Part shown: positions 1-64,000 of the stretch, piece after piece
Layout of the letters: the number at the start of each line of letters is the position of its first letter
Numbering within the stretch: the first letter of the stretch is position 1
Assembly: GCA_001599295.1 (NCBI GenBank)
Contig: BCGN01000009.1
Coordinates: forward strand, 496,001 to 560,000
Length of the DNA stretch: 64,000 bases
DNA from: Sporopachydermia quercuum
Taxonomy: Eukaryota
Reading direction: 5' to 3'
Made by a program: the position numbers and the translations under genes
The notes under the pieces: model-generated
Told to the model about the DNA's origin: nothing
The model's input: the letters and a program-made list of their open reading frames with translations, nothing else
Databases searched by the model: none

Positions 1-759
1 AAGTAAGATTTTTTGTGAATGGCGGAAAAGAAAGATATTTAATGCAATAAATGATCCGGAAATCCTTAAACTTCTTACTGGTGATCCTAATGAAGCCTCN
101 GTTCATATCGTTAGTATGAGAAACTTCAGCGAAAAGGTATTTATATTTGAATTGGGATTGAAGGGAAAAAGCACTGTTTTTGCACTTTTCTAGGGGTTGT
201 GGTAAGATCTTTACTAACTATGATTTTAGGGTCTTGAAACTTATTACAAGAACCACGAAGAATATTTTACAAATGTTGTAGGTGTGCGTCCAACTGGATG
301 GTCTTTTTCAAGTCAGGCGTACACTAAAAGTTTTGAGCCTTTAAACCAAAGTCGTTTTGAGATTGAGGATCTTAAAGCTCAAGAAAACGATTTGAAGGTT
401 GTTCAATTATACAGTGTTCCCTATAGTGAGCATTCTAGTTTTAGAGATCTGCATTACTTCTGCACTTTATTAGACATAGGAGAAATTATCTCGACTGTTA
501 AGTAAGTCGTTCTGAAAGAAAACGATCTAGGCTGGACAGTAATTCTTGGGTTTTTGTTGCAAATGTGTGTCATGAAGATATTTGACAATCCATTGTGAAT
601 TAATTGTCCAAACTCGATTCCTTTGACTATTCAGTTTCACTAACTAATTTTTATAGTACCAACTCCTACAGAGGTGTTCAACTTGCTAAACACTGGTTTC
701 AAAATTGGGAAATTATAAGAAATAATCCAAACAAAGTGGAAAGACTTGAAGATATGTGA
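1..759 (+). CDS. PSO2: DNA cross-link repair nuclease SNM1/PSO2 family, 3' part only; exons <2-136, 230-501, 657-759
   Basis: The spliced translation reads SKIFCEWRKRK...LLTGDPNEASVHIVSM...VVGVRPTGW...LYSVPYSEHSSFRDL...IISTVN...HWFQNW*, the beta-CASP/DRMBL motifs. Introns 137-229 (GTATTT..TACTAAC..TAG) and 502-656 (GTAAGT..CACTAAC..TAG) keep the frame. Confidence 0.88.
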
Positions 760-975
760 TCTTCCAGAGAGTTGTGACAGACGGAGATTTTACATATCGA
801 GGTATCACTCAACCAAAAACAAAGATTTGATGTATAAGGTAAACTTTATCACAAAATAAACTGTCGATCAAGTGGAGGCTAATTACAAAGAACTGATCAT
901 ATATTTTCACATTTTATTTTTAATACAACCCGTATAGAATAAATATTTGCATATTATGTTTTCATTTATCATAAT

Positions 976-1246
976 CAGAGGTTGCTCTGTCTTCCTCTCA
1001 ACATATCAGGTCTCCAGCTCGAATTGTGGGGGGAATGAACATGACGTCTCACCATGTAACCATTTCTTCTTAGCTTCACCCTTTAATTTTGGGGGTTATG
1101 GGTTTAATTTTGTCCCATGCTGGTTGCCACAGCGGTAAAAAGAGTCTAGTCATGACTCGGCGTATAAGCTGAATGAGTATTTTGTTTCAGAGGGTCTCTT
1201 GTCAGGCTTTCCCGAAAGATATAAGATGAGAAGGAGAAGAGCAGAG
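976..1246. ncRNA. Candidate structured non-coding RNA of unknown family
   Basis: 985-1007 can pair with 1218-1246, enclosing several nested hairpins. There is no credible ORF and the family is not recognised. Confidence 0.3.
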
Positions 1247-2335
1247 AAAGATGATATTGGATATACGATGATGGTAGAGCAAATGATAGAGTGTTTGCCC
1301 AGTCAAAAATATATTTTCTACCAAATATAAACAACTAAATGGATCTTCTAGTATCTATTTTACTCTCCTCCTATATGTTTATCGAAAGACAAGAATTTCT
1401 CGCATCTATATCANCTTCAACGCACATACAACTCACTCACACAAACTAAAAACCATGACAATCTCACACATCAACCTCCCACTTGAATGCCAATGGGCAC
1501 AAAGTGATTCTCATTCTATTCACTCTTAGTACAAACAGCAAGAACAAATATCATCTATCTTCCAGTCATTCTCACTTTTTATTATTCCTATCGACGATTA
1601 TATACATTAATCATATAATGAAGATCCTCCTTTTCTCCCTCAATTCCTAGTTTTAAGCTTTCCTCCCATGAACTCCAAAGTTGCCATAGTATCTAGCTTT
1701 TTTTTATAGGGAAAAGAATAAACATAGGCATAAAGCAGGTGTAGTAATAATGTACTACCAAATTGGGCAGACTTCTGTCAAGTTCTTTTTCCACTAGTTT
1801 TTACACAGTTTTGCATAGCAACAAGTTTTTTTTTTCCAACAGTAGAAGCAGGCTGATGGTGATAACTAAAAGAAAAAGCTCTGAAAGTAGTTCCACTCGA
1901 TATAAAACATAAAATAAGGATCTGAATTCGGTTCGATAATTGTTAGGAGATCTGAATTAAGATAGTAACTAGTTGGATTGAAGAGAGAAGTCGTTGTTGA
2001 ATTTAGCTGAAGGCTATAGGATAAGGACTGAGCTTAATACTGATACAAATCTTGCGATTGGTTGTGGTCTCGGAACTAACAAATAGTAGTTCAGTTTATG
2101 AATAGGAGGAACCTGTGAAGTAAATGAATTATAACCGATTGGAAGAATTCTGTTTAATTATTTGGTGNAAACCAGAGTAGTATTGTCAAGGTCTTGTTGC
2201 TAGTAGCAAGCAAAGCAAACGAAGGAATAACAGTGAATACTTATAGAACGTCTTTCGAGAATTGGAGAGTCAGGTTCATAGTTGAATATCTCAAACAATT
2301 AAATCAGGTATAATAATTAGAACAGTAATATCAAG

Positions 2336-5019
2336 ATGGATTTCCAATATCTCCTTCAGAATGCTATTCTGAATCCAGGTATGTTTGATTTCTCATTTTT
2401 GTTGCCGTCATATAATGTATAAATTACGAAGTAGAAACTATTGATGCAGTTTACTAACTTTTGATTATAGATCCCCAGCAACGTTCACAAGCTGAAGCAG
2501 AGTTGCAGGAAATTGCAAAGACAAAGCCAGTGACATACCTTGGTATGTTAACTGCTGCTTTGGCGAATGAAGAGCAAAAAACTGAAGTTAGAATGCTTGC
2601 TGGTATTCAGTTGAAGAATTATTTCTCTTCAAAGAACCAAGTGATAAAGGCAAACAAGGTGAAAGAATGGATGAGTTTAGATGATAATGCAAGAACAATG
2701 ATAAAAGAAACGGCATTGAAAGCTCTATTAACTGAAGATGATAGAGTTGCCAGTTCAGCTGCACAACTTGTTGCTGCTTTAGCTGATATCGAATTACCTC
2801 TTCAACAATGGCCTGAGCTCATGCCATTGATTGTTGAAAACACTAAACCAGAAAAATCAGAAAATGTCAAAAGGGCATCTTTATTGGCCATTGGCTATAT
2901 TTGTGAAATTTCTGATCCAAATAATGCTGGTGTCGTAGCACAATCTGCTGGTATTCTTACTGCTATTGTTCAAGGTGCTCAAAGCAGTGAATCGATAAAA
3001 GTGAGATTAGCTGCTATCAACGCTTTAGTTAATTCCCTCGAGTTCATTCGTTATAATTTTGAATTAGAAAACGAAAGAAATTATATCATCAACGTTGTTT
3101 ATGAAGCCGCTCAAGCCAAAGACGCTGAATTACAAGCTTCTGCTTTTGGAGCTTTAGCGAAAATTATGAGTTTATACTATCCTTTCATGGGCGTGTATAT
3201 GGAACAAGCATTATACGCATTAACTATCGCTGGTATGAAGAGTGAAGATGAGCGGGTTGCTTGTATGGCTGTTGAATTCTGGAGTACAGTTTGCGAAGAA
3301 GAAATTGATCTCCTTGAATTAAAAGAGGCAAATGAACCTGTCCAATGCTATAACTTTGCTTTACAAGCCATTTCAGAAGTGTTGCCTACTTTATTATCTT
3401 TACTTATGAGACAGAATGAAGATCCTGAAGATGATGATTGGAGTGTCTCTATGGCTGCTGGTGCTTGTCTTCAATTATTTGCTCAAGATACAAGGAATGA
3501 GGTCACTAGACCAGCATTGGAGTTTGTTGAGCAATACATTGGAAGTACTGAATGGAGGGCTAGAGAAGCAGCTGTTATGGCTTTTGGTTCAATTCTTGAA
3601 GGTCCAGATCCTTCCCATTTGAAAGTTTTGGTCAATCAAGCACTAAATGTTATCATGCCATTGATTGCTGATCCTGTTTTACACGTTCAGGACACTGTAG
3701 CTTGGTGTTTAGGTAGAATTGCAGATTTAGTCATCGATGGTATTGACTTAGAGACACAATTGCCTTTGTTTGTTGAAAGCTTGCTAAAGGGATTAGGTGC
3801 TCATCCAAAAGTTTCCACAAACTGCTGCTGGGCTATAATGAACTTAGTCGAACAACTATGTGGAACAGGTCCTGATTCTGAGACCACTGCATTATCTAGA
3901 TACTATGAGAGTTTGGTTAAAGCTTTATTAGATGTTTCTGAGTCTGTTGATAATGAATATGCTTCGAGAGCTTCTGCTTATGAGGCTTTATCCACTTTAG
4001 TCATTTACAGTGCCAATGATGTTATGCAAATTCTAATAGGGTTAACTGATAAAGTGATGGAAAGATTAAATCTCACGTTAACTTGGCAACAAAACATTGT
4101 TGGTCTTGATGATAAATTGAAGGTAGAGGAGATTCAAACGAATCTTTTGGGTCTATTGACCAGTATCATTAGAAGAGTTGGACCCAATGTGAAAAACGCC
4201 TCTGATCAACTGATGACAATCTTNTTCAACCTATTACAAAACAAGTCATCTAATTCTCTCATTGAAGAAGACATATTTATTGCTATTGGCGCAGTTGCTG
4301 GTTCAATTGGTGAAGACTTCCAGATTTATATGGCCCAATTAATACCTTTTCTGGAAATTGCTCTACAAGAATCCGAACTTCCTACTTGTAATACGGCGGT
4401 AGGATTGGTTGCTGATATCAGTCATGCTTTAGGAAGAAAAGTTGCTGAATACTGCCAATTAATAATGAACATTTTGGGTCAAATTCTCAATAAATCTACG
4501 ACTAGGAAGGAAGTCAGGCCAGCAATTCTATCTTGTTTTGGTGACATTGCATCTTCGATTGAAGGTGATTTCTTACCTTATTTGGAAGCTGTTATGCAAG
4601 TTCTAAACCAAGCGTCAATTGTTACGATCGAGGAAAGCAACACAACTGCCGAGAATTTAGACTACTTCTTAACTTTACGTGAAGCTATTCTTGATGCATA
4701 TGTGGGAATCGTTGGTGGTTTAAGTGAGCAATCGCAAGCTTTGAACCCATATTTGCCAGGAATATTTACCTTCTTGCATAGTGTGGCTCTTGACCGCCAT
4801 ATGAACACATCCGAAGCTATCTGTCGGTCCGTGGTTGGTCTATTTGGTGATATTGCAAATGCTAATCCTAATACCCCCTTAGCTATTTATAAAGAAAGCT
4901 GGATTACTGACTTTATCAAGAAAACAAGATCTAACCCAACATACTCATCGGTCACAAAAGATACAGCTAGATGGGCGAGAGAACAGCAAAAGAAGCAGCT
5001 AAGTCTCCAATCATTTTAA
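2336..5019 (+). CDS. KAP95: Importin beta-1 (karyopherin beta); exons 2336-2378 and 2471-5019, 863 aa
   Basis: HEAT-repeat protein with motifs EFWSTVCEEE, EDDDWSVSMAAGACL, WRAREAAVMAFGSIL and TKDTARWAREQQK. Intron 2379-2470 (GTATGT..TACTAAC..TAG) joins MDFQYLLQNAILNP to DPQQR in frame. Confidence 0.96.
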
Positions 5020-5241
5020 ATCGTTTGACTTATTTAGAGAAATTGTCTTGTTTTGATTTTACGTTATGCTAATTAGGACATTCTTGTTGTTTTATTGTAC
5101 CTCTCTTCTTTTCTTAATTATCTTTCATTTACATATCTATTCTATGATTTTCTTCATTAATCTATTACCGACGTCTATGATTATAAAGATAGCTTGATAT
5201 ATCTTTTTCCTTGTTTTATATTGTTTCTGAGTTTCTCAGTT

Positions 5242-5360
5242 TCTCATTAGTTCATTATCACATTACATTATTTCATTATTCATTATCTCATTATATTATT
5301 TCATTACTCATTATCTCATTATCTCATTATTCTTATTTCCTTATCTCACTCATTACTATT
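5242..5360. repeat. Degenerate (TC)TCATTA low-complexity tandem repeat downstream of KAP95
   Basis: About a dozen imperfect CATTA/TCATTA units are visible. They explain the spurious ORF at 5211-5417. Confidence 0.7.
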
Positions 5361-6379
5361 ATATATTATGACTTTATCACATCTCTTTCTCTCTCTCTTA
5401 ATTCATCACATTATTGATCCGTAACAAATTATTTGTTTAAATAGCTTAACAGTTATTATATTCCTAATTTTGTTTGTCTCTATTTCTAATCACATTCTCC
5501 ATTCTATTTGATCTGTTGAGAATAATCATTGTAACTCGTTCATTGATGTATTCACTCCTGAATTCTTCCTAATGTTTCTTCATCCTCATACCAAATACAA
5601 TTACAATTGACTACCATAATTCATAGTAATATTGACCCTTTACTTTAAGTCTGTAAAGGTGATATTCATGGCCATAATATAGTGTAAATGTTGTAGCAAA
5701 TATAAATTGTGCTACTATTCGCACCAGATGGCCAACAAATAAAGGAAAAGGAATGCTCCTCCAATCGGTGACCTGTTGATCCATTGGAAGCTAACAGCCG
5801 CCTATAGGCGGCGTATCTGTCATTGAAGAAAACCAACTACCAACAGACAAACCAATAAATCTGCTTTTATCAAAATAAAATGAAATTAATGATAGAAAAA
5901 GTAGATCAATNTTATTTATATTTATTTTATCCGTTTATTCTCTTTATAATTATCAGTTACTTTGTTTTTAAATCTATTCACGTTTGTCTTATATTTGAAT
6001 TTTTCACATTCATATACAAATCAAGTTCCACCAGAAATCTCTGTGTCAACTCAGTAAGGAACAGATAAAAACAAGCAGAATGCTTTAACCATTGATTTAT
6101 CCAATTGTTTATTTATTCAACATTAAATAACATTAGAATTCATTAGAATTAGTTCAATTTAACAGTGTATTCTACCCAGAACAGACCAAATCATCCCCAA
6201 CTCAATTGGTACAAGTGATCACTCGTGCATCCTTACATTTTGTATAGCTAGAAATGCATCAATGACCTTTTGCTAAACATCAAATGAACTGTGGAACAAA
6301 AATCGAAAATTTTATCGAATGACTCATTCTTGTTATTATTCCAATATTTAACTTATCAACACCGTAAATTTACTGCAAA

Positions 6380-7030
6380 ATGGATGAATTCTCATCGCCA
6401 GGTATTTCAATGGTTCCCTTGAAATACACACTCGTGGAATATAACCAACATGACCTGCTATCTCAGTTTCTGGCCTATTTCTCTTTATATCCAATTGGAA
6501 TTCTGGTATTTTACTTTTCCTGGTTTTTAGTAACCAGAGAAATTGAACCAGTGATTATAGCTGGTGGTCAAGTAGTTAATGATGCTTTGAATTCAGTACT
6601 GAAGGTGGCATTCCAACAAGCACGACCAGAAGAAAGAGGGTCAGGATTTGGAATGCCTAGTGCTCATGCTCAGTTCATGGGATTTTATGCTGCTTATTTT
6701 CTATTAAAACAAAGATATTATGGGTTCTCTAAGCTAAAAACCAGTGTTGTGCTTGGAAGTACTGTATTAGTGGCATGGTCCAGATGTTACTTGACCTATC
6801 ATTCTAGTGAACAAGTTATAGTAGGATTACTATGCGGTAGCATCATTGGTACTGTTTATTTGATTGTGATAAGTATAGCAAGAGATATTGGATTTATATA
6901 TTGGATTTTGACTTGGAGATTTATTCAATGGCTCCATATCAAAGATACTGACGGCCAAATTGATTTCAAAAGAGACAGGGAGCTCTGGTTACAACAGACC
7001 AAGAAGAATAGTCATAACAAAGAACAATGA
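6380..7030 (+). CDS. CAX4: Dolichyl pyrophosphate phosphatase (PAP2 family)
   Basis: PAP2 motifs KVAFQQARP, GMPSAHAQ and SRCYLTYH, plus hydrophobic helices. Confidence 0.9.
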   Translation: MDEFSSPGISMVPLKYTLVEYNQHDLLSQFLAYFSLYPIGILVFYFSWFLVTREIEPVIIAGGQVVNDALNSVLKVAFQQARPEERGSGFGMPSAHAQFMGFYAAYFLLKQRYYGFSKLKTSVVLGSTVLVAWSRCYLTYHSSEQVIVGLLCGSIIGTVYLIVISIARDIGFIYWILTWRFIQWLHIKDTDGQIDFKRDRELWLQQTKKNSHNKEQ

Positions 7031-7233
7031 GGAACCTTGGGGAGAATTAGTATTTATTTATGAACCCATGAAGAGAGCAGAAAAAAGGATAACGAATTAC
7101 GACCTAAAATTAACATACATATATATGTAACATCAAAAAAATTATCATTATTTGCTATATTCTGTATTCATTTTGATTTGACTTGACTGAATTTGATTTT
7201 GGTGGATCGCTAGTGCACGCACACGTTAACTAA

Positions 7234-8820
7234 TCAAGGCTCTACGCCTTCCATCACAATTCGTCTAGCAGTATTAGCATATGCACTGTAAGATATTTCT
7301 ACAACTTCATTGCGTGGAAATTTAAGGAAAGGAATATTCTCAACTGATGACGCCATTAGATATCCATATAACACTCTTAGCACACTTTCATGAGCAATTA
7401 CCAGAATATCACCTCTCATCCTTTCCATTTCTAAAATCAGTGGTTCCATTCTAACTGCCAAATCATGATATGATTCAGATCTAGGGTATCTATGATGGTA
7501 GGGATCGTGAAGATGTCTTTCTAACTCTTCTCCAAATCTTTGTTTGATTTCATCAGTGGTTAAATTTTCTACATCTCCTGGATGAAGCTGCGTAAGTTGT
7601 GAGCGTTGACGAACAGGAATTCCTGATTCTAGAAAATACCTAGCTGTCTCAAAAGTTCTAACTCTTGTTGATGTCCAAACAACTATTGAATCCTCATCAA
7701 TGCCTTCGTTGCCAGTAGCTCTTTGTCGATTTTCAAATTCATGTTTGCTCAGGGAAGGATCAGGACCAACTTTGGTTGTATCTTTATATCTTTCGAACTT
7801 AGAATCATCTATGTTTTCTAGCAATTCCTTCTTTTCTTTCTTTGATCTTCGTTTGCGAATATGGGACATAATTGTTTTAGCGAGAATTTTAGAGTATTGA
7901 TCACCAGCTTCTGATAATGGCGGATCGTCTTTATATGTTGTTTCTGGAATAGTTGAACTACCTGCTCTAGCAAAATAAACATAGCCCGTTTTGATTCTTG
8001 CATTCATAAGGAAGAAAACAATTCTATTCCATAAATAACCAATTTGAGAATTATTAACAATAATTCTTTCTCCAAAGTTGATCATTTTTATATAGCTCAA
8101 CTCTGTTTCATGCATTTCTTCATATATTCCAAGATTCACTTCAATTCTTCTCAAATAATCCTTTACAGCTTTCTCTGTGGTCCATCCAACATAATCGGGA
8201 GAATCACTTGCAAGTCTGATATTTTTAGCCAAGATCCTAGTATCCGTACATAGTAATTCAATAAATAAAGGCTGTATACCCTTTTTATTGAATAGATCTG
8301 CTAATTCCCGTCTTCCGGCAGTTGTAGCATTCACAGCATCATAAATAGCAACTTGGCCATGAACTTCTCCGGTATAAAATTCCATCATATCATCAACACA
8401 TCCATACATCAACTTCCTCCTTAAAGCAGCGGTTTTACCACCTGGAGAAGAAGAAAAATAGTCCTCTGGAAGCTCATCACCAACAAGCTTTCTTCTATAA
8501 TCACTTAGATGAAATGCATGTGTCTTGACTCCCAACCATCTTAAATAACGAGTTAACGAAACCGCCAAATGCGTCTTTCCCCGAGCAGGAAGCCCAACAA
8601 GTACTATACATAACTTTCCAGCATGAAATAGTCTTCCAGACTCAGTAGAGTAAAGTTGGGCTGGTGAAACATGCGCTGGCTTGAGCTCTTGATGAATTGC
8701 ATCTTTAGTGAATGATCCTGTTGATGAGGATACCCTTAAAGGAGGCTCATCTATCATGTCTGATCCAAATCCGTATTGCAGTTCAATATCAGATTCCAGA
8801 ACCTCTTCAGTCATCTTCAT
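7234..8820 (-). CDS. YLR345W: 6-phosphofructo-2-kinase/fructose-2,6-bisphosphatase-like protein, YLR345W type
   Basis: SPAQLYSTESGRLFHAG, P-loop GLPARGKT, RYPRSESYHDLAVR and IAHESVLRVLY. It lies next to RPL26 and near KAP95, as in S. cerevisiae. Confidence 0.9.
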   Translation of the reverse strand: MKMTEEVLESDIELQYGFGSDMIDEPPLRVSSSTGSFTKDAIHQELKPAHVSPAQLYSTESGRLFHAGKLCIVLVGLPARGKTHLAVSLTRYLRWLGVKTHAFHLSDYRRKLVGDELPEDYFSSSPGGKTAALRRKLMYGCVDDMMEFYTGEVHGQVAIYDAVNATTAGRRELADLFNKKGIQPLFIELLCTDTRILAKNIRLASDSPDYVGWTTEKAVKDYLRRIEVNLGIYEEMHETELSYIKMINFGERIIVNNSQIGYLWNRIVFFLMNARIKTGYVYFARAGSSTIPETTYKDDPPLSEAGDQYSKILAKTIMSHIRKRRSKKEKKELLENIDDSKFERYKDTTKVGPDPSLSKHEFENRQRATGNEGIDEDSIVVWTSTRVRTFETARYFLESGIPVRQRSQLTQLHPGDVENLTTDEIKQRFGEELERHLHDPYHHRYPRSESYHDLAVRMEPLILEMERMRGDILVIAHESVLRVLYGYLMASSVENIPFLKFPRNEVVEISYSAYANTARRIVMEGVEP

Positions 8821-9825
8821 GTTGTTGATACAATTACTTCAAATTTTGCAAGCAGCAGTATACTACAGTTATTTTATAGTTTTTTTCTTCCTTGTCTGCT
8901 AAAAGGAAAGTAGTTTATCATGCAACCTAACTGAGCTTTCACAGGTGATGCTGAGAACAAAGTGTAATTACGAATGCTGAGACAAATCAGATAGAACCTA
9001 AGTAGTACTCCCAAATGCCAAAACTATTCTAATCACCCTTAAACGAATCAAAATACATGGGTATTATAAATATTTGATATTGTATGAGTACATGGTCAGT
9101 ATTTGACGAGCTCCTTTAGTCTGTCTGCTATATCTTTAGTAGGAGCGTATAGATCTTTAAGCTGAGTACATTTCCATACTAATTCTCCCGCATTAACGGA
9201 GGTCTTCGAGAATGAAATAAAGTTTAGAATTATGCGCATAAACCTCAAATAGAATGCTAAATGAGTACAAAACTGGGATGACGAGAGTAATTCAAGAGAC
9301 TGGTGAAAGAACATTATAGAATACGTAATCCGAAAAGAAGATGAGCTTCTCACAGTTGAAGAATCAAAAATTGATAGTATTAGAAGTGGATGGATTGAAA
9401 GTGGTTTGATAACTGGAAAGTTTGGTTTCAGATGTATAATAGTAGNCTATCAATGAATTAACAATTAACAAGAAAGCTTGGGTGTACTTGGGTTGGGTAA
9501 GTAGTAATATAGCTATATAGTCATCAGCGGCGAGAAAGGAAACAAAACTCAATAGGCAGAGAATTATGCTACCGTAGTAGAAGTAGCTGAGTTGAATAAA
9601 CCCCAGATAACCAGTCTAAACTAAAATTCATAACCTACAACTTCCTGGAAGTCCAACCCCGAATATTTGTTGAAAATTGACAACGAGAACGATATCTGAA
9701 ACATACCCAACTGAACATTATCCACCAAAATGATTTCTGGCCAATCCCTAATCCAATTCTACAAAGACTGTAGTTCTAGTCGTAAAAACACAAGTTAATT
9801 AATCACATTGAATAGTTTGATATAT

Positions 9826-10298
9826 TTACTCAACATCGACACCTCCCTTTCTCTTCAAGATGGCCTTTCTGTCCTTATCGAGATGCAACTTGGTGATGAC
9901 AACTTTGGAAGGGTGAATGTTCAAAGGAACGGAAGCACCGTTAGCCTTTTCCTTGGTGACCTTTTCAACTTGGATACCGAATTTCAAACGGTACACTTGA
10001 GCGACCTTTCCTTCAGATCCCTTCTTGGATCCACGAACGATGAGAACTTCATCATCCTTACGGATAGGGATAGATCTGACTTTGTACTTTTCGCGTAACT
10101 CCTTGGAAAGAGGAGCAGAGAGAAGAACTCTTCTGACAGATGATGGGGCAGCGAAGTGAGCCTTTCTAGACTTTCTTCTAGAGCTTGAAACGTCTTTATG
10201 CATAGTTAGTATTATCATTCTCAAATGTTGACTAAATTGTTGAAATCTCAAGTCACCAAAATAATCTGCCGTAACATACCTTGCGAAACCTTGGCCAT
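9826..10298 (-). CDS. RPL26: 60S ribosomal protein uL24/L26; exons 10298-10280 and 10193-9826, 128 aa
   Basis: The spliced product is [25 protein letters not shown]...[13 protein letters not shown]. The 86-nt intron reads GTATGT..TACTAAC..AAG. Confidence 0.96.
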
Positions 10299-10569
10299 TG
10301 TTAATAATGTTATATATATGCGGTTGGTGAGAGCTCCGTTTTGTTTGAAAATCCACTTCAGCAGTCAAATTATAATATGAACATTCAATGTATTCGAAAG
10401 AGCAACAAGAACCTATATTAGCATGCATCTACCATTAGGAACAACATTGGTAAGGTTGTGAGTGGGTCAGAGTGGGTACATGGGATATGCTTAGTTGTTG
10501 TTCGGTGGAAAAATTCCATGCTGAAATTTACACAACCACTTTGGTTTCCTTAGTCATCGAAAGAAAACG

Positions 10570-10577
10570 CAGTCACA
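10570..10577. promoter_or_regulatory. Homol-D box (CAGTCACA) upstream of RPL26
   Basis: Exact match to the fungal ribosomal-protein promoter element, about 270 bp upstream of the RPL26 ATG. Confidence 0.5.
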
Positions 10578-12989
10578 TTGTGATTTGAGAGAAATTATTC
10601 AACAATGATTGAAAAGGACCTGTTTTTGGACTAGATGGTCTTTGACCGATGTATAATTATATTGAGAAAAATACTAATCAGTTTGTTCACAGGGGGTGGA
10701 TAAAATACATAAAATTTTCAATAAGAATAACTTAAACAGTTATAATCGAAAAAAGCTATACAATAGATTAATCTGACGAAAAAATGCTCTTATTCGCTTA
10801 GAACACTGAGTTACTACTTATCAGTGCATGGTTATGAAATTGGATATAATTAGAAGCCAATAACTTACATTTCAACAAAATCACCCACTATTTAGGCTTG
10901 TTGTTCCATCAGTCAGCTTTATAATATTTTCCCAACTGCTATCAATTCAATTAGTCTCTTGATTTCCTCTATATCTGTGCTTATACTTTCTACATTTCAA
11001 ACGTTCTCTCGTAAACAAACTACTTGAAACCGATAAAGCTTTTAAGTTGACCAATACCATGTATTAATATGCAGGAACCGGAAGTCCTTTTGCTATAGGA
11101 TGAAGATTGTGGAACTTGTAACGAAAACCTTATTTCGAACAAATTATTCATTGACTATATATAAGAAAAAATGAGTAAGTTGGTGCCTAACTTCCATCAT
11201 TATTTACCCAGCAAATTGAATAAAGCCTAATTAAGTGTTCAATATTTAGAAACAAAAAGGGCAGTGAGTGAACATGGATTGGTTCGTTAATTGCGAATTC
11301 TCAGTAATTAAATATTGTAGTGATGTTCATGAGTAAGATAGTTCAGATCCTAAATATAGTACCTATGTAGATGAAATATTTCATTCACAATAAACCTGTA
11401 AACAGCCAACATAGAAGTATATCTACCAGCCAGCTAGAAATCCAACTAAACCCAAACATTCTTTCCCTTTCATTCCCAATATCTTCTTCTACTTTATCAC
11501 CTCATATTACAAGAATTTTATTCCTTTCCTTTCCTATCCTTTGTCTCTTGCTTATCTCTCTCAGAGCGATCAATATGTTGATTGTCACATCCAAATGTCC
11601 AGCTCAAACAGAGGCTTACTATTTGCAGCCTAATGAAAAAACTCCAAATAGGGTAATTTCTCTGGTATAGCTGACTTACTAAGTCAAAAGTAAATAGTAA
11701 ACTCGAACCTTATTCAATTTCATTTAAACTTAATTATGCGCCCTTTAGTAGTGCATAAATATGCCTTCCTTGTTTGAAGAGTAATGAAATAAAGTAGAAT
11801 AGCAGAAGAATTGAAGAAAAATGAAAGATATACAGAGAACAATGAATGCTGGAGAAGAAGATTCTATATAACGGAATGTGACTGATACTAATCCTTGTAC
11901 ATTTTAAAACCCTGGAGGACTTATGAACTAGCCGTAAAGGAAAGAACAATGGGTGTCATTTAAAGCTTGTCTTATCATTATTCACTACATACTGTTATCA
12001 TAATACCAACTTGAATAATAACTGAAGACTATTTCTTAATCATGTGAAAGTTTCCAATTCTCCTAGAAACACTATGGAACTTACGTAAATCCAGCACGCT
12101 TCATCTTTAGCGTTTCAAGCAAAGGTATACATACCTTTTCACTTTGCCAATCTTATGGCACCATTACTATATTTAGACCAACATTACACCCACTTTACTA
12201 CCTTAATCAATAGGAAAATGACAACAGGTAAAAGGAATAAATATTCTCCAACTTTCATAATAGAATGCAAACAGACAATTACATATTGATTCCTTAAATT
12301 CTGTGATTATGATTTTACATCATCATTCAACATTACCTTCCAGCGAAAAAGTTTTGCTGAAGAATTTCTAGGTTAAGGTTTTAAAATAGTTAAGAATTAA
12401 TGAGATTCCTAGTCTCAAAATAGAAGGTAGCCTTGGAAACTCCCGTACTTTTCGCGACATGACGCATCAAAAGAAAAAAGAAATGCAAAACTTTTAATTA
12501 AAGTGCACAAACTCTGTTTAAAGTTTTACTTAAAAGTTCTAGATGATGTTGAAGATTAAATTATAAATAGGAATCTGTTCCTTAAATTGTTGATACNAGA
12601 CGTAAATGTATATAGGCCTGAAAATCCTGAGATAGTTGGCAAAGCGATCATCATATTTTGTTGGTTTCGTTTAACGGAACGAGATGAGTTATATCAATCG
12701 TACAAAGTACAAGAGTATTTAGATGATTGAAAGGTTTTATGGATTTATCATACTGCCTTTGAAGTGAAGGAAGTTTTCATTTTTGTCAATAAGCTTGAAG
12801 ATAGGAACAATCAATTAGCATAGCAAGTCGAACGTTAGACAACTAGAAATCAATAGAAATTTAAAGCCATAACAAAAGAGAAGAAAGTCTTATTACATTA
12901 GGACTTGCAAACAAGCTGAGAGATTTCTTCCTTCGATAAGACTATACTCAACACCAAAAAATTACATCTCATATATATTCCTAGACATT

Positions 12990-13436
12990 ATGGGTATCCC
13001 ACCACCAAACGATGTATTCCTATTAAGGCAACACGCCTATATGGACACCAGAATCAAAGAATACTTACAACCTATATCAGCGACATTCAAGTATCAATTT
13101 GAACCTGACACGGTGCAACATCCCTACAACTATAAGCTCATGTTTCTACTGTTCTTTGGATTTGCAGGACTTATTTTCATAATCCTTAGATCATTGTACG
13201 TGAGAAGACTGGAATCCCACAGAGTTGAATTTTTACCAACTCATTCAGCAGAAACTGTCTCAACGCCGAAAATGAGTTTATCTGACAATCCTTATCACGG
13301 CCAACCACAATTGAATTCACCTCCACAACTGGTATTCGACCCTTCATCACCTGAACTGTCATCTCCACAATCATATTCACCTGTTTATACACCCATTTTT
13401 CAGTTCCCAACTGCCAAAACATGTAAGGCAGTTTAA
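12990..13436 (+). CDS. Hypothetical single-pass membrane protein, 148 aa
   Basis: ATG-initiated ORF with one hydrophobic segment (LMFLLFFGFAGLIFIIL) followed by basic residues and an S/P-rich tail. No family recognised. Confidence 0.6.
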   Translation: MGIPPPNDVFLLRQHAYMDTRIKEYLQPISATFKYQFEPDTVQHPYNYKLMFLLFFGFAGLIFIILRSLYVRRLESHRVEFLPTHSAETVSTPKMSLSDNPYHGQPQLNSPPQLVFDPSSPELSSPQSYSPVYTPIFQFPTAKTCKAV

Positions 13437-14295
13437 TATTGAATGCCATTTCGGTATTTGAAGCTTCACTCTACTATACGCTCACATGAGTTGTTCGCAT
13501 TTTTATCTTGGTTGGTTTTTTCTTTGCATCGTTTACTTCGCCCATGCATTTGGCTAAATATAATTCATTACCTTGCATTTTTTACGGATTTTGAAATTAC
13601 TTTTTTGTTTAAAGGACTGAAATGTAGGTTTTGTTGGATATTAACACTACATAATCAATAATACTATGCTGTACGGTATATATATATCTACCATACACCC
13701 AGTTTGTATTACGACACATGTGTACATATAATGCACCCTACCTTCTCCCGTTGGCCTTCATATTAAAACTTCCCAATTATGATCTTTGCTCTCCGATATT
13801 CAACCAGAGTCACAATCCTACTATTCAGTATACCGTTTTCTAAGCCATCCATCTCATTGTGATCCAAAGATCATTCCTTACTTCTCAAGGCCGCCCTTTC
13901 AATTCCTTTCAATTCCTTCCGCTCCATCATTGAGAAGCCTCAGCCAATACAACCATCATCATTATTACCCCTCTAGGAAATGTCCCATACTACCAAAAGG
14001 AGATTTCAAGGGAGGAATTTTGTAGACTATTATGAAACAGGTATGTCTCTTGTGATGCCCTCTTATATTATACGATTATATTGAACGAGGAAACACTTCA
14101 CGTCTCCTCTCANATGTAGCTGGCCTACAAAGAACAGGCTGTTGGTGTCTTGATTCCTTATCCTATCCTTATCCTTCTCCATAGAAAGAAGGACCAAAGA
14201 ACATGGAAGTGGATTTTCTAATAAAGGGTACTATAATTGACATTGAAAGTGTTAGTAGTACTAATTGAAGTATTTGGGAGGTTTTATTGGAGAAA

Positions 14296-15315
14296 ATGTT
14301 TGCATTTGCCAAGAATATAGTGAAACAGATTGAACAACAGGCTGAATCGATTATTGCTCCTGAACCAAGTAATAGCTCATCGTCAGCAGTTGGAAAAGAT
14401 CTTCCCGACTTTGCGTTTCGCGTCCTTTATGTGAAAGAAAACTCGTCAGCGTTTGGGAAATTAGAGCCATTTTTTGATTACATCATTGCAGTCAATGGAG
14501 CACCAATTCCAAGGACAGATCCTAATGCATCAGCCAATCCCTATGCCACACCGTCTTTTCTTACATCATCAACACCTACACCTGATTACTCAGCAATAGA
14601 CCTTTCCGTATCACCTTTAGGTTTAACGGTATTTTCTGCCAAAGGATTCACCACCAGGCATGTAGTTCTAAAAGGGCCAATTGGCGCATCTATTCAGTGG
14701 GCACCTTTATCCTCAATTCATTATGTATGGCATGTGCTGTCAGTAGCACCAGGTTCTCCTGCTGCAGAAGCAGGACTTTTAGCTGATAGTGATTACATAA
14801 TAGACATAGAAGGAGGTCTTCTTGCAGGGGGAGGTGAAGATCTTCTCTCTTCCTTTGTTTTTCACTCATTTGAGACTTCTCCTGGCCAGCCCTTGAAGAT
14901 GTATGTTTATAATCATGACCACGACATTGTTCGAACTGTGGAAATTACCCCAAGAAGAGGCTGGGGAGGAAGAGGTCTTTTGGGTTGTAACATTGGCTAC
15001 GGAGGTTTGCATAGTATACCAGAGCCCTTAGGTGTTGCAACTGGTACTCCTCTATTTGAAACAGATGACCTACTACAGGCACCAGTGCCAATGCCAATGC
15101 CAGTGCCAGTACGACCCAGGAAGCTGAAGAAGAGTACGAATGATGGAAGTAAGGACAAGGAAGAAGAAAAGAAAAAACAAGTAGCAGATTTGCGGGAGTA
15201 TTTCCAGCAAGAAGAAGAAAGAAGTAAGCAAAATGATCATTTTGTCGCAACCAATGATGAAACTATATCAGCGTTACCTCCACCACCAAAAGTAGGTCAT
15301 CAGCAGAAATCATAA
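14296..15315 (+). CDS. GRH1: GRASP55/65 homologue (Golgi reassembly stacking protein)
   Basis: N-terminus MFAFAKNIVKQIEQ resembles Grh1. PDZ-like motifs LEPFFDYII, WHVLSVAPGSPAAEAGL and WGGRGLLGCNIGYG. Confidence 0.92.
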   Translation: MFAFAKNIVKQIEQQAESIIAPEPSNSSSSAVGKDLPDFAFRVLYVKENSSAFGKLEPFFDYIIAVNGAPIPRTDPNASANPYATPSFLTSSTPTPDYSAIDLSVSPLGLTVFSAKGFTTRHVVLKGPIGASIQWAPLSSIHYVWHVLSVAPGSPAAEAGLLADSDYIIDIEGGLLAGGGEDLLSSFVFHSFETSPGQPLKMYVYNHDHDIVRTVEITPRRGWGGRGLLGCNIGYGGLHSIPEPLGVATGTPLFETDDLLQAPVPMPMPVPVRPRKLKKSTNDGSKDKEEEKKKQVADLREYFQQEEERSKQNDHFVATNDETISALPPPPKVGHQQKS

Positions 15316-15786
15316 TTTTCCTATGATCACCGGAAAGAACTGGAGAACCCTGGAGAAATAAAGCATTTCATATATAGTACGAACCTACATTTGTATATTA
15401 ATGTCATAGGCTTACGCTCTTGGCATTTCAGCTGATTACTGACTGCCTATTTCAATAATTATGAAGATAAAAGTAATACGCGAAGCCAATTACTACTAAC
15501 TATATAGGCCACATGACACATTAATCATAGATATGACTCACTTAATCATAAAAGCTGAAGCACTTTCTCGTTTGTCCAAGTAAATAAATGAAATGAAGAA
15601 AAGAAAGAAAAATTGTAAGAAAAGAATTAACAAAAACAAAAGAACGCCGAATTACCTTAAAAACCATACAGAAAAATCAAACCAGAAGCATATCAGAAGC
15701 ATGCCAGATACCAGAAACAAAACAAAAAGAACCCAGGTTTATCATTATACCGCAGTAGATAGCTTAGTATATACACCATTGAATAC

Positions 15787-17424
15787 TCATGGAGGAGATG
15801 CAGGACCCCATATTCTAATAGTTTTATCATCACTAGCACTTGCAAGCATACTATAGTTCTTGGGGTTCCATGAGACACTATTCACAATACTCTCATGACC
15901 TTCAAGTACTGCTATCAATGCACCAAACTCCCTATTCCATAAATAAACATTACCATCTTCTGAACCACTGGCAACAACAGTATCTCCGTCTCCTCCAAAC
16001 CTTGATCTTATAATGAAGTTATTTTGCTGTTGGCCAACTAGTTTTCTAACCAGTCTGAAAGAGTGAATATCCCATATATGTAGTTCATCAGGTGAGACAT
16101 TCACCAAGCCATACTGTGAGTTATGAGAGATAGATATCGAAGTCAGCTTTCTTTCCATTGATATTGTCTTAATTTCTGGATATCCAGGTTCAGTTAAATC
16201 ATGAAAATGTATCTTGTGTTCGTGTGATATAAGAACTAATCGCGCATCGTCAGGGGATATAGCCAAATCTGCAATTCTGGGTACAGCATCGAACACATGT
16301 TTCAGCTTGCCCTCAGAGCTCCAAACAAGCATTCTTTTATCAATAGAAGCAGTAATGAACTGTTTACCGGAGTGAAACCAGGCACAAGTCACGATCGATT
16401 CCTCATGGCCATCGATGTTAGCTATTAATGTCTCCTTAATGGGATCCCATAGTTTAGCCTTTAAGTCAGCACCGCAAGATACCAATCGGCTGTCATCAGG
16501 GGACCATGCAAGGTATAACACAGCACCATCATGACCGGTAAGTCTTTTGACGGGTTGGAATGTTTTCACGTCCCAAATGATAACAGTGCAATCTCTTGAT
16601 GCTGAGGCTAAGTACTTGCCAGAGTTAGAGAACTCTACGTACCACACTTCGTGATCATGAGAAGTAAGCGTATGCGTATTATACAACGGGAATTTGGCAT
16701 AATCGCCTCTATAATTAGAACAAAGAGATATGCGTTGGTGATAGGGAGACAAATTGTACAAAGCTTGAGACTTTTGANATAATAGTGCATCCTGTAATAA
16801 ATGAGCCAATCTATGCGGTGGAAGCATACAAGATGGAGCGATGGACTTGTGCAGCTTTTTCAATAATTCATTTCGTGATCCGTTTTCTTTTCCTCTCCAA
16901 CTAGAATGTTGGTATAAATCTTCTTTATTTGTATACATCATCAATGATGTTAGCAAAGGAATGTTAGTTTGCTTTGCGTCTTTCTCTAATGGGGTTATTT
17001 CGTTTCTTAGTACATCTAAGGCAGCCATTTGATTCCCTGCTTCTAAAAATTCTAAAAACTTTTGTCTTCTGATTTCAAAGAGCATAATCTTCTCAGTCAG
17101 TATCAACTGTGCTGATAATCCAATGGCGTCATTAGTAGGAGCCAATTCAAGCTCTTGTATGATTGCTTCTGCTTCATTCCAGAGTCCATTCAGAATGCTT
17201 GAATTGAATTTAGTGACCACGGGTGAATTGATGGTAATTTTAGATTCCTTTTCTAAAAGATCTGCAGAATTTCCATATCCTAGGTCTTTCAGAGATTGAA
17301 TGATCAATCTGATAATTTCTACCTTGTCTAGCCTATAATAGGCAAGGGCAGCATTTGCTGATGACGATGCAGACACCACTGAGGAGGAATCAGAATCAGA
17401 ATCAGGTATCGATGTGTCTGACAT
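15787..17424 (-). CDS. GID7: LisH/CTLH plus WD40 protein of the GID/CTLH E3 ligase (WDR26-like)
   Basis: EIIRLIIQSLKDLGY (LisH), RQKFLEFLE, PPHRLAHLL, and WD repeats ending ASASDDKTIRIW. The first in-frame ATG is at 17424. Confidence 0.88.
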   Translation of the reverse strand: MSDTSIPDSDSDSSSVVSASSSANAALAYYRLDKVEIIRLIIQSLKDLGYGNSADLLEKESKITINSPVVTKFNSSILNGLWNEAEAIIQELELAPTNDAIGLSAQLILTEKIMLFEIRRQKFLEFLEAGNQMAALDVLRNEITPLEKDAKQTNIPLLTSLMMYTNKEDLYQHSSWRGKENGSRNELLKKLHKSIAPSCMLPPHRLAHLLQDALLXQKSQALYNLSPYHQRISLCSNYRGDYAKFPLYNTHTLTSHDHEVWYVEFSNSGKYLASASRDCTVIIWDVKTFQPVKRLTGHDGAVLYLAWSPDDSRLVSCGADLKAKLWDPIKETLIANIDGHEESIVTCAWFHSGKQFITASIDKRMLVWSSEGKLKHVFDAVPRIADLAISPDDARLVLISHEHKIHFHDLTEPGYPEIKTISMERKLTSISISHNSQYGLVNVSPDELHIWDIHSFRLVRKLVGQQQNNFIIRSRFGGDGDTVVASGSEDGNVYLWNREFGALIAVLEGHESIVNSVSWNPKNYSMLASASDDKTIRIWGPASPP

Positions 17425-18949
17425 TCTTTCGGAAATAAAAGTCAATTTTTAAGATATATGTAAATATAGATAATTTGATTGGTTTTCTTATTTCCAAAGG
17501 TTGAATAACCTTTGGTGAGTTTGTTAACTATCGCTTCTCTATATCGCTCTATACTCCTTAATGCACTATCAATGCTTAGGATGTCACAGGAGCAGCTATC
17601 AGTAGATCAGTGGCAGGAACAGTATAACGGAATGGTCAAGTATACTCAATAATCAGCTTAATTGGCATTTGCAAACAAATTTATAACCTTTGATGATATA
17701 GAGAAGCGTGCAATTGCCTTTACAACTGTGAAACAAGCCTATTGATAACATAACATAAAGGAAAGGCGTTGTGTCAGTTGAGAAAGTCCAATATCCAGTA
17801 GGAGATAAAAGTGTGGTGGCGTAATAAGGTTGAATGTCTATGCAGAGTTTATGCAGGTGCATGTTGATTGATTATGTGATTAATAATAAACCGAATTATC
17901 TACCCAAAGTTGAGGTAGGAACGGAAGAACAAGGGCAGTGAGAAACGGTTGAAAGAATGAATTCAAAAGAGTGTAAGTCATTACAATTGAAAAAAAAGTC
18001 TACATAGGAAGATTTGTGATTAGTATTTGTCTGAAAATAACAGTTGGTCAATCTTTGTATGGTTCGACTTACTTCGCCATATAAGCTTGTCTATTCTGAT
18101 TCTACTAGACAATCAATCTGACTATATATAATTTAATTCAAACCCAAAAACTTCTCCAACTTATTTCTTTCATCATATTATCAGTTTTATAGATCATATC
18201 AGTGTTCAACTTGCTCCAGAGTTCCTTCCCTACCTCATCTACTCTTCTCTTCTTCTCGACCCAAAAGGGTAATTATTCCCTTTTCCTCATAAAGGTTTTA
18301 ACATCCCATGACTTATCACTATTGTTCTCTGTTTGTATGTAAAATTTCCTCTTTTGGTTTTGTATGAAGGATGAGCATCAAAGGCATTCCCCGGAACTTT
18401 TCACGCTTTTCTTCTTATCATATTTTTATGAATAACGTAAAGAGGAATGAAAGAAGAAGAATAATACTGTTATTGATTATTTGTTGTTTTACTACTCTAT
18501 CATATATTGTGGGATATCTGAAAGTGGAAGTTAACAATTTGATTGTTGATTGTTTCTGCTCGACATATACGAGTCAGTTTCATTGTATTGCACTGCATTG
18601 TTTTGTTTTGTATGGATCGAAAGCGAGATTGTAGAGGTGCAATTGACTGGTGATTAGTTTTATAGCTTGCGGCAATTGTTCATCAAAGAAGCTCACTAAT
18701 ACCTAATAATAGTCTGGTATCAAGTCCCAGAATAGTTCAGTCTACATATCTACCTGCTCATATACAGTCTTCCACCTTGTGTACATTCTCAGGCTCAACC
18801 TCACACCTGCTCATCATCACTTAAACAAACATAATAGTTTATCTCGATAGATTTCAGGAGTGTTCTTGATCTTATACATTCATTTGAGCTGTCATCCAAC
18901 AATTATCTGTTAACGGTGTTATATTTATCGTATCACAATCAAACTCAAC

Positions 18950-19495
18950 ATGAGTTCTTGTTTAAGCTACAAAAGACCAAACCATACTTTGGACCTGAGC
19001 CACAGTCCCAATCATTTATCAGAAAATGTTTGCAATCGGTCGAAGCGTGTTTGTCGTAAAAGTTTGAGCCATCAAACGACTTTCTCGAATTCAGTAAAGG
19101 CTTTCAACAATAATTACCACTCTGATGAACATATGGCTGATGCTTTCATAGGGGCTACCAGTACCCCAGGAAGACTAACTACAGTCTCATCAGCTGCTTA
19201 CCGTGATATAGCATCTGGTCAATCATTTTCATTGCAAAACTCGTACATACATTCATTACCGAGTCAAGAACAACGACAGCAGCAGCAACCAAAACACAAA
19301 CCCGCTGATCAGGAAGTATATAAGGAGCCTCAGTGGAGCGCTATGGATATATCCGACAGGCTATACGAAATGCCTGAAGATGATTCAGATTCTAACGAAT
19401 ATGATTCAAGAAAACAAGGCAATTCAGAGCTGATATGTGATCCTGATGCTGAAATCGAGGATTATATGTATGGACTATTGAATCACTATAGTTGA
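18950..19495 (+). CDS. Hypothetical hydrophilic protein, 181 aa
   Basis: ATG-initiated 546-bp ORF, basic at the N-terminus and acidic at the C-terminus. No family recognised. Confidence 0.7.
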   Translation: MSSCLSYKRPNHTLDLSHSPNHLSENVCNRSKRVCRKSLSHQTTFSNSVKAFNNNYHSDEHMADAFIGATSTPGRLTTVSSAAYRDIASGQSFSLQNSYIHSLPSQEQRQQQQPKHKPADQEVYKEPQWSAMDISDRLYEMPEDDSDSNEYDSRKQGNSELICDPDAEIEDYMYGLLNHYS

Positions 19496-20106
19496 AGCTC
19501 TTATGAATGAATCGAAGGAAGACGAGTTAAGGGGTTTATTTTTAAGGTCTAAAAGAGTAANGTTTGTTGAGTGGTTGGAAGGTTTATGTTTTGGCTAAGA
19601 AAAGGATAAATGAGTATGTTTACTAGCTAGCAAGCAGGGAAAGAAATTTGTACGTTTATATGCTTAAATGATTAAAAAGATAAAAATACATTATGACTAA
19701 ACTATGAAACATTGAAATAATAACCCGCAAAGCGGCAGTGACAGTAACGACTGAGAAAACAAAACAAAACAAAACAAAAAAACAGTCGAGGACAAACAAA
19801 CAAAATGTGGCAAAACAGGCCATACCAAATCATAGCACTAATTGCAACTCAATGCAGTACCACTCGTTTCAAATTACAGGCTAATCAAACCAAATCAAAC
19901 CAAACTCCTTATGCCAGATAGGTTCAGAAAGAGAAACTGAGATCCTTCATACATCATAGTTTTCATTATGTTATAAACATTTACTATTCTTCATTAAATC
20001 ATAATTTCAACTTCGAAAGTCTTTGATTCTCTCATTTCTGTTTCTTTCTAAATTAACTCCAAGTAATAATGTTACATATACCAAAATAGCTTCAAACGAT
20101 GGTACC

Positions 20107-20796
20107 TCATCCAGCTCGTTCTACCCAGAAGTTGGCAATTTCTCCACCATCTTTCATTTTTCTCAACTCTCTCACTATCATGATACCGATTTCGTATTTA
20201 TCCTTCTCCAGTTTATCTAATTTTCTCTTTAATTGATCATGTAAATCTACTAATTTTCTCCTTTCGTTTAAATCGTGAGTACAAGGATTCGGAGGTAATA
20301 ACTGGCTCAAGAATTCAATATAATACTGAATCTTTTCCGTCTTCTCTCCTAGTTTTCTCTGTTGTGCTTGCAGGACTCGTATATATTCATCTTTGCTCCT
20401 ATATTTCCTCACATCTGCTAAAGACATCCTGGTTTCTGCTACCAAGTCTCTCATAGTATCTACTTCTCTTTTGAAATGTATTTTGCTGTCAGATTCAGAT
20501 GTTGTCGATGAAGACGTGTTTCGTCTATCGTCATTATCATTATATACTGCCAGCTTTGTAGGCTTTTTCTTGGATTTTCTTGTTAGAGAATGCGATGGTT
20601 TAGTGACAGTAACATTGAAAGGACCCCACGATTGTTTCAATGGCGTTGGCAATGGCTTTGCTGTATTCTTTTCAGATTCTTCATTTTCTCCTTTTAGTTT
20701 GGTATTCTGTTGACTGAGCAGATTCTCGTTATTGCTAGCTTTTACTGAAGATATAACATCGGGGTTTATCTCCACAGGAGCAGTTTCATGCACCAT
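20107..20796 (-). CDS. Hypothetical protein with a C-terminal coiled coil, 229 aa
   Basis: ATG-initiated ORF with a disordered N-terminus and a heptad-like C-terminal half ending EIANFWVERAG. Confidence 0.8.
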   Translation of the reverse strand: MVHETAPVEINPDVISSVKASNNENLLSQQNTKLKGENEESEKNTAKPLPTPLKQSWGPFNVTVTKPSHSLTRKSKKKPTKLAVYNDNDDRRNTSSSTTSESDSKIHFKREVDTMRDLVAETRMSLADVRKYRSKDEYIRVLQAQQRKLGEKTEKIQYYIEFLSQLLPPNPCTHDLNERRKLVDLHDQLKRKLDKLEKDKYEIGIMIVRELRKMKDGGEIANFWVERAG

Positions 20797-21224
20797 ATTT
20801 CAGAGAGTAATTACACCTTGATGCTGACCTTAATGCTGAACAAAATAAGCAATCCTCAAAAATAATTAGAGAAAATCTTAGAGAAAATCCCTTTCTGCTG
20901 TTGAGCTCTGGCTAGGCTGAAGTAAGCACTGATACACCTGTTTTGCATAAGTACCCGTATAATAGTCTTGATACTGATAAGATGCTCTAACAGATTAAAT
21001 GGATAGAGATAGTCTCGTTAGCACTTATTCATATACAACTAACTATATTTTAGCTCTTGCTTGATTTCGCTTCTCAACAACAGAAAAACTACTTTATATG
21101 AAACTGACCGTAAACATGACTCGTATTCGTACTATGCTTTCCACTATCTGCCATCGTAGAGAATATCTACACCCTCCGCAAGAGAAGAATGATATACTAA
21201 AGAGGGCAAAAAGGGTGGGAATTT

Positions 21225-21251
21225 GACGCGCGTCGTTTTCCGTCTTTCGCG
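21225..21251. promoter_or_regulatory. MCB-like (GACGCGCGTC) and SCB (TTTCGCG) G1/S elements in a divergent promoter
   Basis: Palindromic CGCG core at 21225-21234 and CGCGAAA on the minus strand at 21245-21251. Confidence 0.5.
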
Positions 21252-21997
21252 AATATTTAAGCTTTTTGGAGGACATTAGTTGATTATGTGATCATTAAAT
21301 ATAGGCAGAGAGCTGATCGTTCGAGGGTTGAGTTGAGTTGGTGTTATGGTGAGCGAGTTTAATTGAGGGTACTTAAAGGTACTGGTTTTAGTTAGGTTAT
21401 GATCTTGCTGTATTGATAGTAGTGCTTTTGAGGATTTGGGGATGTTTCAAAGGAGCTCGTTTAATAAGTGCTGGTCATTGATACAATCAACAGATGATGT
21501 AAGGGCACTGAGGCAGGCCCTGATTCATCTTACAGCTTGAAGATATAAGACCCGTGAGCTATTTGGGAGGTACAAAAGTCTTTTGAAACGACATCTTGCT
21601 AGTCACTAAAAAGTCTATTGACACCATTCATACGACATGCTACCTACTTTTTTCTCAGATTTCGCTTGTATACAACTTTAGCTTTCATACTATAACGCAA
21701 ATTCAATACCTTCCGCTGGTGAAATTACCCCACGTCTCATCTCATCATTTCCTTTATAGGAAAACCGGTCACATGACGAAACATGAAAAATCTCATCAGG
21801 TGTTTTATTAGTTATCGTTTATAGTGTTTCCTTTAATCAAAGTGTGTACTATTGTCATGAATATTTATGTTTATGAATTCATAATTAATCAACAAGACAT
21901 CCATAAAAATATTGTTTTCTTTCTCTTCTAAAGGATCTGAGCACGGCAGTTTTCGATAAAGATTGCTAGGAAATACTACTGTTTGTGAGCTCATATA

Positions 21998-23233
21998 ATG
22001 AAAAGGCTGTTCAAAGTAGCTCGATCTGAAAGATACCCTTACAACAACAATAACAACAGAAGTAACAATGGAATTGAGGTAGAAACAATCGCTGATGGAG
22101 AAAATTTTTCGAATAGCAGCAATGAAACCAGTATTGATAATTATGAAGCAGAAACTATCACTGGACCAGGATTAAGGACAAGAACNAATGCGCCAAGCAT
22201 CGGTGGATCTTCCTTATCTGTCACTTTATATGACGGTACAGCATCAACAACTGATGCATCGACATTGTTAGAAAGACAGCGTAATGCTAGAGGGAATCCT
22301 GATTATTCAATAGCTATTTATGGCAGTTTATTCAAAAGTGGGATATACATTTTCAATGATTTCAACTCCTTAACAGCAGAAAGACATCAACCGTATCTAC
22401 AGGCAATAAGTCATAAAAGCTTCAAAAGGAAAGCTCCTTATATGACCATTTATAAATTTCCTGTACTCCAGGAAACATTACCATCAAGCTTAGATACTAA
22501 TGCCAGTGTCAAACAAGCATACTGCGTTGTTCACCAGGATATTCTTGGTAATAATACCATCAAATACACCTTAGAATTCAACTGTGTTCTCAACCCAGCA
22601 ATTCAACGATACCTAGACGATTTCCATTCCCCATACGATCCAGATAGCAGTTTTAACCGTCAAGGCAACGTTAAAAGCTCAGAGAAGAAAGCAGCAAAAG
22701 TAATTATGATCAACGACGGGAAATCTCTCACTACAGATACTGTTATCAATGGCCTAAGGCTTGTATGGTATGGAACAACAGGGGTAGCATCTACATTTGG
22801 TAGTGGATATTTTCAACTGTTAGCTGATAATGATCATAAAACAAACACCGAAGTTTATTTGGAATATCTACGAGATAATGTTCAAGGATCCTTTGAGAAA
22901 TACATGGCGACCCATACAGACATTAGAAGAACTTTAGCTGGTAGTGTACCTATTATTGCTACCTATTCCAATAAGACTAACAATGCAATAATACCCATAT
23001 CAATTTCTGACTTGAATAAGAAAAGAAGAATGAAACAATTAGGTCATTTTGCCTTCTGGATATATAACGACGGTCGGAATTCTACTAGAATGGTTGATAC
23101 TGTTCATCCTCCTGCCTTAACAGAGCTGATCTTATGTATGGGCCTTATTCTACGAGAGCAAGAGACAAGGAAGGTGATTGGTAGTTACTCAAACTCCAGC
23201 TCAAATTTTGCTAATATTTCAATGACTCTCTAA
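21998..23233 (+). CDS. Hypothetical protein, 411 aa
   Basis: Long ATG-initiated ORF with a globular-looking C-terminal region (LVWYGTTGVASTFGSGYFQL; LILCMGLILREQETRK). Not assigned. Confidence 0.85.
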   Translation: MKRLFKVARSERYPYNNNNNRSNNGIEVETIADGENFSNSSNETSIDNYEAETITGPGLRTRXNAPSIGGSSLSVTLYDGTASTTDASTLLERQRNARGNPDYSIAIYGSLFKSGIYIFNDFNSLTAERHQPYLQAISHKSFKRKAPYMTIYKFPVLQETLPSSLDTNASVKQAYCVVHQDILGNNTIKYTLEFNCVLNPAIQRYLDDFHSPYDPDSSFNRQGNVKSSEKKAAKVIMINDGKSLTTDTVINGLRLVWYGTTGVASTFGSGYFQLLADNDHKTNTEVYLEYLRDNVQGSFEKYMATHTDIRRTLAGSVPIIATYSNKTNNAIIPISISDLNKKRRMKQLGHFAFWIYNDGRNSTRMVDTVHPPALTELILCMGLILREQETRKVIGSYSNSSSNFANISMTL

Positions 23234-23883
23234 TTTTGGTTTTGTTAGATTTAGTTTATGAAGTATGTCTGATGGGTTTATGTGTAGATATTATAAGTGA
23301 TAAGTTTGGATAAGAACATGATGGATAATTAGCTTGCAATAAGCTACTACTTATTGTTGAACAACATAACTAAGAAAGTCAATCTATCAACAGATATCTT
23401 TATGATTCTAAATGGTTTTACCATTAAAGAGCACTGGATACTACTCATAATATATGTTCCAATGGTAAATCAGCACTTCAGCGAAATGTGATCAAATATG
23501 TCAGTAACGATGATATCAACGAAAATGTGATATGTCGATTGACTTTACTATTTACTATTCATGCTAAGCAACATGAACAACATAAACAACAACAGCATGT
23601 ATCTACAAGTCATTTCACTTCTGGATAATGAGTTATTCGCACTTAACTCTACAGGTCAATGTTTACACAAGCTTACTTTACTGGTAGTCTGATCTTGTTA
23701 ACTACTATACTATAACAACTATATTGTACACTATATACTAATTGCTGAAAACTATCAGATCATGTTATCAAATATTAAGGTATTTTATTGATTACTTTTC
23801 ATAGCAACTCTCTATGTGATACTTCACCAGGAAATAACACACACAACACACACACATAACAGATCAACAGTTATCATCTATGC

Positions 23884-25302
23884 TTATATCTGGGTCACGG
23901 TTATTGATATAGTGGAAGTGGTCGTGTTTGGTCTTATGCTCAAAGTTGTTCCATTATCTGAGTAGTAGAAGAAAGAAGCGTCAGATGAAATAAAACCATC
24001 ATTCCAGTCTTCATCATCTGAAGTGCATGTTGGCTCTTCAGGTTTTGTAGTGATAGTACTGGTATCAATGGTACTAGAGGGCTCAACAGTAGTAGACTCA
24101 ACAGTAGTGGGCTCAACAGTACTTGAAGGCTCAAAAGTGGTAGGGTCAACAGTACTAGGCTCTAAAGTACTTGGCTCTAAAGTACTAGAAGGCTCATTAG
24201 TAGTGGTCTCTGAAGTACTAGAAGGTTCAACGGTACTAGTAGGCTCTAAAGTAGGCTCAACAGTACTTGAAGATTCAACAGATTCAATAGTACTATTGCT
24301 AAAACTGGTATTTTCGGGATCTATCAAAATTGAGGCACTTGTTGGCTGGGGTATTGTTGTGGATGGTATTGTCGAATTAGAGTATGAACTCGATAAACTT
24401 GATGAAGATGGAGACAATGTTGATAACCAAGCTTTCTGGGCATCTAATGATGTTGCAGAACTCACTTCAGCAGTGGAAACAACCTCCGAAGACGTTGTAT
24501 TTGCAATTGAGTATCCCCTGGTTGAAGAAGCAACTGAACTAGATGATGATAGTGTTGTGCTTGCAGTGGTATAATTGGAATCCGATGTCAATGTAGGATA
24601 CAAGGCTCCTAATGTTGCAGTTGCAGTAGATGATGATCCATAAGAAGTACTATTCACATATAACGTGGCAGAAGGTATAGTGACGTTATAAATATTCGAG
24701 GTTGTTTTAGTGAGATAAGACCCATTCTGACTTTGAGTGTAAATACCAGATAACACATTAGTCACAGCATTTGGATAAACAGTGATAGTAGATGTACTCT
24801 CAAATCCATATACATAAGAATCAATTGTTGAGGTTCTTTGAATAGTAGACGTTGGAAGTGTAGTAAAGCTGGTAACAGTAGAAGCTGTTGCTTGACCACT
24901 GGATGCAGTTATATATTTGTCTAGCTGTTGACCTCCTTTAGTATAGGTTACAGTGTAATCAGGGTCGATATATGAAGCAGGATTTGAAGAAGAGCTACCA
25001 CTAGTGGATGCAGAATCACTNACAGAAGTAGTATATGAATCGTATGGTCCTCCTGATGGTGTTACTGTTACAGTTTTTGAATCGTCAGAACCATCGACAT
25101 TAACCAAAGGATAAGTTATGGATTCAGTGAAAGGATGCTCTGACTTTTGCAAATGACAGTCAGTTCCGTATACTGTTACGGTTTCTATCATGGGAGGCCA
25201 AATCCAAGGTGTGTCTGGTGAGTTTTCCTCTTCTTTCGGTACTGGGACAGCATTTACCAATGCTATGAGAATTGAGCTCAGAAATAGTTTATTAATCAGC
25301 AT
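23884..25302 (-). CDS. Secreted Ser/Thr-rich cell-wall or mucin-like glycoprotein, 472 aa
   Basis: Signal peptide MLINKLFLSSILIALVNA from the ATG at 25302, very high S/T content, several N-glycosylation sequons and EPSST repeats. Confidence 0.88.
   Translation of the reverse strand: MLINKLFLSSILIALVNAVPVPKEEENSPDTPWIWPPMIETVTVYGTDCHLQKSEHPFTESITYPLVNVDGSDDSKTVTVTPSGGPYDSYTTSXSDSASTSGSSSSNPASYIDPDYTVTYTKGGQQLDKYITASSGQATASTVTSFTTLPTSTIQRTSTIDSYVYGFESTSTITVYPNAVTNVLSGIYTQSQNGSYLTKTTSNIYNVTIPSATLYVNSTSYGSSSTATATLGALYPTLTSDSNYTTASTTLSSSSSVASSTRGYSIANTTSSEVVSTAEVSSATSLDAQKAWLSTLSPSSSSLSSSYSNSTIPSTTIPQPTSASILIDPENTSFSNSTIESVESSSTVEPTLEPTSTVEPSSTSETTTNEPSSTLEPSTLEPSTVDPTTFEPSSTVEPTTVESTTVEPSSTIDTSTITTKPEEPTCTSDDEDWNDGFISSDASFFYYSDNGTTLSIRPNTTTSTISITVTQI
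24060..24290 (-). repeat. Coding minisatellite encoding EP(S/T)(S)T(V/L) repeats
   Basis: Repeated plus-strand units such as GGCTCAACAGTACT and GGCTCTAAAGTACT. Confidence 0.8.
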
Positions 25303-28274
25303 TTTAATAAGTTTAGCGTTTTCTGATAATTTTCTTTTGAATTCTAACCAATTGTATTGATTGTTTCTTCTATATGTTGTAGTTGTGTGAATTAGCGAAT
25401 GCCTTTTTGACTGGTGATATAGTATCACTTAGTTGCAATTAACGGGATTCTCTAGTTGAGCAAGACTGGATGATTTGAATCAGTTTTAAACGAATGACTG
25501 GAAGTTAGTTTCCTTGTATTTTTTTAGTTGCTGAAAGAGAGATAAATCATATAGCTTCTCTGTTCTTTTATTGCGATAGTAACATAAGTGTTGTACTGTA
25601 TTAAAAAGAAAGAAAGAATAGGTTAAAATCTCTTATTGCCGTCGATCGTAACTCGATACAATAAACTGGCAAAACAAAGAGGGATGTTTGAAATTTGTGT
25701 AGTGTTGTGCCACCAAAGAGAAAATGCCATTGTTATATACCTTACAATAAAATTTTGCGTCAGAAAAGATAGACATCATGATTGTATGGCTGGTTGGAGT
25801 TCAATTCGTACTGATTGAATTGAAGGTAACTCGACGCGATTTTCGGGACAAACATTGGATATTAGATTTATTATGTAAACAAGTAGAAAGTGATTGAATT
25901 TAGTAATAACAATGATCATAATGAGTTTGTTTTCATTGTTTCAAATGGCTGGCAGGTTATATGGAAGAAGAGTTGCATACCATATTTGGTTATACAATAG
26001 GACCCATGATCATTAAGTTAGAGCACTGACAGGGATACTTGGATACTTCGTATATTTATGGCTGGTGGTAGAGATGATTTGAATATTTAATTTTCATTAT
26101 ACGAGTAGCAATAAGGTGATGATGCACATTATTTGGTTCGAAACGACGAAAGGATGAGAAGTACTTTAGGAGGTGAGGTATATTGATGCTGGTTAGTAAA
26201 TTCCAGAAAAGGAAGGAATATTAGTCAAATTGGGATGAGTTTGTTAACTTAATTAAGGTTTGACAATTAAGGTTCTAGATGCAGGGTTTTACATTACGAG
26301 GCAGTTGAAGGGAGTCTTTCTGTGAAATAATAGATGTGGTGGCAAAATACAGTAAATATGTTTTTCTAAACAATGCGAAAGATGATATGATTACTTTCAA
26401 TTAAATTTATTGGAAATTATATGTTTACCCTTTTCATTACCAATTTGAGCATTTAAATACTCTACACATATTATTCTGAACCATTTACTAATAAAGAAGG
26501 ATTTACTAATAAGTTAAGCTAGATTGGGACTAGTCTTGCATACTGTTAAACTAAGTTTTATAAACTCTATTTTAGCTTAACTCAATTCAGCAAACCTCAA
26601 CCATCTGACTCAACTCCAATTGACTACTATAGGTCATTCTTTGGTTGGTGTGATAGAAAGAAAAATTGTTGGTGAATTAATTTTCCAATTAAATGCTCCA
26701 ATTTAATCTCACCAAACTGAGATTTCGGAGTCAAACTTTTGGCGAACTAAGAATACGGCATATGAATTTTAGAAATCCCGAACAAGTCTATCCACACTCT
26801 TCTCGTAGGTTATTAACCAAATAAATGTAAGACAAAGAAATATATATTGTACAAATAAATAGCTAGCTCTCTAAAGAAGCATGCTATTTAACTCCGCTGG
26901 GTCCGAACCTATTCTATTCTATTTCTTCAACAAGCTCGACAGCTTATTAAAGGAATAGAATACCCACGATTCATCACTCAGAACAACTAACTAAACAGAG
27001 TATCCGTCAGTTCAATATCTACCCATCAAATTTAACAATCACCGTAAATAATTACAGTTGGAAGAGAACGCTAGTTCCTTTATCGTTTCATTATATTTTA
27101 TATCAAATGACTTTTAAGCATATTATTTTCTCCTGAAGTCCTCTTGTGATTCACTACCTAAATGAGATATATTGAGTCTACTTACCTGCCATCGTTTCTC
27201 TATTGGGAAGGTGTCAAATTTAAAGTTTGTTTCTTCAAAAACACGTTAACCTTAAAACCGTTTTGTTAACCTTATTTTTCAGATTTCTCAAATCCAGCGA
27301 TGATCTTTGTTTGACATATATTATAACAATGTAAGATTTATTGGTTTGAGAAGTTTTGGTATATGAATGATTAAGATGATTGTCTAGGTTCTTATTCAAG
27401 ATAATTCTTTGGAGTTCTTTTAGCAAGCTGGTGAAGTTTGACAGCTGATAAAGTTTACCATGCATTTTGAACAGGCATTGATTCCTTCATTTAATTCTAA
27501 CTACCGATTTGACATTGACTTCATCATTAGATGAGCCTGGCTTTGTTGTAATGCATTGACTTTTATAGAAAACATTTTTCCAAAGAAGTTGGTTCGTTTC
27601 TATGGCATCAAATAATAAAAGAGCTCGGGGAGTTTTGCGGAAACTCTTTGATTACATTGAGTTATTGGTTCCAATGTTATGTGTTTCATCGAACGAATTA
27701 ACAGTATTCATATGGGTCATCTGGCAAATGGTTCGACACCTGAGGCAACATTTCACTTTGAAAAGCTTTAGATTTTATTTTTTGAAGTGTTATATTATGA
27801 GGTTTTATTTTTCTGTGTTTTCACCATTTTAACTTACAGAAAATGCTGGTTAGTTATAGCAATATTTATACAGAAATATGATTTTCATACTCCTGATTTC
27901 TCTGATTCAAGCCTCTCCTATGAATGTATCTGACAGAGAGCTGTATGCGGTTATTTTGAGAACTATACTTATAATTCCTGTTGTGACTATCCATAATAGC
28001 AGAGAACATCTGAACAAACTGTTTCTGGAGAGAATTCTTCTGGAATAAATAAGCTCTTAAACTTTTCTCTCGCATGATCGGCAGAACAGAATATGCGTTA
28101 TCAACAGCTTGTTAATCAACTCATGAAGACATAAAAATAAAATTAATTCAACCCATATTATACACATTATATATCCTTAACCAACAATAATAATAATAAT
28201 ATTTTTTTACTGCATAATACTATGATCCAATTTGGTTACTTATCAATACCTCATCTCTATCAATATCCATTTGA

Positions 28275-28960
28275 TCAACTTAGCTGAGCAGAAGCAATCG
28301 CTATATTGATCTCAATACAATTTCTGACAGCTTTTTTCCATCGATCCTCCAAGTACACTATTGTTGACTCCACTTCTGTTTGCCTTCTCTTTCTCTCTAT
28401 GTTTATTTCTTCTACTAGCTTCCGTTTCCGTTCTAATTCTTCACCTGCAAATTCCGAAGCTTGCTTGAGATCTTCATTGCCCACAAGCCATTTATTTCTT
28501 TCAAATTCATTCATTAATTCGTATGCTCTTAAGCTCAATTCTGCATAAATCAAGCACGTTTTCCTCCGTTCTGTAGCCTCCTGCGTAGAGTCCTTTGAGT
28601 CCGGATAGGTAAACTTCGATATATCAATACCTCCAATCGACCAATTGTCTATAGTATGTCCTTCAATTTGTAGTTTCTCCAGTTCTACTATTTGCTTTTC
28701 TAATGCCAATTTCTGCAAAGAATTTGAATCTATGATCCCAAATCTCTCTCTTAAATCAGGATGTAATAGTTGTTTCGGCAGTTGGTCAAACTCTTCTTTG
28801 ATCAGAGCCTCAATGCTTTGTCTATCTGAATATTCTTTGTCGATATCTATTTAGAAATGTTAGTATTCCCACATTAAAAGTCGATGATATATTGAAATCG
28901 TCTGATATCAAGAACCCAGTAAAACATACAGCTTAGACAGTCAATGACAGTAGAATCCAT
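28275..28960 (-). CDS. SNT309: Prp19-complex splicing factor SPF27/BCAS2 (Snt309); exons 28960-28930 and 28846-28275, 200 aa
   Basis: The spliced N-terminus is MDSTVIDCLSYIDKEY...IEALIKEE, with later motifs GGIDISKF, KWLVGN and INIERKRRQ..LEDRW. The 83-nt intron reads GTATGT..TACTAAC..TAG. It is adjacent to RPL11, as in S. cerevisiae. Confidence 0.88.
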
Positions 28961-29240
28961 TCTTAACGGTATATCGGAAGTGAATTTGGATAGTTGCGGT
29001 AATACAAGGCTGAATGTCAGTGGAAGCCACTACAATTGAAAATTGTCACAGTTATTCAACTCTGTCTATCAATTGCAGATTCACTATTGATTAATAAAAT
29101 AGTAATGAGAACATTAAGACAAACTAATGGGAAGAGTAATTGTAAATAAATGTGTGAAGAGCTAAGGACGAAAATAATATTTACTGAAAATAGCATTCAT
29201 GATTATATAATCAGAATAAAACAAATACTACCCTATTATG

Positions 29241-29253
29241 TCACGTGCCCTAA
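29241..29253. promoter_or_regulatory. Overlapping Cbf1 (TCACGTG) and Tbf1-type (GCCCTAA) sites upstream of RPL11
   Basis: TCACGTGCCCTAA about 340 bp upstream of the RPL11 ATG. Cbf1 plus Tbf1 is the known Candida-type ribosomal-protein promoter architecture. Confidence 0.55.
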
Positions 29254-29590
29254 TGAAGGTTTGTACTGATTATTGTATTAAGTGCTGATAAATACCCAGA
29301 ACTAAGAACATATCATCACTCATGCGCACATCAAATCTCGGCAAAAATGTTTGGGGGATTTCCATGACAATGAAAATTATGTATGTTGGACTGAGTGAAT
29401 ACGTGAGTGGGAACGCAAACCAAACGCAACAGCATACTGACTAACAGAGAGTTAACCTTCTCAAACTACTTCTTGTCCTATACAAATATTATAGGATCCT
29501 TTTTGCTTAACACATTTAAAATATCTGCTGAAAGTGTATTGTGGACTCTGATAACCATTGTCATAATCAGTAATAACCAATATATTCAAA

Positions 29591-30531
29591 ATGGTATGTT
29601 TGAAAGTTGTAATATGGCTGGAATAATTGAGCTATTATGTGTAATGATTTTGGAAATGAAATGGTCAGCTTGTTCGAATGTTTGTTCTACAGAACTGGAC
29701 ATTGAGGTGTGCGGTATGAGGATTGTATTTGCAAAATAATTATGAACACCTGCAACGAATGATCCTGGTCAAAAATCATTAATCAATATCAAAGGAGGTT
29801 TGGCCTAGAAGTAAGAAGTTTATCATCTAAGCGACGGATAGCTAAATTGGATACTGAGTTTTAAAGAGTAGAATATTCAACATTTCACCATGAGCACGAG
29901 ATTTATAAATTTAAAGGCGAATACTCAGCAACTCTAATGCATTTTCACTGAAATATCTATTATCTTCAATCGCTTGTATTTATCAAATCTCAGTTTACTA
30001 ACATATTTGCAGAGTTCCTCTTCCAACCCTATGAAGAACATCTACATTGAGAAGCTAGTTCTCAATATCTGTGTCGGTGAATCCGGTGACAGATTGACCA
30101 GAGCTGCCAAGGTTTTGGAACAACTCTCTGGTCAAACTCCCGTCTACTCTAAGGCCAGATACACTGTCAGAACTTTCGGTATCAGAAGAAACGAAAAGAT
30201 TGCTGTTCACGTTACTGTTAGAGGACCTAAGGCTGAAGAAATTCTCGAAAGAGGTTTGAAGGTCAAGGAATACCAATTGAGAAACAGGAACTTCTCTGAG
30301 ACTGGTAACTTTGGTTTCGGTATTTCTGAACACATCGATTTGGGTATCAAGTATGATCCTTCTATTGGAATTTACGGTATGGATTTCTACGTTGTTTTGG
30401 GACGTCCTGGTGCTCGTGTTGCCAGAAGAAAGAGACTTAGAGGAACCATTGGTAACTCTCACAAGATTGACAAGGAAGACTCTATTGAATGGTTCAAGAA
30501 CAGATACGATGCTGATGTCTTAAACAAATAA
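29591..30531 (+). CDS. RPL11: 60S ribosomal protein uL5/L11; exon 1 is the ATG only (29591-29593), exon 2 is 30013-30531
   Basis: [34 protein letters not shown]. The 419-nt intron reads GTATGT..TACTAAC..CAG. Confidence 0.97.
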
Positions 30532-31131
30532 ACACACCAGTAGTATAATAATAAAAGATTGAATGTTTATTGTTAGTATGCTAGCATAAGATAAATTTTT
30601 ATCAGCAATGAAAAGTACTTTATTTTAAATGTTGCTGTTATATAATGACGATACTCCGATATGTTTTCCATTCATTGATACCTTTCTTCTTTTATCCTCG
30701 GTCAGATGCAGTACTGAGTATTAGGAACAGAGTAGCTTTTGTAGTGAAGTAACACTAACTCCTGCGACATCCTGCCAGTTTTCGGCTGTAACCGTATACG
30801 TTGTCCGTATACTTCGATATTGAACATTCCCACTCCTACTGTAGCTCTTCATGAGGTACGTCTTAATACTTATTTAAAGACGAACTTCTACTTCTAGCTT
30901 ATTCTATCTCTTCGAATCCTAGAGACCCATTTTCTAAACCTACTATCTTGCGTCTCATCTCATACTTATACTAATGTACATTGCATCTCACTTCGTTGGC
31001 CCCTCCAACACCCAAATCCAAAGCTCGCATAAGCTCACGTCTCCCCACAAATTTAGTCTCAACTCAGGGATTCCTGCTTAGCTCTTTGTACTATCATATC
31101 ATCGCACTAATAATCAAGCGTACAAATGGCA

Positions 31132-31140
31132 ATTGCCACT
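31132..31140 (-). promoter_or_regulatory. PACE-like Rpn4 element (AGTGGCAAT) upstream of PRE2
   Basis: Near-match to RGTGGCAAA about 110 bp upstream of a proteasome gene. Confidence 0.45.
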
Positions 31141-31248
31141 ACGATCCTTTATTGTTCCTTACAGTTGATAGTACGATAGAACGATACTATCAAGCATTAT
31201 TGCATCAGATCTGCATATCAAAGTATCAATCAGCATAATCAAGTTATA

Positions 31249-32118
31249 ATGGATGCTATATTCAAAAAATACACATCTGGCCGTTTGTATAACGAGGATT
31301 TGGGCCAAGATGAGTACGCACTAGTTGAGAGAAGACAACCAATGCAATATATAGGTGATGAAGCTCCAATTACTCCAGAATTAACGCTTCCTCCAATTTC
31401 TCAGCCAACAGCTTTCCTCAGAGCCCACACAGACGATTCTCAAAATCCTGATTGCAAAATCAAAATTGCTCATGGTACTACAACTCTAGCATTCAGATTC
31501 CAAGGTGGTATCGTAGTAGCTGTTGATTCTCGTGCTACAGCGGGTAACTGGATTGCCTCTCAAACCGTTAAGAAAGTGATTGAGATCAATCCATTTTTAT
31601 TAGGTACTATGGCAGGTGGTGCTGCTGATTGTCAATTCTGGGAAACTTGGCTTGGAACCCAGTGTCGATTTCATGAACTTCGAGAGAAATCGCGTATTTC
31701 TGTTGCCGGTGCAAGTAAAATCCTCTCTAATCTTATATATAGCTATAAAGGAATGGGTTTATCGATGGGTACAATGGTGTGTGGTTATACCAAATCAGAA
31801 GGACCAGCAATTTACTATGTTGATAGTGATGGAACAAGATTAAAAGGTGATATATTCTGCGTGGGATCAGGACAAACGTTTGCTTATGGTGTTTTAGATT
31901 CAAGTTATCATTGGGATTTAACTGTTGATGAAGCTCTAGCTTTAGGCAAAAGAAGTATTTTAGCTGCTACACATCGTGATGCTTATTCTGGTGGTTCTAT
32001 CAATTTATATCATGTCACCGAGAATGGTTGGATATATCATGGTAATTATGATGTTGGTGACTTATTCTGGAAAACAAAGGAAGAAGAGGGATCATTTAAT
32101 AATGTTGTTACTGTTTAA
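31249..32118 (+). CDS. PRE2: 20S proteasome subunit beta-5 precursor
   Basis: Propeptide followed by [26 protein letters not shown], which contains the catalytic Thr. Confidence 0.98.
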
Positions 32119-32628
32119 TAGAATAAGGAATCAAGTGAAGTTTCAGGTGTTAGAATAGAAATATGAGTTACTGAGTAAGGACCCTTTTTACTAGTAGAGT
32201 ACATACAGTTAGGAATTGTAATCAGGTTGAATTGGCTCAACAGAATGAATGAATTAGTTTAGCAGGATGCTAATAATTGTATTGAGTGTTTATATGTATC
32301 TAAATGAGGATGATGAAACTTATAAACTGAAGGCCGATATTGTATAGCTATTAATATGCTTGCTTTATGGTATCATATGTCAACCTAAGTTAACCATTTC
32401 TACGAAAGCATTCACTCTATTGAATGTATTGCCATTATGATTAATTTATACTACCTCTTTATTCTATTATCATTTGAACCATTTATTATAGTAAACATTC
32501 CGTATTAATGACTATCTTACCATTACTATACTACAATACCAATATGATACTACTCTCTATCTCTACTAAGAATCTATATTATACTATTATGACACTATAC
32601 TATTATACTNCTCTAATATACCATATCA

Positions 32629-35600
32629 TTATTCTAATCGAGGAGCTTTGATCTTCTCTTCATTTCCTTCTAATTCATCTCCAGGTCTTTTCAATGATAA
32701 ACTTTTCTGCTCTATCATTTGTAGTAGAGATTTAGACTCGGTTTCGGATGCATCAGGCAAAGGTGTTGACGTAGATAACGGGATAGTGCATTTAGTTACT
32801 GGCGTTGACAGAATCGTAGGTATAGGTGTTGATGTGGATGTAGATGTAGTTGACCCGCTAGCAGCAGGTACTTCTGATTGTTCATTCATTGTATCTGTTG
32901 ATTGTTTGGCAGAAGCATTTGATGATGGGACAGTACCTTGTGGCGGCTGTTGAGGTTCGGTCTCAGTCTGCTTTGCATTGGTATTACCACCCTCAGTAGC
33001 CGTAGAATCATTACCGCTAACAGGAGATACTGATTTTGGTGTTGTACTGACTGATGCTTGCTGAGAAGCAGTTGATGCAGCCGGTTGAGTCTTCTGCACT
33101 GGAGACTGTGAAGCAGGTTTACCTACAGCTGTTCCTTTACTGGTAGCAGGTTTACTGGCACCCGCGGTCTTCTTCATAACATTAGCGGTAGCTACAGTGA
33201 CGGCAGTCGTTAGCATTTTGTTCAAGTATTGGGGATTTTTCTCTATCAAATGCGTGGTAAATGCACTGCTGCTTATGTTCATGGTCTTTGCAGCTTGAGT
33301 CATCTGAGCAATTGTTATAGCTAGCGATTGGGTCAGAATAGCTGCAGTTGTACTCTTATCATAGTGTTTGTCTTTCAGCTGTTTCATCAATTGCTGTTGG
33401 AGATATGTTAATGCTTTCATTGTATCACTGGAAATTTCTTTTCCATTCAATTGTTTGCTTTTATTACCAATGGCACCAGCGGAGCCTGCTACGCCAGATC
33501 CAGGGGCAGGAGAAGAGGAACTCCGGCTAGCGTTTTCTGGATCGTAATTTCTGGTGGAATCGTTGTTACTTCGTTGTAACTTGATTTCGCTTGCTAGTTC
33601 TGCTATTGTTTTCTCTTTCTTTGTAGCATTGCTGGCTGTGTTGTTCTGATCTGCAGTGGCTGCTGTTCCTGCACTAGAAGGTGCAGTGCTGTGTTTAACA
33701 CCTTGTGTAACACCTGTACCGGATGCCCCGGCAGGTCCAGTGCCTGCATTAGTTGAAGCAGATGAGCTTGCGGCTCCAGTGGCAGCACCTTTCCCTCTAG
33801 CTGCTGCTGCTCTAGCCTTTGCGGCGGCATTCGCAGCAGCTTTCTTCTTCTGGCGTTCTTTCTCTGCACAGTACTCTTCATCTAAACCCCAAAGCCATCC
33901 TTTGCCCTCTTTTGATATCTTCATGAACGTTTTATTCAACGATAAGTTATGTCGCACGGAACTTTGCCATCCATCGGGACAGTATTTATAATAAGGGAAG
34001 AGTTCCTGTATGGATTTATATATTTCACTAAGGGACATTCCCTTAGGAGAGCCATGTGTCCTTAAACAGGTGGCAATAAGAGTCGAGTAAGAAAGCGGAG
34101 GTTTTGTGCGATACTCTTCCGGGATATCTTCCGGTTTGTATACTATCTTTTCTGCTTTTCGGGATTTCTTTTTAGGTTTAGAATTAGCAGCGGTGGGGTT
34201 GGCAGGATTATTATTAGGATCAATAGCAGTTGTTGAGGAGTCATTTTCGGAATTAACTCTCGATTCGGTTGCTACTCCCGGCTCTCCACTTTCAGAGGAT
34301 TGATTTTTCATTTTAGACCCTCTTCTTCCTTTCTCTTTATCAGATCCTTCTTTGCCGCGCTCTTCGCCGTCTTTGGTCCGATCTCTTTCTGACGCACTAC
34401 TTGGAACGGCAGTTATAGCTCGCAAAGATAAAGCTTCGGCAGGTTTCATTACCTCCGTTAATACTCCCATGCCTCTTCCTTTGTCTCCAGAGACTCCACC
34501 CGAGCCTTTTTCTCCGCTTGCCCCACCTACCCCCCTATCTCCAACCGAGGGAAGCACAAATGTGAACGGTATTTGCCCAATTTGGATCTTTGTGCCATCC
34601 GCTAACGGATACGTAACCCCTGTCTCCACAAACGTATTATCTATAAACGCTCCGTTTCTTCCCAAAATGGATATTTCAAACTGCTGTGTACCGAAATTAT
34701 AAAAGATCTTTGCATGCTTCCGAGAAATAGCCTTTGCTGTACCTAAATGCACGTCTACCGAGTTAGAATTAGGGTTATCCGTTCTTCTTCCGAGGAGTAC
34801 CTGCAGGGTCTGTACGTAGAAGGTGAAGGATTCAAAGTCTAACCTGGCGTATGCGGAGATTTTAGCCGACTCGTCGAACTGAAGAGCTGATTCTCCGAGG
34901 GCGGCTTCTCTGGTTAGAAGAGGTTGCGGGGTTTTAGCTAGAATGGCTGCGGGGTTTGGTCCCGCCAGACTAGAGACACCCGTAGAAGATTCTGAAAGGT
35001 CTTGCTTAATTGTATTAGATGTAGGAGTGTCTGAAAGCTCGGTGGTGAGTCTCGTATTGGTTCCATCGTCAGAGGGACCTGAAGTCCCCGCTAGTTCCGG
35101 GTTCCATTGATCTGGAGAAAAATCCATAAGGTCCGGAGGAGCAGTATTCTCTAGTTTTATGAGAGGCCGTTTAGTGGGTTCGGTGAATGTTGAAGGGAAT
35201 TCTTTATACTCGGATGAAGTATCGGGGCTGGTGTGCTGCTGCTTATTGGTGATGGCAATTGTGGGGTCATCCGGATGTGTCGGATGTGAAAGCGGNGTAG
35301 CGGTAGGATTAATGGGAAGGGTAACGTCGCCAGAAGCAAGTATTGTGTCGTCTGGATTAAGAAGGATATCCTCATTAGGCTGTTTTGTTCCCGAAGAGGA
35401 AAGTGGGGTTCCAGCAGCATTGCTAAGGGTGAATTGTTCCGTTATGGCTGTCTGAGGTTCTGGAGGTACCTGTATCAGGCTTTCCTGGGATAAATCTGGT
35501 ATGGGAGCTTTTAGCAGCGAATCATCATCAATAGAAGGATTAGCAATAGCATCGCCAGTAGTTATAGGAGTATTATTAGTAGTACTATTAGTAGAATTAT

Positions 35601-36393
35601 TGTTTCTATCAGCGTCAACATCAACAGTAATGCTGTCAATATCATTGGTGGTTTTACCAACGGATTCAACGTCATTGCTGTTGGTACTACCATCGTTGCC
35701 ATTATTACCACTAGAATCACTATTAGCACTCTTATTGGGCTCTTGAAATGGCCCCAGCGACCTGAGCGACTCTTGGGCGGTTTCTGCTCCTGTTGATGCC
35801 GCTGCAACTTCTATCAACGTCGTTTCACTGACCATTATAGTTCCCGTTGCCATTGGCTGGTTGAAGTTTGATACCTTACTGTCAACAGCAATACTATTAG
35901 CACTAACCGCGTCATTGTTGCTACTGCTACGCTCATCTATTGAAGCACTAACTGTGGGAATACTATTTTCCTCATGCCGATAGCTTACACTTATTTCAAA
36001 ATCTGTTCTTTTTGGCTGTTCTTTGTCATGCTCCGGCTGTTTGTCATGAACAGACATTGGCATGTTTTCTCCTGGTATCTGTTCATTGTTCCTTATAGTA
36101 CCTGCATCCATCGACTCATTAGTTGGATCTAGTTGAATTTCTGAAATTTCCTTGCTTATTTCCGAGGTTACTAGTGTATTGTCAGTTGTTGATACCTGTA
36201 AAGGGTTCTCATGGATAGGTTTGCCATCAGTTTGCCTTCGCCAATCGGTGGTAGGGTTAGTGGGATTGGTGATGTTGTTGAGAGTATCCATAGGGATGTT
36301 ATCAGCATTTCCGCTGCTATTTCCACTATTTCCACTACTATTTCCGCCTATACTTCCAACTGACTCGCACATTGCATCATCCGAAAGAGGCAT
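32629..36393 (-). CDS. FHL1: Forkhead plus FHA transcription factor regulating ribosomal-protein genes
   Basis: ISAYARLDFESFTFYVQTL and FHA motifs (GR, SRKHA, GRNG), then forkhead KPPLSYSTLI...GWQSSVRHNLSLNK. It is adjacent to PRE2. Confidence 0.95.
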   Translation of the reverse strand: MPLSDDAMCESVGSIGGNSSGNSGNSSGNADNIPMDTLNNITNPTNPTTDWRRQTDGKPIHENPLQVSTTDNTLVTSEISKEISEIQLDPTNESMDAGTIRNNEQIPGENMPMSVHDKQPEHDKEQPKRTDFEISVSYRHEENSIPTVSASIDERSSSNNDAVSANSIAVDSKVSNFNQPMATGTIMVSETTLIEVAAASTGAETAQESLRSLGPFQEPNKSANSDSSGNNGNDGSTNSNDVESVGKTTNDIDSITVDVDADRNNNSTNSTTNNTPITTGDAIANPSIDDDSLLKAPIPDLSQESLIQVPPEPQTAITEQFTLSNAAGTPLSSSGTKQPNEDILLNPDDTILASGDVTLPINPTAXPLSHPTHPDDPTIAITNKQQHTSPDTSSEYKEFPSTFTEPTKRPLIKLENTAPPDLMDFSPDQWNPELAGTSGPSDDGTNTRLTTELSDTPTSNTIKQDLSESSTGVSSLAGPNPAAILAKTPQPLLTREAALGESALQFDESAKISAYARLDFESFTFYVQTLQVLLGRRTDNPNSNSVDVHLGTAKAISRKHAKIFYNFGTQQFEISILGRNGAFIDNTFVETGVTYPLADGTKIQIGQIPFTFVLPSVGDRGVGGASGEKGSGGVSGDKGRGMGVLTEVMKPAEALSLRAITAVPSSASERDRTKDGEERGKEGSDKEKGRRGSKMKNQSSESGEPGVATESRVNSENDSSTTAIDPNNNPANPTAANSKPKKKSRKAEKIVYKPEDIPEEYRTKPPLSYSTLIATCLRTHGSPKGMSLSEIYKSIQELFPYYKYCPDGWQSSVRHNLSLNKTFMKISKEGKGWLWGLDEEYCAEKERQKKKAAANAAAKARAAAARGKGAATGAASSSASTNAGTGPAGASGTGVTQGVKHSTAPSSAGTAATADQNNTASNATKKEKTIAELASEIKLQRSNNDSTRNYDPENASRSSSSPAPGSGVAGSAGAIGNKSKQLNGKEISSDTMKALTYLQQQLMKQLKDKHYDKSTTAAILTQSLAITIAQMTQAAKTMNISSSAFTTHLIEKNPQYLNKMLTTAVTVATANVMKKTAGASKPATSKGTAVGKPASQSPVQKTQPAASTASQQASVSTTPKSVSPVSGNDSTATEGGNTNAKQTETEPQQPPQGTVPSSNASAKQSTDTMNEQSEVPAASGSTTSTSTSTPIPTILSTPVTKCTIPLSTSTPLPDASETESKSLLQMIEQKSLSLKRPGDELEGNEEKIKAPRLE

Positions 36394-38291
36394 CTTATCT
36401 TAACTGGTCATTAAAACCAATTCCCGGTTTTCTATCATTCATCAAGAGAAATAACGTGTGGTCTCTTTACCGTTCGTTGCTTATTGAATATCTTTAAATG
36501 GGTATTTGATATTTATCATCAAATAATCAGTATAATAAATAGGATAGAATAGAATAGATGTAACAGTAGTTAAGGAATACCGGTACAAGTAAAACTTTAC
36601 CGCACTATAAAATCCTTTGAATGCAGCTGTTTGATAATATAACTCTCCCCAATAGTTCTAATATTAATACAATAGTTGATAATACTGGAAGATTCTCTCT
36701 GAGTGCTGAATGTTGAAAGCTGTGTTGTACCTTTAGTGCCTTTGATGCCTTTGGTGCCTTTACCTCAAACAGAGCTGTTAGCGCTAATGATTATAAATAT
36801 GATACAGAAATCGATATAAAACCGCTGAGGCTGATACAAACAGTCATTAAAACGCTGTATAGTGAATACGTCAATAATAGAATGTTTATAGTATATTTCC
36901 TTCTGTTTTAATGCTTCTTTTGCTGCTGTTGCTGTTGTTGTTGCTTGGTGATTATGTGATTTTATCTAAGTGAACTACCACAAGATAAACAACATAATAA
37001 GCACGTATCTAAAGACGATACGTTAGTTGATTCGATAGTAGAAAAACCTTTGTTGTTGGCTTAATAGCTGGTAGGTTCAATTTGATACTGTATTACTAAT
37101 CTTTGTATGCATTTATGCTACTTTATTATGATGGATTATTTATTGTCACTGTTATGTTAATGAATTCTTTGGGAGGCTAGTTGGTGTTTTGATGCTTCAA
37201 AGGGAAATGTGAATATCTGTGTCAGATGTCACGAAATGTCTTGTGTGTCTGGGAAATGTCATGGGAGGTTGGACGGGAAGGATCGATACAGTTATTACGC
37301 GCTCACTGAGTAAGTGGATGGGGATGAAGGAGTGTTTTATGATTATGTGATATTGCATTTGAAATAGAGATTGAAACACGAGACATGGGAGTTGGGACAG
37401 CGTGGGTTTCAGTGATAAAGGAGAAGGTGAAGGTGAATATGAAAAAGAAGGGCAGGAGAAATGAATGATTAGGATAGATCAGTGGTTATTTATAGAGGAT
37501 TTCTTGAACTGAAGCCTCAGGAAGGTGTTGACGTATCAATCAAGAAAGAAATTAAGATAAAAGGGTCTGTCGGGATACAGGATGAGCCATTTGAGGTGGT
37601 GAGGGTTGGAATACTAGATAGTCAAGTCAACTGTTGTTCCGTTGTCAGATGAGACAATTCTGCGAGGTGAGATGATGGGGAACAATTACTGTTATTACTG
37701 TTAAATGACTTGGAATTTTTGATTACCAGGTCCATAAATATAGGTAGAAGTCAGTAATCTTAGATGGATGCTAGAAAGGTTTCCTGAGCAAAAGATTGTG
37801 TAACAGGAATGTTTCTGATGGCTGATGGGTTCAATCTTCTATTGAAATGCATAGTAACAACTACTAACATTTCAATGTAATTAGTACCATCATTTCTCTC
37901 TAATACTAACGAGACACATTTTCTGTTGGAACAAATACTGTAGTTGATCAGCATTACTATTGATTAATCATTGTTGATCTTCTGGTAAGATATCTCTAAC
38001 TACGCTGTCAGTCTCTGCAATACTAAGCATTTACTTAGTAGATTGATAATAATCAATATGATTTTATACACGTTCTTCTTAAAGGATTCCCAAGAATTGC
38101 TATTTATATCCTTTCTATTTCTTATTATTTGAATGTACACACAATTACTATCTTACATCAGCTATCTATTTTACATTCTACACACAGTTCTGCATTACCA
38201 GGAACTTAATATAAACACACACTACTATACACAACACGCCCAACTAGCACAACTTGTTATTCATGTCTTCTAAGACATATCAACACGATAA

Positions 38292-39755
38292 TCAATTATA
38301 GATATCAGCAACGTACTCAACCACAGATTGTAGATCAGACCTTTCCTTCAGCATAATAGTGAGCAATCTTGCAATCTCCTTATCAGCCAATAAAACAGCA
38401 CACGCTTCAGCGGATAGACATGACAAAGGATCACCTTTTCTGGCCCACATGAGCTTCTGCGAAGCGTGTTTGATTGCTTGTTCATATGGAAGTTCACCAG
38501 TTGAGGCCGTCATAAACACCATCCCCATTGAAAACAAGTCTGTAGCGAATGATGGACATTTTGGAGGATTAGTAAGGATCTCAGGTGCTGAAAAGTTCAC
38601 AGTAGTTGGCAGCGTGCCAAATGAAAGATCCAACGAAGGTAGTTTCCAAGTTGGCATTGCTGATGAGAAATCACACAATCTGAAGTCTCCTTGGCGAGTA
38701 ACCATTATGTTTGACGGTTTAATATCAACATGGACGATTTCTGATTTATAGAGAAACTCCAAGGCTGTCAACATTTGTCTGACCAGCAACCAAAACGTAT
38801 TTCTATCCAGCAGAGCAGTTGAAGGTGACGAAGGTAGAGGACCTGAAGTAGGGGTAGTAGGAATTGACCCGTTGAAACTTTCGCTTCTGCTTATGATTCG
38901 TTCTCTCTTTCTTTGGTCCAAATACTCATCAAGACTCATTAATAGTAACTCATATACCAAAACAGGTTTGTTGACGCCTTCTTCCCATTCGCCAAATAGC
39001 TGTATTATATTAAATTGTCCTAAATCACAGCTTTGTTGCATCATTTGATACATAATTTTGGATTCTGACTGAATCACATCTTCACACTTTCTGTACGGAA
39101 CTTTCACGGCTACTTTATACACTTTTCTCTCGAAATCACTGTTTCTTCCATGAGTGCCAGCACTTGTATTCATATACTCACTCTCGTTGTCAACAAGTGA
39201 AAGATCTCCTTTCATGACCTGTGCAAATCCTCCATGGCCTAACTCCTCTTTGGTATTCCAGCTCAGTTTCACAGTACTTTGCACAAATTTGATGCACTTT
39301 TCCCTGCTGTTGACTTCCTTCTCTGTGACATAATGACCAGGTTTCCGGAACAACAGCTCCAGTAGTGGGTCCTCTGTAATACATGACTTCCTTCTGGTGT
39401 CATGGAAAGACTCCCTTGACTTCACTCGCGCCATTGGTGACANAGGAGACAGCGGCAATGAAATACACTGTGGTTTCTGTTCAAAAATATTATTATGGCA
39501 GGTAGCTGGTGTTGTTGGTGGTGTAGCTGGGGCCGAACTACTGCACGTTAGAATGCTGTTGTTAGGACTCAGGGGCTTCTTGAAAGGACTAATCAAGGTT
39601 ACCTTTTCTCCCTTGTTATTATTCATTGTTGTATATTGATTGGCCTTCATGTTGGAATTCAGTATACTGTTAGACATCTGCTGTGAATTCAAAATCATAT
39701 TGTCGTATTTAGAATGAGGCTTGCTCTGAGGTGTCAGAGAAGAGTTGTTGCACAT
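38292..39755 (-). CDS. ISR1: Divergent Ser/Thr protein kinase, Isr1-like
   Basis: LGHGGFAQV, VAVK, HVDIKPSN, DFS and APE motifs, with N-terminal ATPPTTP as in Isr1. It lies near FHL1, as in S. cerevisiae. Confidence 0.78.
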   Translation of the reverse strand: MCNNSSLTPQSKPHSKYDNMILNSQQMSNSILNSNMKANQYTTMNNNKGEKVTLISPFKKPLSPNNSILTCSSSAPATPPTTPATCHNNIFEQKPQCISLPLSPXSPMARVKSRESFHDTRRKSCITEDPLLELLFRKPGHYVTEKEVNSREKCIKFVQSTVKLSWNTKEELGHGGFAQVMKGDLSLVDNESEYMNTSAGTHGRNSDFERKVYKVAVKVPYRKCEDVIQSESKIMYQMMQQSCDLGQFNIIQLFGEWEEGVNKPVLVYELLLMSLDEYLDQRKRERIISRSESFNGSIPTTPTSGPLPSSPSTALLDRNTFWLLVRQMLTALEFLYKSEIVHVDIKPSNIMVTRQGDFRLCDFSSAMPTWKLPSLDLSFGTLPTTVNFSAPEILTNPPKCPSFATDLFSMGMVFMTASTGELPYEQAIKHASQKLMWARKGDPLSCLSAEACAVLLADKEIARLLTIMLKERSDLQSVVEYVADIYN

Positions 39756-42119
39756 TTTGGTGAAATACTAGGTATAAAAAAAAAAGTATGCAGTCTGTTT
39801 GTAGAGATATCTTTTAAGAAATTAGAGGAAACTTCTCCTGATTGGAAAAACAGTTTAGTTGAATATCCTGCTTGTTTTAACGTTTATTTGTTTGGTTGAT
39901 TTCTTTCTAATAGCATTTCATTGTCGTTGAGTATCTCTTCCAGTATCTCTTCCAGTATCTCGATATTGATCAACAGTCTCTTCCTGGACACTTGATTCAA
40001 ATCTCTTCGCTCCCTTAAAATTCTGCTATTTCTTTCTCTCGCTCTTCTCACTCAGAAGTGCTTATGAGTGTAAGTGTGAGTGTTCAAGTTAGCTATTCCA
40101 ACTAATTTTTCATATCTCTTGTACTATGTTCAATATACACCATTCGCGATACAATCCGCCTAAAACCGTAGATATCCACTGTCTGTTCTATAAATATGTC
40201 TTTATGTTGTATATTTTGAGACTGAAGAGCATAATCTTTATTGTTTAATACTCTCTGATTCTATTAGTTATCTTTAATATTCAAATCTGAATTCTCGCCT
40301 CATTACCAGAGAAAAAAAACTGTAGATATATTTGTTGTGCACAGAGGAATGAGCATTATTACCTCTATGGCAAAACAAAACAAGCGAAGCATGGGGAACT
40401 GGCTAACTTTAAATTGATGTCAGTAGGAGAGCCCAATTGGGTTTAAGTGGAAGTACATTTGAGATGCGTCAATTAGTGGATTCTGAGGGAGGGTAACAGC
40501 CACATGGTAGCTGGTCACCAATTTGGTTGCCTTTATTTGATGTGTCAAATGCGGTAATTGACGTAGTATAAAAGTGATTTATAATTATAAACTCATTTTA
40601 TGATTGCGAGAATTCTTATTACTAAGTTTTATGATGTATTTGAGAAGTTTAGTAGTATGAAGAAAGAGGGAGCATGATGGTTTTTCAACTTAAAATTGAC
40701 AGTGCATTGTTTTGCATTAGTTTGCAGGACCGATGCACAAGTCGAGAAATCATTTCGTCGGCCGTAAAAACTGTTTCGGTCATGATGAGAAAGAATGTCT
40801 GGGAATTAAAGGTGTTTCAAGGCAAAAGCTGATAAAAAATTTGAAGAGCTATGGCTGGTTTGCTTGTTCATAAAGCTGGTATCGTTGCCAAAGGAGATTG
40901 GTTCTTTACCTTAGCAGATTTGGTAGATAAGGCAAAAGTTTATCAGTACAACGAGGTCATTAAGAGATTTCAGTTTGAGATTATTTTCTTCAACGCCAGT
41001 AGATCTGTTCGTTGTTATGTAATAACATTTAGTCGTGTCCTTTCATTATTAACAGTATATCTTAATTTTTGGCTTCTCTTATGCTACATCTAATAATTAA
41101 ATGAGCGACTTGTAGCAATTGATGGCATTTTCCATTGCAAGCTTTTTAGAGTTTGATTGAAACTTTTTGATGCATATGCGAATCAATAAGTTAATTAACC
41201 GAAACAAGCATAAAACTGTCCGTTTTCGTAACATGTGTTTCACATGACTGAANACTGTCAGAACTGTAATCAGAAAGCAGTTGGTTGGTTATCTGTGAAG
41301 ATTATCAGATGAGGTAAGTTGCTGCTTAATAGGCTGTGACAAAAAAAAAAAGATATTAAGAAAATGGCTCTTAGGGGTGCTTTAATTGAACTGAGTGTCA
41401 AAAGCCAGGAGAAACAGTAATTTATCAAGTAGCAATTGTCACTCAATATGAAAGAGATTTGACGGGAACTGCGGCTTGAAGTGCTACCTCGAGATTCTGA
41501 CAGGAAGAATGAGGACAACTTCATCAGAAGAACCACAAAAAAGAACCCAATAACTCATAAGACCACTTGCTTTGTTTCACAGCATTTGTTAAGCATTTAA
41601 TTTCACCTTTGGTGCTTCTAAAAGTTATTCGCTTATCTATCAATCTTATCTTCTCCTCGGACTATTTGGATATCACATAATCATTCTATGGAAGAACAGG
41701 GTAACCGCTTTTTTATATTANTAGCAAGGATTCCCCCTTCTGATTTCTTCGCAGATTACATGTAATTTCAAAGGCAAAGGTTACACAATCAACAGACTGA
41801 GGTCTGACATTTTGACCAGACTTTGATGCTGGCCATCCAGTTGCCGTGATAAATGTATAGATGCCAATAAAGGTGAAGACTATCAAGAAAGCTATCATCT
41901 ATCGTTAGAAAGACTGTTAATGGTGTGAGAGAACATTTGAACATAACAGTTATTATTTTGGAGAGTCCAACGTTGAGATTGAGAGTAATCTAATCAAGAT
42001 CACCAACAGATTCATGCAATTACGTTCTGTAGATACAGATTTAGCTGCAAACGAATGAGAAAGCTTATGAGGAGCATCTAGAACAATCAAGCCAGAATCC
42101 ATCCATAATCTCACCAGAA

Positions 42120-43196
42120 ATGCCAGGTACAACCTTACAAGAAGTTGCTATTTTAAGCAAAACCGTGACAGTAGCACCATTAGTGTTGTTATCAGTTGTA
42201 GATCATTATAACCGTACTAAGACGACAGGCAAGAAGCGAGTATTAGGAGTTTTACTAGGAGATGCATCGGGTCGCAATAATACGATACGAGTGGCGAATA
42301 GTTTTGCAATCCCCTTTGAAGAAGATGAAAAGAATCCGTCTGTTTGGTTTCTAGATCACAACTATATAGAAAGTATGTGTGATATGTTTAAGAAGATCAA
42401 CGCCAAAGAGAAGTTAATCGGCTGGTATCATTCAGGACCCAAATTAAGAGCATCTGATTTAGAAATCAATGATTTATTCAAGAAATACACACCAAACCCA
42501 TTATTATTGATTGTTGATGTTGTTCCTAGCGAGGTTGGAATCCCCACTGATGCCTATTTCGCAATTGAGGAAATTAAAGATGATGGTACATCAACAGAAA
42601 AGACATTTGTTCATGTACCCAGTGTGATCGAAGCAGAAGAAGCCGAAGAAATTGGTGTTGAACACTTATTAAGAGATATTCGTGATCAAGCTGCTGGATC
42701 GCTATCAATGAGATTGACAAATCAGCTACAGTCTTTACAGGGATTAAATAGTAAACTACGGGATATTGCTAAGTATCTCGATGATATACTTGAAAAGCGA
42801 CTACCTGTTAACCACGTCATTCTAGGTAAACTTCAAGACGTGTTCAATCTTTTACCTAAATTGTCTGGAATTTACGGTGGAGAGAGTCCAACTACAGCTG
42901 ATGATAAGAAAGATGCTATTGTTGATGCTGGGGTGTTGGGATCTAAGTCAGATGATTTATCTCGAGCATTCACCATGAAAACAAATGATGAGCTTATGAT
43001 TGTTTATTTGAGTAGTATGATCAGAGCCATTATAGCATTCCATGATTTGATCGAGAATAAAATCGAGAACAAAAAACGTGAAGAAGCTTTGAATGCAACT
43101 GAAGTCGATGCAGCTAAAACTGAGACTACGGAAAACNGTGAAGCTACTGATCAACAAGAAAAGGCACAACCTCAGTCAGGATCAAAAACTGATTGA
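42120..43196 (+). CDS. RPN8: 26S proteasome lid subunit (MPN domain)
   Basis: [32 protein letters not shown] and [16 protein letters not shown]. Confidence 0.97.
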
Positions 43197-43863
43197 TTTT
43201 ATAAAAAGTAATACATTTCGTCCTACTATAACATAAATATATCTCAAAATACTAGCAATTGTGAGTAACTATTAAATACTCTTCAATATCCATCCAATCT
43301 TCTGACTTGCCTCCCATTTTTGTGTCCCATATCAAATGCCATATAACATTATGTCTCACTCCACATATCCTTAGTCAGAATTTTGATGTGTGGGTGCATA
43401 ATTTCAATTCTGGATAAACCTTAATCGTGCGTCAAACTTGCATACAAACTGCTGGACCGAGTATCAACATGAAAGCTCATTGAAGCTGTCAAAGCACCAT
43501 GTAGCAAATAGTAGGAAAGCAATATTAATAACGCGAGTAAAACCTTTGGCACAGGCTTCGACAGGGTTCATGGTATTTATTAGAAGAGCATTTAATGCAA
43601 TATTTCACCTTACAGATATTTGCTGTAAATCAGATTCTTCCGTAAGGTATATCGCTGTTGTGAGACTGTAGGAGAATACACCCTTTGAGCCTTCATTCAG
43701 CCTTGGGCACCAACTAATAACTGACTGGAAGGACATCAATACTGGGTAATAATTGATTGCCAGATGATATAAAGGCTCTGGATTGCCCGGAACATTGACA
43801 TAAATTCAGGTAGATATTCAAAAATATAGACTAAAAGGCTGACTCCTGCTCTTGGATACTACA

Positions 43864-45339
43864 ATGGTGCTGATAGGAATACGCAGTAGATTCGGCTTCC
43901 GGCTGATGAAAACTGCTCCTTCCTACATAGTAAGGAACAGTATAAATCAACTTGGTGATAGTAAAAGATACGTTTCTACCACAGTTGGGACTTTTTTCAA
44001 CACGAATACTAATGGCGAATCAATGCTCAGACTGAGAGATTCCCCTATTGATTTCTTCTCAAACTATGGATACATTTATCCTAGCATATCTAAACGACCA
44101 TTCACTTTGACTCAAACTACATCAATATCAGTTAGTAATAAGATTGATAAAAACATTGCATCTTCACCTATTCAAGCTTCAGCTATTGCTGGTGATACCG
44201 TGTCAGTGTCTACTGCCACAGCAGAACCAACCGTTATCAATATACACTCAGCGATACCCTTTGAAGTGAAACCAAAAACACCACGAGAAAGTGACCATAA
44301 AGTCAAAAGCAAAGAAGCTGTTGATTTACGGACTAAGATGAATTATTACGTTGCATTAACCAAACCAAGATTAACCATATTAGTAATGCTTTCAGCAATC
44401 ACTCCTTATTCATTGGCTCCGTACCCTGGAGACGTTGCATCATTAATCTTCCTAACAATTGGTACCACATTATGCTCAGGAGCAGCTAATGCCATTAATA
44501 TGGGTCGTGAGCCTGATTTCGATAAACTGATGGGTCGTACTAAAGGAAGACCTGTTGCCAGAGGTTATCTAACCCCAAGAGAAGCTTATATATTTGCAGC
44601 AGTAATCGGTGTGCTAGGTACAGCGATTCTATACTACGGAGTGAATCCTACAGTGGCAGCCCTTGGATTTGGCAATATTGTCTTATATGCAGGTATTTAT
44701 ACATCAATGAAACGGAAATCTATTCTCAACACATGGGTTGGAGCTATTGTTGGAGCAATTCCACCATTAATGGGTTGGGCAACTGCAGGCCCCTTAACGG
44801 ATTATGGTGCTTGGTGTCTTGCTGGAATTCTTTATGCATGGCAATTTCCTCATTTCAACGCTCTGAGTCATGGAATCAAAGACGAGTACAAACGGGCTGG
44901 ATATATCATGACATCTTGGAGGAATCCAAGTCTCAATGCTCGCGTTTCTTTACGATATGCTATTGCTTTAGTGGGGTTATGTTACGGATTAAGCTATTTT
45001 GAAATCACGGATTGGTATTTCCAATTGGACTCTTCGATATTCAATCTCTGGTTTATTTATGCTGCATATAAGTTTTGGCAGCAACAAAGGATTTGTTTGA
45101 AGAAGAATGCTTATGATGTTACTAATAAGCTGTTCAATTCACCTGAGCTGTTGAATGAGAGAGGTACTGCTAACATCTATGCTAGGAAGTTATTCTGGGT
45201 CAGTGTGTTTTACCTTCCTGCTGTGTTTGTATTGGCAATGTTGCATAAAGAGGGTCAATGGGATTGGCTATTTGAGGGGTATGGATATCACGATGGTAAC
45301 GAGGACGATGAAGACAAGTTAGATAGGAAGAGATTTTGA
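43864..45339 (+). CDS. COX10: Protoheme IX farnesyltransferase, mitochondrial
   Basis: LTKPRLT, MGRTKGRP, NTWVGAIVGAIPPLMGW and WQFPHFNAL, with a basic presequence from the ATG at 43864. Confidence 0.96.
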   Translation: MVLIGIRSRFGFRLMKTAPSYIVRNSINQLGDSKRYVSTTVGTFFNTNTNGESMLRLRDSPIDFFSNYGYIYPSISKRPFTLTQTTSISVSNKIDKNIASSPIQASAIAGDTVSVSTATAEPTVINIHSAIPFEVKPKTPRESDHKVKSKEAVDLRTKMNYYVALTKPRLTILVMLSAITPYSLAPYPGDVASLIFLTIGTTLCSGAANAINMGREPDFDKLMGRTKGRPVARGYLTPREAYIFAAVIGVLGTAILYYGVNPTVAALGFGNIVLYAGIYTSMKRKSILNTWVGAIVGAIPPLMGWATAGPLTDYGAWCLAGILYAWQFPHFNALSHGIKDEYKRAGYIMTSWRNPSLNARVSLRYAIALVGLCYGLSYFEITDWYFQLDSSIFNLWFIYAAYKFWQQQRICLKKNAYDVTNKLFNSPELLNERGTANIYARKLFWVSVFYLPAVFVLAMLHKEGQWDWLFEGYGYHDGNEDDEDKLDRKRF

Positions 45340-46703
45340 ATGCCTGATAGTAAACATGTATATATTCAGACGATTGGCTGTTTTTATTGATATTGTATGA
45401 ACTATCTATTATGAGCAGAGAACTAGAGCATAAATGTTGAGTGAGTGAGGCGGACAGAATCTTAGCTTAATGATTACTAGTTGAGATAACTAGCTCAAAT
45501 ATCTCTAGATTATAGAATCAAGATGAAATTACATCGGAAAAGTGTTTCTGTTGTTTACTAGTGGTCACCACCTATCACATTATCTGATGTGAACAGTGTC
45601 AGCTTAGTATGATCCCTAAGGCTTAAACTACTCTTTTCAATGCTTTTTCATACCATAAATCTTGCTACTATCGTTCTGCATCATATTTACCTATGATTTG
45701 CTGATATATATCTCTTCTTCCCTATTGTTAAATCAGCACTCTATGTGGTTGTATTCTAAGTTTTGTTTCTCATGTGCTTTGCTATTCCCTTTCTGTATAT
45801 AATTGAACCATTTTGAAAATAAACTATGTTATTATATAATATATATAGGCATTTGTAGACGGCGTTATGACTATCGTTTCGTTAGAATACCAATGGAAGT
45901 ATTGTCTCAGGATTCAAATATGACCAGAGATCGTTCATGTTTGTTGAACAACTACAAACATATCGTCAGAAGTAAAAAGAAGAAAAAGTAAAAACGACGG
46001 TCAACGCAAACCACCATACTATGAATACTCTATTACAAGATTATATTACAAAAGACATGTTATAACAACATATCAGATACGTTCTGTCAAGTGAAACGCT
46101 CTGCTTCACAATGATTGAGATTGATAAGCAAAATCATTATCATAGAAGGCAAGCAGTTGAAATACAGATTATGTGTTTCTTCCAAGCAAGTTTAACCACC
46201 ATCTACGTCTTGAGATTAGCAGTTGAATCCTAACCGTGAACAAAAGCAAGAACGATATGTGTAACAAATTGACATCGACAATCTCACCACGTTGGAGAAA
46301 GTCTGCAATGAAGCAGAACAACTGGATCACCTGAAGGGTCGATAATTATCAATGAATCCAGTCCTTCTATCCATCTACCCTCAGTCAATTACAATGAGTT
46401 CGAAGTACAAGGTAGCGTTCTAAGAGAAATGCCTACAAACACTACGAGATACAAGAATTCAGGAATAGCGATCACCAACAAGCAAGATTCAATTTCGAAT
46501 CTGTGCCTTTTTAGTGGATAAAAAGCAATCAACCAAGCTGATCAGAAAGAGCATTCATTCATACTGATGATCAAAAGACATTTTGGATTAGATAATATGA
46601 TATTCAGCTTGACTGAGGCATGATTTTTCTTACATAAACGCAAGAGACCATTGAAAACAAGATTGAAACTGTAAATAATCAACATTGAGATTACATAACC
46701 AAC

Positions 46704-47156
46704 AAATGCTCTTTGACGAAAGCGATTAGGAAGCTGATAGATTAACTATGGCATGCAAATAACATGCACAGTTGTAAACCTTGTAGAATTACCAGATTCG
46801 TCATTTCTANGAAAATTTCAAACTTTAGTTTTTCTTTGCTTGGTTTTTAAGATTAAGAATTTCTGCGTAACTATGCAATATATATGCATATAAAACTATA
46901 ATCAAGGTTAACGTCTATGTGATTCAATGCAATGTCATGTAATGTATTTTACTGTAAGGTAGTGCAATGCAATGTAATGCGATACATGAATGCAAAGAGA
47001 CGTTTAACCTTAAAAATTGAGCAAAGGAAAACTAAAGTTTGAAATTTTCNTAGAAATGACGAATCTGGTAATTCTACAAGGTTTACAACTGTGCATGTTA
47101 TTTGCATGCCATAGTTAATCTATCAGCTTCCTAATCGCTTTCGTCAAAGAGCATTT
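46704..47156. repeat. 137-bp near-perfect inverted repeat (46704-46840 / 47020-47156) around a 179-bp spacer
   Basis: The arms are reverse complements with one visible mismatch and one N at mirror positions (46810 and 47050). Confidence 0.97.
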
Positions 47157-48170
47157 TCAGGAACAATTTTATTTGTTATTTTGAACAATTAGTTTACATT
47201 CAAATGATATTAATGTTAAATTAGTTGTGAGAAAACATCTTATTTCAAATAAACCGTTTCTCAGTTCTTGTTCAAGTATAGAGTCAATGATAACCTCCGT
47301 TTGTATTACTTTTTGTCCATAGTTTTTGAGTTTATGCATTCTCTATCACAGTGAAAATTATGCAAAGCCCACATCAGCAGTCGACTCAATTATCCCATCT
47401 CATGATGAATGAATAAATACATTGATGAATTGATTTGACTATACACTAAGTGTTTATGTGATTTCAAATCGGCAGATCTTTTCCTTCTTTATATCTCATG
47501 ATCAACTAGAAGGCAGAGATAACGGTTGTTTGCAGTTATGTTACCCATCTTTGTAACTTCTGGTTTTGGTTTATCACCACTCAGCAACGTTCAAACAAGA
47601 AGAAAGAACCATTTTTCTATTAGGTATTGAAATACTTGATAAATTATTGATGCAAACCACCAAACTTGTGTTTAACGCTCCACTTCAATCGCTTTATTTT
47701 ACGTTATAATATAACACTTGAATCAATTAAGGTACTTGCAATCTATCTACCTCTGTTATCAGACCGTTAGCAGACACATTTCACCAACAACAGAGTCTCA
47801 ACTGACAAAAGTTTGATCTTCATTTATCTTTCTTTGAAAATTCCAATTGGATTACAACTACATACAACTGGATTATTGTCGTTTCAGCATCCTATCAGAG
47901 ATTCGGTAATAATATCAATCAATTCGATTCATCCGAACAGTTTCATACAGTGACAGAAAACCAGAGCAAAAGAACGAGCAGAAATTGATCTTCTCAACAA
48001 AATTGAACTCGTGCAACTTATATCTTAAGATCTACTGTTATTCTTCCATTGATAAGCCTATCAGATTTACGTATAGACACTCATAAGCGCAACTATCAAC
48101 CAACTACCATTACTTTACAAGATAAAAGTAAAAACATTGTATTCTTATTGTTCGACCGTTATATATTGCA

Positions 48171-49043
48171 ATGTATCTACCGACACTCAACATACGCGAT
48201 AAACATAACTCTCTTCTGAAGGCTTCAAAGGCGAATAAATCAAACTATAATGCAAGCTCAGGTCTAACAACAGAGACAAACTCGTCTTATCTATCTCCAC
48301 TACTACAAGAACAGTACCATTCTCAGCTACGGTACATAAATTGCTTGAAAACGTTTGGTTACACTTATCTAAAGCCTTATGGTATTGAGAGAACAATGAA
48401 AAGCCTACTAGAGTCCCATGGAGATGGAGATGATGAGTTAGTAGATAACTTTGAGGGCGAAGATGAAATAGAAGAAAGGTTTGTTGATGATTTACAGGCG
48501 ACTACAGAAAATGTAGATATGATAGATGAAAGGTTTCATAATGAAGACACTGGATTGAATGTAGAGATTCTCAGAAATGATGGTGATAGCACCAGACAAG
48601 ATCTTGATAGAAGCAGCGTACAGGAAGAAGATCTTGATGCTAATATCCCTAATGAAGAGATAGATTATTATGATTATGAAGAAGGAGATGATGATATGAG
48701 ATCAAGTTATGAGCAGGAACGAGAAATAGATCGCGAGGAGGAGGAAATAGAGAGTAGTAGCTATTTGAATGAACGGTCATTGATGATCTCATCATTTGGT
48801 AATAGAAGAAGTCAAATAGAAAGAGAGTATAATAGCAGTAGTATAATAGATAATAGCAGTAGTTCTCAGTTATCACCATTGAATAGCAATACCAGAAACA
48901 TACTAACTGGTATTGATGGGATAGGAACCGGATTGGAAGGAAATAATAGTTCAATACTTAGCTATTCAAGTGCTTTGAATGAAACGGAAGGACAGGGCGA
49001 AGAAGACGAAGATGAAGAGGAAGGAGAAATGGAAATAGAATGA
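48171..49043 (+). CDS. MND2: Anaphase-promoting complex subunit Apc15/Mnd2
   Basis: LKTFGYTYLKPYGIERTM matches the Apc15 motif and is followed by a long acidic region. It is convergent with YVH1, as in S. cerevisiae. Confidence 0.82.
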   Translation: MYLPTLNIRDKHNSLLKASKANKSNYNASSGLTTETNSSYLSPLLQEQYHSQLRYINCLKTFGYTYLKPYGIERTMKSLLESHGDGDDELVDNFEGEDEIEERFVDDLQATTENVDMIDERFHNEDTGLNVEILRNDGDSTRQDLDRSSVQEEDLDANIPNEEIDYYDYEEGDDDMRSSYEQEREIDREEEEIESSSYLNERSLMISSFGNRRSQIEREYNSSSIIDNSSSSQLSPLNSNTRNILTGIDGIGTGLEGNNSSILSYSSALNETEGQGEEDEDEEEGEMEIE

Positions 49044-49147
49044 TCTAAATCGAGAGCAATAAAGATAACACTCTCATGAAGAAATAATAAAAATAACGTG
49101 CCAAATGAGCATCCCATAATTCTAACTTTAATAGTATTATTCATCTA

Positions 49148-50221
49148 TCAAATCTTACTATATGCTACCTCATCTACTTTAGCTTTATGTAAATGTATAG
49201 CTGGGACCATCCATCGTCCGCAACTACATCTATCACCTTTCCAACTATACCCTCCTATCTTGCAGCTACATTTAGGACAGTTGAACTTACCATCAACTTC
49301 TCCTTTCCCTTGTAATTCTTCTTTCATCCACCCAACAGGTTCAAGGAAATAGTGTGAACAAGGTTCTTGTTTGCCGTTTGACTTCTTGATACCGTTATCC
49401 TTCTTACCTAAAAATCTTGCTTGAGCAGAGTCTTCATCCGGTGGTGAGTGCGGAACTAATGCTGTTGATAAAGCTAAAGGTTGTCGACATTTTCTGCATC
49501 TCAATTGGATGAGTTCATCAGAAGCGGTACTATTCTTAGGATCACTGTTATCGTTATCATCATTTGCAACAACACCATTAGTGTCCGTTTTCACTATAGG
49601 TGACTTAATGTGAAATCTGCCTAGTACTATATCTACCTCAGACACGTATAAGTGATCTTGCTGACTGATTGATTTACCACTAGGATCTAACTGAAGTCCA
49701 TTCTGAATAACCCATTGATGATATGGCTTAGGATTAGTATTTATATCACATTTACACTCTTCATAAACAGACAGTTGCTTCATAAAGCTTGGGTTTGGAT
49801 TAGCAACTGCTCTTTTCCTTTTCACGGCATAAACTGCATCTTTAGCACTGAGCTTGAATTTCCACATAAGATAGGCAGCAGTAATAGTAACAGACCGTGA
49901 AATTCCCGCCACGCAATGTATCAGAATTCCCCCTGTTTGCGGTAGCTTTTTTCCAGTTTTTGATTCTGAATAATTTGCCCCATATAATGCTTGATCAATG
50001 AACTGATTGCATTCGCTGAACTGCTGTATTATATCAACGTTTTCCTCGTCGTTGATTTCAATTTGTTTGCAGGTATAACCACTAGTTAGCTCGCTTGGGA
50101 TTGCTCCATTGATTATCGATAGAATGTGAGTGATCCCGTAATTTTCTTTCAATCTGCCACTGCCTCCCATGTTGAGTCCACTGAAGGACCCAACGTAGAT
50201 ATTCCCGAGGATTCTGTCCAT
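49148..50221 (-). CDS. YVH1: Dual-specificity phosphatase with a C-terminal zinc-binding domain
   Basis: HCVAGISRS active site, plus CRKCR, CSHYFLEP, CPKC and CSCGRW. The likely start is MDRILG at 50221; an upstream in-frame ATG exists at 50269. Confidence 0.95.
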   Translation of the reverse strand: MDRILGNIYVGSFSGLNMGGSGRLKENYGITHILSIINGAIPSELTSGYTCKQIEINDEENVDIIQQFSECNQFIDQALYGANYSESKTGKKLPQTGGILIHCVAGISRSVTITAAYLMWKFKLSAKDAVYAVKRKRAVANPNPSFMKQLSVYEECKCDINTNPKPYHQWVIQNGLQLDPSGKSISQQDHLYVSEVDIVLGRFHIKSPIVKTDTNGVVANDDNDNSDPKNSTASDELIQLRCRKCRQPLALSTALVPHSPPDEDSAQARFLGKKDNGIKKSNGKQEPCSHYFLEPVGWMKEELQGKGEVDGKFNCPKCSCKIGGYSWKGDRCSCGRWMVPAIHLHKAKVDEVAYSKI

Positions 50222-50872
50222 TGTAATTGTTACTAGTTCAGCTGATGATACTATAGGATTATGTTGCATGAGCTGTAGGTGGCCAGACCAGCTGAGAAGA
50301 GCAAAAATAGCGCCGACAAGATTAACAACGAACGCTTGATGAATGTATTATATACAATGAAAATATTAGTGCTCCTATGAAAATGGTCCTGTTGTTATCC
50401 TGTTATGTGCTATCTATAAGCTCTCATGCAAATCGACTGATGCCTACTCTTTCTCTAATATTGAACCTCGGTATATTCCTTCAATAATAGAGAACAACAC
50501 TCCAAACAGCACTCCAAACAACGCTCCAAAATCTCAAGCAGCTCCTTTTAAATGTAAATAATAATAAATGTTTCTATTTACTTAATCGTTTAGAAGAAAA
50601 TCTATGGAATGTCAATAAAAAAGAATCAAAATGATGAGCATTAATGATTTTATGCAGAATACAAGAAATCATTTGCGACTCTATGAAAAAAACATAAGAA
50701 AAAACTTTAAGGTTTAAATAATTGATTAAAGTTGAAGAACCTTATGCAAGATAAAATTAAGTTCACAATCTCCATCAACTTTCTTGGGAAGTGCAGCATT
50801 TTACGACCTATTATGATTTACCAAGTATGATAAATCTACTATAGAATGTTCAGCGACTACTTCTTATTGAAT

Positions 50873-51078
50873 TACCGAATTGTAAATGAGGTAAGGTAAG
50901 AAAGAACAAGAGCGCTCGAGGCATGTTGCATACATGCAGTTGGTTCGGTATAGATATAGTTTCGAACACAGAATGGAACGCAGAGCTCGAAACTATAAAC
51001 CAGGGATACGTTTCCCAGAGACCATAGAGAGACACGCTCAAGTGGATTTGTCCAAGGAAAAGAAAAACGAGATCCACT
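50873..51078. ncRNA. Candidate structured non-coding RNA (cluster of hairpins)
   Basis: Four to five stems in about 210 nt, including a perfect 11-bp stem (50955-50965 / 50987-50997). Confidence 0.35.
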
Positions 51079-51677
51079 ACAAGGAGTTAATGAAAGTATA
51101 AACATTTAACGTACTTGAATGGTATAAAAGGAAAGCTTTAACGTGCTTATAATCTTTCATTGTCTGACGACTGAAGCTACCATATTGAATACCTAACTGA
51201 ACCTCAATTACTATCGTATTCTGTTAATATTCTATTCAAGTGCCAATCATCACTAGAAAGTCAACTTTCACGCGTAATTTAATATTTTTTGAAGTACCAT
51301 CCAACAAAATTCTCTGATTGTAGAGAGACTAGTTGGCCTACAGCTCACAATTTCGGTGGAGCAGATAGTTTATTCAGGAAACATTCGTAACCCATAAGAA
51401 AGAGATTCTTACTTTTCAATGAGTGAGGCTGACGAATTCAATTCATTGCTCCAGCAAGGGCGTGAAGACCCATAATATTACCAACAATTCAAGTGTTGAC
51501 AACACAAACATAATTTCATTTGTCATTTGAGCTTATAATGTTCATTTTGGTTGATTGATCAGTTTTCTGGTAAAATGCGTAAAACAGTCAATGAATGCTC
51601 TTTGTTTTGATTCTGTCTTTTAAAATAATAAATTTTCCCATCAGTAAATAAACTGCCTGTTATTATCTTCATTTTCT

Positions 51678-52652
51678 CTAACATACACCAAGAGATGATT
51701 TTAAGTACATCCAATATCCTTTTCGAATGGGATCATATTTAAACCCTAACGCATCAAACAATACACCGGCTTTTGACTTATTTGCTTGTTTTTCAGAATA
51801 TATCCGCGCTAAAACCTCAATTGCCTGTATACTTATTGTCGAATCACCATCTTCAGAATCTTCCTCAGCATTGGATTCCAATTCTGGTGTCTCGTTCTCA
51901 TTCCCCTTCTCATTAGTAATATTAACTGGAATCAAGCCAAGACAAAAGACTTCTAAGTCAGTCAAGGGCCTATTAGAATATTCATATATTCCCAAGAGAT
52001 AGTTCCACGAACTTAAATTTGGTGGTAGTTTCGTTATAGCTGCTTTTGTATATTCTATCTCGATTTCTATTTGCTCAGAGGTTGGTCTGTTTGGAGATTT
52101 GAATACAAGGAAGTATCTATGATTCCAAGCAGAGTTATTTCTAATATCAAGATTCAATAACTTGTTAACAAATTCTATTTCTACTGAACTTTCCCATAAG
52201 TTGAACTTGTTAACCAACCATTGTCTGTAACTCCATACGTGATAATTCTTAGAATCATTCAATAACATAGATTCTATCAAAGGATATTCAATTGTTGCAT
52301 CAAAATCAGGTATTCTTTCTATCAGCAGTTGTTTATAAGGCCATATTTGATAGTTCTTAGGCTTTTTAGCTGCCAAATTATCTGTCCATTTCAACTCCTC
52401 CAGAAAGTCTCTGTTGATGCCTTTACAGACATCGAACCTGTATGACCATATAGTATAATGGGCCGCGTTTTTATTGATGACAAAGTCAGTCAATGTTAAT
52501 GCACGTTCCGAGTATTCATTATTTAGCATGAGAGCCCTCAAGAAGCCCATCGCTTGTTTATAATCATCTTCATAGGCGATAGCACATAGGCCTGAATTAT
52601 CATCGACCTCAATGGGACTCAGATCTGAATAATCTTCAATATTGAAGGCCAT
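51678..52652 (-). CDS. RAM2: Farnesyltransferase/geranylgeranyltransferase-I alpha subunit
   Basis: PPTA repeats AHYTIWSYR, KNYQIW, KNYHVWSYR and RNNSAWNHR, ending YDPIRKGYW. Confidence 0.95.
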   Translation of the reverse strand: MAFNIEDYSDLSPIEVDDNSGLCAIAYEDDYKQAMGFLRALMLNNEYSERALTLTDFVINKNAAHYTIWSYRFDVCKGINRDFLEELKWTDNLAAKKPKNYQIWPYKQLLIERIPDFDATIEYPLIESMLLNDSKNYHVWSYRQWLVNKFNLWESSVEIEFVNKLLNLDIRNNSAWNHRYFLVFKSPNRPTSEQIEIEIEYTKAAITKLPPNLSSWNYLLGIYEYSNRPLTDLEVFCLGLIPVNITNEKGNENETPELESNAEEDSEDGDSTISIQAIEVLARIYSEKQANKSKAGVLFDALGFKYDPIRKGYWMYLKSSLGVC

Positions 52653-53782
52653 TTTTGGAACAATTGATGAATAGGATTTTGACGTTGCACGCAAAACTTG
52701 AAATAAAATATAGGATATCAAAAAGCTTTCAGTCAGTTCAAAAACTAAGTAATAGTGATTAAAATTGATGCAAATAACAAGAAAGGACCTTCACATATAT
52801 GTTGCTTTTGCTCCTTCTAGATAGCTTACCCTTAACTTGTCCACCTAGTATGGTATTCTTCCAAACGGGCCAATTCTTACTTATCTTCTCCTTGAGATCC
52901 TACTCAGATTTGTCTCACTTATATACCTCTGTAAGTAGAAATAAACCTTCTTTATTTGAATTTCCCTACAATTTGCATTCAAATGACTGAGAATTTAACA
53001 TCATCATATCGTCTGTTTGCTATGTTTTGTAATCCTTAGTTCTCATCATTTCATCCTTTTCTTTTTTTAGCGAAGACAATGACAATATGAAAACTGTCCA
53101 GATTAGGCATCATAAATAGTGAGCTTAGGAACTCTCCAGATTCATACAAAACCTAATATTATTATGAAACTTCCTCAAGTAACTTGAAGCAATCTTTTTT
53201 CCAGGATAGTATCCGCTTTTAGATCATAATTTCCGAAATTATCCTTGAGCAATAGAAAGATTATCTTGGATGCGCAGCGCAGGCCAAGGTACAGTACTTT
53301 TTCTTGAGAGTATAAAAAGTATACTATTTAATTGCCGGTTAGTTTCTTTTAATTTTTTCCTACAATGTCTCTATCTGTAATACTTCGTAGAAAAGTCCTA
53401 AGATGTGCTGCTACTATGATTTACTAGTATTCTATATCGATATTAGATTACATAATCCTTAATTACCTTCACACATCTCAACACACCTAACCTTAAAATT
53501 TTTTATTTACTATGAGGACTACAATCTCCCAGGGATTTCTTCCTGAATAACGAGTGACTGATTGCTGATAGAGCAGTAAAATTATTCCATATAATAAGTG
53601 CTGGTTGTTGAGGTTGTTTTATGAATAGATTAACTCTCTAGTATACTGTATTATAGAGGATTGTTACATCAATTGTATGCTTACGGTACTCAACAAGCAT
53701 AGCTTAACAGATTTGATTATCATTCTATCAGTTGATAGGAAAGGTTCTGATACAATACACTTATAGAAGTAAAGATATCATA

Positions 53783-55548
53783 ATGCCTGCTCCAGTCGAA
53801 GTAAGTACCAATATATGTATAATTGANGCTTTTTACACGTTTGGAATGTTTCAGCGCGACTTATCGTTCTAGAGCTTGTTGATTNATGCTNCCTTTTGCA
53901 GTATTACCAATCACCAATCACCAATCTACACTCTNCTTTCTTACTCACTATATTCAATGTTCATCTGGATCTCATCCTAACGAAGCTACAGGTTTCAAAG
54001 GTTTTTGACACCATCTTGGTTCTAGATTTTGGCTCGCAATATAGCCATTTAATCACCAGAAGATTAAGAGAATTCAACGTTTACGCTGAAATGTTACCTT
54101 GCACTCAAAAGATTTCAGAATTGACATGGAAACCAAAAGGTATCATCTTTTCCGGCGGACCCTACTCTGTCTACGAAGAAGGAGCTCCTCATGTTGATCG
54201 AGAAGTTTTCAATCTAGGAGTTCCAATCTTAGGTATCTGTTACGGATTACAGGAAATCGCTTGGATAAAAGACCCAAAGAATGTTGAAGCTGGCGAAAAG
54301 AGAGAATATGGAAAAGCTACCCTTCATGTTGAAGAATCATCTTTATTTGAAGGAGTTGACAATTCTCAAGTTTGGATGTCTCACGGTGATAAGCTATGCG
54401 CCCTTCCTGAAGGATTCAAGGTAATTGCCAGAACTGATAATGCACCATTTGCTGGTATTGCGAATGAAGAAGAAAGAATCTGGGGTATTCAATTCCATCC
54501 TGAGGTCACACATACTGTCAAAGGTAAACAATTGTTGAAAAACTTTGCTGTTAACATTTGTAAAGCAGAACAAAAATGGACTATGGCTAATTTCATTGAA
54601 ACAGAAATTCAAAGAATCAGAGCTGTCGTTGGTGAACACGGTGAAGTTATTGGTGCTGTTTCTGGTGGTGTTGATTCGACTGTTGCTTCCAAATTAATGA
54701 AAGAAGCCATTGGTGACCGTTTCCATGCTATTTTGGTTGACAATGGTGTCATGAGATTGAACGAATGTGCCATTGTCAAGGAGACTCTAACTGATGGGTT
54801 AGGAATCAATTTGACTGTTGTTGATGCTTCTGATTTGTTCTTAGGCAAATTAAAAGGTGTCACTGATCCTGAAAAGAAGAGAAAGATCATTGGCAACACT
54901 TTTATTGAGGTTTTTGAGGAAAANGCTGCTGAAATCAAGCCTAAGTCTGGCGATTCTATTGACTTCTTATTGCAAGGTACTTTATATCCTGATGTGATTG
55001 AATCTATTTCATTCAAGGGACCATCTCAAACCATCAAGACACATCACAATGTGGGTGGTCTTTTAGAAGATATGAAATTGAAGCTAATTGAACCTTTGAG
55101 AGAGCTCTTCAAAGATGAAGTTAGGGCCCTAGGTCAACTGTTAGGAATTCCTGCTGATTTAGTATGGAGACATCCTTTCCCCGGTCCTGGTATTGCTATT
55201 AGAATCTTAGGTGAAGTTACCCCAAGCCAAGTTGAAATCGCCAGGAAGGCTGATCATATATACATTGAAGAAATCAAGAAGGCCGGTATCTATAGAAATA
55301 TCAGCCAAGCATTTGCTTGCTTATTACCCGTTAGATCAGTTGGTGTTATGGGTGATAAGAGAACTTATGAACAAGTTATTGCTTTGCGTGCTATTGAAAC
55401 TGTTGATTTTATGACTGCCGACTGGTATGAGTTCGATCATTCATTTTTGAAGCATGTNGCTAACAGAATTGTCAATGAAGTTCCTGGTGTTGCTAGAGTT
55501 GTTTATGATATTACTTCCAAGCCACCTGCTACTGTTGAATGGGAATAG
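53783..55548 (+). CDS. GUA1: GMP synthase (glutamine-hydrolysing); exons 53783-53800 and 53992-55548, 524 aa
   Basis: [29 protein letters not shown] and KPPATVEWE. The 191-nt intron (GTAAGT..TCCTAAC..CAG) gives [13 protein letters not shown]. Confidence 0.97.
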
Positions 55549-55782
55549 GCGTGCTGTCCTATCGCTGATTAGTTAGTTATTTGTTAGTTTATTCATCAAT
55601 TTGATGTTATTAGAAAGTAAATAGAAACTTTTTATGAAATTAGTTTTATTTTAGATGTTATATTATATAATACAGTTATTATGCATATATTATCATTCTA
55701 TGTTGAGTTTTTGCATCAACTATGTAACCATAATAGTACGCTGCTAAAAGTGCTATGTTTCCGTACATATTTTAGTACACTG

Positions 55783-56518
55783 TTACTCTTTNTTTGTGGT
55801 AGCATCCTCCTCTCTCCCGCTTGTATCAACATCATTCTCATGTTCACCACCATTCATTATCTTCCTCAACAACTCCAATTCATTATCCATTTCAGCTGTC
55901 TTCTGTTCCTTCATACTTTCATACTTTTCTCTTGATTTCTTTGCTTTCACTCTCTTTTTATTCTTTTCTCTTTCCGCCAAAGCTTTCGCTCTGGAATTCT
56001 CATAATCAAATGTCTCCTGTAGTCTTTTTGCTAGTAACTGTCTCGCTATTTTTCTATTTTGTTCTCTCGATCTAGTTGCCTGAGAACTTACTACAATTCC
56101 TGTAGGAACATGCTTCAACTGGACTTTACTGTTCGTTTTGTTGATCTGAAACGCTAGTTAGAAGTTATTAAATCATCTCCCAATTTACCCTCCCAATTTC
56201 AACTATCAACTACCAGAAATGCATTGTATTTCAACATACTTTTTGACCTCCATTTCCCCTGATTGACGAGAGAGGAGAATATTAAGTTAATATAAGATTA
56301 TTTCCATCCTCAATGTTCACCATTTAATTTAATATCCAATGGTTCAACACAAATTAAACATACCCTCCTTTAATGAATACTTCTTCAATATCATCTTCAT
56401 TATCAAATTTTGGTCTTGGTGGTAACCTATTGCTTTTAATCAGTTGTAGATTGATGCTGGAGAAACATCTTCTAGTTGTGAGTGTTGCCTGACAACTGAA
56501 AAATCGTATCATTTTCAT
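55783..56518 (-). CDS. RSO55: Mitochondrial peptide-release-factor homologue (YLR281C/C12orf65-MTRFR family); exons 56518-56364, 56258-56240, 56145-55783, 178 aa
   Basis: The spliced product has a presequence-like N-terminus, then LPPRPKF...[49 protein letters not shown]. Confidence 0.9.
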
Positions 56519-56973
56519 AATACGATCTATAGCAATACTTAATGGTCAGGGTGTGAAGATATGAACCATTATAACTGCATAAGAAAAGGTTCAATACTAT
56601 CAAATCATAGATTTTTCAGATGAATCCATTCATTCTCATTGACATATTAAAATAAGTGTCAGGCTGTTAACTAAGACAGGCAATGCAATCATATTACAGT
56701 TTGTCAACTGCCGACTATTATTGAGAACAATTTTGGAACCAATCTTACACTATTTTCTGGTTATGACAAACAGAATAAATAACCCTTACTTTTAACTAAC
56801 TCCCATTTTATTCCTGTTTTAATCAATTTACTGATAAAACTTTCTTCATAGATACAGGGGAAAGGTAAACTATTAAACCAGGTTCACCCGATCAAAGTTT
56901 CAAGTATCTCCTTCTCTTGCAGCAACCTTGCATATATTTGTTTAAAAATAATCAAATGCTTATTTGTGATTGC

Positions 56974-57000
56974 TCTTCTTCTTCTTCTTCTTCTTCTTCT
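56974..57000. repeat. (TCT)9 microsatellite
   Basis: Directly visible in the divergent promoter between the RSO55-like and SET-MYND genes. Confidence 0.9.
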
Positions 57001-57638
57001 ACCCAACGGCATGTTTATACTAGAAAGTACCATTAAACAATCCGAGAATCAACCAATAAAACATGAATTGTTTGATATTGAAATAGAACTTGAAAAATAA
57101 ACTGCTATATATATTTTGCTACTCTCTTGAATCCTTTGCATTTGAATACTATAAACAACTAACGCACATATACCTCTCTACCTTACCTACCATCTCCTCA
57201 TTGCTGACAGCTCGTGTGGCTATACTACAAAAGAAGAAACAGCAGATAACTGCGATCCAACTGCGAAGAACTCTACCCCATTTCCAGACAGTGAACCGTC
57301 ATCAGGAAGAAAACCTGAGCATTTTTCTTCTACAGTTCTCAACTGTTGAAAGTTCATGCGCTGTGGTTTTCTGACTTGGTCCTAGCCCTCTTGTATAGTG
57401 TTTACTAAATGAGAAAGAGTGTATTGAAACTGGATGACAAGAATAACTAACGCTTTGCAACAGGACCCCTGAATAACAATAATAGAACAGGGAACAGCCA
57501 GATCAAGAAAGACAGTTGAAAGAAATNAACCAACAGACGAATACAAGAAGTGATTCTATAAGTCAAATTTGAGACTACACAAAGGTGCTTAGTTTATCAT
57601 TAACATACATGCATAAAAAGGATAGCTGGAACTTCAAA

Positions 57639-61067
<3,429 letters not shown>

Positions 61068-62664
61068 CTATAATTGCAGCATAGTAACTGTACAGTTAGC
61101 TATACCTGTACACATTTGATGTTCACCTTATTTCACAGCAATTCGGACCAATCATATAACAATTACAGCTATACACCCTAGGCTAGTAAAGATAATAGAA
61201 GAAATGCTGAGAAGGATTTCGGTACAGGCATAGGAACAAGTACAGACTTATTTATTCTTTAATGTCTATTTAGCAACTATTTGAATTAATCATTCATGAA
61301 CTGTTTCCATCTATGATTTGGTAGAATTATCATCGGCTTAATGTTCACCCTAGTCACACCATTCATATAATTCTAGTATCTCTGTCAGTGTGCCGCTTAT
61401 TGACCAAAACTACTAGATTCCAATCGTTTTCACCTCCATTTAACGGTATCTGTTCTACCAACATCACAAAATTTGAGTAATGAGTACCGGAAAGGCTCAT
61501 TCTACGGTTTCCTAAGCATTATCAATACTGTTTTAAGATTCAACGGCTTACAATTNAAGATTATGAGATTAAATGCTATCAAAATATGAATTAATACGTA
61601 ATGATTGATAATATGTAATGACTGACTATAAATTTGAGGTTCGAAACGCACTAACAACTATTCAGTAGATAGTTCTTATGGAATAAATTGCCAACGATCG
61701 CATTTTTTTCGTGTAATCAAGAATATTGAGCCAACAAGGCTTGCTCATCTTCATTGTAAGCTATAGTTAATATGGTTGGAATAACAGGAGCATTAGATAG
61801 AACAGTGTCGGTATAATAAAGATATTAGTCTGCAAGAGCATCAGGTAAATAGGCGTACATCTCATTCTCACTATTTTTCTCACTATTATTTCACTATTAT
61901 TGTTCTCAGGTCAACTCAATCGAGCTAATCAACACTTTTTCTACTTATTCACATGCAAATGTAATGGGAACATCTTTAAGTCCGGTTCGTACGAGCAGGA
62001 GAAACGCTAAACTCCCGGAACGTAACGGAAGCTTCCGCCTTCAGCATATGGCGTTTAATAATGATACCATACTAAAGTTTGATGTTGTATAGAATTCCAA
62101 TCCGCTACGTAACTTTCCTCCACTGTTTTCTTATTCAATATCATTCTCACGATTATTCACATATTATGATCATTACCATCAGAATTATTATTCTCATTCT
62201 CTTTGTCTTTGTCTTTCTCGTCACTATTCTATTCTATTCTAATCTAATTCAATTTTTGAATGCTACACAAGTATCACCATCACCGTCTCACTGACCTGAA
62301 CGTGTCCTAAGATCTTAACCCTTTCTTGTTCATAGAACAATCCAATCCAATACGACCTCTAAGATAAATGACTTCTCATGCGCACGATCTAATGAATAAA
62401 AGGACTAAAAAGATTAGCTGGACCATAATAAATTACATAGCTTAGGGTTGGAAATTGTTGAGTATACAAGACCAACAAGGATTCATCTGTGGACTTTATT
62501 CTTGTAAGCAAAGTCTGATTATGTAGGTGACATCTAAATCGTTAAATCGTCTAGATCAACAAATGCTCTTGATTTACCATTTATTATCTTNATCTTTATC
62601 TCCATCTTCATAATTAATCCATCTATAAATTTCATTCTTACCCATCTCATCACCATGTGCTTCC

Positions 62665-63582
62665 TCAGACATCATTTAAAGCAACACACACAACGCTCTT
62701 GGAATGGCCAGAATATTGCCGGACAATCTCGCTGTTATTCAAATCCCACAACCGTAGAAAATGATCAGACGACGCAGTGATTATATACGCAGAATCCGCA
62801 CTGAACGCACAGTCCCACACCCAACGCTCGTGCGACTGCAGTGAGTTCTCTAAATTGAAGTCATTCTCCGTAGACCATATACGACATGTATGGTCAGCTG
62901 AACAGGTAGCCAAATGGCGCACGTCACTCGATAACATGACTCTTGTAATGTATTTGGAATGGGCTCTCAGTCTGGTGGCAGGAAATAGAGATGTCGCATC
63001 CTTAGAATTAACCATTCTCCATATATAGCAGTTGCCTCTGTTGTTTCCAACGATTAGGATGCTGCCATCGCTGGCAACAGTCAGGGAATTAATAGGAACA
63101 TCGTCCTCCGGATCTGCTTTCACCGTGCAAACATTTTTGCTTAAATCCCATATTCTCACGTGTCCCGATTGGTCGCATGATATCAGCTCTCCTTGGTTTG
63201 GATGGATCACCACTTCGTTGACAGCACAGCCATGTTTATAGTTGCGCTGGGGTTTATTCGTTCGCACGTCCCAGACTTTCACCGTGCCGTCTTCTGACGA
63301 GCTCACCATCCACCTTCTGTCGGGTTCAAATGCTATAGATGTCACGTTGTCTGTATGGCCATCGAATTCAATTGTAGGGGTCGGCGAGGAGGACCGAATA
63401 TCATAAAAGCGGATTTTTGGGTTCCCGGCAGCGACAAGGTACTGTTTGTCGGAGGTGATTTCCAGTCTGTTTACTTGGGAGTCTTGATGCTGGATGTTTC
63501 TGGTGGAGACTCCCGATAGGGCGTCCCAGAATCTGATGGTTCTGTCGTAGGAGGCAGACGCCAGTATGACTGAGTTTGACAT
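62665..63582 (-). CDS. LST8: TOR complex WD40 subunit
   Basis: SVILASASYDRTIRFW, DSQVNRLEIT, HPNQGELISCD, WVWDCAFSADSAY and VCVALND. Confidence 0.97.
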   Translation of the reverse strand: MSNSVILASASYDRTIRFWDALSGVSTRNIQHQDSQVNRLEITSDKQYLVAAGNPKIRFYDIRSSSPTPTIEFDGHTDNVTSIAFEPDRRWMVSSSEDGTVKVWDVRTNKPQRNYKHGCAVNEVVIHPNQGELISCDQSGHVRIWDLSKNVCTVKADPEDDVPINSLTVASDGSILIVGNNRGNCYIWRMVNSKDATSLFPATRLRAHSKYITRVMLSSDVRHLATCSADHTCRIWSTENDFNLENSLQSHERWVWDCAFSADSAYIITASSDHFLRLWDLNNSEIVRQYSGHSKSVVCVALNDV

Positions 63583-64000
63583 TTCAAGAGTAATGAGCCG
63601 CTGGTAATTCTGGTGATGGTGCTAGAGGTACTGGTGACTAGAGGTGTTGACGTTTGATAGCCGTAGCTTGCAGGGATCAAGTAAAACTGCGTTGATGTGT
63701 TGATGCTGTGTTGAGCAATGGGAATTGCTATGTGCAAGAGCGACAGATAGAAGTATCACAGCAAACAGTTGATTAGCAATAATAGTAATAGTGGAAATGA
63801 GATTCGTTTGTAAAGGCTGGATGGAATATAAGGTTTGAATAGTCTGCATTTAATATGTATGATACTGTATCAATATGCAAGCGATAGAAGAGTATTTCTA
63901 CATGTGATTTTGTTCAATTTCGATGTAACTATTTACATGAAGAAGAAATAAAGAGAGGGATTGTTGATATTACAATGTAATAATAGTAGACAATGTATAA

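Follow-up and report, generated by a model that had tools for sequence, protein, structure and literature searches.

A single-copy inverted repeat between COX10 and an MND2-like gene of Sporopachydermia quercuum, probably a product of stepwise fold-back copying

In Saccharomyces cerevisiae, fold-back copying starts from an inverted match of 10 bp that is imperfect and encloses a 41-nt loop; the copies measure 2 to ~150 bp, most of them less than 14 bp, and are sealed by end joining at 0-5 bp of microhomology, with longer inverted repeats as the result (excerpts of PMC11724301). Template switching homogenises the arms of inverted repeats and inverts their spacers in natural yeast strains (excerpts of PMC8604942), and such homogenisation is also described in the available part of PMC8794818. 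Long near-perfect inverted repeats are unstable in yeast (PMC2908449, PMC6591007), an instability that is lowered by longer spacers (PMC6591007), and the longest perfect inverted repeat of S. cerevisiae with a spacer below 77 bp has arms of 30 bp (PMC2908449), as far as the excerpts of these two papers go. Two further systems resemble the locus described here in outline. The palindromic or 'pal' loci of Naumovozyma castellii are inverted repeats of a few hundred bases that form long hairpins, and some of them are not derived from Ty elements; palindromic loci supply 74.1% of siRNA reads, and lengths of 225, ~470 and ~640 nt are given for non-Ty loci in the 30 of 84 rows of Table S4 that were accessible (PMC7528652, in part). 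Inverted-repeat centromeres, described for Barnettozyma, Komagataella phaffii and Candida tropicalis, have near-identical arms on either side of a unique core, lie in gaps free of genes and mostly in conserved gene neighbourhoods, and their locations have been conserved for ~200 Myr, with exceptions (excerpts of PMC12711049).

The window, a stretch of 64,000 nt of S. quercuum DNA, is part of contig C9 (942 kb) in a genome of 16.4 Mb and 15 contigs. It contains a long inverted repeat in a gap of 2831 nt (45340-48170) between COX10 and an Apc15/Mnd2-like gene; the stop codon of COX10 lies 1.4 kb to its left and the next start codon 1.0 kb to its right (Table 1). An earlier, sequence-only reading had placed the repeat in a 2.8-kb gap between COX10 and MND2, which we take to be unlinked in S. 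cerevisiae; size and neighbours stand, with MND2 named from an Apc15p match below cut-off, and the refinement is that the gap is ordinary in length and composition. Seven of 162 sampled gaps between long ORFs measure at least 2.5 kb, a count that introns and short genes may inflate, and the GC content of 0.332 compares with 0.339 +/- 0.019 in 67 gaps of at least 1 kb. No Pfam family matched any of the six frames of the gap when read through stops, which bears out the earlier statement that no transposase is present, no Rfam covariance model matched at E up to 1, and no tRNA was found in the window. A bacterial promoter scan and a structure search for RPN8 gave nothing informative.

Table 1. 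Features of the inverted repeat and its neighbours, in window coordinates
Feature	Position	Strand	Description
COX10 (protoheme IX farnesyltransferase), left neighbour	43864..45339	+	
Left arm, outer zone	46704..46809	+	106/106 complementary to 47051-47156; outer edge sharp
Left arm, middle zone	46810..46840	+	29/31; N at 46810, T/G mismatch 46833/47027
Left arm, inner zone	46841..46856	+	12/16 complementary to 47004-47019
Left-only stretch, 47 nt	46857..46903	+	flanked by near-identical 8-nt direct repeats 46849-46856 and 46904-46911
Inner imperfect stem, left half	46904..46926	+	partner 46987-47011, 21/25 columns
Loop, ~60 nt	46927..46986	.	two short AATGY pentamer runs, orientation identical
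Inner imperfect stem, right half	46987..47011	-	overlaps the inner zone of the right arm
Right arm, 153 nt	47004..47156	-	from ungapped inverted-repeat search
Apc15/Mnd2-like gene, right neighbour	48171..49043	+	Pfam Apc15p, E 8.7e-5, 23.8 bits, just below the 25-bit cut-off

The window has 66 inverted pairs, and the repeat exceeds all others by a wide margin, the runner-up having 36 nt at 72%. Arms of 137 nt (46704-46840 and 47020-47156) had been described as reverse-complementary with a single visible mismatch, and this was confirmed: the only one is T at 46833 against G at 47027, and an N stands at the mirrored positions 46810 and 47050. An ungapped inverted-repeat search extended the arms 16 nt deeper, to 46704-46856 and 47004-47156, which gives 153 nt at 97% with 147 nt between them. 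Mismatches between the arms concentrate near the loop (p 0.0003 when bases are counted, 0.003-0.005 when events are counted), which supports the earlier two-age description of near-identical outer arms around a diverged inner stem. The other elements of that description were also recovered. The imperfect pairing continues inwards, where only 3 of 1000 dinucleotide-shuffled sequences score as high, and the asymmetric insert on the left corresponds to the 47-nt left-only stretch, which carries a TATA-like word at 46879 and would represent an indel by slippage between its flanking 8-mers. The AATGC/AATGT pentamers of the loop form two runs on one strand, 46926-46946 and 46966-46981, and a pentamer cluster of this kind was seen once in the window and not at all in 180 kb of the same contig. 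Folded alone, the inner 179 nt are predicted to be mildly stable at -38.1 kcal/mol, with 13 of 200 shuffles equally low.

At the outer ends the repeat stops sharply. Similarity beyond them was not detectable at any of nine settings, where 11 to 169 of 200 shuffles reached the observed score; older outer arms beyond the present ends were considered for the one marginal setting (11/200) and rejected, the others giving no sign of them. The absence of a target-site duplication noted earlier was confirmed, in that nothing longer than 5 nt was found with boundaries placed up to 6 nt from the ends and duplications of 5 nt or less occurred only at shifted boundaries.

The presence of the repeat in the DNA was assessed from the contigs of three public short-read runs from two studies, all flagged as possible sources of the assembly and hence not independent of it. 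In all three runs, the unique flanks reach 30 nt into the arm from both sides and then stop, the 106-nt arm 46704-46809 forms a separate contig at 1.5-2.5 times the depth of the flanks, and a single core of 301 nt (46780-47080), as deep as the flanks, is connected at each end to the arm, with no listed contig piece spanning the entire stretch. A graph of this form is that of a true two-copy inverted repeat and not of an assembly fold-back, the outcome named earlier as fatal to the element. The contig break falls exactly at the N, which makes it most likely that the arms carry different bases there, so that within 137 nt they probably differ at two bases rather than one. In a 540-kb sample the frequency of single Ns was 0.00047 per base, too low for a mirrored pair to be due to chance. 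The Ns reflect either mixing of the arms in the consensus or the presence of both core orientations, and contigs built from 31-nt words show no orientation. Heterozygosity of both arms for the same change was rejected, as it would be expected to fragment the contig graph differently from what was seen.

The element, one arm and the whole gap each matched only themselves in a loose DNA search of the genome, which strongly diverged copies may escape, and the terminal 20-mer with up to 3 mismatches was found at two places, the two arms. The BLASTN-type copy check proposed earlier thus gives a single-copy repeat. Arms of at least 60 nt at 90% or more were absent from 197 kb (18 stretches of C9 and five gene loci), from 407 kb of other contigs, from 80 kb around marker genes and from 21 contig ends, a sampling of ~0.9 Mb including overlaps or ~5% of the genome. 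A comparable structure was encountered once among 30 of the 63 tRNA loci, a 227-nt palindrome at 93% that is built from two halves, inverted to each other, of a dispersed repeat linked to tRNA genes; kinship of the studied repeat with it was rejected for lack of similarity. No related locus with the parent allele or an empty site was found in the metagenome and viral contig searches (an arm 28-mer had 0 matches in metagenome contigs, an arm 20-mer 0 in viral contigs, and 200 pattern matches to COX10 in metagenome contigs yielded 0 confirmed), so that the origin given below is a proposal. None of four neighbouring proteins had an exact match in the protein collection, and the nearest relatives of COX10 are only ~60% identical. 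In a tree of 35 hand-chosen sequences from 120 listed homologues, COX10 sits on a long branch beside Nadsonia, a placement that may be due to long-branch attraction.

Taken together with its surroundings, the repeat is probably a locally made fold-back or template-switch duplication whose arms were extended outwards step by step, starting at a short imperfect stem, and which has no present function. What we infer is how it arose, in how many rounds, and that it has no function now; the anatomy, the single copy, the sharp edge, the gradient of identity and the presence in reads were observed directly. In such an event, a single-stranded DNA end at a break or stalled fork would pair with a short imperfect inverted match ~60-150 nt upstream, a polymerase would copy the neighbouring sequence outwards, and the new strand would be rejoined to the far flank, making one arm a reverse-complement copy of the other. 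With the 3′ end paired inside the stem and synthesis running outwards, the outer bases would be the newest. The long arm is the reverse complement of adjacent DNA and is continuous with the short imperfect inner match, and its outer junction is abrupt and lacks a target-site duplication, both as expected of fold-back copying. Identity climbs outwards from 21/25 columns (~84%) through 41/47 (87%) to 106/106 (100%) and then ends abruptly, and these zones suggest at least two rounds, each of which would have started inside the stem and run outwards, the latest of them recently; alternatively, a single round may have been followed by conversion of the outer part. The spacer of at least 147 nt would let the repeat persist. 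The ongoing homogenisation between the arms proposed by the sequence-only reading is one route to the gradient, but stepwise outward copying explains it equally well and also accounts for the sharp outer edge.

Compared with the fold-back inversions of S. cerevisiae, the repeat shares an inverted match that is short and imperfect, a loop measuring tens of bases, a perfect arm of no more than ~150 bp and an abrupt outer junction without target-site duplication. It differs in that the S. cerevisiae inversions were seen to arise from a known parent allele and mostly stay below 14-34 bp, whereas here the arm lies at the upper size limit and several rounds are proposed. Two further fold-back-like palindromes in the genome, in stretches L016 and L012, count in favour of this origin. 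Against it, by analogy with the cited experiment, 106-153 nt is at the upper end of copy sizes, most of which were under 14 bp. Against neutrality, comparable repeats are rare in our sample and unstable in yeast, so that persistence could hint at selection. Should stepwise fold-back copying be the correct reading, it matters little beyond adding another natural fold-back duplication, a clean one with an apparent record of stepwise outward growth.

The leading alternative, itself unlikely, is a relic palindromic siRNA locus, the transcript of which would have formed a ~150-bp stem cut by Dicer for Argonaute while RNAi worked in the lineage. This reading could be compatible with a fold-back origin, the difference being that the locus would once have been used and kept. 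Either strand is predicted to fold as RNA into one long stem (-273.5 and -260.0 kcal/mol), and shape and size fit the palindromic loci of N. castellii. The genome holds a recognisable relic of Argonaute, with PAZ and Piwi domains, at ~1039100-1042000 on the minus strand of contig C4 (stretches L036 and L109), as well as two RNase III genes (L037 802-2673, plus strand; L038 300-2358, minus strand), one of them intact, encoding an N-terminal domain and two dsRBDs, and the other with stops after the first dsRBD, where the second would be. That the Argonaute relic is still recognisable and the RNase III genes are present indicates that RNAi was lost recently. It was nevertheless lost, as this only Argonaute found (one of one candidate) has four in-frame stops in 797 codons, at codons 318, 459, 579 and 797 of the stretch read, along with apparent frame changes upstream in a reading of three frames, and with these stops silencing cannot work now. 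A second copy of the arm that could have served as a target was not found by the genome DNA search or with the terminal 20-mer. A rough clock also places the last copying of the arms after the loss of Argonaute, the 137-nt arms having diverged by 0.7% each (0.09-2.6) and the dead Argonaute by 2.5-4.8% (0.5-12); the intervals overlap, and the last arm copying was probably later than the loss of RNAi. The earlier suggestion of a long hairpin RNA precursor keeps its fit in shape and size, but the Argonaute gene is broken, which would leave it no more than a role as a relic. The 'pal' loci of N. castellii are defined by Dicer-dependent 22-23-nt RNAs and have a working Argonaute, in the part of PMC7528652 at hand, whereas the repeat studied here is known from DNA alone; it resembles a palindromic siRNA locus in potential only and is not a member of that class today. 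In a yeast newly without Argonaute, the long palindromes, both the studied one and those linked to tRNA genes, could show the fate of hairpin loci after RNAi loss.

MITEs and fold-back DNA transposons are small, non-coding elements with long terminal inverted repeats and sharp ends, and identity that falls inwards from sharp outer ends is typical of terminal inverted repeats. The repeat is alike in being small, non-coding and sharp-ended, and its arms could be read as the terminal inverted repeats of a stranded non-autonomous transposon. We consider this improbable. No other copy exists even for the terminal 20 nt at 3 mismatches, in a loose search that may miss strongly diverged copies, the gap holds no transposase, and there is no similarity to the tRNA-linked palindrome family. 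A target-site duplication is missing although the perfect outer 106 nt would mean a young insertion, and an element with so perfect an outer zone would be too young to have lost both its copies and its duplication. The studied repeat thus differs from such transposons in having no family, no target-site duplication and no matching transposase ends, and the earlier MITE candidate is unsupported, given the single copy and the missing duplication.

Little credence can be given to a structured RNA or UTR element with a function today, such as an RNase III-cut stem that ends COX10 read-through or another transcript. The intact RNase III with two dsRBDs would be available for such a role, but the absence of Rfam matches, the lack of donor and branch words on the plus strand of the gap and the distances of the repeat from the COX10 stop and the next start all speak against it, and to our knowledge functional RNA stems are rarely perfect across 106 bp. 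Three more specific roles were examined and rejected. A hairpin that bridges an intron lacks its consensus signals, neither a GTATGT/GTAAGT donor nor a YACTAAC branch word being found on the plus strand of the gap. Coding arms were suggested by convergent frames of 46 and 52 codons that cross the arms, in which the visible mismatch is synonymous; none of the 20 stop-free frames of at least 45 codons that overlap the gap has a Pfam match. For telomerase RNA, the gap matches the 11-nt telomere repeat over 9 nt at best (at 48100), one of four such matches in the window.

A miniature inverted-repeat centromere, with Cse4 on or beside the core between the arms, is very unlikely and is unsupported by the present data, and the same faint chance attaches to a centromere core with ~150-bp arms that fold-back copying would have newly created away from the ancestral sites. 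In its favour, the repeat is single on C9 as far as sampled (the window and 18 stretches, 244 of 942 kb), and its gene-free 2.8-kb gap is within the 1.1-9.3 kb spanned by the gaps at mapped yeast centromeres (excerpts of PMC12711049). Centromeres with and without inverted repeats also coexist in Barnettozyma, where arm identity is 99-100% (same excerpts). The arms of 137-153 nt are, however, short against the 0.5-4.3 kb of Barnettozyma and the 'few kilobases' of C. tropicalis given in those excerpts, and the gap is ordinary in size and GC. Inverted-repeat centromeres have arms of 0.5 kb to several kb and are defined by Hi-C or Cse4 in the accessible parts of PMC12711049, whereas the studied arms have 0.14-0.15 kb and are known from sequence; such centromeres usually sit at conserved gene neighbourhoods, which in this genome lie on other contigs.

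Those neighbourhoods were located by ten gene-family searches. Six families, RRP6, TFC3, HAT1, NTH1, NOC3 and the dynamins, are genes that we take to be centromere-linked in S. cerevisiae. The others, RER1, MRP17, URM1 and ECM15, came from excerpts of PMC12711049, and the searches gave 12 loci in all. None of the 12 is on C9 and none was recognised in the window, which gives a centromere there no support; the complete contig C7, with telomeres at both ends, is likewise missed with 0/12 loci, so the marker test does not speak against a centromere on C9. Several marker genes lie in conserved clusters on other contigs: URM1 clusters with a TRAP-alpha (IRC22-like) gene and MRP17 with Snf7 and APS-kinase genes. 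TFC3 is presumably beside ERG26, and HAT1 presumably beside SNF8, judged by N-terminal sequences. Clusters that flank centromeres in other yeasts seem to be kept on C1, C2, C3, C4, C5, C6 and C8, some of the labels being provisional, and C4 carries two of them. The 10-kb stretches at the centromere-linked genes on these contigs, which may miss the centromere itself, contained no long inverted repeat and no sequence shared with the studied gap. On C1, ~5.6 kb without an ORF of at least 130 codons (~1478790-1484380; L117 4290-10000) adjoins RER1, a gene that lies beside CEN1 in other yeasts, and this stretch is a better centromere candidate than the studied gap. Ty clusters as centromere marks were uninformative, with one weak integrase match in the genome, on C4.

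Contig C9 has a telomere on the left, and its right end is a truncated 5S-like match (E 0.017, below the family cut-off); with an end inside 5S-like sequence, C9 may be a piece of a larger chromosome, which also counts against the centromere reading. The telomere repeat is the 11-mer GGGAGGTAGTT, seen at 10 of the 21 contig ends examined. At other ends, C10 and C11 overlap by 95 nt, and C5 and C12 share the same terminal 240 nt. Were the repeat a centromere after all, its arms would have a third to a quarter of the length of the shortest ones in the PMC12711049 survey, as far as its excerpts go; it would link regional inverted-repeat centromeres to point-centromere size, show an inverted repeat arising in place and offer a tractable model for the origin of such centromeres.

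A regulated invertible switch, in which recombination between the arms flips the core, is extremely unlikely. Both orientations in the sample would produce the mirrored Ns at 46810/47050, a second mirrored-N pair occurs in the L012 palindrome with its 18-nt arms, and inversion between inverted repeats is documented in C. albicans (PMC6591007, in excerpt). Misassignment of reads between the arms accounts for the Ns without any inversion, though, the core has no gene and at most a TATA-like word, and the mismatch 46833/47027 is unambiguous where a full flip might make it ambiguous. Passive inversion of the core is possible, and passive flipping is not a switch. Finally, the repeat is almost certainly not a consensus fold-back of the assembly: the Ns do mark one site at which the assembler or consensus caller was unsure, and the three runs, possibly the sources of the DNA, give no piece across the whole stretch, but all three, from two studies, give the flank, arm and core graph of a two-copy repeat, and the arms carry real differences.

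The two other palindromes are of interest in themselves. The tRNA-linked one (L016 1254-1480; C4 ~1301590-1301810) is made of two inverted copies of the same ~135-nt repeat end, and the dispersed repeat behind it, ~270 nt long, is found beside nine or more further tRNA loci. The palindrome may be a folded-back solo LTR and not a separate element family, and it recalls the 'palTy' loci of N. castellii. At L012 2695-2734, a perfect palindrome with 18-nt arms carries mirrored Ns around a 2-nt centre, possibly a heterozygous inversion of the spacer. Within the window, a weak palindrome of 48 nt at 79% lies at 26915-26962 in another 2.8-kb gap. Around the studied repeat, the A/T skew across 45940-47590 in 150-nt bins is positive on the left (up to +0.31) and negative on the right (to -0.20).
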